64,000 nucleotides of DNA from Carpediemonas membranifera BICM (Eukaryota; Protista; Fornicata). Where the stretch lies: assembly GCA_019828565.1 (NCBI GenBank), contig JAHDYR010000053.1, positions 594,214 through 658,213 of the forward strand, written 5' to 3'. The notes under the pieces were generated by a model. It saw only the letters and a list, made by a program, of their open reading frames with translations. It was not told the DNA's origin and ran no database searches. The first letter of the stretch is position 1; each line of letters opens with the position of its first letter. Shown piece by piece: positions 1 to 64,000 of the stretch. The translations under genes and the position numbers were made by a program.

Positions 1-143
1 ACCTTTGCATCACCGGTCAGAGCTATTAAGCCGGAATTTATACATGTGCCGCGATAAATGAGCCGCGCTACTCAGACCATGAGGATGGCGTTGATGCAGC
101 CGTCGTTCTCCGGGTTGTTCGTGACCTGCGCATACTTGCCCCA
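1..143 (-). pseudogene. Inverted duplicate of the NSA2 3' end (last ~23 codons plus 3' UTR); may continue beyond the window start
   Basis: Reverse complement of 17537..17679 with 2 mismatches seen, both in the UTR part; encodes [23 protein letters not shown]; identity stops abruptly at 143. Confidence 0.93.
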
Positions 144-155
144 AGCCCCATGCCA

Positions 156-599
156 TCACCGCTTCAGCAGGGCGGCCATCTTGGCAAGGGGGTCATCCTT
201 GGCTAGCCGCTTCACGCCTTTGGACGATGGCCGGGCTGGCTTCTTCTTCTTCTCGATAAGCACTGCTGCACCGACCTTCTCGGCCTTGATAACGTCCTCG
301 TCGCGCTTGGAAGGCTCGATTGGCTTGCCCAGAAGATGGGCTTCGGCCTCAGCAGCCTTGGCCTTCTTTGTGCCTGAATACATCCAATCGATCCGATTAG
401 CACTCTCGGGAGCCTTTCCAGCATGCGCAATTGTCGAAGCGCCCTTCTTTCGCGCCTTTTGCTCACGAATGACGCGTTTCACCTCTTCGATCTTACGCTG
501 TTCAATTTCAGCACTCGCTTCAGCATTCTCAATGGCCATCTTGTTCTGGTACGTGCCTACGTGCCATTCCTTATGCGCATTCAGATTTCCGCTCCCCAT
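156..599 (-). CDS. CWC25: Pre-mRNA splicing factor Cwc25-like
   Basis: MGSGNLNAHKEWH N-terminus (Cir_N-like), RIDWMY, HLLGKPI and DDPL motifs in the order seen in Cwc25; start placed at MGSG (599). Confidence 0.75.
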   Translation of the reverse strand: MGSGNLNAHKEWHVGTYQNKMAIENAEASAEIEQRKIEEVKRVIREQKARKKGASTIAHAGKAPESANRIDWMYSGTKKAKAAEAEAHLLGKPIEPSKRDEDVIKAEKVGAAVLIEKKKKPARPSSKGVKRLAKDDPLAKMAALLKR

Positions 600-736
600 T
601 GCCTGTCGTGGCAGCCGAGTTATCGTATACATGCGTCACATAAATGCCCAAAACAGCCCGGTTGGGTAGCCAGCGCTTCAAACAGTTGTATGCACATGAC
701 TCAGCGCTGGAAAGACGTCGGTGTGATCCCCGTTCA

Positions 737-2092
737 CCATGACATAAAAGGGACATCGCATGCATCGGACATTCACCAGATCGTCAATATTAAACTTTAC
801 AAATGGCGCTACAAACGTCCATTGTCTGAGGAATCTAGGCTTAGTAGTTTCTGTAGTTGTCGGCCAGGCCGGGTCTGCGCCCCGCGCCATAGCCGTAGTT
901 GAGCCCGCCGTATGTTGGCCGGGCAGGCGCGGCGGCCGTGAACTGGCGGCCGGCCGTGGTGGCCTCGCGCGTCTTCAGGCTCTGCTCGCGGCGTGTCGCT
1001 TCGGTCTCGCGGCGGGCGACGGCGGCCTCTCTCCTCTCGAGGTCGGCCTCGCGTCTGCGAACCTCAGCCTCACGTCTGTCGAGCTCACGCTCGCGGCGGT
1101 CCGCAACGGACTCGTCGGAGGGCTCGGACGCGGCCTCCTGCGAGGGCGCCGTCTTGTTGATCGTCGCGAGGATCTTCGCCATGCGGGGGTTGCTCTCGAG
1201 TGACGCCGCGGACGGCCTGCGCACGGGCGACTTGTCGAGCATCGTGTTGATGAGCGCGATGAGCTCGTCGTCGCGGCCGCGGATCGGGAGCGGCGACTCG
1301 CGCAGGATCTTGCGGTTGAGCGTCTCCTGGGTCGTCGCGGTGAAGGGCGGGTTGAGCGTGGCCAGCTCGTAGATAACGCAGCCGAGCGACCAGATGTCGC
1401 ACTTGTCGTCGTAGGGCCGCTTCTGGATCTGCTCGGGCGACATGTACAGGGGCGTGCCGACGTTGGTGAAGGCGTAGCTGTTCGCGTTGAGCTCTCTCGC
1501 GAGGCCGAAGTCGCCGAGCTTGACGCACTGGCCCTCGCCGATCATGATGTTGCCGGGCTTGATGTCGCGGTGCAGGATCTCGGTCGGCTTGCGCGTGTGG
1601 CAGGCCGCGAGCGCGGACACCATCTGCGCGAACACGCTCCAGATCACGTCGTCGCGGATCGGGCGGGCCTCGCGCTTGTGGCGGCGGATGTAGGCGGCGA
1701 GATCGCCACCAGCGCAGTATTCCATGAAGACTGTGAGCTTCCCGGCCTCCCTGTTGACGTCGCGGTCGATGTAGCGCACGATATTCGGGTGCGAGAGGTC
1801 GCGGAGGATGTTGACCTCGTCCACGAGCAGCTTCTTCTCCTTCTCGCTCATGCGCGCGTACTTCACGATCTTCGCCGCCATAATCTCGCCGTTCCGTTCC
1901 ACCTTCATCACCTGGCCGAAAGAGCCGCGGCCGAGTTCCTCGATTGTCTTGTATTCAGCCATCGTGCAGAATTTGCCGAATTCTCAAACTGCCCCAGAGT
2001 CGCCTGGCCAATCCGGAACAGCGAAAATCACAAACCCGACCCGCGGCCAGCATGCAGAATTTACAGCACCCCGCTCATGGCGTAGGCAGCGG
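737..2092. repeat. Segmental duplication, copy 1 (1356 bp, contains whole NEK gene)
   Basis: Direct match to 14475..15830 at constant offset 13738; 4 substitutions seen (746, 760, 794, 1732). Confidence 0.95.
841..1962 (-). CDS. NEK: NIMA-related (NEK2-like) Ser/Thr kinase with C-terminal coiled coil, copy 1
   Basis: GRGSFG, AAK, HRDIKPGN, KLGDFGLAR, VGTPLYMSPE, DIWSLGC; NEK2/NIMA-type 'MSEKEKKLLVDEVNILRDL'. Confidence 0.95.
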   Translation of the reverse strand: MAEYKTIEELGRGSFGQVMKVERNGEIMAAKIVKYARMSEKEKKLLVDEVNILRDLSHPNIVRYIDRDVNREAGKLTVFMEYCAGGDLAAYIRRHKREARPIRDDVIWSVFAQMVSALAACHTRKPTEILHRDIKPGNIMIGEGQCVKLGDFGLARELNANSYAFTNVGTPLYMSPEQIQKRPYDDKCDIWSLGCVIYELATLNPPFTATTQETLNRKILRESPLPIRGRDDELIALINTMLDKSPVRRPSAASLESNPRMAKILATINKTAPSQEAASEPSDESVADRRERELDRREAEVRRREADLERREAAVARRETEATRREQSLKTREATTAGRQFTAAAPARPTYGGLNYGYGAGRRPGLADNYRNY

Positions 2093-3640
2093 TGCCCTAC
2101 ACGAAGGGCATTCCATCTTGATATCAAGCCATTGCTCCAAACAGCGCTTGTGGAATACATGGTTACATGGCGCAATCATGTATTGTGAACTATGGGAGGA
2201 GTCCACTGGCTGCATGCAGATGACGCATACAAGCCCGTCCTCGCTATTGGCAACTTCATCAGGAATGGCGCGGTTGTAGCGGTAAGCTTTGGGTCGCCAG
2301 ATGTTGGGAATGAAGAATCGAGGCCACCGCTGTTGCAAGCACACGATTGTCGTCGTTACAATGCCGATTCCGATGATTATTGGGGTGCATATGTAGCTTG
2401 GTTCAAAAGTGAGGAAGTTCCATGGGCTGGCGAAGAAGTACAGCAGATAGAATGACCGGCACGCCGAGGAGAGCACTATATAGTAGATTGGGAACGCCCG
2501 CCTGCAGTTCTTTCGCGCCTGGTGCCAGATCTGTGGTATCCAGCCGATGTATAGCAAGAACATTGCCGGAAGTACGATAAGGTACTGCATCCACAGGAAC
2601 ATCACGATACATACAATGATAATAGCGTACATACGGAAGTAAATGGCCCCAATGGCGTCACGAGCATTGCGGAGAGCTTGCTGCGGCTGAGAACTGCGGC
2701 GTGACTTCCATACAGACATGACGAACTGGTTTTCGATGATGATCCATTGGGCGAAGGCAAGAAGGGCGGCTAAGGCGAATGCGTTGAGCACCGGTGTGTA
2801 TATCAGCGCGAAGAAGGCGTTGGAGAGGAAAACGATGCAGTCCTGGACGGCAAATATCACGAGGGCTAATGGAGACATACGCTGGCCCACCGCTGTGTTC
2901 CATGCCCGCACGTGCTGCTTATACGTCACCGCCATGAGCACCAGCAGGACAACAATCTGCACGAAGCTGTATAACAAAGCTCGCTCATACATGTCCAGAT
3001 GGACGTCGACACGGAAGTAGTTGTCGAGGAACACACCGCCGTCCGTGCTGACGAAAGTGCCGTTCATTGAGTCGACCCAGTCGATGGGGGAGTCCTCGTC
3101 GATGGGGTCGACGTTCACGAAGAGTTCAAAGGTTGCTTCTGAGAGATGGGCACTCTCTGTGACATTGGCGATAGTCACTGGGGGCCAGGGGAACGTTGGT
3201 TCATCGTAGCCTGTGCGGTTGTTGTCTCCAAAAGAAGGTGAGCGCGAGTCAAAGAGAACGTATGGGAAAGAAAGACGGAGGATGCCCTTCATGTATATCC
3301 GGCCGACCTCAGGATAGTACTCACCGATGACGTCGATCACCTCCTGCGCATCGTTGAGGTAGACGCCGTCCTTGACGTATATGGCGCCCGTGAACTCTTG
3401 GAGCGTATCATTGCCGGTGGGCTCGGTAAGAAAGACTTGGAAGAGGCCGCTATGTTCAGAAAAGCTTAGGGCTCCTGAGCGGCCGTTGTCCTTGTTCCAC
3501 TTGCCTTCAAAGATGTTCGTTTTCCATTCTGTTGGATATGTGACGTTTTCTGCAGCAAACACGCTGAATACACAGAATAAAAGCATTATAGCAAGTGATG
3601 GTAGCCGAAAAAGGCGCCCATACGCCGCGGTTGTTGTCAT
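2075..3640 (-). CDS. Multi-pass transmembrane RING-H2 E3 ubiquitin ligase (Tul1/Dsc1/FLY-like)
   Basis: Signal-like N-terminus, luminal domain, ~7 hydrophobic helices with WIPQI motif, C-terminal CVIC..PCNHVFH..CL..W..CPSCR. Confidence 0.88.
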   Translation of the reverse strand: MTTTAAYGRLFRLPSLAIMLLFCVFSVFAAENVTYPTEWKTNIFEGKWNKDNGRSGALSFSEHSGLFQVFLTEPTGNDTLQEFTGAIYVKDGVYLNDAQEVIDVIGEYYPEVGRIYMKGILRLSFPYVLFDSRSPSFGDNNRTGYDEPTFPWPPVTIANVTESAHLSEATFELFVNVDPIDEDSPIDWVDSMNGTFVSTDGGVFLDNYFRVDVHLDMYERALLYSFVQIVVLLVLMAVTYKQHVRAWNTAVGQRMSPLALVIFAVQDCIVFLSNAFFALIYTPVLNAFALAALLAFAQWIIIENQFVMSVWKSRRSSQPQQALRNARDAIGAIYFRMYAIIIVCIVMFLWMQYLIVLPAMFLLYIGWIPQIWHQARKNCRRAFPIYYIVLSSACRSFYLLYFFASPWNFLTFEPSYICTPIIIGIGIVTTTIVCLQQRWPRFFIPNIWRPKAYRYNRAIPDEVANSEDGLVCVICMQPVDSSHSSQYMIAPCNHVFHKRCLEQWLDIKMECPSCRAPLPTP

Positions 3641-3777
3641 TCACGTGCGTCAGTGTGTCTTAAAGTGCGGTGGCCATGTCATCTGATGATGAGTCCGACG
3701 ACCGCCCCCCAATGCTCTCTCCCCCTGCGCCGCCCTACCCTCCTCCATACACCCTCACCCCCGGCCCATTTATCATA

Positions 3778-4836
3778 CTATACAGTGCCCACAAACTCAT
3801 CAATAACCTCCACTAGCTTATTCACCAAAACAGTCCGCTCTCCACTCCCAAGGCCCACAGCCATAGCCTTCTTGCTCCTGACATGAACAAGTCGAGTGTC
3901 GCCAGCCCCTACTACATAGGTGGTCTGTCCTGGGCGATAAAGTGGGTACACATACTCATTCGAACCCATGCCCTTATCTAGCTCAGTTGGTTTGTGTGAT
4001 ATTGCCCTTCCGGCAGAATCAATAACAAGCCAGGCATCGAAAGGCGATATATCCGTGGAGTAGTCAACCTTTGCGTGCTTCACGATGTCACTAAACGCAG
4101 CTGTGACCTTCTTACTGAACTGTGACAATGACGGGTCAACCCCAGATACTGCAATGACCGTTATATCAGCCGACACACGCGACAAGAGCACCCTGCTTGC
4201 TATAGACGGGTTAGTGAATGGTAGATAGAGCGGCGTATCAGCGCATTCTATGGATTCATGCAAGGGAGCGAGGATGAGAAGAAGATCGCGCTCCATGGCG
4301 TGAAGCTTCATGAACGAGCCTGTTACTGCAGCGTATTCGTTGTCTACAAGCACTGCTGCTAATTCTAACCCGATTTGGTCAAGAGCTGCGCTGAATGCAG
4401 CTCTGGTGGTCTTGGGAATTGCTCGGAAGAACGAAGCTTCGTGCGTCTGCATTGTTGGTTGTAGGGGACGTCGGATGACTGAGAGAATGGTTGGTTCGAT
4501 AGCCATGAACATGTCCCTGAGCTGCTTGGGGCTGTGGTTGTAGTAGGAGGGTCCTTTCACCATTTCCATCGTGATTTGTAGGCGGTGAAGAAGATTGTTT
4601 GAATACTCTGCAACGTGGCGGGAAAGGAAGACGAAGAGAAGGTTACTAGAGACCATGCGGAGCGCATAGTTGTATTCTCCGGAGTTGACGTGCATGAACG
4701 GGCCCGAACCACTGACGGCCTGCGATAGTTCGAAAAGAAGAGGAATATCCTTCTGCTCGAGCAAAGGAATGCCCTCCAACAAGCTATATACTACATTCTG
4801 CGTCGCATCAGCGACGAAGAAGCAAAATTGGTCCAT
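3778..4836 (-). CDS. FUZ: Fuzzy-like longin-domain protein (CPLANE; Mon1/HPS1/Fuz family)
   Basis: 'AAVTGSFMKL...DTPLYLPFTNPSIASRVL...VIAVSGVDPSLSQ' resembles Fuzzy 'VAATEGWWRL...D.PVYLPHGSPTVPHRLL...LCGPSPPLSQ'; start uncertain (ORF open to 4956). Confidence 0.65.
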   Translation of the reverse strand: MDQFCFFVADATQNVVYSLLEGIPLLEQKDIPLLFELSQAVSGSGPFMHVNSGEYNYALRMVSSNLLFVFLSRHVAEYSNNLLHRLQITMEMVKGPSYYNHSPKQLRDMFMAIEPTILSVIRRPLQPTMQTHEASFFRAIPKTTRAAFSAALDQIGLELAAVLVDNEYAAVTGSFMKLHAMERDLLLILAPLHESIECADTPLYLPFTNPSIASRVLLSRVSADITVIAVSGVDPSLSQFSKKVTAAFSDIVKHAKVDYSTDISPFDAWLVIDSAGRAISHKPTELDKGMGSNEYVYPLYRPGQTTYVVGAGDTRLVHVRSKKAMAVGLGSGERTVLVNKLVEVIDEFVGTV

Positions 4837-5103
4837 CTGTCTCGTCGCCCTTTGTTTTGCCACAGTCGCCAAGTCATCCTGATCTGGGCGATCAGCAAGG
4901 CTCACCAGCATGGGCCATATATTCTGAAACATTACACAATTAACATCAATACCCATTGATCAGTCTCTGCCTCCTGGGTCGTCTCCAACCAGCGCCAATT
5001 CCACACACAGATGAAGAAGAACATCCTACCACAAGGAGAGGCCGACTCGGTACTGGTCAATAACCGCTTTACGGACAAATAGAATAAAATAAACCGTGCC
5101 TGC

Positions 5104-7215
5104 CTACTTCTTGACCATAAAGGCATTAACAGGCCAGAATTCGTCGATCTGCTTCGCCAGATCCCCGGGCGGCAACTCAGAAGACAGCTGCTTCCACCGC
5201 ATTCGCAGATTAAAGCACACGTCCAACACGTCGACCTGCTTATCCGGAACTCCGGCATCTTTCCTCAGCCCTCGCCCCAGCTGCTGCACAAAGACGACTT
5301 CAGACTGGGTCAACCTTGCAAGAATGACCAAGTCCACGCCTGGTACGTCGTAGCCCTCGGTCGCCATATTCACGGTCACCAGGACGTCGAGCTTTCCAGC
5401 TGCAAACTGCTCGAAAAAGAGGGCGGAGCGACCCTGTCTCGAGTGGGCCGACTTGGCGCCAGTAATGCCGCGGCGCTGCAGCATGTGGGCCACCTCGTCG
5501 GCCTGGGCAATGGTTGAAACGAAGATCATCGCTCGCTTCTTCGGTTTGTACAAAATGACTCGGCGGTCGACTGCGGAAGTTGTGGAAGCTGTGAGATCAT
5601 CAGTAAATATAAAATCGTCGTCGCCGTCTATTGTAACATCCGGGTCGACCACCGGGTGCTTGGGCTCGTCGTGGTGGGGCGGCGGCTGACGAGATTCGCC
5701 GGATCTGATCTGGTTGTTAATAAACTGGATAAAGTCCATATACGTGTCCACGATAAACTCTGAGGTCACATCCTTGCGATATCTGTCCATATCGAAGTTG
5801 AGACTCTCGATGAACCGTCGTGTGTCGCGTCCTTGCGGTCGTGACGTCCGGGCCAGGTCCCTATAAGTGTGGACGCTGATCCCACCTCCCGTCATGGGCA
5901 TGACCTCGTGGTAGTAGACCTCTGGGAAGTGCCCGAGCTCCTTGGCAGCAGTCCATGGGAAATCCACGTACATGATCCCGTTAAATAATTTTTTCAGCTG
6001 ATTACCGGTAGCATCAGTACGATGGCGAAGCGTCGCAGTCATACCAAGCATGTACCCGTTCTGCGCCGTCTTGAGGAACCTATACACTCCGCTAAACGTG
6101 TGTGCCAACAAGTGGTGCACCTCATCGACAACGACGTGAGTGATACGCTTAGCCAGGACGTCTGGCATCTTAGGGGCTACCCCGTCTGCTGTGGCGAGCT
6201 CCTGACTGAAGCTATGGACTGTCTGGAAGGTGGTGAAGATGAAGCGGGGTCTCACTGATGTGTGGGCGATCACGTTCTCCCGGAACAAGGCGCAGAGCTC
6301 GGACATGCCGCTCTTGTTCTTCACCTGGAAGAAGAACCCGTCTTCCTTGAGACCTAGGCCCTTCATATGGAACTGGAACGTCTTGAGGGCGTTATCCCTG
6401 ATCGCGGTGGTGTGAACGAGGAAAAGCATAGTGAACTGGAAGTCGGGGTTGTGCATGGCGTCGAGGAACAGCTTCTGGGAGCGGGGCTGGGGTTTGGGCG
6501 CAGGCAGTGCGGGCATTGAGGAAGCCGGGAGCGCCTCGAGGCCGTTTTCCCCCATAAACAGGACGGGCTCGGGCTCTTCCTCGTAGCCGTCGAGACCGCC
6601 AATGTCGTCTGCTAGTATAGCCTCTATGTCGTCCGCGTCAAAGGCCGTGCCAGCTGAACCGTGGTAGTACTGCTCGGCAAGCATCCGGATCTGCCGCTCA
6701 ATGTCTAGGGCAACAACGACAGTCTTACCGAGCGCAGTGGCCATGACCAACAGCCCTACGTTGTGGTGGACCATCTTTCTGACCTTGTTGATGTGGTTGA
6801 GGATGTGTGCTTGGAACTCAGAGGGTGTGTAGCGATCACCGCGGCCGGTGAACTCGGAGGAGAGGTTCAGGCGCTTCACCTCGTCCATGCCCAGGGTATG
6901 GTCGGGTATGTCGGCCAGGTTGAGAATCTGGTCAAACGTTTTGGACACGTCGACGACGGGCTTGGGCTTCGGGGCGGCCTTCTTCTTCTTCAGGCGCTCT
7001 CGCTCTTCCTTGAGCGCGGCAGCTATGGATTCTTCCTCTGTTATATCGAGAACGGAGAGCATGGGAGGCGGGCTGCGCTTGAGCTCGATGTCGGGCTCGT
7101 TCTTTCGAATGAACTGCTCTTGCTCATCTTCCAGCTCCTGCAGATGAGCCTCCCAGAACGCCGCGGAGTTGTTTGCCTTCGGACGGCGCTGGAGCTGCTG
7201 TCGACGGCGAAACAT
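5104..7215 (-). CDS. SF2 DExH helicase, ResIII/Irc3-like (bacterial type)
   Basis: MATALGKT (I), LFLVH (Ia), DEVHH (II), GMTAT (III), TEGYDVPGVD (V), FVQQLGRGLR (VI). Confidence 0.85.
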   Translation of the reverse strand: MFRRRQQLQRRPKANNSAAFWEAHLQELEDEQEQFIRKNEPDIELKRSPPPMLSVLDITEEESIAAALKEERERLKKKKAAPKPKPVVDVSKTFDQILNLADIPDHTLGMDEVKRLNLSSEFTGRGDRYTPSEFQAHILNHINKVRKMVHHNVGLLVMATALGKTVVVALDIERQIRMLAEQYYHGSAGTAFDADDIEAILADDIGGLDGYEEEPEPVLFMGENGLEALPASSMPALPAPKPQPRSQKLFLDAMHNPDFQFTMLFLVHTTAIRDNALKTFQFHMKGLGLKEDGFFFQVKNKSGMSELCALFRENVIAHTSVRPRFIFTTFQTVHSFSQELATADGVAPKMPDVLAKRITHVVVDEVHHLLAHTFSGVYRFLKTAQNGYMLGMTATLRHRTDATGNQLKKLFNGIMYVDFPWTAAKELGHFPEVYYHEVMPMTGGGISVHTYRDLARTSRPQGRDTRRFIESLNFDMDRYRKDVTSEFIVDTYMDFIQFINNQIRSGESRQPPPHHDEPKHPVVDPDVTIDGDDDFIFTDDLTASTTSAVDRRVILYKPKKRAMIFVSTIAQADEVAHMLQRRGITGAKSAHSRQGRSALFFEQFAAGKLDVLVTVNMATEGYDVPGVDLVILARLTQSEVVFVQQLGRGLRKDAGVPDKQVDVLDVCFNLRMRWKQLSSELPPGDLAKQIDEFWPVNAFMVKK

Positions 7216-7466
7216 GGCTTGCTGGAGCGTTCGTTGCCATAGACTGCATTTCGACTCAACGACTCCTGTGACCACGGGGTCTGGACTGGAAGTTGCGGAT
7301 GAATGCGTACTCGTGGATGACTTGAAGGCGTTGCAGTCGTCAGGCTGGACCGAGTTGAGTTGGATTCGTTGGAATATCGGATTCTGGAAAACTTTGTTCT
7401 GCAGTGCTGGCTAACCTCGTCAATGACTGTCGAATTGGACCCTGTTCCCGCAAAATGGACGTTTGA

Positions 7467-7478
7467 CATAAACTGCAC
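7467..7478. promoter_or_regulatory. Candidate core-promoter motif CATAAACTGCAC (= GTGCAGTTTATG)
   Basis: Same 12-mer at 14330, 20740 and 44368, each just upstream of a start codon. Confidence 0.55.
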
Positions 7479-7520
7479 ATTCAAAATTTAGAAGCTTCTT
7501 CACCGTCTGCGCCAAAGAGC

Positions 7521-9029
7521 ATGGATGAATTTGAAAGCCCGATAAGAAGCACCAGTATGTATGAGAAAGAGAACAGTGACGACGTTATTTCGGCCGCCCA
7601 CAACATCTTCAACAAGTACAGAAGCATGCTTGGCGCTGACGAGGAGTCCGATCCCCGCCTGAAGGACACGCCCCCACGCATGCCTTCCCACGCCTCCACG
7701 AGCTCTCGCACCTCCGAGAACAAGCCCGAGGCGCTTGCGATTAAGAAGCTTTCCTTCTCGCCCGTGAGACAGGAGCCCACGACCTCCTCCCGCCCCCAGC
7801 CTCACACCTCGCCCATGTCCATGGACCAGCACGTCTCCCCCCTCCGCTCGGCCATCCGCGATACTCTCGACGCCGCCCAGTCGTCGAAGTCTCGAGTGAG
7901 GAGTCCCTCCCGGTCTGCCGTCCAAGAAACCATCAGAGCAGCGTCAGTGGAGGTCAAGGCCAACATGTACAGCGAGGCATACATCGAGCGGCTCCAGGAG
8001 CAGCACCGTGAGCGGGTTGACCAGCTTATGCTCCGCGTGAGGGAGGCAAGAGAAGCTCAGACAAAGGCGGAGGCCGCGCTGAGGGACAGGAGCCAGGGGC
8101 AGGAGGAGGAATACGGCAGGCGAGAGATGGGCATCGCCTCAGCCCTGGAGGAGGCGCACCATGAGGCTGAGCGTGCATCCGAACGTATGAAGCAGGACCT
8201 GGCAAAGATGCAAGAGACCCACGAGAGAGAGATCGCCGACCTCGAGAAAACTCACCAGCAGCAGATCGAGGCTATGAACGACAAGTTTGCCTCTGCTCTC
8301 CGGGAACAACGCGAGCAGGCCGTGGAAGAAAGCCAAGCAGCCGTCGTCCGGGAACAGAGGTCGGTCCAGGCGGCGCGGGCTGAGATGACGGGCCTGGAGC
8401 GCCAGCTTAGAGAGGAGATGGCCGCCATGAAGCGAGAGTACGAGAACCAACTTGAGGCCATCAAACAGATCGCGAAGCAGCAGGGGCAGAAGGCTGCAGA
8501 GGCCAGGGAACGGGAGTGCAGCAGTCAGCTGGCCCACGACACGGAGATCACAGCACTGAAGGACACTCTTGGCGGGGTAGAGGCCGAGCTTCGAAAGCTG
8601 GCTTCACAGAAAGAACGGGAAGTGCAACAGGTGAGGAACGATCACACGCTCAGCCTGCAGAAGCTGAAGCAGCACTATGAGACGCGCGTACGCACAGCCG
8701 AACAGACTGCTGCTGGCCTCACGAGCCGCGTCAAGGCGCTCGAAAGCCAGCTCGAAGCCGAGAAAGCCAACCACAAGGGACAGCTGGAAGCTGCAGCGAG
8801 AGACATCAGCCTTCTCAATGGCTACTTCGAGCAGAGTCAGAAGCAGATGGACCAGCGTAAGAGAGACCTCGACCAAATGGAACGGCGCTACTCTAGGAGT
8901 ATCAAGGAGCGAGACGTTCTTATGCGGGAGCGGGAGGTGCTCAGGGGCGAGGTCGGGCGGCTGAGGGAGGCGAATGATTCGCTGCAGGCGACCATTGACC
9001 GGGAGAGCAGGGATGTGTACGGCTTGTAG
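7521..9029 (+). CDS. Long coiled-coil protein of unknown function
   Basis: 502-aa ORF, Ser/Pro-rich head then continuous E/Q/R/A-rich heptad region; AGTAAA overlaps stop. Confidence 0.85.
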   Translation: MDEFESPIRSTSMYEKENSDDVISAAHNIFNKYRSMLGADEESDPRLKDTPPRMPSHASTSSRTSENKPEALAIKKLSFSPVRQEPTTSSRPQPHTSPMSMDQHVSPLRSAIRDTLDAAQSSKSRVRSPSRSAVQETIRAASVEVKANMYSEAYIERLQEQHRERVDQLMLRVREAREAQTKAEAALRDRSQGQEEEYGRREMGIASALEEAHHEAERASERMKQDLAKMQETHEREIADLEKTHQQQIEAMNDKFASALREQREQAVEESQAAVVREQRSVQAARAEMTGLERQLREEMAAMKREYENQLEAIKQIAKQQGQKAAEARERECSSQLAHDTEITALKDTLGGVEAELRKLASQKEREVQQVRNDHTLSLQKLKQHYETRVRTAEQTAAGLTSRVKALESQLEAEKANHKGQLEAAARDISLLNGYFEQSQKQMDQRKRDLDQMERRYSRSIKERDVLMREREVLRGEVGRLREANDSLQATIDRESRDVYGL

Positions 9030-9599
9030 TAAAGGGTAGCGTTGATGATGGATCTCTCTGAGCTGGGTCTGTTGACGTTGTGTTACTAGCGTGGGAGACG
9101 TTGTGCTCCGCAGCGATGTACCGACGACTCTCGGGTGTAGCCGTGCCGCACAGGATCTCTCGCGGGTTCAGCACCCTCTAGACCAGCGCCTCTGTCTGAC
9201 GTTGAAACACATCTGCTGGCCCACAACCTTGACTTGCAGACTGTTGAGGCTTAACGGATCTGAATCTTGTCTTGTCTTGTCGTCGACGAGGTATTCCGGC
9301 GCAATTGTGTCAGCCAAGCTGGGCCGGCTAATATGGTCCCGAACAAGATGCCCAGTCTCGTCCTCTCCGCAGACCCACGTTGCCATATTGTGCATGTTGG
9401 TGAACCAGTTTAAACTGCACTGTGATTGTATCTTCACTCAGCCCATGAATTCAGAGGCGAGTCAGGGTGTAGCCCCCACATATCAGCATGCAGTGCTTGA
9501 TACAGGCTGATCCAAACTCAACCCGCCATCCTGACGACTGGCTGTATCAGTATTTATCGTGACAACGTGGGAACCGCATCCAACGAACTATAATACACC

Positions 9600-11318
9600 T
9601 CATCTCCTGCTCCTATACACCATCCTATTGACACTCTCTGGCCTGTTCTGCGTCCCCCTCCGCTGTGTCACCCCCATGGCATCACTCGTAGGCGCACTCA
9701 ACCCACGAATCGGCCTGGCCGCGTCGCCCATATACCTTGGCAGGTTGACCTCCTTATGTTGGTTGATAAATCTCACAGGCTGGATCGGCATGTCCGCTCT
9801 ACGGTGCCAGTGCGATGAGAACTCGGGTGGGCCATAACCCCCGACGACTGTCTGAGCCTCCCGGCTCTGGATGAGGGGGTCTGCGGTGAAGAGGACAGAG
9901 TTGACGGCGTTCGGGTTGTCGTGCACGACTGGAATAAGCGTCCCTTCAAAAATGAGCCGATCATCTGCCATAATCTGCACATCTCTGGCGGCGCTGATCG
10001 GGGTCTTTGCATTGTTCATGATCTTGATCAGGCTGAGAGTGAACACGTCCTCGAACAGCAGATCGATCCGGGTTCCTCCGCGGGCCCCGAATTCAGCAGC
10101 CCAGGGCTTGCCTGCAAAGAGCTCGACGGCCTTGGCAGAGTCACCTGGGTATGTACCCACGCGGACCTGGTCGTCGTCCACCATGACCTGGTTGCCGTAC
10201 TTGTTGTAGACCTCGATACCGCCCAACGAGACCGTCCTTGGGTCGCCATATGTTGATCTGATCCAAATAGTGAGCGTCAGCATTGTCGGAAGGGCTTGGA
10301 CGACCTCACACGGGAGCTTGACCATCTGCCCGCCCTTGAGCGCGAGGTTGGGGGCCATGGTACATGTGGGCGTGACGTCAGTGATCGGAGACGATGAGGC
10401 AAGGACGAATGTCTGGCCGAAGTCCACGTGAGAGGTGCCTAGAGCCTTCCTGAGCTGCCACCCTGCCGGGCCAGTTACAATCTCGTCGTCTGCGAAGAGG
10501 AGGAAGTCTCTTACACCACGCGTGGTGTCTTCTACGTTCTTGTTGTAGTTCCACAGCCGTATCCCACTCACGGCGAACCTACCGTCGGGTAGTGCAAGGT
10601 TCCTGGTCTCTGGCTGGTCAAGTTTGATGACAATCAGCTGCGGTTTGCTGTCATCGAGCGTCGCCGGTGCCAGCCACATGTGAGTGTCGTCCGTCGTCAC
10701 GTTCTTACCGTCCACCAGCTTATCCGGCGTGCGGGAGTCGCCACCGTATCCCTCCATGATGTTGAGATCCCGTGGTGTTGGCTGGATCGCCTTGGCTGGG
10801 AGGGGAAGCACAGTGCCGTCGGCCAGGAGAACACGGAGGCCCGTTAGGCCGTAGTAGTACTCGTCGCCCCATGTACTGAGCACCCTGATGGTCAGTGTGC
10901 GGGCCTTGACATGTGGTATGCCGATTTCTTCCTCCTCAATTTCGACATGGCCAGTAACTTCGAGAGGAAGGTCCTCATCGCCGGCAGCAAGAGCGACGGT
11001 AGTTGTCATGTCTAGAGAGTCCGAGCTGAACATGAGGGGGTCCTCGCACTCGGCCTTGGGCGAAGACTCTGCGGGGTTGGCGAAGGTGCTGGTACGGAGT
11101 GGCTCCATGGTCGTGTTGGAGGGATATTGACCGACAATCTTAGGCTCAATGCCCTTCTTTGGCTTCTCTGGTTCTGAGAGAACTGGAGAGGCCTTGTTGA
11201 GGCGGTTATCGGATAGAGAGTGGGAAACGGACCGGTTGAGGAGATTTCTGGCATAGTGGAGAAGCTCAGTCTTCATCTCATCGTTGAGAGCATTATATAT
11301 ATCATTGAGCTCCTGCAT
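9600..11318 (-). CDS. KATNIP: Katanin-interacting protein KATNIP/KIAA0556 homologue (DUF4457 domains)
   Basis: STWGD.YY.GLTGL, PRDLN..DSRTPDKLVDG.N.TTDD.HMWLAP, IRLWNYNK..EDT.RGVRD, LRKA.G..DFGQ; second degenerate repeat (STYGD). Confidence 0.85.
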   Translation of the reverse strand: MQELNDIYNALNDEMKTELLHYARNLLNRSVSHSLSDNRLNKASPVLSEPEKPKKGIEPKIVGQYPSNTTMEPLRTSTFANPAESSPKAECEDPLMFSSDSLDMTTTVALAAGDEDLPLEVTGHVEIEEEEIGIPHVKARTLTIRVLSTWGDEYYYGLTGLRVLLADGTVLPLPAKAIQPTPRDLNIMEGYGGDSRTPDKLVDGKNVTTDDTHMWLAPATLDDSKPQLIVIKLDQPETRNLALPDGRFAVSGIRLWNYNKNVEDTTRGVRDFLLFADDEIVTGPAGWQLRKALGTSHVDFGQTFVLASSSPITDVTPTCTMAPNLALKGGQMVKLPCEVVQALPTMLTLTIWIRSTYGDPRTVSLGGIEVYNKYGNQVMVDDDQVRVGTYPGDSAKAVELFAGKPWAAEFGARGGTRIDLLFEDVFTLSLIKIMNNAKTPISAARDVQIMADDRLIFEGTLIPVVHDNPNAVNSVLFTADPLIQSREAQTVVGGYGPPEFSSHWHRRADMPIQPVRFINQHKEVNLPRYMGDAARPIRGLSAPTSDAMGVTQRRGTQNRPESVNRMVYRSRR

Positions 11319-11611
11319 CGCTTTCGATCACTCGCAGGGTCGCTCTGAAAACTCGGAGCCGAGACCTTAAAGTGCTCGGTGAAAAACGCAGGCTATGTGC
11401 GCGTGCATGCGGACCGGGTGAGTTGTACATGCTCAATATGGTCGTGCTCGCGGCTCTCATCATTGACAGCTCCAGGAGCGGTGTTCATGTTTTTCCCGAA
11501 TACGCCGAAAGACTCGCAAGGAGGTGGTGTTATCCAATCTTCCTCATTCCTGAAGCGACCTCCCTACTTGACGAACCAAACCTCATCCATAGTTTAGCCT
11601 AATAAAACACA

Positions 11612-14305
11612 CTACACCGTCCACTCCGCCGCCTGCTTCTCCGCATACACTGTGTCGACCGCCTCCACGACCGCCTCGCCGCACACGGGACACACCTCAC
11701 TGGCACAGCACGTCTGGTGGGCGATATGACCGCATGGAAAGACGGTCGTAGGGGCAAGCAGCGCCCTCCTCTTGCAAACAAAGCACACCTCGTCCACGGG
11801 CAAGGTCATGCGGCGACTGGTGAGGGTCTTGAGCTCAGCGCGGAGCCGGTCTGACGCGTCGATAGAGACATTCATCTTCTTTCTAAACCTGTCAGAATCG
11901 TAGGAGTACTGCTTGAGGCTCTCGCATATGGTGTCCTTGAACTCATTATCGATTACGTCAAAGGCCTTGAAGAACTGGAGAACGTCTTGCAGCTGGAGAT
12001 GTTCGCATGATTTGACGATCTCTAACGTGCGACTGACATCAATCTTACTTACATGTCGGACAATCATCGTCCACAGATCCTTCTTGACCGCCGAACTTGA
12101 TATCGCAGTCGACCCGGCAATCTCCATGGCCTGGTCGACATCGCCCAGAGCGAGGGCCCCCTCCACGCTGTCCTTCCACATACCCAGGGCCTGATAAATC
12201 CTGGTGACGACCTTGGGTCTATCCTTGCACAGCCGTAGGGAGTAATGCATGTCCAAGAGCCTGGCGTCGGGTGACACAAACATATCGAGCAGACTATCAT
12301 CGCCCTGGAGCTGGGCATACAGCATCATGAGGTACCGGAGACTCGTCGAGTCAGCCCGACCGCACTCCATCGACTCGCGGAGGAGTCGGATGTCTTGTGA
12401 CTCGGCCGAGCTGGAGTCAGAGTCGGGTTTGTACCGCAGGAGGTGGGGGACGAGCTTGCCGGGGGTGACGGCGCAACTCATGACGAGGGAGAGAAGCATC
12501 GACACGAGCTGGTAAGGCACGACTTCGACAAGGTCGCCGGCGTAGCGTTCCACAAGTGAAAGCTTCATTTTTGTATCTGGGATCTTCTCTAGATACGCCT
12601 GAGCCTCCTCGTACTTCCTTGACGCCATCAGCAGCGCCATAACCTGCTCGTGATGCCGCGTCTTCTCAGCAAAGAGTCTAAGGAGCTCGGGCCGGTTGTG
12701 GGCCCCAATGATATGATAAGCGCTCGTCCGATCCATCGAGGCGGCGTGTTTTCCAATGAACTGATGCATCGCTTTGTTGAGATCGCCCAAATCTGCTGTG
12801 ATTCTCGCCTTCTCGTCGTCGTCTCGCGAGTACGTGTATTGGAGCTCAAGCGTAGTCAGCCGGCACAGCATAGCTTCCAGCAGCCACACCCTGAGCGCTG
12901 CCAGCTGCGTCCTGTTGCTCGGCTTCACATACTTCAGCTTCGTCCGTAAATACGTAATAACGAGACCGGAAGAGTCGGGCTGGGTCTGAAGCTTCGGGAT
13001 GACGTGCTCCATGGCCACAGCGCAGCTCCCCCAGCACCTGGCGGCGGCTACAAGTCTCCCTTGGTCAAACAAATGGTCTCCCAAAGTCTCGCGAATCACG
13101 TGCATCTCTGCCTCAGATCTCGCGTTTGCCATGGCCTCTGCGAAGTTGCCCTGGCTCATGAGAATGCGCCACTGGTGCCTGTCTTCTGCCGTAATCTGCA
13201 CCTGGACAACGTCAATGGGCGAGTACAGCAGGATCATGTCGCTGTCGTAGCCGGCCAGACCTGTGAGGTGGTGGGTGAGGGGTAGGGCGCAGACCTGGCT
13301 CCTGTCCTTAGTGGAGAAGCCGTACAGCGTCGTCTCGGTGACGCAAAGGACGTGGTAGTCTGTCATGTAACAAAATGTGGTGCCCTCGGGTAGGTCTATA
13401 GTAAAGCTGTCCACTATGGCTTGCTCCATGTCCTTGCTAAACGCGAGTGTGGCTACGAGCAGCTGTCTGTCTGCCATCCAAGCGATGGAGTCGAGGTCGC
13501 AGCTATCGTTGTTGGGGTGCACGGCTACGACACTGCGGGCGGACTTGTCGGAGGAGGTCTGGTAGGAGAAGCTGAGGGCCTTGTGCTTGTCGGCGTGTGC
13601 CTTGGTGGTTTCTAGGAGAGAGATGGGGCCGTGGGGGAGGATCTCGAACATGAAGCGGTTGGTGTGGAAGCAGGCGTAGTAGCCGTCCAGGATGTCGTCA
13701 TCTGCGTCCTCGTCGTAGGTCACGAGCTTCTGGACGTTGCAGCTGACGATGCTGACCGAGTGCTTTTGGAGGAGGTTGTTGTTCTCCTTGGAACGGAGAG
13801 AGATCATCGGCGTGGCGAACAGACGGTCCTTCCGGTCATCCAACTTCTTGCCTGACGTCGAGATGCACCACACAGCCACCTGACCATCCGTGGTGCCGAC
13901 CATGAACTGGCCAGTGGAGTCATCGGTGACGTCGCGGTTGCTGAAGCCTGCGCACTCGATGTTGTTGTCAAAGCGCTTGTCTAGCTTGTGGATGACGCTG
14001 GCCCAGGCGGTATTGACGTAGTACAGGCCCTGCTCGGCGTTGATGATGAGATGCCGGCCGGAAGGGTCGCAGAACATCTTGATGACCTCGTTGGACTTCT
14101 TGGAAGAAGCCTTAAGCTTAATAATCTCCGCGGAGGGATCTATGCCGTTCTCGAGAAAGCTCGATTCGTCTTGGAGGAGCACTTGGCCGTCGGTAAGGGC
14201 GAAGAAGATGTAGTTCTGGGAAACGAGCATGTTCTTGATGCTCGCACCCCTTGTTAGGGAAAATGAAAGATTGGCGAAGGAGAAAATATCATCCAGTTCC
14301 TCCAT
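11612..14305 (-). CDS. VPS18: Vps18/Pep3, HOPS/CORVET subunit
   Basis: N-terminal propeller (CDPSGRHLI, TDYH), clathrin-like helical region (WLLE, KKDLW, LQDVL.FF..F..I), C-terminal RING C..C...FPCGH..H..C..CPVCGE. Confidence 0.9.
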   Translation of the reverse strand: MEELDDIFSFANLSFSLTRGASIKNMLVSQNYIFFALTDGQVLLQDESSFLENGIDPSAEIIKLKASSKKSNEVIKMFCDPSGRHLIINAEQGLYYVNTAWASVIHKLDKRFDNNIECAGFSNRDVTDDSTGQFMVGTTDGQVAVWCISTSGKKLDDRKDRLFATPMISLRSKENNNLLQKHSVSIVSCNVQKLVTYDEDADDDILDGYYACFHTNRFMFEILPHGPISLLETTKAHADKHKALSFSYQTSSDKSARSVVAVHPNNDSCDLDSIAWMADRQLLVATLAFSKDMEQAIVDSFTIDLPEGTTFCYMTDYHVLCVTETTLYGFSTKDRSQVCALPLTHHLTGLAGYDSDMILLYSPIDVVQVQITAEDRHQWRILMSQGNFAEAMANARSEAEMHVIRETLGDHLFDQGRLVAAARCWGSCAVAMEHVIPKLQTQPDSSGLVITYLRTKLKYVKPSNRTQLAALRVWLLEAMLCRLTTLELQYTYSRDDDEKARITADLGDLNKAMHQFIGKHAASMDRTSAYHIIGAHNRPELLRLFAEKTRHHEQVMALLMASRKYEEAQAYLEKIPDTKMKLSLVERYAGDLVEVVPYQLVSMLLSLVMSCAVTPGKLVPHLLRYKPDSDSSSAESQDIRLLRESMECGRADSTSLRYLMMLYAQLQGDDSLLDMFVSPDARLLDMHYSLRLCKDRPKVVTRIYQALGMWKDSVEGALALGDVDQAMEIAGSTAISSSAVKKDLWTMIVRHVSKIDVSRTLEIVKSCEHLQLQDVLQFFKAFDVIDNEFKDTICESLKQYSYDSDRFRKKMNVSIDASDRLRAELKTLTSRRMTLPVDEVCFVCKRRALLAPTTVFPCGHIAHQTCCASEVCPVCGEAVVEAVDTVYAEKQAAEWTV

Positions 14306-14474
14306 TCGGGCCTCGTCGTGTCTTGGCCGGTGCAGTTTATGAATTCTCGTTTATCTCACGTAAATCGACGGCTTGACTCACCAGTCGCACTGGGCGACGC
14401 CCTAGTTAGTGTGAAAATCCCACATAGCCCTCTATCTGGCAGGCTAGGATGGTGGGGGCCTTGAAACCATTGCT

Positions 14475-15830
14475 CCATGACATGAAAGGGACATCGCCTG
14501 CATCGGACATTCACCAGATCGTCAATATTAAGCTTTACAAATGGCGCTACAAACGTCCATTGTCTGAGGAATCTAGGCTTAGTAGTTTCTGTAGTTGTCG
14601 GCCAGGCCGGGTCTGCGCCCCGCGCCATAGCCGTAGTTGAGCCCGCCGTATGTTGGCCGGGCAGGCGCGGCGGCCGTGAACTGGCGGCCGGCCGTGGTGG
14701 CCTCGCGCGTCTTCAGGCTCTGCTCGCGGCGTGTCGCTTCGGTCTCGCGGCGGGCGACGGCGGCCTCTCTCCTCTCGAGGTCGGCCTCGCGTCTGCGAAC
14801 CTCAGCCTCACGTCTGTCGAGCTCACGCTCGCGGCGGTCCGCAACGGACTCGTCGGAGGGCTCGGACGCGGCCTCCTGCGAGGGCGCCGTCTTGTTGATC
14901 GTCGCGAGGATCTTCGCCATGCGGGGGTTGCTCTCGAGTGACGCCGCGGACGGCCTGCGCACGGGCGACTTGTCGAGCATCGTGTTGATGAGCGCGATGA
15001 GCTCGTCGTCGCGGCCGCGGATCGGGAGCGGCGACTCGCGCAGGATCTTGCGGTTGAGCGTCTCCTGGGTCGTCGCGGTGAAGGGCGGGTTGAGCGTGGC
15101 CAGCTCGTAGATAACGCAGCCGAGCGACCAGATGTCGCACTTGTCGTCGTAGGGCCGCTTCTGGATCTGCTCGGGCGACATGTACAGGGGCGTGCCGACG
15201 TTGGTGAAGGCGTAGCTGTTCGCGTTGAGCTCTCTCGCGAGGCCGAAGTCGCCGAGCTTGACGCACTGGCCCTCGCCGATCATGATGTTGCCGGGCTTGA
15301 TGTCGCGGTGCAGGATCTCGGTCGGCTTGCGCGTGTGGCAGGCCGCGAGCGCGGACACCATCTGCGCGAACACGCTCCAGATCACGTCGTCGCGGATCGG
15401 GCGGGCCTCGCGCTTGTGGCGGCGGATGTAGGCGGCGAGATCGCCACCAGCGCAGTATTCCATGAAGACCGTGAGCTTCCCGGCCTCCCTGTTGACGTCG
15501 CGGTCGATGTAGCGCACGATATTCGGGTGCGAGAGGTCGCGGAGGATGTTGACCTCGTCCACGAGCAGCTTCTTCTCCTTCTCGCTCATGCGCGCGTACT
15601 TCACGATCTTCGCCGCCATAATCTCGCCGTTCCGTTCCACCTTCATCACCTGGCCGAAAGAGCCGCGGCCGAGTTCCTCGATTGTCTTGTATTCAGCCAT
15701 CGTGCAGAATTTGCCGAATTCTCAAACTGCCCCAGAGTCGCCTGGCCAATCCGGAACAGCGAAAATCACAAACCCGACCCGCGGCCAGCATGCAGAATTT
15801 ACAGCACCCCGCTCATGGCGTAGGCAGCGG
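14475..15830. repeat. Segmental duplication, copy 2 (derived copy)
   Basis: Matches 737..2092; carries the last 18 nt of the RING E3 gene (PLPTP*) as an orphan at 15813..15830. Confidence 0.95.
14579..15700 (-). CDS. NEK: NEK kinase, copy 2 (protein identical to 841..1962)
   Basis: Identical translation; one synonymous change seen (15470). Confidence 0.95.
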   Translation of the reverse strand: MAEYKTIEELGRGSFGQVMKVERNGEIMAAKIVKYARMSEKEKKLLVDEVNILRDLSHPNIVRYIDRDVNREAGKLTVFMEYCAGGDLAAYIRRHKREARPIRDDVIWSVFAQMVSALAACHTRKPTEILHRDIKPGNIMIGEGQCVKLGDFGLARELNANSYAFTNVGTPLYMSPEQIQKRPYDDKCDIWSLGCVIYELATLNPPFTATTQETLNRKILRESPLPIRGRDDELIALINTMLDKSPVRRPSAASLESNPRMAKILATINKTAPSQEAASEPSDESVADRRERELDRREAEVRRREADLERREAAVARRETEATRREQSLKTREATTAGRQFTAAAPARPTYGGLNYGYGAGRRPGLADNYRNY

Positions 15831-16039
15831 CGTTCCTTTTGTCGCGATCGTCAGCCCAATGTCTGGCGGCATTCTGTCATTCTTGACCTAGACCTGACGG
15901 CAAGCTCCTCCGATCTCCTACTAGTCATACCCGCCCGGTGTCACTGTGCCTCCTGAACACCGAGATGTCCTCTCTGCCGACACCCAAGAGATGAGTTGAC
16001 AACCAACACAGGCCAACTTATAGACATTTAACGAAGGAC

Positions 16040-16783
16040 TTAATTAAGCACGACCGACTCATACGTGGCGATCATGTACTTGAGGTTGATAAAGGCATCA
16101 TCGCCGCCGTGGAGCTCGAGCAGCTCGAGGGTCTCCTGGATCAAGTCGCCGATGTTCTGGCGCTTCCTCTGCCCGTATTCGATGCGATCGCCCAGGTTGA
16201 CGTTCTTGTTCTTGAACAGGTTAAGGACGGGGAGGATCTGGCGGTAGTAGGGGACGAGCGCCTCGCCGACCATCTCTCCGCTGACCACGAGGAGCTGGAG
16301 AACCTCGAGGACGTTGCAGATGATCTCGGGGTCACGGGTGTTGAGCGCCTTCTTGATCGGGATGATGAGCTGCGGGATCACGGGGAGAATCTTGCCACCG
16401 CCGTGCTCGAGCATGTTGGCGACACCTTCGCGGGCCAGGAACTTGTAAGGGTGCTGCTTCTCACGCAGACCCTCAAAGAAGACGGGCAGGTAGTGGTGGT
16501 AGTCGAGCTTCTCGATTTCTACCTTCCATTGGATCTTGTTGCCGATAGCATGGTGCTCAACAGCTATGGGGAGGTCTCCGCGCTCATAGTACTTTCTAAA
16601 GATAGTAGGCGATGGCGCGCGCACCTTGAACGCTGGGTTCGTTGGTTTCATACAGGTGAGGGATGTTTGCTCGAGTCGAATTTTTCGAGCAGCCAAATAA
16701 TTCCAGCGATGGAGGCAGCGTCTGCTGTACTTGTCTATTGTATCCGGCCGTACGCCTGAGCCCAGAGGCGGCCGACTAATCAT
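16040..16783 (-). CDS. PACRG: PACRG, axonemal inner-junction protein
   Basis: [58 protein letters not shown]; start may be 16783 or 16651. Confidence 0.96.
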
Positions 16784-16828
16784 TTTTTGCAAGAAAAAAT
16801 CTGATGGAAACGAGAGGTTGTACCGGGC

Positions 16829-17608
16829 ATGCCGCAGGGTGATTATATCGATCTTCACCGGAAGCGCTTCGGTCGCCGCTTGGATTATGAGGAACGCATG
16901 CGGAAGAAGGAGGCTCGTGAACCACACCGGATCTCAAAGCTTGCCCAGAAGCAGCATGGGCTGAAGGCGAAGCTGTTCGCGCAAGAACGGAGGGCTGAAA
17001 AGATCAAGATGAAGAAAACTATCGCCGCCCACAAGCAGCGCGATCAGAAGCAGAAGGAGGCCAAGCTGGATGAGGGCGACACGCCCGTCTACCTCCTTGA
17101 CCGCCAGCAGGAGAAGCGCGCCAAGGTTCTCTCGAATATGCTTAAGCAGAAGAAGAAGGAGAAGGCCGGCAAGTGGGATGTCCCGATCGCGAAGGTCAAG
17201 CCCGTTTCCGAGGAGGAGATGTTCAAGATCATCCGCACGGGCAAGCGCCAGAAGAAGCAGTGGAAGCGCAAGGTCACCAAGATCACATTCGTCGGCGAGG
17301 GCTTCACCCGCAAGCCCCCGAAGTACGAGCGCTACATCCGGCCGTCTGCCCTCCGTATGAAGAAGGCGAACGTCACCCACCCAGAGCTCCAGGCGACCTT
17401 CCAGCTCGACATCCTCGGCGTGAAGAGGAACCCGTCGTCGGCGCTGTACACCAACCTCGGAGTGATCACGAAGGGGACGATTGTCGAGGTCAATGTGTCT
17501 GACCTCGGCCTCGTAACCCAGACGGGCAAGGTCGTCTGGGGCAAGTATGCGCAGGTCACGAACAACCCGGAGAACGACGGCTGCATCAACGCCATCCTCA
17601 TGGTCTGA
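16829..17608 (+). CDS. NSA2: Ribosome biogenesis protein NSA2
   Basis: [51 protein letters not shown]. Confidence 0.97.
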
Positions 17609-17871
17609 GTAGCGCAGCTCATTTATCGCGGCGCATGTATAAATTCCGGCTTAATAGCTCTGACCGGTGATGCAAAGGTAGATTCAAGGGTCGAGTCGAC
17701 GATGGGCCACCCGAGACCCAGGCCAGGTCTCCCATGCAGGACAGAGCCGACTGGACTCCGGACCGGGCAGCAATCAGCATCTCTACTTATGTGTCTTGGG
17801 GATGAGGTACATTTCGCAGACTCGTGATGCTCATCATTTGATGCGCGAGCAGTTTAAGTCCCACAAAGCAG

Positions 17872-20475
17872 ATGTCCCAAGATTTCGAGTTGAAAGACGC
17901 CGCAGGCAAGATTTGGCCTTTGGATTTTCTTACGACATATTGGTCTCATTTGCTTGCTTTCATTCTTCCTTTTCTTCTCGTTTTTTTGGGTTACCTTTTG
18001 CGGGGTTCCAAGGAAATGCTTGTTTCTGCCTTGTCTGGCATATTGTCGAGCTGCCTAGAACGTATTTGCAACCACGTCGGCTTGCTGCCTCCGAAAGTCC
18101 GCAAAGACCCGATTGACTATGAAAAGAATCTTCGAGACCGTCTCAGCGTCATATATCAGTCTCGCATCGCTGTCCTCCTGCCAAACCGCGTCAAGCTGGT
18201 CAAAGAAATTGCCACAAGCTTGGGCACATACCGAGCGTCTAAACGAGTCCGTGGTGTCTGGAAAGCATCCGAGGCACTCATGCGGCTGGCTATCGACTGG
18301 CCCGAGGACTGGCAGACTGTCGACGCCACGAAGATCAAAAAGCTGGACAAGTGCATCAACAAGTTCGCCGAGTCGCTTGATGATACAAGGCGTGTGAGCA
18401 AAGTCGCCTCTGCGCCAGACTTCTACAGGCTGAAGCTCTATCACACCGATGTCAGCAATAACTTCGACTTCCGTCGGGTCTGCAACATCAAGGTCGAATG
18501 TCCGAATAACAGTTATGGGGAAGAGAAGGACGTATTCAGGTCAACCCTCCCTCTTCATGACATCACCCCCGAGCCAAACAAACGAAACGACGCCAAGTTC
18601 TACAGTGGAGAGTACTTCGAGTGGAAAGAAGACGAGCTCACTCGCTCGGATGTTCTCATCAAACTCGTCACACTGCCTGATGATCTCACGAGAAAGGCGA
18701 GGGAAGACTTGGTGCGCAACCTCAATGTCCGTGCGAAATTTACACCACAAAATCACCCACCTCTGCTGCACTACGCCGTGGGTGCGACCAAGGTGCTGTT
18801 GGTGTTCAAGGGGACAAATTCTGACGATAAGAGCGACGGATTCTACAGCGACTGGCCTAGTGAGATTATCAAAGCGTTGTTGAAGCGTGATGGATCAACT
18901 AACCAGGCTCGATTCGAGCGATCCATTATTGTGAGCGGCAGGGGATCTTCTAAGACTGTATACAAGGCATTCGACTCCGAGGAGAAGGTCGACGTGGCCT
19001 GGTGTGAGATCAGGATGAAAGATCCCAATGATAAGAGCGCGACCGAGAAGGAAGAGCAGGAAATTGTGCTACTGGCTCTTCTAGAGCATGATCACATCAT
19101 ATCATACGTTCACTACTGGAGGGATGAAGAACAAAACAAGCACATACTCATCACTGAACTTATGTCCGGCACCCTGCGCCAGTACGTCGAGAATAGGCCG
19201 ACCATGCGTCTCAGCGAGATCGCCAAGTATAGTCTCCAGATCCTATCGGGCCTCAGCTACATGCACGCGTTTAAGCCGTCCATCATACACCGCGACTTGA
19301 AGTGCGAGAACATCTTCATCGACAGTAGCAGCGGCAAGGTCAAGATCGGCGACTTCGGGGTCTCCCACGTCCTCGAGGGAACTCACGCCGAGACATTGAC
19401 GGGCACACCAGCGTTCATGGCCCCTGAGATCTATGATACGGCATACGATGAAGGTGTCGACGTCTATTCGCTCGGGATGTGCGTCCTCGAGATGGCCACG
19501 GGCACGATTCCCTATGGAGAGTGCAAGAATATGGTTCAGATAGACAAGAAGGCCTCCAAGGGCATCCCCCCCGACTCACTAGCCACTGTCACAGACGACA
19601 CCGTCCGGGACTTTATCCAGCGCTGCCTTCTCCCGCGCGACACCCGCCCCTCCGTCAAAGACCTCGCCACCCACCCCCTCATGCTCGGCGACCGTCTGGA
19701 GGTCCAAGCGGACGGGACCTTTATTATTGTCACACTCGACCTGCCCATCGCGGGTCAGCCTCGGGAAGTCGTGTTCCAGTACGACGAGACGGAAGGCAGA
19801 CTCGAGGATCTCGCCCGGCAGTGTTTGGCCGAGCTTCACTTGGACGAGGCAGACGCCCACGGCATCACAGCTGAGAGTTTGGCTGAACGGATTCGTGCCG
19901 TCCGTCAGTGCCGCCCATTGCAGATCACGAACGATAGCATCATCGCCATCCGAGACCTTCTGACGACTGAGAAGGTTGAGGGGGTTGTCGCGGTCGACTC
20001 TGAGACCTTATCCTATGACCCTCGGAAGCTGTGTTGGGACGATCCTGTCTGCAACAAGGCCGATTGCTCCTGCATTCATCTCTCCCGCCCCGAGGACCGT
20101 AACAAGGCTGGGATCGCTCCAATCACCCCCGCCAATGCCCTGGTTATCTGGTTTTGGGCTATTCACGAAAATGCCTTCTGGGAAAATAACCGCAAGAAGT
20201 ATGTTATTGGAGCCAAAGTCTGTTTCAACACCCCCGAGGCCCAGTGCCAGGTCACAGAGTGTTTTCATTATGAGACTGATGAAAGGCGGAAGCACTGGAG
20301 CCCTGATGTTGATGCCATAATCCGGGACAAGAATCTGCGTGACACTGCCGACGACCGTCTGATGCTGCTGGAGCGTCTCCATGCCCACCTGGCTGAGTTC
20401 TGTCAACATAACGGCCTGGTTGCACCCCCTTTCGTGTGCGCTGCAGCACAAGCCGACGAGCCCGCCGTCGCTTGA
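17872..20475 (+). CDS. WNK-family kinase with N-terminal TM/extension and C-terminal CCCH-like finger
   Basis: GRGSSKTVYKAFD..VAWCE (catalytic Lys in subdomain I, no VAIK Lys), HRDLKCENIF, KIGDFG, GTPAFMAPE. Confidence 0.88.
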   Translation: MSQDFELKDAAGKIWPLDFLTTYWSHLLAFILPFLLVFLGYLLRGSKEMLVSALSGILSSCLERICNHVGLLPPKVRKDPIDYEKNLRDRLSVIYQSRIAVLLPNRVKLVKEIATSLGTYRASKRVRGVWKASEALMRLAIDWPEDWQTVDATKIKKLDKCINKFAESLDDTRRVSKVASAPDFYRLKLYHTDVSNNFDFRRVCNIKVECPNNSYGEEKDVFRSTLPLHDITPEPNKRNDAKFYSGEYFEWKEDELTRSDVLIKLVTLPDDLTRKAREDLVRNLNVRAKFTPQNHPPLLHYAVGATKVLLVFKGTNSDDKSDGFYSDWPSEIIKALLKRDGSTNQARFERSIIVSGRGSSKTVYKAFDSEEKVDVAWCEIRMKDPNDKSATEKEEQEIVLLALLEHDHIISYVHYWRDEEQNKHILITELMSGTLRQYVENRPTMRLSEIAKYSLQILSGLSYMHAFKPSIIHRDLKCENIFIDSSSGKVKIGDFGVSHVLEGTHAETLTGTPAFMAPEIYDTAYDEGVDVYSLGMCVLEMATGTIPYGECKNMVQIDKKASKGIPPDSLATVTDDTVRDFIQRCLLPRDTRPSVKDLATHPLMLGDRLEVQADGTFIIVTLDLPIAGQPREVVFQYDETEGRLEDLARQCLAELHLDEADAHGITAESLAERIRAVRQCRPLQITNDSIIAIRDLLTTEKVEGVVAVDSETLSYDPRKLCWDDPVCNKADCSCIHLSRPEDRNKAGIAPITPANALVIWFWAIHENAFWENNRKKYVIGAKVCFNTPEAQCQVTECFHYETDERRKHWSPDVDAIIRDKNLRDTADDRLMLLERLHAHLAEFCQHNGLVAPPFVCAAAQADEPAVA

Positions 20476-20748
20476 CTAATGTCTGTTGTATCCCTGAAAT
20501 AAATGACCCGCTCTTTCTGCATGAACGGTGGGATCCATCTGACTCCGGTCGGCGGTCTGTCGTCTTGTACAATCTCATTACAAATTCCTCTTGAATGTAA
20601 GCTTTTTGACCCTGGTGCCAAGATCGTTGAGTCGACCGGAAAACAAATCAATCAATGTGTCTCTTTGGACTGTATCAAGCCGCCCCGTGACCAATCCTGG
20701 ATAGTATCGCTGTTGGCCCCCCAAGCTGCCAATCAAATTGTGCAGTTT

Positions 20749-23208
20749 ATGTCAAGTCGGACAACATTAGACCGGGCTCATACTCTTTTCATGAGCTCTG
20801 ACGAAGCACTTCTTCGGAAGAATTTGAATGCTATTGACAAGAAGGTTCAGCTGAAGGCACTCAAGCAGTTGACTCAGCAGTTTTCAGCTGGCAGCGACTG
20901 CTCTGCTTATTTCCCCGATGTCATTAAGCTTGTGGCCACCAACAACGTGATCATGAAGCGTCTGTCTTACATGTTCATCGCTCAGTACTCCGAAGCCCAC
21001 CCAGATGTCGCCATCATGTGCTTCAACATCTTCCAGAAAGAGCTCACCGAAAACAAGGATCAACTCATCCGCGCCATGGCTCTCCGCACCATGAGCAACA
21101 TGCGTGTCCTCGACATCCAACATCTCGTGGTCATGTCCATCGAAAAGGCTGCGTCTGACCCCTCTCCATTCGTCCGGAAGACGGCGGCCCAAGCTGCGGT
21201 GAAGGTCCACCAGTACGACCCCACGCACGACGAGGAGCTCATCCCCGTCATAGAGCAGCTCTTCAAAGACAAGTTCGCCACTGTCCTTGGCTCCACGGCC
21301 GCGGCGTTCAACCTTGTCTGTCCCCACATGTTTGAGATCATCCATCCCCACTTCAAGAAGCTCTGCCAGCTCGTAGCCGACTGTGATGAGTGGTCGCAGA
21401 TTGAGATTATCAAGCTCCTCACCAAATACGCCCGTAACCAGTTCGCCGACCCCCTCACCCTGGCTGACGCCAAGGAGGAGGACGGTGAGGAGGCCAAGGC
21501 ACCCGAGAAGGAAGGCGACTTCTTCGACGAGTCTGCCAACACCCACGAGCTCTCAGCCGACCACCGCCTCCTCCTCCGCGGCATCCGCTGGCTCCTCCGC
21601 TCCCGCAACCCCGGCGTGGTCCTCGAGGCCGTCCAGTTCCTCTACTACTGCGCCCCTAGGTCTGTCGGCACGGACATCGCACTCCCTCTCATCCGCCTAC
21701 TCCACCACAACAACGAGACCGACTTTTATGTCCTCTCGACCATCAGGACGCTTGCTGGGACCCACCCCCACTTGTTCCAGCCCTACCTGACCTTCTTCTA
21801 CGTCCGCATCACTGATGACAGGTCTGTTCGCGACCTTAAACTGCGTCTTTTGACGACCCTGGCGGATGAGGAGACGTTCCCCGGCATTCTTCGCGAGTTC
21901 AAGGCCTGCTGCTCCTCACTCGACCCTGTCTTCGCCTCTGACGCCATCGCCGCCATTGGCCGCATGGCCGTCGCCGTCCCCATCACAGCAAATGACTGCA
22001 TCACGACTCTGTTCACCCTCCTCCACCGCCCCGACACCGTCAACGCCTCCACGGACGCCCTCCGCTACGTCGCCCTCTCCCCGGCCGTCGAGGACTCTTC
22101 CTTCTCAGTTCCAACCATGGTCCGCCGCCTCGCCAAGATCCTGGCGGGCGACATCCCCTCTGACACGAAGGCCGCCATCCTCGGGCTGCTGTGTGAGCGC
22201 ATGGCCGACGCCACGGACGTCTGTCCCGATGTCCTCCGCTCTCTCTGCGCCGACCTCCCCCGCGAGTCTGACGATGTCAAGCTCCAGGTGCTCAACCTCG
22301 TCTCTAGAGTCTACCTCAAGTCCGCCGATGTCGCCGACGCCGTCGTCCGCAGATACTCGGAGCACGCTGACAAGCTCTGGGCGCAATATGACTCCCTTTC
22401 CAAGTCTAAGAAGAAGAAGACCGCTGAGCCTGCCGTACCGCGTCTCGACGCCATGGCTGAGGGCGAGATGACCGGCAAGGTGATCGAGCAGATCCGGCTG
22501 ATGTTTGAGTACATCACGGCCGTTCTTCAGTACGACTCGTACGACATCAGGTCTAAGCTGCGTCTCATCACTTCTCTCGTGGGCAAGGACGGTATGGACG
22601 AGCTCATGGGCACGAGCACGACGCCCACCGTCTCAGTCCACGACGTGCAGAACATCTTCTTCGCTGTGAGACCCGCGATCGACTACGGCGTGACTGCGGA
22701 CTCGGGCGATTACCGCTTTGGTACCGTCACCAGCGTCATTGGCCGCCCCGCTCTGGGATATGAGAGGCTTGAGGCCTGGCCCGAGGTGCCCCCGGATCCG
22801 TCAGTCCGCGTGGTCGTCGAGGAGCCCAAGTTTGAGCCAGCTCCCCCCGTTGAGTCGGCCGAGTCGTCGTCGAGCGATGAGGAGGAGACGCACCACCGTC
22901 ACCACCACGAGAAGAAGCACGAGAAGAAGGCACAGGACGACGATGACTTCTGGGGGTCTATTACTGGCGACGTGAAGCCCCAGCAGAAGACGCCCGAGTC
23001 TGACTCCGAATATGACTCACAGTACGACTCCCAATATGACTCGGAATACGACTCGCAGTACGACTCGGAGAGCTCGGACGATGCTAGGCCCGCGCCAACC
23101 CAGACAGTGTCGGCCCCGATCCCGAGCAAGCCGGCTGCCGCTCCCGCGCCGATGTCGGCCGCACCCCCTAAGAACGCGCTCGACGACTTGCTCAATGGTC
23201 TGTTTTAG
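20749..23208 (+). CDS. AP3B: AP-3 adaptor complex beta subunit
   Basis: YFPDVIK, N.FQKEL, IRAMALR.MS.MRV, D.SPFVRKTAA, IHPHFKKLC..V.D.DEWSQ, DHRLLL, SYDIR; acidic hinge, no ear domain; start 20749 or 20791. Confidence 0.92.
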   Translation: MSSRTTLDRAHTLFMSSDEALLRKNLNAIDKKVQLKALKQLTQQFSAGSDCSAYFPDVIKLVATNNVIMKRLSYMFIAQYSEAHPDVAIMCFNIFQKELTENKDQLIRAMALRTMSNMRVLDIQHLVVMSIEKAASDPSPFVRKTAAQAAVKVHQYDPTHDEELIPVIEQLFKDKFATVLGSTAAAFNLVCPHMFEIIHPHFKKLCQLVADCDEWSQIEIIKLLTKYARNQFADPLTLADAKEEDGEEAKAPEKEGDFFDESANTHELSADHRLLLRGIRWLLRSRNPGVVLEAVQFLYYCAPRSVGTDIALPLIRLLHHNNETDFYVLSTIRTLAGTHPHLFQPYLTFFYVRITDDRSVRDLKLRLLTTLADEETFPGILREFKACCSSLDPVFASDAIAAIGRMAVAVPITANDCITTLFTLLHRPDTVNASTDALRYVALSPAVEDSSFSVPTMVRRLAKILAGDIPSDTKAAILGLLCERMADATDVCPDVLRSLCADLPRESDDVKLQVLNLVSRVYLKSADVADAVVRRYSEHADKLWAQYDSLSKSKKKKTAEPAVPRLDAMAEGEMTGKVIEQIRLMFEYITAVLQYDSYDIRSKLRLITSLVGKDGMDELMGTSTTPTVSVHDVQNIFFAVRPAIDYGVTADSGDYRFGTVTSVIGRPALGYERLEAWPEVPPDPSVRVVVEEPKFEPAPPVESAESSSSDEEETHHRHHHEKKHEKKAQDDDDFWGSITGDVKPQQKTPESDSEYDSQYDSQYDSEYDSQYDSESSDDARPAPTQTVSAPIPSKPAAAPAPMSAAPPKNALDDLLNGLF
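23002..23070 (+). repeat. In-frame 12-bp tandem repeat (DS[EQ]Y x ~5.75) in the AP3B hinge
   Basis: gactccgaatat gactcacagtac gactcccaatat gactcggaatac gactcgcagtac gactcggag. Confidence 0.85.
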
Positions 23209-23301
23209 AGGAATAAACAAATAATATTCTGCCTGTTTTGTTAAATTCCGGCATCAGCTTTAATTCTTGACTTCACCACAAAAGCACACGAAGCAAAAAA
23301 T

Positions 23302-23433
23302 ATGGGTGGGAAGCCATCTAGCTGCAATGAGATGAACTACGAGAGCCAAGGGTTCACCGATGACGCGTTCAACGCAGAGATCATGCCTCCCCCGGTTGCT
23401 TCCACCAACAGCCGGATGATCGGCGCTTTTTAG
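23302..23433 (+). CDS. Candidate 43-aa N-myristoylated micropeptide
   Basis: MGGKPSSCNEMNYESQGFTDDAFNAEIMPPPVASTNSRMIGAF*; A-rich leader; G2/S6 motif; below the ORF-track cutoff. Confidence 0.45.
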   Translation: MGGKPSSCNEMNYESQGFTDDAFNAEIMPPPVASTNSRMIGAF

Positions 23434-24148
23434 GCTATATTAGCCGATAAATCGATCAGACAGTGCATATATATGCCAAGAAATGAAATAGTATGTTATA
23501 TTTGCTCCAGAGAGCCTGATTACATCCACAACATCTGGGATACGGATGCCTGCAGAGACAAAATCTGTGACTCACTCCCACTTTGGTCGATGATGTGTGG
23601 GTCCGGCTCGAGTGTTTTGAACTTGGTCTGCGCGACAAAAAGCTGCGTTTGCTTCATGCGGTGTGCATTGGCAGTTTGACTCGATCCAGGATGATGACAA
23701 TGGCACGTCAGCCAGGACCATGCGAAGTAATTGGGTTGGATGTGAACCATCTTGTTGTGAAGGCGAAAGCTGGGCGGCATTGCTATTGGACCAGTCTTGT
23801 GTGCCACGGATTAATCTGTCCTTGATCTTCAAACCACGCAGTCGAGAATGCATGGCAGACCAATGTAGGTTGCCCGAGGTCTCTCGAGTCATCCAGCTTG
23901 TACTTCTCATAGTCCTAGAGAGTATCAGGACATCGTCACGCTGGTCCGGCCGGTGAGGCTGACCCATCAAGACTTGCACTCCTGGCCGGATGTCAAACTG
24001 TCGAATTTCATAAAGCTCCACAGAGGTAACATTGCAATACAATGCCCCTATAGGACCAGCCGATGTTCTCCTTACGACACCCATGCCGTCGTTCTCAAGA
24101 TGGTGCATTTTATGCGCAAGAATCCTCGCTGCCGAAATCTCGAGGCTT

Positions 24149-25033
24149 ATGACGGAAAACGACAGCATTAACACAACTCCTTCACCTGTCGCGCCACTGA
24201 GCATGGATGAGCTGCCCACAGATCTCGATGAGCTGAAGAAGATGATTCTTGAAGAGCGTGAGGCTAGGATTGCTGCAGACGAGCGTGTTCAGGCTGTAGA
24301 AGAGGAAAGCTCAACGCTGCAAGATACAGCACGCACAATTCTTGAGGATATGAACAAGTTCCGAGGCAGTCTGGAGAAGAGTATGGCGCAGCAGGGAATC
24401 CTCTCCGTGGACCTCGCTGCTGCCAGAGAGCGTGAAAGCGCGCTCAGTGGCGAAATTGTGGTCCTCCAGCGTGAAATTGAGGCAAAGGAGGTCCGTATTG
24501 CAGACGCCGAGCGCCAGCTTGAGGAGCTCATTAGCCACAGTAACGGAGAGAGCGAACGCATCGCACAGGCGTGCGAGGCTCTCATCAAGGCCGCCCTGGC
24601 TGAACACGAGGTAGCTGAGACAGCTCAGGCTGCAGTGAACGAGGTTTATGGCCAAATGGACGAGATCTCCGCCGTTGTCGGGGTGGAAGTTCCCGAAAAC
24701 TCAGTGCAGCCAACCCAGCAGAATCCAGTCGCCTCTCCGTCATCCACGATGAAGCTTCAGGCCTCAGAGCCCCGCCCAGTGCCCCTAGAGGTCATCCAGG
24801 CCCGGACTGGGAGCATGAAGCAGCTCGATACGCTGACCCCCATTGCCCACACACCGGTAGCAGTTGGCATGCTTGGACAGTCTTTGCTTCGGTCCCGGAC
24901 GACGCCGTTTATTCCTGATTCGCCTACTTCTTCGGCTCCGATCAAGCAAGGACGGATAGATAGGCCCCGGAAGCCAACTAGCGGGAGCCCGACCGTGTTG
25001 CCGCCGGCTATGAGCCCGGTTAGGAAGCACTGA
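24149..25033 (+). CDS. Coiled-coil protein of unknown function
   Basis: Heptad-rich core, Pro/Ser tail; GTGCATTTTATG ~35 nt upstream, TGTAAA just after stop. Confidence 0.75.
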   Translation: MTENDSINTTPSPVAPLSMDELPTDLDELKKMILEEREARIAADERVQAVEEESSTLQDTARTILEDMNKFRGSLEKSMAQQGILSVDLAAARERESALSGEIVVLQREIEAKEVRIADAERQLEELISHSNGESERIAQACEALIKAALAEHEVAETAQAAVNEVYGQMDEISAVVGVEVPENSVQPTQQNPVASPSSTMKLQASEPRPVPLEVIQARTGSMKQLDTLTPIAHTPVAVGMLGQSLLRSRTTPFIPDSPTSSAPIKQGRIDRPRKPTSGSPTVLPPAMSPVRKH

Positions 25034-25256
25034 GATTGTAAACTGTGTTATTAGCCGAGCGCTTGAATACGTGGGGCCTCTTGGATGATGGTAAAGAGCT
25101 GGAGGCGCATTCAATGAATAACCTTGAGGATTCATGTCATTGTTCTAGCCTGGAGAAGGTTGTTACATTCCTTGCTCGGTCATGCCCACCCTGGATATGT
25201 TTGCGAGCATTTTATGGCCTAAGCTGCACCCTTTGCTCAGCGGTGGCGTACAGCGC

Positions 25257-26267
25257 ATGGCGACAAACGTATGGGTAACTGCTGTGAAGAATAAGTCGAA
25301 GATTGAGTATCTTGTTGTGGATACGAACACGTTCATCGAGAAGGTTCAGTTCCACACGATTGGTGAGCGCATCTACACCACGCCCACAGTGATCGCTGAG
25401 ATCAAGGACACTAGAGCCCGCCAGTGGCTCGATTCTCTCCCCATCGAGCTCATCGTGGAGAAGCCCACAGCCGAGTCGATTGAAGCCGTTACCAACTTCG
25501 CTGCCAAGACTGGCGACCTCGGTTCCTTCCGATACAGCATCGCTGACCTGCACATTCTCGCCTTGACGTACCAGCTCGAGGCCAGACTCAAGGGTACCAC
25601 CGAGCACCTCCGCAAGGAGCCACACAAGAGGAGCCGGCCCATTTCAAAGACCCTCGCCGCCGCAGACGTCGCTGAGAAGGAGATGCCTGACGACAAGGAC
25701 GATACTGACACTCCCGCCCCCGCCGAGTCCGCTGAGGAGCCCAAGAAGGTCCTGACCAAGCCATCTATCGGCATGATGACCAAAGATTTCGCCATGCAAA
25801 ACGTGGGCGCCCAGATGGGCCTCAAGGTTGTTGGTGTCAACGGGAACGTCATCCGCCGTGTCCGTAAGAACGTTCTCCGCTGCCATGCCTGCTTCACCAT
25901 CGTCAACGACACTACTGAGCGCTTCTGCCCCTCTTGCGGCAAGGGTGACACTCTAGTCAAGATAGGCGTGAAGATAGACCAATGGGGCGTTCCCCACTAC
26001 TTCAAGGGCCCCCGTATCAGCGGCAAGGGCACGAACCAGCCCCTCCCCAAGCCAAGAGGCGGGCCCAAGCATCAGGAGTTCATCCTGAGCGCGGATGTTG
26101 ACCCCGAGTTCAACAGCAAGGGGAGGATGAAGCAGAAGGAGCGCAAGGCTATGCTGCAGGACGACGGGATCTCGTTCTTTGAGCTGGATGCTAAGGGTCC
26201 TGCTGCCCAGCGCAAGTCGAGGCGGACGGAAGAGGAGCGGCGCGGCAGGAGGGCTCAGCGGAGGTAA
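25257..26267 (+). CDS. NOB1: 20S pre-rRNA D-site endonuclease NOB1
   Basis: PIN motif LVVDTNTFI, EIKD, KTGDL, D..ILALTY, T.DFAMQNV, zinc ribbon LRCHACF...FCPSCG. Confidence 0.95.
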   Translation: MATNVWVTAVKNKSKIEYLVVDTNTFIEKVQFHTIGERIYTTPTVIAEIKDTRARQWLDSLPIELIVEKPTAESIEAVTNFAAKTGDLGSFRYSIADLHILALTYQLEARLKGTTEHLRKEPHKRSRPISKTLAAADVAEKEMPDDKDDTDTPAPAESAEEPKKVLTKPSIGMMTKDFAMQNVGAQMGLKVVGVNGNVIRRVRKNVLRCHACFTIVNDTTERFCPSCGKGDTLVKIGVKIDQWGVPHYFKGPRISGKGTNQPLPKPRGGPKHQEFILSADVDPEFNSKGRMKQKERKAMLQDDGISFFELDAKGPAAQRKSRRTEEERRGRRAQRR

Positions 26268-26517
26268 ACATTGCGGATTAGTGGGTTGGGACTGATAAAG
26301 CATTGGACTCGGTTAGGTCCTGGGGCTGGGTCTTTATGTCCTGGTCATGTGGACTCAGAATGCTTCGCCTTGGGCGTCGTCCTGGCCCAAAGGTCGTCAT
26401 AGCGACGGCTCGAGTAGTGCGCAGGTGTCTTTGGATGCGAACAGTTGGACTCTTAGCTTGTATACATGATTTCAATGTATACGTGTAATCGGCTGGCGAG
26501 CTTATCCTCATCCTCCA

Positions 26518-27943
26518 ATGAAGGTCAAGCCCTTGTCGCGTAACACTGACGAGTACGTCAAGCAGAACAAGGAGGATAAGGACCGTGTTCGGAGGAGTAT
26601 CAATCCCGAAGGTACGTTATTCTATGCCCCTTTACTCAGTTCATCCCATGCAGCAAGCCAGAGAACTCCAACGTGCCGTCAACGCCGCCAAGATGGAGAG
26701 GATGTTTGCGAAGCCCTTCGTGGCTGCCTTAGATGACCATACCGACGCCATCTCTACCCTTTCCAAGCACCCCGGTAGCGTTCAAACTTTCATCTCAGGC
26801 TGCTACGACGGGCAAGTCAAGGTATGGAACCTCCACGACCGTGTCTGCACCCACACTATCGATGCACACAAGCACGTCGTCACTGGTTCATGTTTCATCC
26901 CCGCCGAGGTCGAGGCTGGCGTCTCGAACCTCTTTATGACCTGCTCCGCCGATAAGACCGTCAAGATCTGGTCTCTGCCTAACACCGGCGACGAGTACAC
27001 CTCCAGCCTGTCCAAGATCAGCGAGGCCCGCTCCATCTTCACTGCCGACGAAGGCCTCCGGTGCATCGACCACCACTTCTCTAAGGACATGTTCGTCACC
27101 GGCGGGAGCGTCGCCCAGCTGTGGGACCACGCCTCCGATAAGCCGATAAGCCGCTACGGCGCCGAGTCCGGCATCCCTGCCTCTCCTGTACTCTCGATCG
27201 CCTTCAACCAGGCCGAGCGTGACTCGTTCGTCTGCGCCACTGCGGATAACAGGATCACACTCTTCGACACACGTGCTAGCTACAGCGATCGTGCAGGCAA
27301 GGTTGTCGGCTTCACTCAGCTCCAGAACGTGACGAACATGGTCAAGTGGAACCCGTACCAGCCTAACAACTTTGTAGCCGCCTGTGACGACGGCAACCTC
27401 TACACATACGACAGGCGCATGCTCGGAGTGCACAGGAACGTCCACAAGGGCCACGTGCTCTCCGTCATGGCGGTGGACTTTTCCCCTACCGGCCGCGAGT
27501 TCGTCTCAGCTTCGTACGACAACACTGTTCGTCTGTGGGACGCGGACAGCGGCACAAGCAGGGATACGTACCACGGAAGGCGTATGAACCTTGTCCGCGC
27601 GGTGTGCTACTCCATGGACAGCAAGTACGTCATCAGCGGCAGCGACGACGCTAACATCCGTATATGGAAGGCAAACGCCTCGGCCAAGGTTGGGCCCGTG
27701 AAGGCAAGAGAGAGAGATGCCATCAAGTACCGTAAGGCGCTCACTGATAAGTTCAAGCACGTCGAGGAGGTCAGCACCATCCTCAACAATAGACACTTGC
27801 CGAAGAGAGTCCAGGCAATCAGGAAGCAGAACGCGGAGATCTTGACCACGAGGCGGCGGAAGGAGAAGAATGTGCGGGCGAATCGGAAGAAGGAGGTCGA
27901 GACGGTGCCTGAGAGAAAGGCGCATATACGGGATAGCATGTAA
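26518..27943 (+). CDS. SOF1: SOF1/DCAF13 WD40 U3 snoRNP protein; two exons (26518..26611, 26640..27943)
   Basis: MKVK.LSR; splicing restores NPEVHPMQQARE; KMERMFAKPF, DFSPTGREFVSASYD, SGSDDANIRIWKA. Confidence 0.95.
26612..26639 (+). other. 28-nt GT-AG spliceosomal intron
   Basis: gtacgttattctatgcccctttactcag; removal joins two frames into conserved Sof1 sequence. Confidence 0.9.
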
Positions 27944-28063
27944 CTGTGTAAATGTTTGCGGATATGGGCCAGACTGTTGTTTCCCAGAGAGAATTACATA
28001 ACCACGCGTAAAAAGTAAATGCCAAACTGGGGAGAATCCCGAGGTTGTGAAACGTCTCAACCG

Positions 28064-29050
28064 ATGAATGCTGAGCATAAAGCATTGGTCATAGAAGCTT
28101 ACGGGTGGATAAGGAAACATTCTTTCATCAACGTGGAGCAAATACCGGACATGGGGCAGTGTTTCGAGCGTTGGCTCAAAGATATCACAGAGGACGAGTT
28201 CATGCGCCGTTTAGCCGTTCATTTTACTTTTGGAAACGCAGTAGGCAAGGTATTTCAGCTCAAGGAGCTTCGGGAGCATCTCTATGCGGCCACATACGCC
28301 GTTGCCTACTCCGCCGGAAAAACCGCCGAGTCCAGGAGGGTTGAGGATCACGTCGAAAAGCAGGTTGAGAGCCTTATATCCCTCACGTTCATCCGACCGT
28401 GCTTCAAGGCGGCCGGGACAATTTACTATGAAACCAACCTCCACCACACCATCAACGCAGAGGCTACAAAGTTCAAATTCGACCACCATATGAGCTCTCC
28501 GCCTGTACCGTACGAGGGGACGCTCCCATTTGGACTCTGGAGCAAAGAAGGGACAGGTGTACCGCTAACGCAGGAGGAGATCGACACAATTGCCCCGTAT
28601 GTCGACGAGGACGCTGACGGTCGGAGTAGAGGGGCACGGAAGACTGCTCAGCTGTGCCATGACGTGAAGATGGAGCTGCGGAGAGGAGGTAAGACCCGCG
28701 ACGACCTGGCGAGGGCAACAGACCATGCCCGCCAGCGCGTCTGCACTGTCATCACAGTTTATAAGGCGATCAACCTGGTCAAGTCAGGCCCCGCCGGGCT
28801 GAAGAACACGCTCGAGTGGAGCGACAGCGCCCACCGTCGGTTGTGCGACCCAGGCCTTGCAATGTCCGAGCTTATCGACATGCGGCGCCACGCCTCTCTC
28901 ATGCGGGACGAAGTGAGGCATGCACAGCGTCTAGCGAACCTCAAGCGATACCTCGGCAGGGTAACCACTGAACCACCGCAGGAGGTGTCTCTTCTACTCC
29001 GGGAGCCGTCGAAAGACCAGTACAGGGGGTGGCGGGGCCCAGCAGGATAG
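28064..29050 (+). CDS. Protein with divergent E2F/DP-like winged helix and following coiled coil
   Basis: 'RKTAQLC...DDLA...RQRVCTVITVYKAINLV...KNTLEW' parallels E2F 'KSLGLL...RRIYDITNVLEGIGLI...KN.IQW'. Confidence 0.5.
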   Translation: MNAEHKALVIEAYGWIRKHSFINVEQIPDMGQCFERWLKDITEDEFMRRLAVHFTFGNAVGKVFQLKELREHLYAATYAVAYSAGKTAESRRVEDHVEKQVESLISLTFIRPCFKAAGTIYYETNLHHTINAEATKFKFDHHMSSPPVPYEGTLPFGLWSKEGTGVPLTQEEIDTIAPYVDEDADGRSRGARKTAQLCHDVKMELRRGGKTRDDLARATDHARQRVCTVITVYKAINLVKSGPAGLKNTLEWSDSAHRRLCDPGLAMSELIDMRRHASLMRDEVRHAQRLANLKRYLGRVTTEPPQEVSLLLREPSKDQYRGWRGPAG

Positions 29051-29225
29051 GGAGTTAAGCGGGCATGGCTTGTACGGCGTTATAAATCGCGGACTGTTTG
29101 CAGGGCTGGGGCTTTGCGGCTGGGACAGCGCAATGCAGCCGCGGTTAAGTGTTCTTACGTAGCCCGCAGCATCCACAAGGGCCCTTCCTTCACTATGTAA
29201 AACAATTTACAACACACTCTGCCAG

Positions 29226-32200
29226 TCACATAAATCTGCCAAGAGCTGACAGCAGACTCCGCGCCACTCTGCCCAGCACCCCGCATACGCTACAAGACAC
29301 ATGCTTCTCATCCTCTTGCTCTATATCTTTTGCGACGGGCACGTTCAGATCAATCCCGGGGACAGCCACCAGCATCTCGACGATGGCTGTATAATCTCGG
29401 GCTATGGCTTGGCTGAGGGGCGACTCTCCATTGGGTCGAGACAGGTTCGGGTCGGCCCCGGCGTCGAGCAGGAGCTTGACGCAGGCCGTATGGCCCTCAA
29501 TACAGCTTCCCAAGAGGGCGGTGGACCCGTCTTCGTCCTGAGTGTCTAAAACTGCACCAGCCTGCGTAAGCCTGTTAACAACGTAAGTATGTCCCTTCAC
29601 GGCGGCAGCAAGGAGAGGGGTCTGGCCCTCGTTGGAGGGAAGGTCCAGATTGGCTCCATGCCTGATCAAAAGATTAATGCACTCGACCTGGGAGGTGATG
29701 GAGGCGACGAAAAGTGGAGTGAGTCCGAGATCATCCGACTGATTAACTAGCTCCGGCACAGTATCGAGGAGGATCTTAAGAATACTAACATGGCCATGGC
29801 CGGCTGCGAGGTAAATTGGGCTACATCCCCTTCTACCAAGGGCGCGGCAGTCTGCCCCGTAGTGGAGCAGCGCTGATACGATCTCCTGGTCTCCATCAGC
29901 CAATGCTGCGCAGAGGGGTGAGTCACCTTCTGAGTCGGGCAGATTAACGTCAGCACCAGTCGCTAATAGTGCGCGTACGGCGGCACCATGGCCCTGGACA
30001 ACAGCCTCCATGAGCGCTGACCTCCCGTTATCCGCCTGTGCATTGATCTCAGCCCCATTCTCCACGAGCAGCTTGATGAGGGCCGTGTTGTTCCGGACGG
30101 TGGCGATATAGATCGCCCTAACTCCATCAGCCCGGGCGACGTTGCAGTTAGCCCCTGCCTCAAGCAGGACTCTGGAACTCTCGACTCGGCCGTAGAAACA
30201 GGCCAGCATGAGGGCTGTATCACCGTCTGCGTCCTGGGCGTTGATGCTCGCCCCAGCGCTGAGTAGAAGCTTGATGCACTCTGTGTTGTTGCGCTCTGCG
30301 GCGACAATAAGAGGAGTTCTGGAGTCATCGCTGGCCAGGTTACAGTCGGCGTGGTGTTGCAGCAGGAGTCGGCACGTCTCCACGCTGTTGAAGAGGCTGG
30401 CAGCGAAGAGGGGGGACCTACCACCGTTGTCAACGTAGTTCAGCAGCTCGGGCTTCTTCTCGAGGATATAGTGCACAATGTCGACCGCGTCATGCTCTGC
30501 AGCGAGATACAAAGCACTGAATGCCTGGCCTGACTGACCAACGACTTTGAGACAGTCTGCCCCCGCCTCTACGAGCAGCTTGACGGCCCTGGTGTCCATA
30601 CAACAGATGGCCAGGCCCAAAGGCGTGTCGCCAGTAGAGTCGGTCGAGTTCAGGTCGGCCCCCGCAGAAATGAGGCGCTCAACCATCTCAACCTGACCTG
30701 TGCGGCAGGCAACAGCAAGGGCAGTCTCGTTAATACTATCGGCAGCGTTGACGTTGCAGTCTACGCGGCTGAGAATCGCCTCGACGACCTTATGCAACCC
30801 GGCGTCGACGGCAACGAACAGAGGTGGCTCGGAACTGCGCCTCGTGACGGTCAAATCCGCACCCTTCTCCACACAAACCACGGCCGTCTTCTCATGCTGA
30901 CCCACAATGGCTCTGATCAGGGGCGTGTCACCATCCGCGTCCACGACGTTCAGGTCGGCCCCCGCATCAATGAGTATCTCAGCAGCAGAATCAGACCCTG
31001 CCTTGCACGCGTGTCCGAGGAGCGACACGCCTTTGTACGTCGCGGTCGGCAGCACACCGGCACTGATCATCTTACGAGTCCTACTGCCATCGTTATTGAC
31101 GGCCGCCACAAATGCCTGGTGTAGCTGGCGGTTGGGTGGGCCTGCAGGCTCGACCGGCTCCTCTCGCACCTCAAGGCCCTCGATGCCAGACATGACCCGG
31201 AAGTAGTTAGATATGACGAAGACTGGGTCATCGTCGAAGTCACGGTCGGGTCCTCTTGATCTCTTGCCCTCGTTATCATCACCAGCGCCGTCCTTCCGCT
31301 TGCGCGGTGCACTCAACCCCTGCTCCAAGATGGAATAGAATCTCCTCTGTCGACCGTGGCGGGCGGCTTCGAGTCTGGCCAATTCGACTTCCACGGTGTT
31401 GGTGTCTGCGTCAAGAGCTTTCCCATTAGCCCGCGAGACCTGCTTTCTGGCAGCCACGTTCAGGACCTCTCCGGAACGGAAAGAGACATGCGGCTTCTTC
31501 AAGATACGTTTGGTAGTTGCTTTCACGTCCATATCGGCCTCTGGGACGACGCCGAGCAGGGCAAGGACGAAATCAAGGGCCGCAACGGATCCTTCGGCGC
31601 AACTGCGAGCCAGGTGCATCTGATAGTTCTCCTCTCGACTGAACGCGATATCTCCAGGTTTTGACTCCTCGGCAGTCACCCCTTCCGGTAGAATCGAGTC
31701 AAGGCTAACTTCAATATCGTCGTCTACCTCACCAGGTGCATCAGCTTGACGGATGATGAGGTCGGTCTTGCTGGGGGGGTGGGTAATGTGGTCTCGAACA
31801 TCGGCCTCGAGAGTGATGATTTCCGCCTCAATCGCCGCGATGTTGGCATCGATCGTGGCAATCTCGTGCTTGAGCATTTTCTTCTTCAACGACTTCCGAT
31901 CGTCGGCATTCAACTTCAGTGACTTTGAAGCTTTGATGCGAAAGTCGAATCTTTCTGGCATACACCAGGCAATCTGGGCTATTGGCCGACGGTCCAGGCG
32001 ACGGTCGAGGTAGTGGATAAGAGACATGAGCGTTGTCAGCTTGCTGCGAACGAATGCTAGACGCTCGGCACGGGCGAACTTCTCGGCCAGGAGATCAGAA
32101 ACCGATGGTTGCTTGGGCTTCCTTTTCTGCTTCTCTCGGCCATTGGAAGGGCCCGGCTCCGCTGGCCCCGAGTCATTTGGGCGATCGACGCGGTCAACTT

Positions 32201-32810
32201 GCTGGGCGGAGGGGGGTCGTGCCGGCATCGAAAACGGATTCACTAACGCCGCGCCCTGTGCAGGGCCGGGCATTGTGTCTGCTGGACAGAGTGATGTGAT
32301 TTCGGGCGACAGTCTGCCCGCCTCGGCAGGACCAGGCTCTGGCTCAGTGATGGAAGAAAACTCGGGCAGGACAGTGTTCATCATATCCGTGACAGGAGGA
32401 ATGTGGTGCCTCCTGCCGTATATGTCAACGTCGTTCTCCCCTCCATCTGTGTTCAACACGTTGGCATCGAGGGGTCCCACGCCGTGGCTGGCATTGTCGT
32501 TCTCCACTCGATAATCCTGGACCGTGTTCGGCCTGCTTATCGCCAGAGTGTTCACGGGTTGGTACCAATCATCGCCGTCCTGGCCGGTGTCACGATGACT
32601 AGAGGCGGCCAAGACGAGCTTCGGGATTCTGAGCTCAGCATCAGCATCTCTAGCCTCGTTCAAGGCGTGAATTTCGGGCGATTCATTCATCAGACCTGCG
32701 GCGTTTCCCGCTGCATGTTCGTTCGCCTGATCTTCGTTCTCCTGTGCCAAGTTGGTGATGTTTTGGACCATTTCGGTCATATTATGGTCAGTATGTTGTG
32801 CTTGCTCCAT
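29226..32810 (-). CDS. Large ankyrin-repeat protein with unique N-terminal half
   Basis: Long run of G.TPL..A...G....V..LL..GA..N repeats in the C-terminal half. Confidence 0.93.
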   Translation of the reverse strand: MEQAQHTDHNMTEMVQNITNLAQENEDQANEHAAGNAAGLMNESPEIHALNEARDADAELRIPKLVLAASSHRDTGQDGDDWYQPVNTLAISRPNTVQDYRVENDNASHGVGPLDANVLNTDGGENDVDIYGRRHHIPPVTDMMNTVLPEFSSITEPEPGPAEAGRLSPEITSLCPADTMPGPAQGAALVNPFSMPARPPSAQQVDRVDRPNDSGPAEPGPSNGREKQKRKPKQPSVSDLLAEKFARAERLAFVRSKLTTLMSLIHYLDRRLDRRPIAQIAWCMPERFDFRIKASKSLKLNADDRKSLKKKMLKHEIATIDANIAAIEAEIITLEADVRDHITHPPSKTDLIIRQADAPGEVDDDIEVSLDSILPEGVTAEESKPGDIAFSREENYQMHLARSCAEGSVAALDFVLALLGVVPEADMDVKATTKRILKKPHVSFRSGEVLNVAARKQVSRANGKALDADTNTVEVELARLEAARHGRQRRFYSILEQGLSAPRKRKDGAGDDNEGKRSRGPDRDFDDDPVFVISNYFRVMSGIEGLEVREEPVEPAGPPNRQLHQAFVAAVNNDGSRTRKMISAGVLPTATYKGVSLLGHACKAGSDSAAEILIDAGADLNVVDADGDTPLIRAIVGQHEKTAVVCVEKGADLTVTRRSSEPPLFVAVDAGLHKVVEAILSRVDCNVNAADSINETALAVACRTGQVEMVERLISAGADLNSTDSTGDTPLGLAICCMDTRAVKLLVEAGADCLKVVGQSGQAFSALYLAAEHDAVDIVHYILEKKPELLNYVDNGGRSPLFAASLFNSVETCRLLLQHHADCNLASDDSRTPLIVAAERNNTECIKLLLSAGASINAQDADGDTALMLACFYGRVESSRVLLEAGANCNVARADGVRAIYIATVRNNTALIKLLVENGAEINAQADNGRSALMEAVVQGHGAAVRALLATGADVNLPDSEGDSPLCAALADGDQEIVSALLHYGADCRALGRRGCSPIYLAAGHGHVSILKILLDTVPELVNQSDDLGLTPLFVASITSQVECINLLIRHGANLDLPSNEGQTPLLAAAVKGHTYVVNRLTQAGAVLDTQDEDGSTALLGSCIEGHTACVKLLLDAGADPNLSRPNGESPLSQAIARDYTAIVEMLVAVPGIDLNVPVAKDIEQEDEKHVSCSVCGVLGRVARSLLSALGRFM

Positions 32811-32999
32811 TGCCGTGCTTTGATCTTGCCGGTCGTGGAAATTGCGTTCAAGAAGTCGATATTAATATGAAAACGCGTAAAATGCGAAGGAAACAACCAG
32901 GCTACGAGAGCATAATATGCCGGAGAAACACATGCAATCGTCTTCCCTGCCCCCATACCCTCCAACCACCACAGCCCCGCAACCATCCGATGAGTTTAC

Positions 33000-34877
33000 T
33001 CACTCCTGGGCCTCAGCAGCCCTTGCCGCCTGCTTCCTTTGCTTCGCCCGCTGCCCCCTTGTCAGCGTAGACTTCTTCGGGGCCGACTTGAACACCGCCT
33101 CGAGCTCCCGCTTCGCCTGGTTCTTAAACTTGCCCTTCTTTCTAATCAGCGCCGACCGGACAGGAATATAAGCATAGGGGTCGACCTGGCCCTTCTTCAC
33201 ATCCCCGCCGCCCTTCTTGGACCTGAACTCCGATCCAGTCTTGATTCCATCAGTCCGCTTCCCAGTACGCACCCGGATTGACCTGATACCGCCCTTGGGG
33301 ATCCACATATCACCCTTGCGGCGCTCAGCCTTCTTCTCCTCCACGGCAATGGCGTCCTTGACCACCGTAGAAACGGCCTCGACCTCCTTTCCTTCCTTGA
33401 TGACCATCTTGCCCTCTCCTACTGGCATGGCGAGAGCCTCATCCTCGTAGCCGCTGAACTCCTTGTATTTGTACGTCTTCTGCTTGCGACCCTTGGCTTG
33501 GAGTGCTGCGAGGTCGTATTCATCAGCATCCACGTCAGCATCGTCGTCACTTGTTTCTTCGAGGAGGTCCATGAAGTCGAGTTCGGCCTTGCCCTTGTCG
33601 CCTGACTTCTTGGCCTCGCCGCCGCGCTTCTTCTTGTTCTGTTCGCCGTTGTACTTGTGAATCTGTCCAACCAGGAATTTCCGCTCCTCTTCGCCGAACT
33701 TGTCTCTGTGGCCGTCATAAATCGCTGGGGTGAACCTCTTGCACACATCCGAGACGAAAATTGCACCAGCCGCGCGCTCGTTCGTCCTTACTACGAAAGA
33801 CATGGCCGCATCAGTCAGTGCGAGAAGCTGGGGGAGTATCACGTTCTCGGGACAGTGCTGGAAGAGTGGCCGCATGCTCTTGAGCGCCAGGACGGTGGGG
33901 TGGGCGACGAAGAAACGGAGGGCTCCACCCCACCACCGCTCGTCGGTGACGGCGCCGCCACAGTTGCGGAGGAGCTTGAAGAACACCTCGAGGCCGGCGT
34001 TACTCACCTGCGTGTCCTCGTGAGTGAAGAGAGATATGCACATCGTCAAAGACGTCATGAGTGCCGCTGAAGCAGTCGTTGTGAAGGGCTCAGTCAGCGC
34101 ATCGAGGAGCTTGTTCGCAGGCTTGCTGCTGGGCATGAGCTGGATTCCGTAGAGGGCCTCCTGGAGGAGGGCGGGGTAGACGGGATGGGAGGCGTCAGGG
34201 GTGGTGTAGATGAGGGTTGAGCTAAAGGATGCAGCGATGAAGGACAGGCGCTCGGCAACAGCGGCCGGAGGGCATCTGGCACGGGTGAACGCGCTCGTGA
34301 ACACAGTGGCGGCAAACTGGAGTTGGGCGGCCGGGTCGTCGGTGCTCACGTCCGAGGTCTGCGTTGCGGTGGGACTATAGTGCGTGTAGGCGTTGACAAA
34401 GCACTCCAGCATCGCCGTGTCGGTGCTGTCCTCCGTGAGGGCCTTGGCCATGCGGTAGATGTGCTTGACGACCTTGTGGGGGACGACGAGGCCGGAGTTG
34501 AGGATCTTGGCAATAAAAAGCATGACCATGCTACGGACATTGACCGCCTGGACATCGCTGTTGCGGAGCATGGCGGTAAGAGTGCAGCTGAGCAGCGCAA
34601 GTCGGCTGGGCTCGCTGTCGAGCGTCTTGAGGTATATATCGCTGATAAGAATGCCCTCATCGGTGATTCCGCCATCGATGAAGGTCTCAAAGGCAGTAAG
34701 AGCGTACCTCTCGCGAGTTTCCGCGTCTACTGCATCCAGAGCTGTGGAAACGGCTGTGATCACAACCCCACGGTCATTCTGGACATATGTCTGATCGCCG
34801 AGGCCTTCATCAAACATAACACGAAGCAAATCCATTGGAGGGAGGCTTTGCAGGCGCCTCACCTTGTTAGTCTGCAT
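33000..34877 (-). CDS. RRP12: RRP12-like protein (shortened; HEAT-like region plus conserved C-terminus)
   Basis: TGSEFRSKKGGGDVKK..VDPYAYIP signature; acidic/basic tail. Confidence 0.78.
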   Translation of the reverse strand: MQTNKVRRLQSLPPMDLLRVMFDEGLGDQTYVQNDRGVVITAVSTALDAVDAETRERYALTAFETFIDGGITDEGILISDIYLKTLDSEPSRLALLSCTLTAMLRNSDVQAVNVRSMVMLFIAKILNSGLVVPHKVVKHIYRMAKALTEDSTDTAMLECFVNAYTHYSPTATQTSDVSTDDPAAQLQFAATVFTSAFTRARCPPAAVAERLSFIAASFSSTLIYTTPDASHPVYPALLQEALYGIQLMPSSKPANKLLDALTEPFTTTASAALMTSLTMCISLFTHEDTQVSNAGLEVFFKLLRNCGGAVTDERWWGGALRFFVAHPTVLALKSMRPLFQHCPENVILPQLLALTDAAMSFVVRTNERAAGAIFVSDVCKRFTPAIYDGHRDKFGEEERKFLVGQIHKYNGEQNKKKRGGEAKKSGDKGKAELDFMDLLEETSDDDADVDADEYDLAALQAKGRKQKTYKYKEFSGYEDEALAMPVGEGKMVIKEGKEVEAVSTVVKDAIAVEEKKAERRKGDMWIPKGGIRSIRVRTGKRTDGIKTGSEFRSKKGGGDVKKGQVDPYAYIPVRSALIRKKGKFKNQAKRELEAVFKSAPKKSTLTRGQRAKQRKQAARAAEAQE

Positions 34878-35093
34878 TTCACACAAGAGCAACGCGAACG
34901 AACCTTAAACTGCACAGTTTGGATTCACCACCCAGGAAGTGTACCGGAGGTCACAGTGCTAGCGACGTAGATCTACTTAGCCATCCAACCCATAATTACG
35001 TTTCCCGCCTTTCCGATCATGCTCACTTCGATCCCGGTCATCTTCATCGCCCTCCCTGAACCTAACCAATACACTCAATCCCGATCGGATTTA

Positions 35094-35939
35094 CTACGCG
35101 TTCTCCTCGCCCTCGCCCACACTTACGATCGCGTTATAATGCTGTCCGAGAGTGAGCTCGTGCTCATGGTAGCTCACACGGATGGGCGCCTCGGGCCCTT
35201 CCCCGAACACCCGGGGCTGGGCACGGGCAGAGTAGACCATGATCTCGCGGCCCAGGGCAGAGGCGAGAGCAGCAAGCTCCTGCTCGCCGCCCCACTCCGC
35301 TGTGGAACGCATACGGTCGCAGTATTGGGTAAACGCCTCATCGCTCATTTGATTACCTCTGATATCTACCATAAATGGCATGAAATCTTCCTGGTGCTCA
35401 ATAATGTAGTCGACCGCCACCCCGCGCAGGTCTCGGGCGTTGCGGCCATCATTCAGACCGTGGGCAATAGAACTGAACATGCAGTGGCCGTCAGAGGGCA
35501 TGGGCACGATAGCCATACCGAGGCCGGCGAGCTGCTTGCGGAGCTCTGCCTGCTCAGTTTCCTTGGCCGAGTTATCAAAGGCCTCCTCGTCGCGGCGGAT
35601 CTGCTCTTCACGCTTGTGTTCCTGCTCGAGCTTCTTCTTTTGCCTTTTCTGGGCTCTAGTGAGCACGGGCTCCTCGTTGGAGGGTGTTACTTCTTCGGCA
35701 GGTGCTGAGGGTTCAGGGGCAGGCGCTTCCTCTGCGGGTGCGTCGTTTGAATTCTGCTCTTCAAAGTAAGCGAGTTGTTTGGCATGTTCCGCCTCCAAAT
35801 CGGCTTTCAATGAGGCTGTTTCACGCTTTGCCTCGCGTTTGTCGCGTTTCTTGTCCTTGAGGATCTGCTGGCACTTCGCTTGAAGCGCTTTCATCTCATT
35901 CCGTTGTCTGATCTTCATTTGCCCTATTGTCTCACCCAT
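35094..35939 (-). CDS. OTU-domain deubiquitinase (OTUD6/Otu2-like)
   Basis: SDGHCMFSSI, WGGEQELAAL, YHEH..LGQHYN; charged N-terminal helix. Confidence 0.93.
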   Translation of the reverse strand: MGETIGQMKIRQRNEMKALQAKCQQILKDKKRDKREAKRETASLKADLEAEHAKQLAYFEEQNSNDAPAEEAPAPEPSAPAEEVTPSNEEPVLTRAQKRQKKKLEQEHKREEQIRRDEEAFDNSAKETEQAELRKQLAGLGMAIVPMPSDGHCMFSSIAHGLNDGRNARDLRGVAVDYIIEHQEDFMPFMVDIRGNQMSDEAFTQYCDRMRSTAEWGGEQELAALASALGREIMVYSARAQPRVFGEGPEAPIRVSYHEHELTLGQHYNAIVSVGEGEENA

Positions 35940-36080
35940 TTGCTTGTGTATCGCTGGCAGGTTGTGATGTCGCGCAGGTTAAGGACAATTTTGGAAATCT
36001 CGCCCGCAACCTAGGTGGCCAGTCTGGGTCGGCCAGAAGACCCCAGCCCCCAGCCCCGAACCTCCACAGGGGTTCATGTC

Positions 36081-39000
36081 ATGGCAGCCAAATTTGCAAT
36101 TCTCGGCCCACACAACGAAAAGTCTCTGTCTTGCATGCAACAGGAGATAGCTTATGTTCCGCTTGCGCTAGCGAAACAAAAGCTCATGCAGCTTGAGGAT
36201 AAGCATCGTAGGGCCTTGAAAGCTTCGCGTCAGCGAGAACGGGAGCTTGAAGCGAAGCACGAGAAACTCACAGCAGAGATCAAGCGTTTGACCGCAGCAT
36301 TGGATGAAAACAGAGAGAATAGCGTCAACGCCCCATCCCCAGAGCTCCAGGCCCGTTCCCGGTCCCTTTCGCTCGAGGAAGATTCTCCCCAAGTTCAGGC
36401 AACGCTGAACACCAGCGACGGGGCCGCAGGAGACCTGTCCACTGGCACCAACGACTCGAGTGACGGCGAAGAACACACTTCAGATGAGCTCATGCCCTCG
36501 CATTCCGATCCCGAGGACCCTGATGAGACGTCTGACGAGGAGTCCGCCGCTGACATCGCAGAGTCACCCGAGCCAGCGGAAGACGATGTACCCGCCACAC
36601 CAACGGTTACAGTGCCCTCTGAGACGGCTCAAGCCCAGGCTGACGCAGCTTTGGTCGCCAAGGCAGCGCAGTACAAGAAGAACGAGGCTCGGCTTCAGAA
36701 GCAGCTCAAGGCTGCCCAGGAAGAGCTAGAGGCACTCAAGAGGACCCAGGCTGAGTCTGCTGTGCCGGCCGACTGTGCGTCAGCTCAGAACCCCGAGGAG
36801 TTGGACGAGCTCAGGAGGCAGCTGGAAGAAGCCAGGGCGGAGCTGGAGCAGGCGTGGGCGGCAGCAGAGGCGGCGAAGGCGGCAGTTGTTACAGTGCCCG
36901 AAGTCCCTGCGCAGTCGGTGGCCGAGCCAGCCGAGGATGGCGACTCAGACTCAGAGGCTGAGGCTGTAGTAGCCCCCGCTGCCGCTGAAGAGACATCAGC
37001 CACAACCCCTGCCCAGCCCCAACAGGTGGACAACAGCGCCGAGACTGCCCGCCTGGAAGCCGAGGTTGAGGCGAAGACAGCACAGCTCAAGGCCGTCGAG
37101 GCCGAGCTTGAGGCCCTGAAGCAGACCCACGCCGAGACGACTGCTGCACTCGAGTCTGCCAGAGTTGAGCATGGCAAGGAGCTCGAAGCACTCAAGGCTG
37201 AGCTCGCAGCGGCCCAGGCGGCAGTTGAGGAGGCCAGCGCGAACGAAAAGGACGACAAGAAGGCGAAGAAGGCAGAAGCAAAACACCAGGCTGCCCTCGC
37301 CAAGAAGACGACCGAGTTTGAGAAGAAAGAAGCCAAGCTCAAGGCAGAGCTCGACAAGACCGCCTCAGACGTCGCTGCACTCAAGAAGACCCACGCTGAG
37401 GACACCGCCGCGTTGGCTACAGCCAAGAAGGAGCATGAGGCGGAGGTTAAGAAGCTTAAGGCTGAGCTCGCAACCACCGTGGCAGACGCCGAGAAGCAGC
37501 GGGTCGAGGCGGAGAAACAGACCTCGAAGGACGCCCAGGCGGCCGCTGCTGCCAACGGCGAGGCCGTCGCGACACTCAAGAAGGAGACCGCAGCCGTCTT
37601 AGCCGAGCGGGCCGCGGAATACGAGCAAAGAGAGGCCGGGCTCAAGGCTGAGCTGGACTCTGCCGCTGCCGAGCTCGCAGCACTCAAGAAGACGCACGAG
37701 GACGGCACTGCAGCCCTACAACAGAGCGAGGAGGCGTACACGACCGAGATCGCCTCACTTAAGCAGAGTCTGGCCGAGACGATCGCCCAGAGTGAGGAGC
37801 GCGTGGCTGAGGAGCAGCGGAAGATGGAAGAGACGGAGGCCAGTCTGAAGGAAGCCGCAGAGAAGCTCGCAGCAGCCAAGGAGGCGGCCATCGCCGAGCT
37901 GAAGCAGCAAGGGGAGTCTGCTCTGGCGGAGAAGACCGCGGAGATCGCGGAGAAGGAGACCAAGTACCAGGCCGAGCTCAAGGCCGCCAGCGACGAGCTG
38001 TTATCACTCAAGCAGAGCCACGCCAACGGCGCCGCTGCACTCGAGGCCGCTAAAACTGCACATGCGGCTGAGACTGAGAAGCTGAAGGGCCAGCTGGCTG
38101 AGGCGATCGAGGCTGGGGAGCAGAAGCTTGCCGCTGAGAGAGAGAAGATGAGCCAATCAGCTGAGCTCCTCGAGAAGGCCGCCCAACGCGAGGCCGAGCT
38201 CGAACACGAGATGAACAAGCTGCAGCGAACGATCAAGAAGCAGCAGAAGGACCTGGAGAAGGCCGAGACCGACCTCCATGCCGAGCAGGTCCTCCGCAAG
38301 AAGTACTTCAACCAGATTGAGGACATGAAGGGCAAGATCCGGGTCTACTGCCGTGTGCGCCCTCTGTCAGGCTCAGAGAAGGAGCGGGGCTGCGACAACG
38401 TCACCAACATCACTGACGAGTACACCATCGTAGTCAAGAACCCCCAGGGCGTGTCTGGTGTCCAGGCTGACGGCAACAGGGCTTATACTTACGATCGGTG
38501 CTTCGGACCCGACTCAACCCAGCGCCAGGTGTTCGGTGAGACGGAGCATATCATCCAGTCGGCGTTGGACGGGTACAACTGCTCCATTTTCGCCTACGGG
38601 CAGACTGGATCGGGTTTGTTACATGATTTATTGGATTTACACAGGAAAGACGTATACGATGATTGGGCCCGAAGACGATGAGCACCAAGGTATCGCCAGA
38701 CGGGCCATCAAGCGTCTCTTCGAGCTTGTAGACCGCGTCAAGGCCAAGCAGCAGACGTCGTTCGAGATCTCGTGCAACATGATGGAACTTTACAACGACC
38801 AGCTCGTCGACCTCTTCGCCGACGAGTCCTCTTACACCGACGACGGCAAGCTCAAGAAGCTCGACATCAAGAAGAACTACAGCGGGATGGTCTTCGTAGC
38901 CAACGCCGTCGAGAAAGTGGCCGAGACACCTCAACAGCTGTTCGACTTCATGAACTTTGGCTTCGAGTCCCGACATGTCGCCTCGACTCTGATGAACGCC

Positions 39001-39693
39001 GAGTCAAGTCGGTCTCATTTGGTCTTCTCGATCATGATCAGGGCCAAGAACCTCAAGACTGGGAACACAGCCGTGGGCAAGCTGTCTATAGTCGACCTGG
39101 CAGGCAGCGAGCGTGTAGGCAAGTCCGGCGTGTCAGGCGACCAGCTCCGCGAGGCCATGAACATCAACCAGAGCCTTTCCTCCCTGGGCGCAGTCATCAG
39201 CGCGCTGACCAAGGGCGAGGCGCATATTCCGTACCGCAACAACAAGCTGACGATGCTCATGTCGGATTCGATTGGCGGAAATGCCAAGACGCTCATGTTT
39301 GTCAATATCTCGCCGGCGGACTATAATTCGGAGGAGACGCATATATCACTGGCATACGCCTCCAGGGTCAAGCAGATCAAGAATATCGCCGAGAAGAACG
39401 TCGAAACCCGCGAAGTCAAGTTCCTTCGGAGTCAAATCGTTAAGCTGCGCGACATGCTCCAGGAGGCCGGTATGCTGGATGAAGCGGAAGACTCAGTAGG
39501 CAAGCTCCACACTGACATCAGCGACGGCTACGTCTCCAAGTCTGGTACTGAAAGCAGGCGCATGTCGATGCTTTCGCCCTCAGGTCGGGGGACGCCTAAT
39601 GGGGTTAGACCGCACACACCAGGGACCCAGCCGCCAGCTAGTACGCCACGGAATGTGAAGGGCAGGACGCTACAGGTGCCGGGGTCGACCTGA
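36081..39693 (+). CDS. Kinesin-14 (C-terminal motor, KCBP/KIFC-like neck); two exons (36081..38613, 38645..39693)
   Basis: RKKYFNQIEDMKGKIRVYCRVRP; spliced P-loop YGQTGSGKT; NAESSRSH, DLAGSER, HIPYRNNKLT. Confidence 0.95.
36650..38130 (+). repeat. Internal ~85-110 aa repeats in the kinesin stalk (4-5 units)
   Basis: Recurrent 'LKA..(E/D)L.ALK(K/Q)(T/S)H....AAL..A...H..E...LK.(E/Q)LA'. Confidence 0.75.
38614..38644 (+). other. 31-nt GT-AG intron within the kinesin P-loop
   Basis: gtttgttacatgatttattggatttacacag; removal gives GGA TCG G|GA AAG ACG (GSGKT). Confidence 0.93.
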
Positions 39694-40009
39694 GTAGACT
39701 GGGGAGTGTGTTGGAACTTTGTCCCGCATGCAGTTGTAATTTTGTTTATTTTTATCACGGACGCTGTATATAAACTCGCGGAGCTCAGTATACGGCTTTC
39801 TGGTCGTCCACTATCAGTCACCCACCGCGGTAGCCCGCCGTAATCCCTTGTCCTCGCCTCCACGCGGAACAGAACCCTCGGCCCGTCGGCAACGATCTAT
39901 CACATCTTCCGGCTCTTCCTCTGCTGCGTCAACCGCGCATGGCCACGTTACCCACTGACCGGCAAGCCGACCCTCTTCGCTGAGATCCATCGACATTTTT
40001 AAAACTTTC

Positions 40010-43000
40010 TTATTCATTTATTTGCTCAGGTTCGTCTTGTTCTCTTCCATGCAGGTCGTCTGTCCCTTCCTTTGCCTTTTTGACGATGCTCGCCAAGATC
40101 CGCTCGACGTACTCACGCGGTGGTTCCCCGCTGGGGATCCGATCTTCCGAGTAGAGCACCGGATCCATGGAGACGATATCAGCTCGTCCCCGCTCGGCCT
40201 GAAGCTTCTCTGTGGCCCAGCGACACTCGGCGATCAGTGTGTCCCTGTCTTTCAACCCGTCAAACGATCGTTGACGGACTGATCCGATCGCCTTCAAGGC
40301 CATGTTGATGCAGACCTGGGTGAACTGGTCGCACGATACATCAGCAAGCCAGGACAAATCATCAGGAAGTCGCGTGGAAAACACAGCAGAGGCCTTGGAA
40401 TCACCGTCGTGGACGCGGTTCTTAAACGGAGGCTGCTGGGCAAAGAAGGCGTCGATGCCGGGCAGGTCGGGGAGATGGTTGATTAGCAGTGTCTTCTCGT
40501 CTTTCGCGTCGCCGTCTTCGTTGACCGGGATAGAAGAGACAGCAATCCTGCACTGGCCACTTAGTATCAAAAGACGGCCAGGCTTCTTTCCCTCTTTCAA
40601 TATGGCCTTGCGTGCCTCATTAATACTGTGGAGCAAGAAGTTCAGGTTCAGATAAAGCGCTTGATCCGAGGTGCACCCAACGACGACACTGATGGTGTTA
40701 GGAACCACCCTGATCGCGCCCATGCTGTCTAGGTGGCACGACCTGCCGTGCGCCGTCACGTGGAGCACGACGTCCTTGCCGGCGCTGATTGCTCGTTCAA
40801 TCACTGAGATGAACCGGAGAGCAGCCGTGTGAACCTCATCGGCCTGCGCCTCATCGCTCTTCGTGGATGGGTCCACGATAAGAGTGAGCCGGCCATGCTT
40901 GGTGTTTCTGAACGCAGGAGCCTCGAGAAGCTTGTTGTTCTCCCGCAGGTGTTTCAGCTCCTTCTCATACTCTCCCTTGTCAAGCTTGCCAGTCCGCAGC
41001 AGCGAACGCAGCAGCGCTACACCCTGGTGTTTGCTCTTGCAGATGCATCTATCAAGAATTGCTGCATAAACCACACGCGTGTCAGGAAGGGGCTCATCGA
41101 GGGGCGTGCCCTCTTCATCCGGTCTGGTGCCGAAAGAGAACGAGCTGCGGAAGAAAACTTCGGCCAACGACGAGCAACTGTGGTCCTTCCGGGCGTTAAG
41201 CGCAACCAGAACCTTCTCACATTCTTCATTCTTCCATTCGGCCGGCCAGACACCAGTTGAACATGTCGGCATTGCGAGGACGGCCTTCACACGGATCATT
41301 TTGTCGCTCATCTCTCTGATCAGGTGCGGTATGTGGCAGTCGCGAAGTCGATCCTGTATACTTAGGGGTAGTAATTGTGTCGCTGGCCCAGACTCCGCGT
41401 GGAAAAGGGCATCCACGGTTGGACTGGCCCGCATTGTCACAAAGAGCTTGACGCTTAAGCTTTGAAGCACTGAGTGCGTGAACTGGGCAAGAGCGGCGGT
41501 TGTGGCGCGGTGAACAACCTCCTTGAACATCACGATACTGCCACGCTCGCGGATTTTCTCGAGTAACCGGTCACGAACTGCCGACGCCGACAGTGAATCC
41601 AGGTCAAGGAACAACTCCGCTACCTCTTTCAGGGCGGGGTGTGAGTCTGCATGGTCTGCAGGGTTGTTGTGGGCCTTCATCCAGTCGACAATATAGTCTG
41701 CCCTTCCATTCACCTCGCCGAGATCGTCGTGGTGGGTCAGGATCAACCTCAGCACGGACTTGCAGTCAGCAGCAAACCCATAGTCTTCAGACTCACTGCT
41801 CGCCCATTCTTGCAGCTTTTTGATCGCAGCACGAGCCTTGTCACACTCAAACTGAGCAAATAGGGGAATGTCGTGATCTCCGCCGATGGCTCGCCTCAGC
41901 ATGGGTACGTCTACCCGCAGACCGCGATAAGTCTGATCGTAGAACAATGAGAGAATCTGTGAGACAATCACGCGTGTCGAGAGGTTTCCGATGAGTCGTC
42001 TGAGTCTGCGCGTCTCCTTGGGGTACTGTCTGGCGAGGATCTCGAACGTCTGCAGCGTGACGAAGCTGTCGGCACCGGTCAGGTTATCTGTCCCGCCGTC
42101 CAGGCGACCGGCCTGGATCGTCATGTTGGTCACCGAGCTGCACAGGTCCATGACGCTGACACCCGGTTCAGAAACGAAGATACTTGATCCACCGCTCGAA
42201 CAAACGAGCTCATTAGTATGTTGACAGGCCGGCCGTAGCACGCTGGCCTTCAGGCCGGAGGGGGGGTGCGGCTGGGCGATGACACCCCTAATCGCCGCGA
42301 TCGTGGAATCGAAATCCCTCTGATCTTCGTCGGCCCATCTTTCCGTATTGAGTGGGGTTAGTTTCTCATACGCCTTATCGACGTACACCACGACCCCGTG
42401 GTCGTACGGGCCCCGCACTACACGGCCAGCGGCCTGCTGAGAGGCGATGTGGCCTAGTTTTTGCGGCCCAGCTTTCTTGGTAGAGCCGCCAACGTAATAC
42501 TGCCCAAAGACGAGCGCGAGTCCGAGCATACCGGGCGGGAGGTCGGCGCCCTCGGAGTAGCTGCCGTTGTAGTGGTGAATCATGACGAGCGTCGTGCCTG
42601 TCTCCCCGGCAATCGCCCACTCTTCAAGCACCTTCCGGTTAGTCTGGTCATTGAGGTTGAGGAGATGGTAGTGGCGCGTCGAGTCCTCTTCGAACAATCC
42701 TTGCTCGCACTGCCTGAAGACCTCATCGCGTGCGTCTTTTGGCACGAATACGATAACACCAGGTGTCTTTCCAGCGTAGTTCTTCTTGTGCCCCAGGCAA
42801 GTCAGGCTGTCGCGGAGCTGGTTGAGGTACTTAATCACCACATCTGCACAGTTCTTGCAGCAATCCTCGTTTCCAATCCTGACATTCTTCCCCAAAGCAT
42901 CGTTTGTAAACGAGAACCAATACTGGGCCTCACGTTCAGAGGGATTCTGAGTGGCCTGGAACCCAGATGTATCCCTGAACTCGCGCATCCCGATGGTGAA

Positions 43001-43939
43001 TGGGGCGCCGTGGATGGTCTTGTGGAACACCAATGCTGGGGAAGCTGCATTTTCAACATCCTTGCCAGGACAGACAACCTTGTTGACGGAGTCGATGAAC
43101 TCCTTCACCATATCTTCGTCACCCGACGCACTGGCCATGACAACGGCAGCGGGCTTCAGGGAGTCCAAAACCGAGTGCAGTATCCCGGCTTGCCGCGTAT
43201 TGCATGTGAACAGATTGTGCGCCTCATCGATGACGAGGATGCATGGCCGGATCTTGCCGACAGCGTCCCTGGCCTTGCCGTTAGGAAGTCTCTTCTGAGC
43301 CCAACCCTGCGCAAAGTGACGTACTGAGTGATCAGCCATAGTAGAGGATGCATTCTCACCCTCTGTCAGATAAATGTGGGGTGATGCCAGCAGCGATGGG
43401 ATGTCAGCGCGGCCTTGCCCACTTGTCGCCTTAATAAGGCTCCTCATACCATCTCGATCCAATCCCTTGGCGAATACTCTAAATCCATCAAGGGAGTACG
43501 GCTCAGTCGACCTCATATCCACCGCCAGACAACGCTCACTTCGGAAATCTGAAAAGCTCTGATCGCCAACAATATCTTTCATCTTATCAAATCCAAATCC
43601 TCTTCCATATGCGCGATTGGGCCTTGGGGGGAAGAATTTTTGGCAGGAGGCCATGAGCTGATCAATTTGCTGGTGGGTCCGAGAAAGGAGGAAGACCCAT
43701 GGCTCATTGCTGGTGTCTTTGGTGCCTTCAGCGTTCGTGATGGTGTTCAATGCGTCTAAAAACATGCCAGTCTTGCCAGATCCCGTTGCGGAGCAGAAAT
43801 AGACAACCTTTGAAGGATTGCTCTCATCGTGGTCACGTAGCAGATTTGTCAACGTTTTCTTCAAGCAATCAGTTACTTGACAACGCTTAATCTTATTCCA
43901 ATCGTCTGTTTCCCAGGATTCACGTTCTTCGTTCTGCAT
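40010..43939 (-). CDS. Divergent XPD/DinG-family (RTEL1/FANCJ/DDX11-like) helicase with a large C-terminal extension including a candidate caspase-like domain
   Basis: SATGSGKT, LSRTHQQI, IDEAHNL, MASAS, GSYSEGADL, QQAAGRVVR..DHGVVVYVD; C-terminal LHVTAHG and LILSGQCR. Confidence 0.8.
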   Translation of the reverse strand: MQNEERESWETDDWNKIKRCQVTDCLKKTLTNLLRDHDESNPSKVVYFCSATGSGKTGMFLDALNTITNAEGTKDTSNEPWVFLLSRTHQQIDQLMASCQKFFPPRPNRAYGRGFGFDKMKDIVGDQSFSDFRSERCLAVDMRSTEPYSLDGFRVFAKGLDRDGMRSLIKATSGQGRADIPSLLASPHIYLTEGENASSTMADHSVRHFAQGWAQKRLPNGKARDAVGKIRPCILVIDEAHNLFTCNTRQAGILHSVLDSLKPAAVVMASASGDEDMVKEFIDSVNKVVCPGKDVENAASPALVFHKTIHGAPFTIGMREFRDTSGFQATQNPSEREAQYWFSFTNDALGKNVRIGNEDCCKNCADVVIKYLNQLRDSLTCLGHKKNYAGKTPGVIVFVPKDARDEVFRQCEQGLFEEDSTRHYHLLNLNDQTNRKVLEEWAIAGETGTTLVMIHHYNGSYSEGADLPPGMLGLALVFGQYYVGGSTKKAGPQKLGHIASQQAAGRVVRGPYDHGVVVYVDKAYEKLTPLNTERWADEDQRDFDSTIAAIRGVIAQPHPPSGLKASVLRPACQHTNELVCSSGGSSIFVSEPGVSVMDLCSSVTNMTIQAGRLDGGTDNLTGADSFVTLQTFEILARQYPKETRRLRRLIGNLSTRVIVSQILSLFYDQTYRGLRVDVPMLRRAIGGDHDIPLFAQFECDKARAAIKKLQEWASSESEDYGFAADCKSVLRLILTHHDDLGEVNGRADYIVDWMKAHNNPADHADSHPALKEVAELFLDLDSLSASAVRDRLLEKIRERGSIVMFKEVVHRATTAALAQFTHSVLQSLSVKLFVTMRASPTVDALFHAESGPATQLLPLSIQDRLRDCHIPHLIREMSDKMIRVKAVLAMPTCSTGVWPAEWKNEECEKVLVALNARKDHSCSSLAEVFFRSSFSFGTRPDEEGTPLDEPLPDTRVVYAAILDRCICKSKHQGVALLRSLLRTGKLDKGEYEKELKHLRENNKLLEAPAFRNTKHGRLTLIVDPSTKSDEAQADEVHTAALRFISVIERAISAGKDVVLHVTAHGRSCHLDSMGAIRVVPNTISVVVGCTSDQALYLNLNFLLHSINEARKAILKEGKKPGRLLILSGQCRIAVSSIPVNEDGDAKDEKTLLINHLPDLPGIDAFFAQQPPFKNRVHDGDSKASAVFSTRLPDDLSWLADVSCDQFTQVCINMALKAIGSVRQRSFDGLKDRDTLIAECRWATEKLQAERGRADIVSMDPVLYSEDRIPSGEPPREYVERILASIVKKAKEGTDDLHGREQDEPEQINE

Positions 43940-44395
43940 TGCCAAGGTTCTCTTGTGCAGATTAGCGGTCGACTCAACCGGAGTCACTCGCTGCCAACGA
44001 TGGGTGGAAATTTATGCCCATGGGACATTGTCTCATGGGGCCCCTTTGCTTCAAAACTTGTCCGACAGTCGAGACAGCCAGCCGAGTGCCGCTGACTGTT
44101 CATCCACCACACTCCACGCGTGAGTTGACTGATCGGTCTCGGTCAGTGCTCTGGTCTGCTGGTTGTCGGTGGACTGGACCGTCCAACCGACCACATCGAT
44201 GACCCTCAGCGTTTGGGCAGCTGTCTGTTGCGTCTTCTCCTCCTCGGACATCTTGATCGAGTTGCCGTGACTCGCCATAACGGATCACAGTTTCCGGCTG
44301 TATGCATGGATTCTTCCTGGATAGCAGACTTCCGCTAGAGTGCCTCGACGGCGTCCAGATCATTTTCGTGCAGTTTATGCATCATTCGCCCTGTC

Positions 44396-45270
44396 ATGGC
44401 TGCACGTCAGAGGAAGCGCCGTACGAAGGCTTCTCAGCCCGATTTCCAGGAGCCTGATACTCAGAAGCCTGAAGCCGAAGTAGAACAGGCTGAGGCCCAA
44501 GTCGAAGACCAAAACCTCGACGATGCTGATTTTCAGAGCGATTGTTTGTTCTTTCCGCCATTAGTTCTTATGCAGCAGATGTAGAGTTTGGTCCCGTTGA
44601 TCCTGTCCAAGATCAGCGCATAACACAGCTCGATGAGGTGATGAAGGCATTCAACCCCAAGCTTCGCTTCAAAACTGTCAAGCAGCTCGAACGGTTCCTC
44701 GTCACCGCGCAGGGCAAGCTCAAGCATGACACGAAGCAGGACCTGAAGGCCAAGCTGAAGATGTACTCCCGTGTCGGCGGTGAGCTCTGCTTCGATCCCG
44801 TCCGCCAGCAGTTCTTCCCCTACCTGCCCCCCAGCGCCAGGCAGATGGTCCAGCAGGCTAAGAAGCCGGAGAAGCCTGCCGGGTCATACGTCAAGGTTCT
44901 CATTATCGTGCTCTTCCTCGTTCTCATCCTCCTCGGGGCGGTGGGTGTCGGTCTCTACGCCAAGTTCCCCGAGCTTTTTTCTTTCACAGTCGACACTGGC
45001 TACCAGGACTACTATGCCATCTTAGGAGTGCCTAGGGATGCGACCCAGGCGGAGATCAAGAAGACGTACAGGAAGCTTGCTCTGGAGCTACATCCTGACC
45101 GAAACCCGAACTGCAAGACATGTGGGGCAAAATTGGCACTGATTAGTGAAGCCCACAAGTGTCTGGCAGACGAGACGAGGCGCAGCTACTACGACATCAA
45201 CGGTCGTGACCCAGGACCCCAGAGGGACACTCCCGTGGTCAAGCAGATGGCCAGGATGCCCAGGAGATAG
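44396..45270 (+). CDS. Membrane-anchored J-domain (DnaJ) protein; two exons (44396..44543, 44576..45270)
   Basis: One TM helix then DYYAILGV...IKKTYRKLALELHPDRN; intron joins the two ORFs in frame. Confidence 0.88.
44544..44575 (+). other. 32-nt GT-AG intron with NAGNAG acceptor (alternative end 44578)
   Basis: gtttgttctttccgccattagttcttatgcag|cag; same GTTTGTT donor as the kinesin intron; both acceptors keep frame. Confidence 0.8.
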
Positions 45271-45589
45271 CCATAAAGTACGTCGGTTAGTGTCTGGGTC
45301 TCTGAAAGGCCCTTTATGAGCTGACTCACGTATAAGGCGAGGGGGTGGAGTTGGGGCTTGTTTGATTCACTCAGTGCCACAAGTGAATTTGAGACGATTG
45401 ACTCGATTCGATTCAAATTCGCATAATCAAGGGGCAGGGGTCAATTTTGGGAGTGCTATGTTCACGGGCAGGGCTATACGAGGAAAGTGATCATGTAATC
45501 GCGTTGATTGCTTGACTTCCGAGCCAAAACTGATGTATCATGCAGCTTTGGGCATCTCGGCACGAATCGAGAAAATCGACTCATTTCGA

Positions 45590-46729
45590 ATGAGCGTTCC
45601 CCAAATGGCTAGCAACGTGCAAGTTGGTGACACAATAACGATTCCCTTCGAAGATTCTGACCTCCCGCCCCTTCGTTTGGTCGCAGACCGAGTTATTGGC
45701 TCTGGTTCCTTTGGTATCGTTTATCTGGCGCATATGGCCGGCACACACACTGATAGCAGTACAAATACCTCGCAGGTAGCGGTGAAGAAGGTGCTCCAGG
45801 ATCGCCGCTACAAAAATCGCGAACTCGCGATCATGAAGGCACTAGATCACCCTAATTGCTGCAATCTCCGCGCTTTCTGCTACTCGCCAGGTGCCCGCAG
45901 TGGCGAGGTCTATCTTAACCTTGTGATGGATTATTATCCAGAGACGATCTACTCTGTTGTCAAGGAATACGCCCGCATGCGCCAATGCATGCCTCTTCAG
46001 CTAGTCAAGCTCTTCGCATATCAGATGGCGCGGGCACTGCTCCACCTCCACTCCAAGGGCATCACCCACCGCGACATCAAGCCCCAGAACCTCTTGGTAC
46101 ACCCCCAGACGGGCCGCCTTGCCCTCTGCGACTTCGGTAGTGCTAAAGTGCTCGTTCCGGACGAGCCAAACGTCGCGTATATATGCTCTAGATACTACAG
46201 GGCCCCCGAACTTGTCCTGGGCGCCACCTACTACACAATGGCCATCGATATATGGAGTTTCGGCACCGTACTCGCCGAGATGCTCCTCTCCACCCCCCTC
46301 TTCCCCGGAGAGTCATCAATTGATCAGCTACTGGAGATCGTCAAGGTGCTGGGCACTCCTACCCGGGACCAAATCTCAGCGATGCATCCCCACTATCACG
46401 GGGAGGTGCGGTTCACACCCGTGCGGCCCCAGAGCTGGTCAAAGGTCTTCCGGTCTCGGACTGACCCGGCTGCAGTCGATCTGATGGGCAAGATCTTGAG
46501 ATACGACCCTGCAGCGCGACTTGGGCTTTTGGACATCCTTGCGCACCCTTTTTTCGACAGTCTCCGCACTCCCGACGCCGTACTCCCCAATGGGGCGCCA
46601 CTTCCTGGTCTGCTGGACTGGTCGGATAACGAACTTCGGATGATGACTGTTGACCAGATGCTGACTTTGGTGCCCGAACATGTGAGGGACGATCAGTATA
46701 CGAGCATATGGCGGGAGAAAGCGGGATGA
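45590..46729 (+). CDS. GSK3: Glycogen synthase kinase 3 / shaggy
   Basis: GSGSFG, VAVKKVLQDRRYKNREL, HRDIKPQN, CDFGSAK, AYICSRYYRAPEL. Confidence 0.97.
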   Translation: MSVPQMASNVQVGDTITIPFEDSDLPPLRLVADRVIGSGSFGIVYLAHMAGTHTDSSTNTSQVAVKKVLQDRRYKNRELAIMKALDHPNCCNLRAFCYSPGARSGEVYLNLVMDYYPETIYSVVKEYARMRQCMPLQLVKLFAYQMARALLHLHSKGITHRDIKPQNLLVHPQTGRLALCDFGSAKVLVPDEPNVAYICSRYYRAPELVLGATYYTMAIDIWSFGTVLAEMLLSTPLFPGESSIDQLLEIVKVLGTPTRDQISAMHPHYHGEVRFTPVRPQSWSKVFRSRTDPAAVDLMGKILRYDPAARLGLLDILAHPFFDSLRTPDAVLPNGAPLPGLLDWSDNELRMMTVDQMLTLVPEHVRDDQYTSIWREKAG

Positions 46730-46812
46730 GGCGATTTGCGCAATGGATAATAAAGAGCCGGAGCTCGAAAGCGATCAATGGCGGCGTTTCCTGGAATAAA
46801 TAGCCTTCTGGC

Positions 46813-47005
46813 GATGATGGTTGAGCAAAGGATGCGGCGATGAAGGACAGGCGCTCGGCAACAGCGGCCGGAGGGCATCTGGCACGGGTGAACGCGCTCG
46901 TGAGCACAGTGGCGGCAAACTGGAGTTGGGCGGCCGGGTCGTCGGTGCTCACGTCCGAGGTCTGCGTTGCGGTGGGACTATAGTGCGTGTAGGCGTTGAC
47001 AAAGC
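46813..47005 (-). pseudogene. Duplicated internal fragment of the RRP12-like gene
   Basis: Matches 34209..34402 with ~3 substitutions and a 1-bp deletion; lies between the convergent GSK3 and KCS 3' ends. Confidence 0.92.
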
Positions 47006-47024
47006 TCGATCCCAAGTCAACCAT

Positions 47025-48491
47025 TTAATGAGCCTTCTTGGCCTGAGACGCCTTGAAAGCATCGATGGCCGCTTGGACTTCAGGGCCGACCGTAATCTGC
47101 GGGGCGGGGCATGTCTCGGGGCTGTACTTAAAGCTCGCGTTCTCACCGTCAAACACGTGACGGTTCAGACGGCAGCCAGGCAGCGCCTTGAGCACGCAAG
47201 AGTTAGCCTTGAACCCGCTTCCAAACGCGATTTGCCACACGATGTTGCCGGGGCGCATCTTGTGCTGGTTCTCGTGGTAAGCGAGCTCGTACCAGACAGA
47301 AGAGGAAGACGTGTTGCCATAGCGGTAGAGAGTGGCGCGGGACGCCTCGACGTCCTTGTCGCTGAGGCCGAGGTTCTTTTGAACGGTGTCGATGACGCCG
47401 CGGCCGCCGGTATGGATGCAGAAGTTGTCGATGGCCTTGCGGAAGTTGGGCGTGTACGCCTTGGCCTTGGAGTGGAAGTGCTTCCGGGCGATCATGTTTG
47501 CCATAAAACGCGCCTTTTCAGTCCATGGGAGAATGACTTCGCCGAGCTTCGCCATGTTCTCGGTGATGGCCTTGCCGGCTACCTTGGGTACTTCTCTCGA
47601 AAGCCTGATGGCGGTATAGCCCTCATCGTCGTGGTCGAACTTGATACAGTCGTGGGAGAAGTCGTGGCGGCCATGGTGAGTCCGGATGCAGTGGAGGAGC
47701 TCGTAGCGAGTGCCCCGCTTCTTCTTGGTGGAGAAAAGCATCGCAGCACCACCCAGGCGGAAGAGGGCGGACTGAAGAGAGAATGCCTGGTCGTTGCCAT
47801 AGTACCAATCAATTGATGTGACCTCAGTGGAAACAAGCACGGCGTTCTTGCCGGGGTTGGCCTTGAGGAGGTCGTTGATGAGATCAACACCGATCAGAGA
47901 GGCGGAGCAGCCCATGCCGCCGATCTGGAAGGTACGGACCTTGGAGGGCATATTGTAGTGGTTGACGATCATGGCAGTAATAGAAGGGGTGGGGCAGTAC
48001 ACGCTGCAGTTGACGACGAGGAAGTCGATGTCGTTGGGCTTCATGCCAGTGCGGGCGAAGAGGGCGTCAAGGACGCCCGTGCATGTCTGCTTGGCCTCTT
48101 CCGCGGCAGGCTTGAGGCCGACGCCGTGGACGAAGGTCTTGGGGATGTAGGTCTGGTCACCGAGACCGGAACGCATGAGCATCTTGGCTTGGAACGCCTT
48201 GTTGGCGGGGGTGTAGGTCTTAACACTGTCGATCATGTCGTAGAGACGCTGGGCAGAAGCCATTTGGGCCTTAGGGGGGTGGTAGATAGCAAAGTCGTCA
48301 ATGAAAACACGTCTGTTGGTCTTCTTGACCCTGTAAAGTGCATAGGCGGTCACAACGATGATCGCAGCAATCCAGCGAGGGGAAAGGGAGAACAAAGAGA
48401 CGTAGGACGCCTTCACAAGATCAAACGTCGTCGTTTGGATTGTGTAAAGGATCCACTGCAGCGCTGGCTGCTCAGATAATAGCCGGTCCAT
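47025..48491 (-). CDS. KCS: FAE1/KCS-type 3-ketoacyl-CoA synthase (very-long-chain fatty acid elongase)
   Basis: RSGLGD.TY, VNCS..PTPS, GGMGCSA (catalytic Cys), HTGGRGV (His), GNTSSSS (Asn), WQIAFGSGFKANS. Confidence 0.95.
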   Translation of the reverse strand: MDRLLSEQPALQWILYTIQTTTFDLVKASYVSLFSLSPRWIAAIIVVTAYALYRVKKTNRRVFIDDFAIYHPPKAQMASAQRLYDMIDSVKTYTPANKAFQAKMLMRSGLGDQTYIPKTFVHGVGLKPAAEEAKQTCTGVLDALFARTGMKPNDIDFLVVNCSVYCPTPSITAMIVNHYNMPSKVRTFQIGGMGCSASLIGVDLINDLLKANPGKNAVLVSTEVTSIDWYYGNDQAFSLQSALFRLGGAAMLFSTKKKRGTRYELLHCIRTHHGRHDFSHDCIKFDHDDEGYTAIRLSREVPKVAGKAITENMAKLGEVILPWTEKARFMANMIARKHFHSKAKAYTPNFRKAIDNFCIHTGGRGVIDTVQKNLGLSDKDVEASRATLYRYGNTSSSSVWYELAYHENQHKMRPGNIVWQIAFGSGFKANSCVLKALPGCRLNRHVFDGENASFKYSPETCPAPQITVGPEVQAAIDAFKASQAKKAH

Positions 48492-48831
48492 TCACACTGC
48501 GACTCCGACACAGTCGATTCTGTGTGGGTGAAATTGGCGGGCGAAGATCGCCGTCAATTTGGGAATCAAATTGCCCGATGAAAGGATATACCGTGTTGTC
48601 CAAGTTCCTAAGGGGCTGAAGGGGCCTCAGTTGCTGGGGCCGGGCTCGTTGGTAGTGTTGGTCATGAGCAGTCACGCCTATTCTTATGGGGTAAAGACCC
48701 GCTTACACTGGTCATGTATTAATATGCTATGATAACTATAAGACGCGTGCCTCATCAGATTTACACCATACAACCTCTGACCAGTCGCCTTGTATATAAA
48801 ACAAGATTCAAAGAGTCACCCCGCAGGACAC

Positions 48832-49317
48832 TCACTTTGACGCCTGCTCAGTGATCTTCTTGGCCTTCTGCTGCTGTGTATACCGGATGAACTGGGCGTA
48901 TGCCCTGTAGTAATCTTGGTAGTACTGCATCCAGGCTGCATACTGATCTCCCGTAAGCCGCACACGGTAGCCGCCAGTCTTCCCTGACGTCTGCTCTTCC
49001 AGGTGCTGCTTGTGCTGCTGACGTACGGTTAAGACAAGTTCGACGGCGAGTTTGATACCCTGTTGAAGCTTCTTTTCGTCACGGTGAATAACCTCAATAT
49101 GAAGCTTTTCTGCGGCTTCATCTTCCGACATTTGTCCGTATGTAGCTCCTTTCCCCTTCACACATGTCCTACATCCAGTATTCTCAAAGATATATCGCAT
49201 GAACTGCCCTTTCGGGCCGATAACGGCGGGAATGACTTTGAAACCAAGTCCACTCTCTACATCAATAATAACACGCGCCTTTGTGGGCGAGATATTCTTC
49301 ACCTCCACATCCCCCAT
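48832..49317 (-). CDS. KH-domain RNA-binding protein (KHDC4/RIK/SF1-type KH)
   Basis: VIGPKGQFMRYI...TG...VKGKG, KLHI; Tyr/Trp-rich tail YAAWMQYY. Confidence 0.78.
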   Translation of the reverse strand: MGDVEVKNISPTKARVIIDVESGLGFKVIPAVIGPKGQFMRYIFENTGCRTCVKGKGATYGQMSEDEAAEKLHIEVIHRDEKKLQQGIKLAVELVLTVRQQHKQHLEEQTSGKTGGYRVRLTGDQYAAWMQYYQDYYRAYAQFIRYTQQQKAKKITEQASK

Positions 49318-49366
49318 TGCGTTCGGGCTCGGTTTTTGATCCGCCTTACCTTAAAGTGCGTCAAAG

Positions 49367-49392
49367 GTGTTGCGCAGTATAAACACATTGTT
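49367..49392. repeat. 26-bp direct repeat, copy downstream (3') of the Fanzor ORF
   Basis: gtgttgcgcagtataaacacattgtt, identical to 50458..50483. Confidence 0.95.
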
Positions 49393-49468
49393 CGAACCTC
49401 CCAGACAGGGCCTGAAAGGAACGATCAAAGTGCCAAACTGCACAACATCATCCGTCCGTAGACGAATG
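49393..49468 (-). ncRNA. Candidate Fanzor omega-RNA/fRNA scaffold (may begin within the ORF 3' end)
   Basis: Minus-strand hairpins CAUUCGUC-UACG-GACGGAUG, GUGC-AGUUUG-GCAC and CCUUUCAGGC-CCU-GUCUGGGAGG; G:U pairs form only on the ORF sense strand. Confidence 0.65.
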
Positions 49469-50263
49469 TTAGGTTCGGTTAGCCAATTGATGATACTGGA
49501 ATGATGTTGGAAGGCGCGGAATCAATGTGCGACTGAACGGAGAGCCACTGAGCTCATCTTCCGTGGCAAGAGAACGCCACAGGATGTTCTCTGCAGCACT
49601 CTTGTCCCGATGATCAACATTCAGAGCATCAGGAACTGTTGCGCGCCACTGAGCACCACGGCACTGTGGATTTTCGCAGAGCATCACACGTTGTGGGTGA
49701 ACGTGCTGGTCATCACGCGGACGAACTCGCTTGTAGGGGGCGTGGCAGTGAGGGCAGACGACGGTGGTGCGGTCCTCGTTAACCATGTTAAGATCGACGA
49801 CAATGTTATACCCCTTGAGAAGGGGTACTATCTCTCTCGCGAACTTTCGATATGGCGCGCAAGGAATGAACATACCAGCAGGCGTGGTGAATCCCGAGCT
49901 CCCGTAGAAGACTTTCAGGCGAATGGGGGTGGCGATGGGATGGTGGCGACCGAACTCCCGAGCCAACTGTTGGCCGCAGCGGGCGAAGTGCTTCTGGCGA
50001 AGGATGTGGTTCGCAAAGCGCACTCGGCGGAAAGACTTACGCATTCCAGCCTCGAAAATGTCGTTCGCGTTGTCCAGCACAAACCTAATAGAGTTGTTGA
50101 TACTCACTAGTCTTGTGCTCTTGAACGGCGCGGCCGTCATATCAAAGCCGAAACTTGGCGTCTTAGTGTATCCGCACTTTGGAAGGACGCCGGAGCTGGT
50201 GGTGCCATCGGGGTGCCTGATGTAATACCCTCCGATGGACCTCGCGCCCGGGTCGAACCCCAT
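49469..50263 (-). CDS. Fanzor1/TnpB-like RNA-guided RuvC endonuclease (C-terminal half only)
   Basis: GFDPG (D4), 'FRRVRFANHILRQK', 'VFYGSSGF...AP', VNEDRTT (E163), CPHC...CENPQC zinc finger, HRDKSAAENI (D220), terminal PFSR. Confidence 0.88.
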   Translation of the reverse strand: MGFDPGARSIGGYYIRHPDGTTSSGVLPKCGYTKTPSFGFDMTAAPFKSTRLVSINNSIRFVLDNANDIFEAGMRKSFRRVRFANHILRQKHFARCGQQLAREFGRHHPIATPIRLKVFYGSSGFTTPAGMFIPCAPYRKFAREIVPLLKGYNIVVDLNMVNEDRTTVVCPHCHAPYKRVRPRDDQHVHPQRVMLCENPQCRGAQWRATVPDALNVDHRDKSAAENILWRSLATEDELSGSPFSRTLIPRLPTSFQYHQLANRT

Positions 50264-50457
50264 GAGGTGGGCATCAGGATCCGGCGCGGGCGGAGCCTCG
50301 GCATTATTGGATGTGGAATAGAAGACAATGAGACGACGTGTGAGCGATTGTGATGTTTGCAGCTGTGCTGACGTCCACGAAGAAGACGCTTTGTGGAAGC
50401 CCTGGAGAAGACGATCTCCCTACCGACTTAAGACGTGAGTAGGAGGGAGACAGGGCA

Positions 50458-50483
50458 GTGTTGCGCAGTATAAACACATTGTT
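50458..50483. repeat. 26-bp direct repeat, copy upstream (5') of the Fanzor ORF
   Basis: Identical to 49367..49392. Confidence 0.95.
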
Positions 50484-50682
50484 TGACCCTTCAATAGCAC
50501 AAAAGGCGAATTGAATGCTGCAGCTCTACAGACACAGTTGGAATCGTTAGGCCGACTTTAACCTGCCAGCAAGTGACCTACCTTCATTTATGTCAAGCTA
50601 GCAACCAACCATAAATCGATCAGACAGAAGCTTTTCTGGCTGTTTGGTTGCTTCTCAGCTTGGTTTGAACAATCTTATATAC

Positions 50683-51096
50683 ATGGCTATGATCAAACCA
50701 CCTTTCTATTGCAAGAACCAAGAGGAGACCGTCTCCGACGAGGAAGCGCACTCGGCTGCCGTGAACCAGGCGAAAGCCCGTGCCATGGCTCCGGTTCAGC
50801 AGAGCATCTTCCTTTTGGTCATATACTTCATGATTCGCCCCGGTTCTGTGAGTCTTTACTCGATCTACATGGTGATCAATCAGGTCCAGATGGCCTTCAA
50901 GTCAATGGTCGGTGTTCGCTCCCAGTTCAAGACCATTGCGCTTCCTATGAAGGAGCTGCTGCCATACATGCTGGCCTACGTCGGGCTGAATATTGGCAAG
51001 ATCATTTTCGTTCTTTTCCGCCTGTACCAAGCCCTTTCCTCTGTTGCTGGTGGTTCTCCCCCAGCTCTTTCCCCGGTGCCTCTGGGGTTCGTATAG
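50683..51096 (+). CDS. EMC4: ER membrane protein complex subunit 4-like (EMC4/DUF1077)
   Basis: PP.Y N-terminus, 'AMAPVQQ..LLVIYFM..GSVSLYSIYMV', F, then second TM; size fits. Confidence 0.62.
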   Translation: MAMIKPPFYCKNQEETVSDEEAHSAAVNQAKARAMAPVQQSIFLLVIYFMIRPGSVSLYSIYMVINQVQMAFKSMVGVRSQFKTIALPMKELLPYMLAYVGLNIGKIIFVLFRLYQALSSVAGGSPPALSPVPLGFV

Positions 51097-51282
51097 GTTG
51101 CTTGAGTGAATAGTAAAAGCCGCTTTTGCCTCTGTTTCGACCGAACGTGTCATTCAACATCTTGCAGAGCGGCGGCGCCAGAATCGGCATGTTATACCAA
51201 TCAGAACACGGAAGGCGCGATGCTTGAGAGCTCTTGGCTGCTCGACTCGTCGTGCGAGTCACCACCAGTACCGACGAAAAGC

Positions 51283-53943
51283 ATGGCGGACAAGCTCGAG
51301 TTCGTCGGCCCTAATCACCAGCTCGCGGATGTATTGGCCCAATGCAACAAGACTCCCGGGCTGAAGGAGCTCGCAATCACAGGCTGCGGATTCTCGGTGC
51401 CAATTACCGAATTTCTCGCAATATCCACACTCAAGACGCTCACTATCCAGTACTGCAAGGCAGATTTGTCCACGAATGCTGGTTCCGCTGCTCCTGTTGC
51501 TCGTTTGACTTCTCTTGTGCTCAACAGCGCCGAGCTAGACAAGAATCCAAGCAGCCTCCTCCAGCTCTCTTCCTCTCCCGCCCTCGCCACCCTCAAGACA
51601 CTCGACATCACAGGCAACTCCCTTGGCGACACTGTCCTGGCCGACCTGGCCGCCGTCCTACCGTCATCCCTCACCCACTTTTCCATGGGAATGAACGAAC
51701 TCACCACCGTTGCCCCTCTCGCCGAGTGCAGCGGTCTGACGCACCTCAACATCAGAGCCAACCGTCTCACATCATCTGATTCAATCGCCAGGCTAGTATC
51801 CAGAGATTTGAGCAAGATTGTATCTATTTCAGCCGGCTGCCAGCTTGGACCCACCCCCCTCGACCCGACTCACTTATTTGATTCAATCAACTCATCCACA
51901 GTCGAATCCCTTGATTTACAAGGCTGCACCATCCCCCAGAGCTCGGTCGCCGCACTCGCCCGTGCCCTCGGTCCGAACGGCGCCAAGAGGCTCAAGACGC
52001 TGCTGCTGCACCCTGTTGAATGCGACACGAAGAGTTCAGACTGGGTGGAGCTCGCTGCCACACTCCGTCGCCGACCTGATCTGGGTAGGAGCCTCGCGAA
52101 GGTCGTTCCTGAATTCGCCCGACGCGAAGCAGAGAATGACACCGAGAAGGCCCTGCAGAAGGCGATTGACGAGCTTGCTCTGCGGGTTGAGGCTGTCGAG
52201 GCGCAGCAGGAGATAATCAACAAGACATCCTCGGATCTGATGGATCTGGCACAATCTGTGCCGTCACTGGGCGATATTCGAGATATGGTGGAGACAATCG
52301 TTGCTGAGAAGGCTGAGAAGCTTGTCCAAGCACGTATCAACGCCATCCAGGATCAGGTGTCATCGGTGGTCGGTCAGGTCGAGATTCTCCAAACCCGCGA
52401 GATCCCGGAGATTCCCGAATCCACACTAGATATGACTGAGATCAACCAGGTCATAGATACGAAACTATCCTCACTTCCGGACTTTGGAGTCATGCAGTCG
52501 ACCTTGAAGTCGATGCTCGGTCGACTCAGCCGAGTCGAGGACACTGCGGCGTCGACCGTGACTAGGACAAAGGAGCTTGCCGCGACTGCCGGGGAGACTC
52601 ACGCCGGGCTTGACAGAGAGGCGGTAACTGTGCTGGTCAAGGAGATGCTGCCAGATACAGCCGAATATCGCGATATTTTGGATTCAGTCATGGATCGGAT
52701 TAGATCGTCAGAATCCGAGCTTATGGAGATCGGATCCCGCATTGAGGAGATTGACGCCCGGACCAAGAGGCCCTCTGCCCCTGCTACTCCGGCCTTGACC
52801 AAGCAGGATGTCGACACTCTCGTGAGGGCGGTGATCGCTGAGGAGGTCGGCAAGGCTGCCTCTGCCCGCCATGAAGAGGATGAGGCCCAGTCCCGCAGGC
52901 TTGCTGAGCTCGAGGCGGCCCAGCAGCGCGAACAGGCGATGCGTGAGGCTGCCGCTGCACAGAAGGCGCAGCTTATGGCCGAGCACACGCAGGCACCCTC
53001 GCCTACGGCCTCGGCCCACTCCCATGCCCGGCTCAGACCCCTGAGTCACGCCGAGTCGCCCCTGACTCCGGATGCTGAGTCACCAGTCGCATCATCGCCC
53101 GCATACACCCCCCCTGCCGATTCTATCAAGCCGCAGTCGGCAGCGCTCAAGCAGCCCCTGGCTGAGTCTCGAACCCTCACCCAGCCCACAGCTCCGGAAG
53201 CCTCGCCCTCGCCCGTGGGTCAGGTGACTCGCCCGACTGTCTCAATCTCGGCCCAGCCATCGCACGTGCAGAGACCCAGCGCCAAGGACCTCTTTGCCCG
53301 GATGAGGGAGGACGCCATCAGCAGGTCCGCCCCTGCATCAGCCACGGCTGAGTCCGCTGTCAAGTTCCCGACTCATAACGAGCAGTTTAAGGTCATGCCG
53401 GAAAGTGAGCAAATGAAGCAGGCCGAGCCCCAGGTCCAGCCCCAGGCTGTCCAGATCCACCCTCGGCGCCCCATTCCCGTGGAACCGGACTCCAGTCAGA
53501 CTGCCTCCCCCGCCCCATCCGTGGTTCGACCCGACATGGCTGCCCGACTCAGCGCCCAGTCGACCGAGAACTATAGGGACTACAGTTCCATGGCCCAGGC
53601 CGAGGTGCAGCCTAAGGCTCAGTATGGCGCCGCCCAGGGCATGAGCGAGGTGCAGCGGCCATATGTCACTCAGACCCAGCCGGCCCGCCAGCCACAGTAC
53701 TCTGCCCAGCAGCCCCATGCCCAGGCCCAGGCCCAGAGGTCTCGCCCCCAGTCGGTCACCTCAGTCGGCCACGGCCACGCTGCCGTCCGCCCCACCTCAC
53801 TGGGCATGTCACCAGTTCCGGTCAAGCCGGCCTTCACCCCTGGTCTGGTGGCTGAATGGGGCACCGAGTTCGAGTCCGACATGGGCCAGCTGGAGGAGAG
53901 CATACGGATGCTGAAGAGGACGCTGGCTGGGGATGTCATGTGA
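51283..53943 (+). CDS. LRR protein with coiled coil and low-complexity tail
   Basis: LKTLDITGNSL, LTHFSMGMNEL, LTHLNIRANRL, VESLDLQGC; AGTAAA at stop. Confidence 0.85.
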   Translation: MADKLEFVGPNHQLADVLAQCNKTPGLKELAITGCGFSVPITEFLAISTLKTLTIQYCKADLSTNAGSAAPVARLTSLVLNSAELDKNPSSLLQLSSSPALATLKTLDITGNSLGDTVLADLAAVLPSSLTHFSMGMNELTTVAPLAECSGLTHLNIRANRLTSSDSIARLVSRDLSKIVSISAGCQLGPTPLDPTHLFDSINSSTVESLDLQGCTIPQSSVAALARALGPNGAKRLKTLLLHPVECDTKSSDWVELAATLRRRPDLGRSLAKVVPEFARREAENDTEKALQKAIDELALRVEAVEAQQEIINKTSSDLMDLAQSVPSLGDIRDMVETIVAEKAEKLVQARINAIQDQVSSVVGQVEILQTREIPEIPESTLDMTEINQVIDTKLSSLPDFGVMQSTLKSMLGRLSRVEDTAASTVTRTKELAATAGETHAGLDREAVTVLVKEMLPDTAEYRDILDSVMDRIRSSESELMEIGSRIEEIDARTKRPSAPATPALTKQDVDTLVRAVIAEEVGKAASARHEEDEAQSRRLAELEAAQQREQAMREAAAAQKAQLMAEHTQAPSPTASAHSHARLRPLSHAESPLTPDAESPVASSPAYTPPADSIKPQSAALKQPLAESRTLTQPTAPEASPSPVGQVTRPTVSISAQPSHVQRPSAKDLFARMREDAISRSAPASATAESAVKFPTHNEQFKVMPESEQMKQAEPQVQPQAVQIHPRRPIPVEPDSSQTASPAPSVVRPDMAARLSAQSTENYRDYSSMAQAEVQPKAQYGAAQGMSEVQRPYVTQTQPARQPQYSAQQPHAQAQAQRSRPQSVTSVGHGHAAVRPTSLGMSPVPVKPAFTPGLVAEWGTEFESDMGQLEESIRMLKRTLAGDVM

Positions 53944-54017
53944 GTAAATGCGATGGCGTGACTCATGCCGGAAGGAATCGGTTCGACTGATCAGTTGTTA
54001 ACACATTTATCACAGCA

Positions 54018-55232
54018 TTAAGCCAGCAGTGCCAGGGCGAGGATGATGGCGAGGAGGCTGGCGCGGATCCAGGCGGCAGAGTCTGCGAAGTGGAAATCAA
54101 TGGTGGTCGTCACAGAGTTGTCAGTCTCGCCGCCCTTGAAGGCCATCTCCACAAGGAAGTCCTCGTAGACGCCCATAAGGAACTTCATCGCGGTACTCGT
54201 CTGGAAGTTGTAGTTGACGGACCCAGAAACAGAGTCGGCGATAGGGGTGAGGTCGGGCTCGGCGAGGCTGGAAGTGTAGGTGACTGTCACATCGGGGAAT
54301 TCCCCAACGGTGGTCGATTTCGTAATAGCAACGACGTTGTTGAGCTGGTCGTCGTTGATCTCGACACCGCAGCCACCGGACGTCACGTTGAACCAGTCGT
54401 CGTGGGTCCAGACCCAGGAGGTCGAGCTGGCCTCGTAGTCGATGAAGCCGTAGTGGACGTTGGAGCTATCACCGTCACCACCCTTGATGGCGATGAGGCG
54501 GCTGTCGAGGTCGGTGATGCTGAGAGAGTCGAACTCGTCCGTGGTGATGTTGGACACGATGGCCGTGAACCCAGTGTCGACGCTCGTCACGACAACCTGG
54601 GATGCATCATTAGTGCCAACGACAATTAGGGAGACGCCGTTCAGGTTGTAGGGGAGAATGTCAGTGTAGGTGGCGCCAGAGGTGCCCAGGGTGATGTTGG
54701 CCTGGAGCTCGAGGTTGAGGTTGTACTTGAGGATCTCCAGCTGGGTGCAGACGTAGAGGTAGTTATCGAGGCAGAACATGGGCATCTCGCCGGGGCGGGA
54801 AGCGATGGTCGTTTCAGCAAGCTTGGTGCCGACATAGTTGTGAGAGCTGATCTTGTCCTCAACTGCGCGCAAGAAGATGTGAGGCGTGGCCGCAGCCTTG
54901 TCGGACTTCATGTTGAAGCCACCGGTGAAGGGCGAGAAGACGTCGCTCATGGTGAAGGTGTGATCGACATCTTGCTCCTTGGTTTTGCCCGAATCGAGGT
55001 CATCGGCATTGACATGCCAGAAGGAGAATGTAACGGAATTGTTGGCCACTGTGCGGATAGAATCCATCATTTCAAGCCTCTTGTGCTTGTCTTGAAGGTA
55101 CATGTAGCCGAACTCATCTTCATATGCGTCAGCGTCGGCCTGATACATGGTTACCTGGGCCGTCCGGAAGGCCATAACCATTGCAAGTAGCAGTAACAGG
55201 CAAAGGGCGTTTCTTGCCATCATTGTCTTCAT
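54018..55232 (-). CDS. Secreted, probably GPI-anchored surface protein
   Basis: Signal peptide ALCLLLLLAMVMA; acidic Thr/Ser-rich beta-type body; hydrophobic C-terminus LLAIILALALLA* with no cytosolic tail. Confidence 0.8.
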   Translation of the reverse strand: MKTMMARNALCLLLLLAMVMAFRTAQVTMYQADADAYEDEFGYMYLQDKHKRLEMMDSIRTVANNSVTFSFWHVNADDLDSGKTKEQDVDHTFTMSDVFSPFTGGFNMKSDKAAATPHIFLRAVEDKISSHNYVGTKLAETTIASRPGEMPMFCLDNYLYVCTQLEILKYNLNLELQANITLGTSGATYTDILPYNLNGVSLIVVGTNDASQVVVTSVDTGFTAIVSNITTDEFDSLSITDLDSRLIAIKGGDGDSSNVHYGFIDYEASSTSWVWTHDDWFNVTSGGCGVEINDDQLNNVVAITKSTTVGEFPDVTVTYTSSLAEPDLTPIADSVSGSVNYNFQTSTAMKFLMGVYEDFLVEMAFKGGETDNSVTTTIDFHFADSAAWIRASLLAIILALALLA

Positions 55233-55697
55233 CTTGTGTTTTGTGGTCGAAAAAAATGAGGAGAAAAAATCAGAATCTCCCGTTCCGGAGATCAAGAATC
55301 TGCGAGAATCAATTATCTATCTATTATAAATTATAAACGCGTCTCCCAGTGATCTAACTCCGCAAACATGCCCGCCCAGTCGTCCTTTACTTTTTACCGT
55401 CCGGGCCAATAGTACATCGTCTGGGTCCGCGAAAGCTCACAATAATGCTGGTGTCTCAGTTTTGCCTGCTTCTATTGTGCTCTCTGACCAGAGAGCTATG
55501 CACTAGTGACATAATCACACCCGAGCTGCGTGAGGCCTGCCTGGCGACACCTGGGACTACCAGAACGCTACCATGCATTAAAAGAGCGCAAAAGGCATGA
55601 CGAGGGGAATTGGTCCAGTAGCTATCAGTGTCGGAGTCTCACATTAACGGATGATGTCGCGTTGAGAATGCGCAGTTTAGGGCGAAATCTCGGGAAC

Positions 55698-57059
55698 ATG
55701 TCGTCAAAAATGCGGAACCAAGGCGTTCCCTTGATACAACGACTTCATCATGAAGCTGATTTCCGTGATATTGATCGTGCGAAGAAGAAGCATCTTCAAG
55801 AGCTTCAGGAAGCAAAATCCTGCTCTTTCAAGCCTCAAATCAACCAGAAATCGGCCCGTATTCTCAAAAACAGACCCGCTGGAAGAGACTATAGACCTAT
55901 TCATGAGCGCATCGATTCAATAGCCAAAGCAAAGGCCACCAAGCTTGCACGGCTGAAGACGGAGCAGATGAACAGCAGTGATAACACCTTCTCCCCAACC
56001 ATCACGGCCAAGTCCAAGGTCATCGCTGAGCGCATAGATAAGACGGGTGATGGCCTACGCACCACCTCCAGGGCCCAAGCTGCACGGCCGATGTCTGCCC
56101 CGAAGAACGAATTCACGTATCACCCCAAGCTCAACAGGAAGAGCGCCGAGATCGTGAAGCACTCGCGCCTCTTCAGCTCGGACAGTGACTTTCTTTCACG
56201 CCAGTCAGTCTTCGAGATGCGTCGCGAGAGGAACAAACGCGAGCTCCAGCAGCTTACGACCCCCCGCCCCGGGTCAGCCAAGCCTCGTACGTCCGCAGAG
56301 ATCGCACAGGTCACTGAACGACTTTACAACACCCAACCCAAGCGGGGGGAGCAGCCGTGGGTCGGGCAGGGGGGCTACACCTTCCAGCCGGAGATCAACC
56401 CAACCTCCAGGGCCATCGGGCGGACCTCGACCGTCGAAGAGCTTGTCTCAGACGACCGCACTCGGATGCGCCGGGAGATGGCGAGAAAGATGGCGGACAA
56501 GGCGTTTGCTGAGGCCCATACCTTCAAGCCCGAGCGAGTGTCAAAGGTTGATTCGGAGTCACATTACGACTTCAAACATCCGGAGAGGATCTTGACTCAG
56601 ATTGAGTCAGATGAGGTCGACCGCTCTGTGAGGCAGCAGCAGTTGAAGCACGTCGTCTCGGCCGAGGAGGTCATAGGCTGCACATTCAAGCCGACCATTC
56701 GGTCGGCCCCCGCCGTGACAGCAGACCCCATCGTCGTCCGCGGGCTGGGTCGGTTCCTCGAGCTCAAGGACATTGCCCGTCGCAACAAGGAGGAGAAGCA
56801 ACAGCTCGAGGACCGCGCTTTCCACGCCAACCCCACCGCCCACAGAGACCTGCCGTACACCGTCCCAGAGCCCTTCGCACTCTCCACAGACCCAGGCCAG
56901 ACTGAGCGCCAGCGTCGTGTGCTCGAGGACGCTCGGGCTCGAGAGATGGCTGAGTGCACCTTCCAGCCCAACGGGGGGCGGGTCAAGCAGGGAGATATCC
57001 TCAATGCGATCATCAATGACTTTAGCGATGACGAAGATGACTGGGATGATGATATTTGA
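55698..57059 (+). CDS. Protein with 7 (C/Y)TF.P repeats, probably cytoskeletal
   Basis: CSFKPQIN, TFSPTI, TYHPKLN, YTFQPEIN, HTFKP, CTFKPTI, CTFQP; TVPEPF motif. Confidence 0.75.
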   Translation: MSSKMRNQGVPLIQRLHHEADFRDIDRAKKKHLQELQEAKSCSFKPQINQKSARILKNRPAGRDYRPIHERIDSIAKAKATKLARLKTEQMNSSDNTFSPTITAKSKVIAERIDKTGDGLRTTSRAQAARPMSAPKNEFTYHPKLNRKSAEIVKHSRLFSSDSDFLSRQSVFEMRRERNKRELQQLTTPRPGSAKPRTSAEIAQVTERLYNTQPKRGEQPWVGQGGYTFQPEINPTSRAIGRTSTVEELVSDDRTRMRREMARKMADKAFAEAHTFKPERVSKVDSESHYDFKHPERILTQIESDEVDRSVRQQQLKHVVSAEEVIGCTFKPTIRSAPAVTADPIVVRGLGRFLELKDIARRNKEEKQQLEDRAFHANPTAHRDLPYTVPEPFALSTDPGQTERQRRVLEDARAREMAECTFQPNGGRVKQGDILNAIINDFSDDEDDWDDDI

Positions 57060-57376
57060 GCCATGAAACATTAGAGATGATTGTCACTGACGGCAGGTGC
57101 CGACTATTTAGTAAAATGCGCTATGAGTTGGCTAGGGTCGCAGTGACACCTGGGCTTGCAATCATGGTGATGCTGTGGTCGTCCATGCGTTTCATCGCCC
57201 AATGCCTGGTCAAGTCGCTCAGTCTGGACGCTGCTGTTCGCGCGGCGACCGCCGGAGGTCGATGTTGCTGATACAAACGGTATGTCTGGTGCCGCGGGAT
57301 ATGGCTGACTCCGCAGTTTGCGGTCGCCGAGTCGTCAGTCATAAGTTTGCAACCACCGAACCGAGCGCTGAAACCG

Positions 57377-59041
57377 ATGAGCGGCGCTGATTCCTCGCTA
57401 TCGGGCGTTAGAAATGCGCTCGTCTCCGCATTCCGCGCCTCGCTCATCATAACGGCCTTCATCCCCGGGGACATACCCTCGTTGCTCCTGCACGCCTATT
57501 CCAGTCATTTTGGCGTGCAAATTCCCACGATTCACGACGCAGTGACCACAGATACACCAACCAGCGCCGCATCGCTCGATTCCCTCATCGCCACGCTCTC
57601 AGCGATCCCCCCTCTCGAGCCAGCCGCTCAACGCCTCCTCGACCGCGCCCGCTCGATCCTCACCAGCGGCCCCCCGCTGTCCATGAACGTCGAGCTGGTG
57701 GCGGGGCAGGACATCCCGGTCGCCCTGCACACGCTCAACCAGGGCGCGGTGTGGGCGTGTCTGCTGGGTGGCGGGGCCAACCCAGACCTCGAGGACAGGG
57801 TGCTGGAACAGGCCCGAGAGGAGCGGCCAGACTGGTACGAGATGCACTGCAAGATCCGTAACGCTTTCATCCCCGAGGCCAAGTGCCTCTGGTTCCTCTG
57901 TCGCAAGTTCTTCTTCTCGCAGAACGTCGCTGAGAAGGACGGTGAGAGCTATCAATACAATATGTTTAATCGAGCTTATCACCACCGCATGTACATGGGC
58001 CGACTCTTCATGCTCGACACGAGGCACTACACCGCCCTCACAAGGGCCAGGATGCCCAGGGCCCTCGAGATCTACACCGGCAAATTTACCCACATCGCCA
58101 GGACGCCCAAGGGTCTGTGGGGTTGGGGCGAGAGCTACTTGGGTCAGCTGGGATTTGAGGCCCGAACTCACAGGCTCGTAACCCCAACTCGCCTCACCTT
58201 CTCAGCCTGCCCCAAGGCCGCTGAGCTCGAGGCCAGCCTGCCCGTATGGGAGAAGCACAGGATGGTGATCGATGTGTCGATGGATGAAGCTCGAACCTTT
58301 ATACTCACCCCAGTCGACGCTGTCATGAGTGGATATGGTGCAAAGTGGTTTGTCGGGCATGGCGCGAACAGCTGCCTCCTCAACGTAATCGCTGTGACCA
58401 ATGGGTTTGTCCCGGATCACATCATGCGTGAAGGCGAGACAGTCATCCTCTCCAAAGGCGATCGGCAGGTGATCAGCGGATTGAACAGGCATGGCCAGCT
58501 GGGGCTCGGGCACACAAATGAGATGACTGGATTCGAGGAGCTTCCCTTCAGGGTCGACCAAATTATTGCGTCAGACGATGAGTTTACTGTCTTTCTCAGT
58601 GGTTGTCAGCTTGTGTTTGCTGGTGTAGTTCTAAGTCATATCGCACAGTCGGGCCTGCTGCCAGACTTCCTCGAGGACGACAAGTGCCTCACACCCACCC
58701 CGCTCCGGTTCCAAGAGAGGGTCAAGGGGTTTCATTGTGACTACTTGGTTATCGTCTGGGTCACTGAGGGCCTCACCCACCTGTTCCACTTCGGGAGACG
58801 GATCTGCGTGCCCTTTGAGGCAACAGCAGTATGGGCCACAGCCGACGAAGAAGAAGAAATTGTCACTGTCTCGTTCCGCGACTCCACCGGCCAGTGGTTC
58901 ATGCCGAGTAGTGTGTCAGATGGGGGCTCTGAGACGGGCGAGTGCGAGCCGACTCCCCTTGCTGTGAGAGAGATCGCCCATGTCATCAATGCTGGGAGAC
59001 CGGCAAGCTCGTCGTGCGTAAGCTCATATAATACAACATGA
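57377..59041 (+). CDS. RCC1/BLIP-II-like repeat protein (divergent)
   Basis: GLWGWGESYLGQLG and SGLNRHGQLGLGH motifs. Confidence 0.75.
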   Translation: MSGADSSLSGVRNALVSAFRASLIITAFIPGDIPSLLLHAYSSHFGVQIPTIHDAVTTDTPTSAASLDSLIATLSAIPPLEPAAQRLLDRARSILTSGPPLSMNVELVAGQDIPVALHTLNQGAVWACLLGGGANPDLEDRVLEQAREERPDWYEMHCKIRNAFIPEAKCLWFLCRKFFFSQNVAEKDGESYQYNMFNRAYHHRMYMGRLFMLDTRHYTALTRARMPRALEIYTGKFTHIARTPKGLWGWGESYLGQLGFEARTHRLVTPTRLTFSACPKAAELEASLPVWEKHRMVIDVSMDEARTFILTPVDAVMSGYGAKWFVGHGANSCLLNVIAVTNGFVPDHIMREGETVILSKGDRQVISGLNRHGQLGLGHTNEMTGFEELPFRVDQIIASDDEFTVFLSGCQLVFAGVVLSHIAQSGLLPDFLEDDKCLTPTPLRFQERVKGFHCDYLVIVWVTEGLTHLFHFGRRICVPFEATAVWATADEEEEIVTVSFRDSTGQWFMPSSVSDGGSETGECEPTPLAVREIAHVINAGRPASSSCVSSYNTT

Positions 59042-59094
59042 GCAAAGACACCAGCCATTTATGGCAAGTTATTTTCCGTACATATTGTTACATT

Positions 59095-62000
59095 CTAGGC
59101 CATCTCATCATCATCAGGGAAATACTCCAAGAAGTCAGCGACAAGCTTCGGCTCGACCTGCTCTCGGGGCACTGACTGGAAAATCAAGTCAAAGCAACGT
59201 CTCGTGCGAGACATGCGGACAATGGCACGGAAGAAATAAAGGAAATAGAAGACCGCGAGCAGACAAACGAAGAAGACGAAAAAGAGCATGATATTCGTCT
59301 GAGTAGTTGAGATGAGCGTGGTGAACCTGTTGCGGAGGAAACCCTGGTTCAGGAACATCCCGCCGCTCATGTCTAGTACCGCCGTCGTGTTCAGGAAGGT
59401 CTGGCCGCTCCCCATGATCATACCAGCTCTCATCTCATCCTCGGCGATCATAGCATACGACATGTACGTCTCGGCCAAAGCAAGCAGGCCCTGCCGTGCC
59501 TCAGGGGTACGGGAGTCGACACATGCGTCTGGCCGGATCCTCAGACATTGTTTGGAATGAAGCACATTGTCGATGTCCGTCTGATGGTAGCCTGATGTCC
59601 AGTGATCTTGGGCTAGGACTGCCAGTAGTCTCGTGGCAAGTGTCCGAGTGAGACTGTCTTGGTTGTCCCATGCACTGTCGATGATCTCAAGATCCGAGTC
59701 AAGGCCGGTTAGATACGGGATAAGATCTGTCAGATATACCATATCTGCATCGAATAATCCGACTGCAGCGTCCAGACTGGTGGGTGCAGTTGTGTCATCC
59801 CATGTGGATGCCGCACACGCCTGGTTGAGGTGGGCCAGCAGCAAGAGGGAACGGTATTGGACGAAGATGCTGCTCGCCGTCTGCGTAATATCGCCAGTTT
59901 GATAAAGAGCATATCCTGTCATAGCAATGAAGATGACGCCGAATGAAACGAGCCATACTGCGAGCATGGGCACCTGTCTAAGGGCGTAGGCCACCCTGAT
60001 GCTACCACTGTTGATTCTCACGGCAACAGCGCTCGTGGGTGGATTTCCATCAGCCCCTGCGACCATGGACGCGACAGTGGCGAGTTGTTTGATCGGGGTG
60101 AGCAGGCTGGAGGCCGAGTCGCGGCGGGTGGCCTCGGCGGCCTGCGTGAGGCTCGGGTTCTGGGAGTCTGCCTTCGTCGGAGTGGACGGGGCCTGCAGCA
60201 AGAGCGAGGATCCCGAGTGCTTTCGACCACTATCACTGGAGAAGGAGATCTGCAGCCGCTGGATGTGCTCGGCGCTGAGCTTTGCCCCGCTGCTGCTCGC
60301 TCCCATTCCCGGGACGGGGCTGCGGCCTCGGGGCGGGTGGAAGTGGCACTGGTCGCTGGCAGAGTCGTAGTCCGAGTACCCGGAGTCCTCTGTCGACTCA
60401 GTGAGAGTCGTATTGCCACGAAGCTCGGCATCGCCGTCGGCCAGGTCGAAGGACTCAACCTCTGCCACGATCTCGGCCTCAGGCTCACCGTCATCGCCCA
60501 GGAAGGAAGGTACAGGATCAGGCCGATCGCCCAGAGATGGCCCAGTCACCCTCAGGGCACGCGACACAGACTTGGCGTCGACCACGTCATCGCTGTCGTC
60601 ACTGTCTGGGCCCATAGCGTATGAGGCGCCGAGACGCGTGGGAGTGATGGGGCTAAGAGGGTGGGTGGCGTACGGGTGGGTTTGGGCGATCTTCTCGCGG
60701 TCGGCGATTCTCATCTTGATGGAGACACGCTTGTTGTGGGACTTTTCGTACTTGAGGATGAATCTATCGACCGTAGTGAGTGACAAACGGGTAAACAGTC
60801 CGACCAGATGGGCGTTGAAGCTGACATCCTTCGCTAGCGGCACAATATACAGCCCGACGGACACAAACAGGAACAGAGACAGGAAAAGAACGAACACCAC
60901 AGTGAATATGGCAGTCTCGAGCACGGGGAAGAGCTGTGACTTCTGGTACACCGCATCAGCCACCTCAAACAGGCCGTAGATCACACTAGTAGCCAACGTG
61001 TGCTCGAAGCCCAGCAGTTCATCCGTGTGATCGGCTGTGCAGTCGGACACGGGGTCAGCAGCACCAGCATCGAGCTGCGTCTTGATGCAGTAGACAAGAG
61101 ACTCGGCGGCATAGATGGCACGCGATACAAAGGAGTAGAGAGAGTCAGTCGAGTTGGAGTCGGGTATGGAGTTGACAAAGTTGGTCACAGTGATCTCCGT
61201 ATCTGCTAACAAAGATTCGAGATTGTATACGTATCTTGTAGCAAGAGATACCATCTGGTTGACCGCTTCAGTTGTCAAAGCGAGGCTGACTCCATCAAAC
61301 GGTTCATACGGGTTGTCCTGCACATCGTCCCAGCTTTCGTGGAAGTATACGTCGAGCAGCGTCTTATAAGTGCCCAAGCCTGTGAGGATATAGTCCTCTG
61401 GGAGTTCCATCGTCATTGTTTTCCATATTGGACCGGCCGTCTGTACTGCTGCGGCGAGGGTCATGGGGCTTCCAGCCGATCTAAGGGTGGAGTAGCCGAG
61501 GCCGAGTAGTTGGATGCCTGTGGCGACGCCAGACGAGATGATAAGTTGCCATGATATGAACCGGCACATCTGGAGGGCAATGGCGACCATGAGGATGCTC
61601 GACCCGAAGAGAGCGGCGATGAGCATCACAGAGACGAGCGCCCTGATGTGGAGAGAGATGAACGACGTCGACCGGCGGGCGAGGTCGAACATGGCGATCT
61701 TGGGCGTCTTCCTGCGGCGTCTGATGTCACCGTGTTCGTTTCCCCGGACGACCTCGAGCTCATCGGCCTGCCCCTCGAGCGCGTTGATGTACTCGCGGAC
61801 GACCTCGTGTCGGTTGACCAGCCCGACGTACTGAATATACGACCGCAGCAGTCGGGGTGTGGGGTCCCGAAGCATGCGGGCGTACAGCTTCTCTGTGGCG
61901 GCCATCATGCCCTGGATCTTCTGAACGCTGCTGACGAACCCGTTGAGCCGCCTCAGGCTGATGCGGTGTGCCCTCTGGGCGGCTACCTGGATCCAGAAGG

Positions 62001-63642
62001 CAGCGAGTGCGTCTGTGAGCCCTCTCTGGCTCCTGAGGAGGGTAGTCATGTTCCTCTGGGCCTCTAGGCGCTCCATGACGCTGGAGTCGCCCTGGAGAGC
62101 CGAAGAGTACTTCTGAGTGATGAAGGCGAAGTACTGTACGTCGGGCAGCAGCACCCCAGGGGTGCGGCCGGCAGTGAAGACGTCCGATGTCGAGTTGACC
62201 ACGCTGTGCAGGTTATTACCCTTGAAACACGCGATGAGGTGGACAAACGCCATGCATGCGAACGGACTCTGCTTCCACTGGCTCCGTACGAACATAAACA
62301 TCCGCACCGCAGAGTCCACCTCTGCCGCGAGCTGCTCCTTTGCTTCAGCCAGCTGGTCCTTCCATTCTTGGGGCAGCACGTCGTAGTCGATCGTTCCCCC
62401 GTCGGACACTGCACCCTCGTACTCCATGACCGTCAGTGGCAGTCTTCTTTCAATAGAGTCGATCTTATCCTGCAGGTGGCGGGTTCGGCGTATGGGGTGA
62501 CGAAGGGCAATCTCCGCCTGGAACGGCAGGAGGAAGGGCAGGCGGGAGTATCGGGCAAGGAGGGCTCGGGCGTCGGCGTGGGTTGAGTATTGTATTGCCA
62601 GTCGGGCCCTGTAGCGGCGGGATGGGAGCTCGGTGACGTAGTATGAGGCCAGTGGGAGGGCCGTGAGAAGGGCTACGACAACTACGGCGGGGGCGATGGC
62701 TATGGGGTGGACGGCAGCAGCGATCGGGAGGAGGGTGAGTGAGGCTGTGAACGTGCGGGCAATGTTGGCGATCATACTGTAGTATGGGATGAACATGGCG
62801 TATGGGAGGGCGGCCAGGAGCGTGCATACGGCCATGGCGGCGAGGGTACAGTACTTGATAACGTCGCTGCCACCAATAAGGGAGAGGAGCACGAGGGCGG
62901 TCTTGGACAGGACGTATACGGCGTCTACTCGGCCGTGCATGCGGCCAAGGGGGTTTGATGAGTTCATGACGGAGGGGAAGACGAGCAACGCGACAGTGGT
63001 GGCGCATACGACGGTCGTGAGGGCCATGACCGCTGCTGCTGCTGCTGCGAAGTAGCCACCAACCGATGCTGAGCTGAGATACTCTTTGGTGACGAGGACG
63101 AATGCCGACAGGATGGGAACGAAACCACCGGCCAGGAGGAGGACGACCATGAATGTGATGAAACGGACGATCAGCGCGTTGGGTGCCTGTGAGGTCTGGA
63201 TGGCGCGGATGATGAGGAAGCATCCAAGGACAAAGGCGACGAAGACGAGCAAGAGGAGGGCGGCCACGACGGCCACGGCATTGGCGGACAGAGCCATGAT
63301 CATGGGCGAGATGTATACGTAGGAGAAGTACCGCCTGGCTGTGTCGAAGCCGTAGGGGAACACCGCAGTCTCTGGTTGGAGTGGGATTGCCAGGAGTTGG
63401 ATTGTCTCAAGCGAAATAAGAAGCAAAAGAAGGCAGGTGAAGAATGAACCGGAGATACTGCTGCTGGAGAGATATACTAGCTCGAATATGCGGGCTTTGA
63501 ACTGAGCAGTGATCCCCAGGCCGCTGGTAGACGACAAGCCTGAAGACGCCTGTGATAGCGAGCTCTTGGACGTCCCAGAAACACCAGATTCCGCAGAAAT
63601 AGACGGCGCTGTGCTGGAGAGGTCGTCTTCGATCGCCTGCAT
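59095..63642 (-). CDS. TmcB/TmcC (tiny macrocysts)-like multi-pass membrane protein without an obvious PAS domain
   Basis: N-terminal multi-TM block (ETIQLL, HGRVD, PYY..AN), helical 'Y..ML..P..LLRSY..Y' segment, two further TM-flanked extracellular domains. Confidence 0.7.
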   Translation of the reverse strand: MQAIEDDLSSTAPSISAESGVSGTSKSSLSQASSGLSSTSGLGITAQFKARIFELVYLSSSSISGSFFTCLLLLLISLETIQLLAIPLQPETAVFPYGFDTARRYFSYVYISPMIMALSANAVAVVAALLLLVFVAFVLGCFLIIRAIQTSQAPNALIVRFITFMVVLLLAGGFVPILSAFVLVTKEYLSSASVGGYFAAAAAAVMALTTVVCATTVALLVFPSVMNSSNPLGRMHGRVDAVYVLSKTALVLLSLIGGSDVIKYCTLAAMAVCTLLAALPYAMFIPYYSMIANIARTFTASLTLLPIAAAVHPIAIAPAVVVVALLTALPLASYYVTELPSRRYRARLAIQYSTHADARALLARYSRLPFLLPFQAEIALRHPIRRTRHLQDKIDSIERRLPLTVMEYEGAVSDGGTIDYDVLPQEWKDQLAEAKEQLAAEVDSAVRMFMFVRSQWKQSPFACMAFVHLIACFKGNNLHSVVNSTSDVFTAGRTPGVLLPDVQYFAFITQKYSSALQGDSSVMERLEAQRNMTTLLRSQRGLTDALAAFWIQVAAQRAHRISLRRLNGFVSSVQKIQGMMAATEKLYARMLRDPTPRLLRSYIQYVGLVNRHEVVREYINALEGQADELEVVRGNEHGDIRRRRKTPKIAMFDLARRSTSFISLHIRALVSVMLIAALFGSSILMVAIALQMCRFISWQLIISSGVATGIQLLGLGYSTLRSAGSPMTLAAAVQTAGPIWKTMTMELPEDYILTGLGTYKTLLDVYFHESWDDVQDNPYEPFDGVSLALTTEAVNQMVSLATRYVYNLESLLADTEITVTNFVNSIPDSNSTDSLYSFVSRAIYAAESLVYCIKTQLDAGAADPVSDCTADHTDELLGFEHTLATSVIYGLFEVADAVYQKSQLFPVLETAIFTVVFVLFLSLFLFVSVGLYIVPLAKDVSFNAHLVGLFTRLSLTTVDRFILKYEKSHNKRVSIKMRIADREKIAQTHPYATHPLSPITPTRLGASYAMGPDSDDSDDVVDAKSVSRALRVTGPSLGDRPDPVPSFLGDDGEPEAEIVAEVESFDLADGDAELRGNTTLTESTEDSGYSDYDSASDQCHFHPPRGRSPVPGMGASSSGAKLSAEHIQRLQISFSSDSGRKHSGSSLLLQAPSTPTKADSQNPSLTQAAEATRRDSASSLLTPIKQLATVASMVAGADGNPPTSAVAVRINSGSIRVAYALRQVPMLAVWLVSFGVIFIAMTGYALYQTGDITQTASSIFVQYRSLLLLAHLNQACAASTWDDTTAPTSLDAAVGLFDADMVYLTDLIPYLTGLDSDLEIIDSAWDNQDSLTRTLATRLLAVLAQDHWTSGYHQTDIDNVLHSKQCLRIRPDACVDSRTPEARQGLLALAETYMSYAMIAEDEMRAGMIMGSGQTFLNTTAVLDMSGGMFLNQGFLRNRFTTLISTTQTNIMLFFVFFVCLLAVFYFLYFFRAIVRMSRTRRCFDLIFQSVPREQVEPKLVADFLEYFPDDDEMA

Positions 63643-64000
63643 TAGGATTCCAAGATTCTGCAGGACTTTCTACTTCCGACTCCGAGGTAAAGTTGATAGG
63701 GCGAACCAATCAAATATGCGGATACTTGGCCTGGATGTCGTGCATATCCGGCACAGATGCCTACTTTGACATATTCAGCAACCCAAAATTTGTCATAAAT
63801 CTCAGGATTGCTTCCAATATTTGAGAAATCGAGATGATTTTCCAAAATCAATCGGTAGCAATCCAGCAACCCAACAGCGTAGAAACTGAACAACTAGAAA
63901 TGTTTACTTATACATGCGGCATTCCGCCATTTTCCTATTATACAGCCAATCCGTGAGATATTCTCAAATCTACTCACTAATCCAACGCCATCAGCCGACC

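Follow-up and report, generated by a model that had tools for sequence, protein, structure and literature searches.

LTR elements of the TRIM/LARD type have TG..CA repeats, a PPT and 5-bp TSDs, also occur as solo LTRs, lack gag and pol and depend on a helper. Among the Gypsy elements, Ty3 integrates at Pol III starts and Tf1 at Pol II promoters. The Fanzor nucleases are recognized by a DPG motif and a rearranged Glu six residues before the zinc finger, and these fingerprints mark Fanzor1, Fanzor2 and pro-Fanzor TnpB alike (Yoon et al., 2023, PMC10711439). In SpuFz1, the scaffold consists of a small stem-loop followed by a long stem and a 14-15 nt guide from the flank (Saito et al., 2023, PMC10432273). 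According to a 2026 review, an LTR-retrotransposon-like carrier has not been shown for Fanzor, and our literature search (one supplement not covered) found no paper naming a Fanzor with Carpediemonas or a metamonad.

We analyzed a window of 64,000 nt, the whole stretch of DNA under study, from the genome of Carpediemonas membranifera (24.2 Mb in 69 contigs). Every named homologue is a C. membranifera protein, which bears out the metamonad host proposed in a sequence-only reading of the window. That reading had noticed a 264-aa ORF with D4, E163, four zinc cysteines and D220, together with 52 open codons between its ATG and an upstream TAG (50420-50422), and we found all of these as it described them (Table 1). 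The ORF also carries T166-T167 and R219-D220, and residues 4-220 match the Fanzor motif of Bao and Jurka, D-X(125,275)-[TS][TS]XX-C4 zinc finger-X(5,50)-RD (PMC3627910). Both fingerprints of Yoon et al. are present as D4-P5-G6 and E163-x6-C170. As for the additional motifs in the reading, RVRFANHILRQ exists, the spacing of 'YG...F...AP' is looser than given, with nine residues from F to AP, and PFSR sits about 20 residues ahead of the ORF end and thus is not terminal. A copy comparison showed that the ORF stops a few codons before the ends of its sister copies because of a 3-nt insertion.

Table 1. Features of the Fanzor element and its insertion site in the window.
Feature	Position	Strand	Remark
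Fanzor ORF remnant, 264 aa	49469..50263	-	RuvC-I, bridge/REC2 region, RuvC-II (alternative Glu), C4 zinc finger, RuvC-III
D4, RuvC-I aspartate within DPG (GFDPG)	50252..50254	-	
E163, alternative RuvC-II glutamate	49775..49777	-	six residues ahead of CxxC
C4 zinc finger C170/C173/C196/C201	49661..49756	-	
D220, RuvC-III aspartate in HRDK	49604..49606	-	
52 open codons upstream of ATG	50264..50419	-	36 element-leader codons joined in frame to 16 pre-RuvC codons
Whole mobile element, 1,134 bp, TGT...ACA	49368..50501	-	internally deleted derivative of ~2.28-kb family-1 Fanzor element
5-bp TSD CCTTT, right copy	49363..49367	-	
5-bp TSD CCTTT, left copy	50502..50506	-	
~1.15-kb internal deletion junction	50310..50311	-	true start codon, WED and REC gone; common to at least five independent insertions
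80-nt hairpin closing on the element's last base	49368..49447	-	candidate omegaRNA scaffold
Small upstream hairpin	49449..49468	-	within the 123 nt kept by even the smallest derivatives
43-bp mini-LTR (TG..CA on + strand)	50459..50501	-	also a solo unit with its own 5-bp TSD (L055)
31 bp identical to one end of the 92-bp Ty3/Gypsy LTR	50471..50501	-	putative integrase attachment end
Purine tract directly before mini-LTR on retro-sense strand	50441..50458	+	ends AG like the Gypsy PPT
25-bp terminal direct repeat of 50459-50483	49368..49392	+	
Host promoter-like motif GCACTTTAAGG of KH gene	49349..49359	-	TSD of this copy starts 8 bp upstream, the minor insertion position
Host KH-domain gene, downstream of insertion	48832..49317	-	

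A genome search listed 130 matches, of which one group shows about 87-100% identity and other matches 54-61%. The encoded Fanzor proteins form three families with a mutual identity of 45-56%, families 2 and 3 being sampled through a few loci, database proteins and the coordinates of pattern matches. D, E, D and the four zinc cysteines are kept in all three, as are the DPG/Glu fingerprint residues. The number of matches and this conservation show that the ORF is not a chance occurrence. The Fanzor-family RuvC/zinc finger recognized from the letters is upheld. The fingerprints extend to Fanzor1, Fanzor2 and pro-Fanzor TnpB and therefore do not by themselves give Fanzor1. Thus, the motif order that had been called characteristic of Fanzor1 is real but shared by all Fanzors and pro-Fanzor TnpBs.

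Profile searches returned marginal matches, to Pfam PF07282 with the ORF (E 0.06, below cut-off) and, as the best PDB match of a three-family profile, to Cas12f (E 0.019). NCBIfam, Rfam and single-sequence PDB searches gave no match, and no homologue outside C. membranifera appeared in large protein database searches or a viral-contig scan. AF2 models were of low confidence (pLDDT 37 and 31), and the Foldseek matches obtained from them are meaningless. The Atlas language-model feature score reached 0.97-0.98 against Cas12f1-TNB/DUF8286 clusters of giant viruses and fungi. We regard the ORF as very probably a Fanzor. Its assignment to Fanzor1 is likely, resting on the size of about 620 aa with a helical N-half, the zinc-finger insertions, the Atlas neighbors (DUF8286, NCLDV, Mucoromycota) and the predicted terminal RNA stem. 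The full-length product is probably an RNA-guided nuclease.

What the ORF preserves is the RuvC half of a Fanzor, and it lies in a non-autonomous element with an internal deletion. The sequence-only reading had missed this element, with its ends, 5-bp TSD, terminal direct repeat and internal deletion. The copy comparison placed the common ends exactly at 50501 and 49368, both of which are also positions of read ends in the sequencing runs, and 21 of the 33 complete copies sampled have perfect 5-bp TSDs of variable sequence. No TIRs were found at the element ends, where only TGT/ACA is inverted. A 25-33 bp repeat was considered as a long TSD and rejected, since all copies contain it and have a separate 5-bp TSD outside it. 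The internal deletion removed REC and WED, whose absence had been correctly recorded; a copy without them is unable to make an active nuclease and is dead, serving at most as an omegaRNA supplier like a 'ghost' locus. The same deletion is found at other sites in L002, L022, L030 and L035. At least five insertions with different flanks share it and it therefore preceded mobilization, which contradicts the view of a copy recently truncated in place. The smallest derivatives retain only 51 nt at the left end and 123 nt at the right.

Family-1 left ends number 123 genome-wide. The longest family-1 copies measure 2.2-2.3 kb and carry a single gene of about 620 aa and no second ORF, so that the longer relatives predicted elsewhere in the genome do exist. 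None of the sampled family-1 copies has an intact ORF, the longest all being broken by frameshifts or deletions. Many of the breaks fall within short base runs and may reflect errors of the assembly. The full element of about 2.3 kb encodes Fanzor only, antisense to an LTR-derived shell. The associated transposase that had been proposed as a search target is not encoded in the element, whose carrier bears LTR-retrotransposon marks instead. Chimeras between Fanzor families also occur: L013 joins a family-2 left end and N-half to a family-1 C-half, and at G000:C13:119641-120852 a family-1 left end stands beside a divergent RuvC half. Two of the genome's Fanzor proteins, P0032 and P0013, bear the public names 'cytosine deaminase' and 'Chromosome partition protein Smc', apparently by misannotation. 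Parts of the element were also seen at about 99% identity and low depth in DNA run X6, labelled organism B, which points to contamination or a co-cultured strain.

Read on the + strand, the element opens with 25 bp that repeat the first part of the mini-LTR, and it closes with a purine tract followed by the 43-bp mini-LTR. Pairs of its left-end pattern are also found at a distance of 4,553 bp and represent the 92-bp LTRs of a 4.64-kb Ty3/Gypsy element (L051-L064) encoding a gag zinc knuckle, RT, RNase H, integrase and chromodomain on the strand opposite to Fanzor. The LTR pairs of this Gypsy are identical and its TSDs perfect in 15/15 cases; it is therefore very young. The Fanzor element has the TG..CA ends and a TSD within the 4-6 bp of an LTR element. 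Solo mini-LTRs occur at L055, L027 and L046, and two unrelated shell types have a purine tract where a PPT would lie. The same layout recurs in family 2, whose 63-bp mini-LTR is unrelated; this family too has a purine tract and solo units, and its repeat pairs, 1.9-2.4 kb apart, bracket family-2 RuvC matches. Only 25 of the 43 bp are shared between the two ends of the Fanzor element, short of the identity that LTRs have at insertion, and no TGG-type primer-binding site was seen by eye in either the Fanzor element or the Gypsy helper. Judged by these sequence marks, the carrier is an LTR-derived shell with the signs of a Gypsy integrase, yet not a canonical LTR element.

Several arrangements of these LTR-type elements deserve mention. 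At L054, L055 and L058, a young Gypsy lies head to head, 5-7 bp from the end of a Fanzor element or solo mini-LTR, at the same promoter site, and at L052 two tandem Gypsy copies have one shared 5-bp TSD, a repeated insertion at the same base. The family-2 63-bp mini-LTR (L011, L027, L046) has two alternative outer halves with 37 and 14 genomic matches. Pairs of family-2 outer ends lie 5.5 kb apart at G000:C13:711519-716991 and 9.7 kb apart, surrounding Gypsy matches, at G000:C68:592850-602593; both are candidates for a family-2 helper. The genome contains 716 integrase-core (rve) candidates and is rich in LTR-type integrases.

The insertion sites follow a rule. In 24 of the 38 left flanks sampled, the first base of GCAG[TG]TTAAG lies exactly 21 bp ahead of the left end (p about 1e-59), and genome-wide 72 ends, two of them of Gypsy, have the motif at exactly -21, compared with none at the mirror position. 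Gypsy insertions, in either orientation, fall at this +16 position and at -8, and the window copy uses -8, upstream of the motif of the KH gene. Family 1, judged by its motif-matched ends, is inserted in one orientation only; family 2 uses an offset of -12 in 3/3 sites and points away from the host gene. The Fanzor element thus shares with the co-resident young Ty3/Gypsy a 5-bp TSD, an insertion rule and what its sequence marks as the left attachment end.

The motif looks like a core promoter element of Carpediemonas, and we know of none described in this lineage. It precedes long host ORFs in 5/23 cases against a background of 3% (p 8e-4), and an RNA-like contig of the KH gene (run type guessed) begins 22 nt after it. 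By analogy with promoter-directed elements, we infer that it is a host promoter element that tethers the integrase, in which case base-exact insertion beside it would also mark a core promoter element of the host. In the form GCA[GCT][TG][TA]T[AT][AG]G, the motif lies 23-57 nt ahead of the start codons of many host genes, and its sites in the window are at 3668, 11375, 34913 and 49359 (- strand) and at 17849 and 55672 (+ strand). Among the neighboring genes are EMC4 (50683-51096, + strand; PF06417), divergent from the element's left end, and a FAE1/KCS-type fatty-acid elongase (47025-48491, - strand; Pfam PF08392, E 4e-92).

We found no TAM, that is, no conserved bases in or next to the TSD, in the left flanks and the ends genome-wide; a weak T/C preference at -7/-6 in the sampled left flanks fails in the first 15 genome-wide hits. 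This lowers the canonical homing model but not the identity of the protein. The upstream motif as TAM plus seed was marked down, because Gypsy uses the same motif and the motif precedes host genes.

The last 80 nt of the element are predicted to fold into a hairpin of -42 kcal/mol (z -7.5) on the Fanzor strand, compared with -26 on the other strand. Small hairpins precede it, an arrangement that recalls the SpuFz1 scaffold (PMC10432273). The predicted fold is a terminal double-stranded stem with no pseudoknot, and the element is not in IS607. Variants of the family-1 hairpin are not compensatory: there is no covariation, and one pair is broken in 18 of the 33 copies. The terminal stem of family 2 is weak and not significant (z -1.2 to -1.5). 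The internal sequence GCAGTTTGG was considered as a guide or a replacement promoter and rejected, since it forms the 5′ hairpin arm and is mutated in 18/33 copies. Contigs from runs resembling RNA cover the family, although the run type is guessed. With the same proviso, one such contig (48764-49396) joins the 3′ end of the element to the KH gene, suggesting read-through into the flank.

The two ends of the Fanzor element have separate histories. Recurrent repeat variants are discordant between them in 12 of 13 cases (8/8 in copies with perfect TSDs). In Gypsy, by contrast, an LTR variant is carried by both LTRs. It follows that normal strand transfers do not renew the ends of the Fanzor element, for which canonical LTR copying is ruled out. 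A U5 refreshed from the helper in each cycle is disfavored, given that position 18 is C/G in 16/38 element ends and A in 30/30 Gypsy LTRs. Nearest relatives lie on the same contig in 10/27 cases compared with 1.0 expected (7/25 without segmental duplicates), and this clustering fits DNA-level hopping or local gene conversion. On contig C65, the inverted sister copies L015 and L018 lie 23 kb apart with one TSD split between them, the mark of an element-mediated inversion. Imperfect TSDs are commoner in Fanzor elements than in Gypsy (Fisher p 0.009), the Gypsy sample being younger and chosen intact. The family-1 pN/pS of about 0.7 is near neutral, and recent family-1 amplification is therefore largely passive.

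The explanation that best accommodates these observations, with a probability of roughly 0.58, combines insertion by the Gypsy integrase in trans, a terminal omegaRNA and Fanzor homing. A host factor bound to the core-promoter motif would tether the Gypsy integrase, which would insert the element in trans, and of the three parts we hold this insertion at promoter sites to be highly probable. Most insertions would fall 16 bp past the start of the motif, close to where transcription begins, and run in the direction of the host gene, so that the host promoter could transcribe the Fanzor. The 80-nt terminal hairpin and the first 15-20 nt of the flank would form the omegaRNA, a part that we favor by a modest degree. 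Intact Fanzors would then cut the element-free site and homologous repair would copy the element in, either between alleles in a zygote or as donor-site restoration if the element moves as DNA. This homing step is the most tentative and, in our estimate, somewhat doubtful. The host is predicted to be haploid, has meiotic genes and lacks NHEJ (PMC8516963); it is probably sexual, and its biology would suit homing. Against the explanation as a whole stand the lack of a TAM, the discordant ends, the non-compensatory hairpin variants, the weak family-2 stem, the pN/pS of about 0.7 and the absence of an intact ORF among the sampled copies. The missing TAM bears on homing in particular, as it leaves no evident way for empty and filled sites to be distinguished.

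Independent inheritance of the two ends would be expected if the LTR-derived shell now moved as DNA, with the Gypsy integrase or a Ginger-like integrase-derived transposase nicking at both CA ends and Fanzor restoring the donor site as in DNA transposons; this would be the favored explanation in a version that does without an RNA intermediate. The concentration of closest relatives on one contig, the TSD split between L015 and L018 and the 716 rve candidates point the same way. However, clustering and TSD swaps are also explained by gene conversion or ectopic recombination, the ends have no inverted repeats beyond TGT/ACA, two unrelated shells have a purine tract at the PPT position, solo mini-LTRs exist, and the TAM is missing all the same; we consider this route unlikely. 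It is less probable still that the Fanzor is a passenger. In that case a non-autonomous retroelement would have acquired it from a DNA transposon and would amplify it without benefit to itself, using the hairpin for packaging or priming. Near-neutral pN/pS, the many broken family-1 copies, the lack of a TAM and deleted derivatives that spread well without the protein are what a passenger would leave, but three families at 45-56% identity have retained D/E/D and the zinc cysteines, and at least two different shells have the same antisense layout with the 3′ end of the gene at the terminal stem, which implies long-term selection.

Could the Fanzor itself choose the site? An RNP that recognizes a TAM and seed over GCAG-K-TTAAG and cuts or tethers there would amount to RNA-guided integration as in CAST. 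A protospacer counted from the first G of the motif puts the TSD at 17-21, equal to the staggered cut of SpuFz1 (PMC10432273), family 1 inserts in one orientation only, and the family-1 (+16) and family-2 (-12) sites mirror each other about the motif. But Gypsy, which has no Fanzor, inserts at these same sites in either orientation and at a second site as well, the motif has the degeneracy of a protein-binding site and is enriched ahead of host genes, no fixed element sequence fits the consensus well, and different Fanzor families share one motif. That the Fanzor RNP steers the Gypsy integrase or makes a 5-nt staggered cut at the promoter motif is accordingly very improbable; if true, it would be RNA-guided integration in a eukaryote, an analogue of CAST that combines the integrase of a retrotransposon with an OMEGA nuclease. 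The least probable reading, an ordinary Fanzor-bearing TIR DNA transposon with Gypsy merely nearby in the manner of earlier proximity surveys, could appeal to the fact that element-borne Fanzors described so far are all in DNA transposons and that the Gypsy beside SpuFz1 was read as a later insertion (PMC10432273). It is largely refuted by ends that are direct repeats and not TIRs, by the 31 bp identical to the Gypsy LTR terminus, by the PPT and solo units and by the shared target rule.

The new point is the carrier, LTR-derived, integrase-marked and so far undescribed, in which a known nuclease family resides. Three diverged Fanzor families reside in one genome, and the two with readable ends sit in LTR-derived shells, that of family 1 with a Gypsy integrase signature. 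Therefore, the explanation of Fanzors by restorative homing needs extension, whether to allelic homing, to a DNA-level route for an LTR-derived element or to a non-cutting role. From the absence of a TAM one would predict either that the Fanzor is unusually relaxed or that self and non-self are told apart by a new rule.

The element resembles the SpuFz1 system of Spu-1 (Saito et al., 2023, PMC10432273) in the DPG, alternative Glu, C4 zinc finger and RD of a protein of about 600 aa or more, in a predicted 3′-terminal stem at the last base of the element and in many deleted 'ghost' copies that keep the 3′ end. Unlike that system, it has no TIRs, no fixed TSD and no TAM upstream of the insertion, its carrier is LTR-marked, and it has no sequence-detectable relative outside Carpediemonas. 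With Fanzor2 and the pro-Fanzor IS607 TnpB (Yoon et al., 2023, PMC10711439) it shares the DPG and alternative-Glu fingerprints, but it lacks a serine recombinase and ends in a predicted terminal stem, not a pseudoknot; the pattern used for TnpB allows 12-18 residues in the zinc-finger loop and 4-8 from ZF to D, and both are exceeded here (22 and 18). Short TG..CA repeats, a PPT, a 5-bp TSD, solo LTRs, the lack of gag/pol and the presence of a helper align the carrier with the TRIM/LARD type, from which it differs in its unequal, independently inherited ends and its antisense nuclease cargo. Finally, as with Ty3 and Tf1, integration at fixed distances from a host promoter element is associated with a chromodomain Gypsy, whereas here the offsets are base-pair-exact, are measured from a protein-coding promoter motif and depend on the shell (+16/-8 versus -12).
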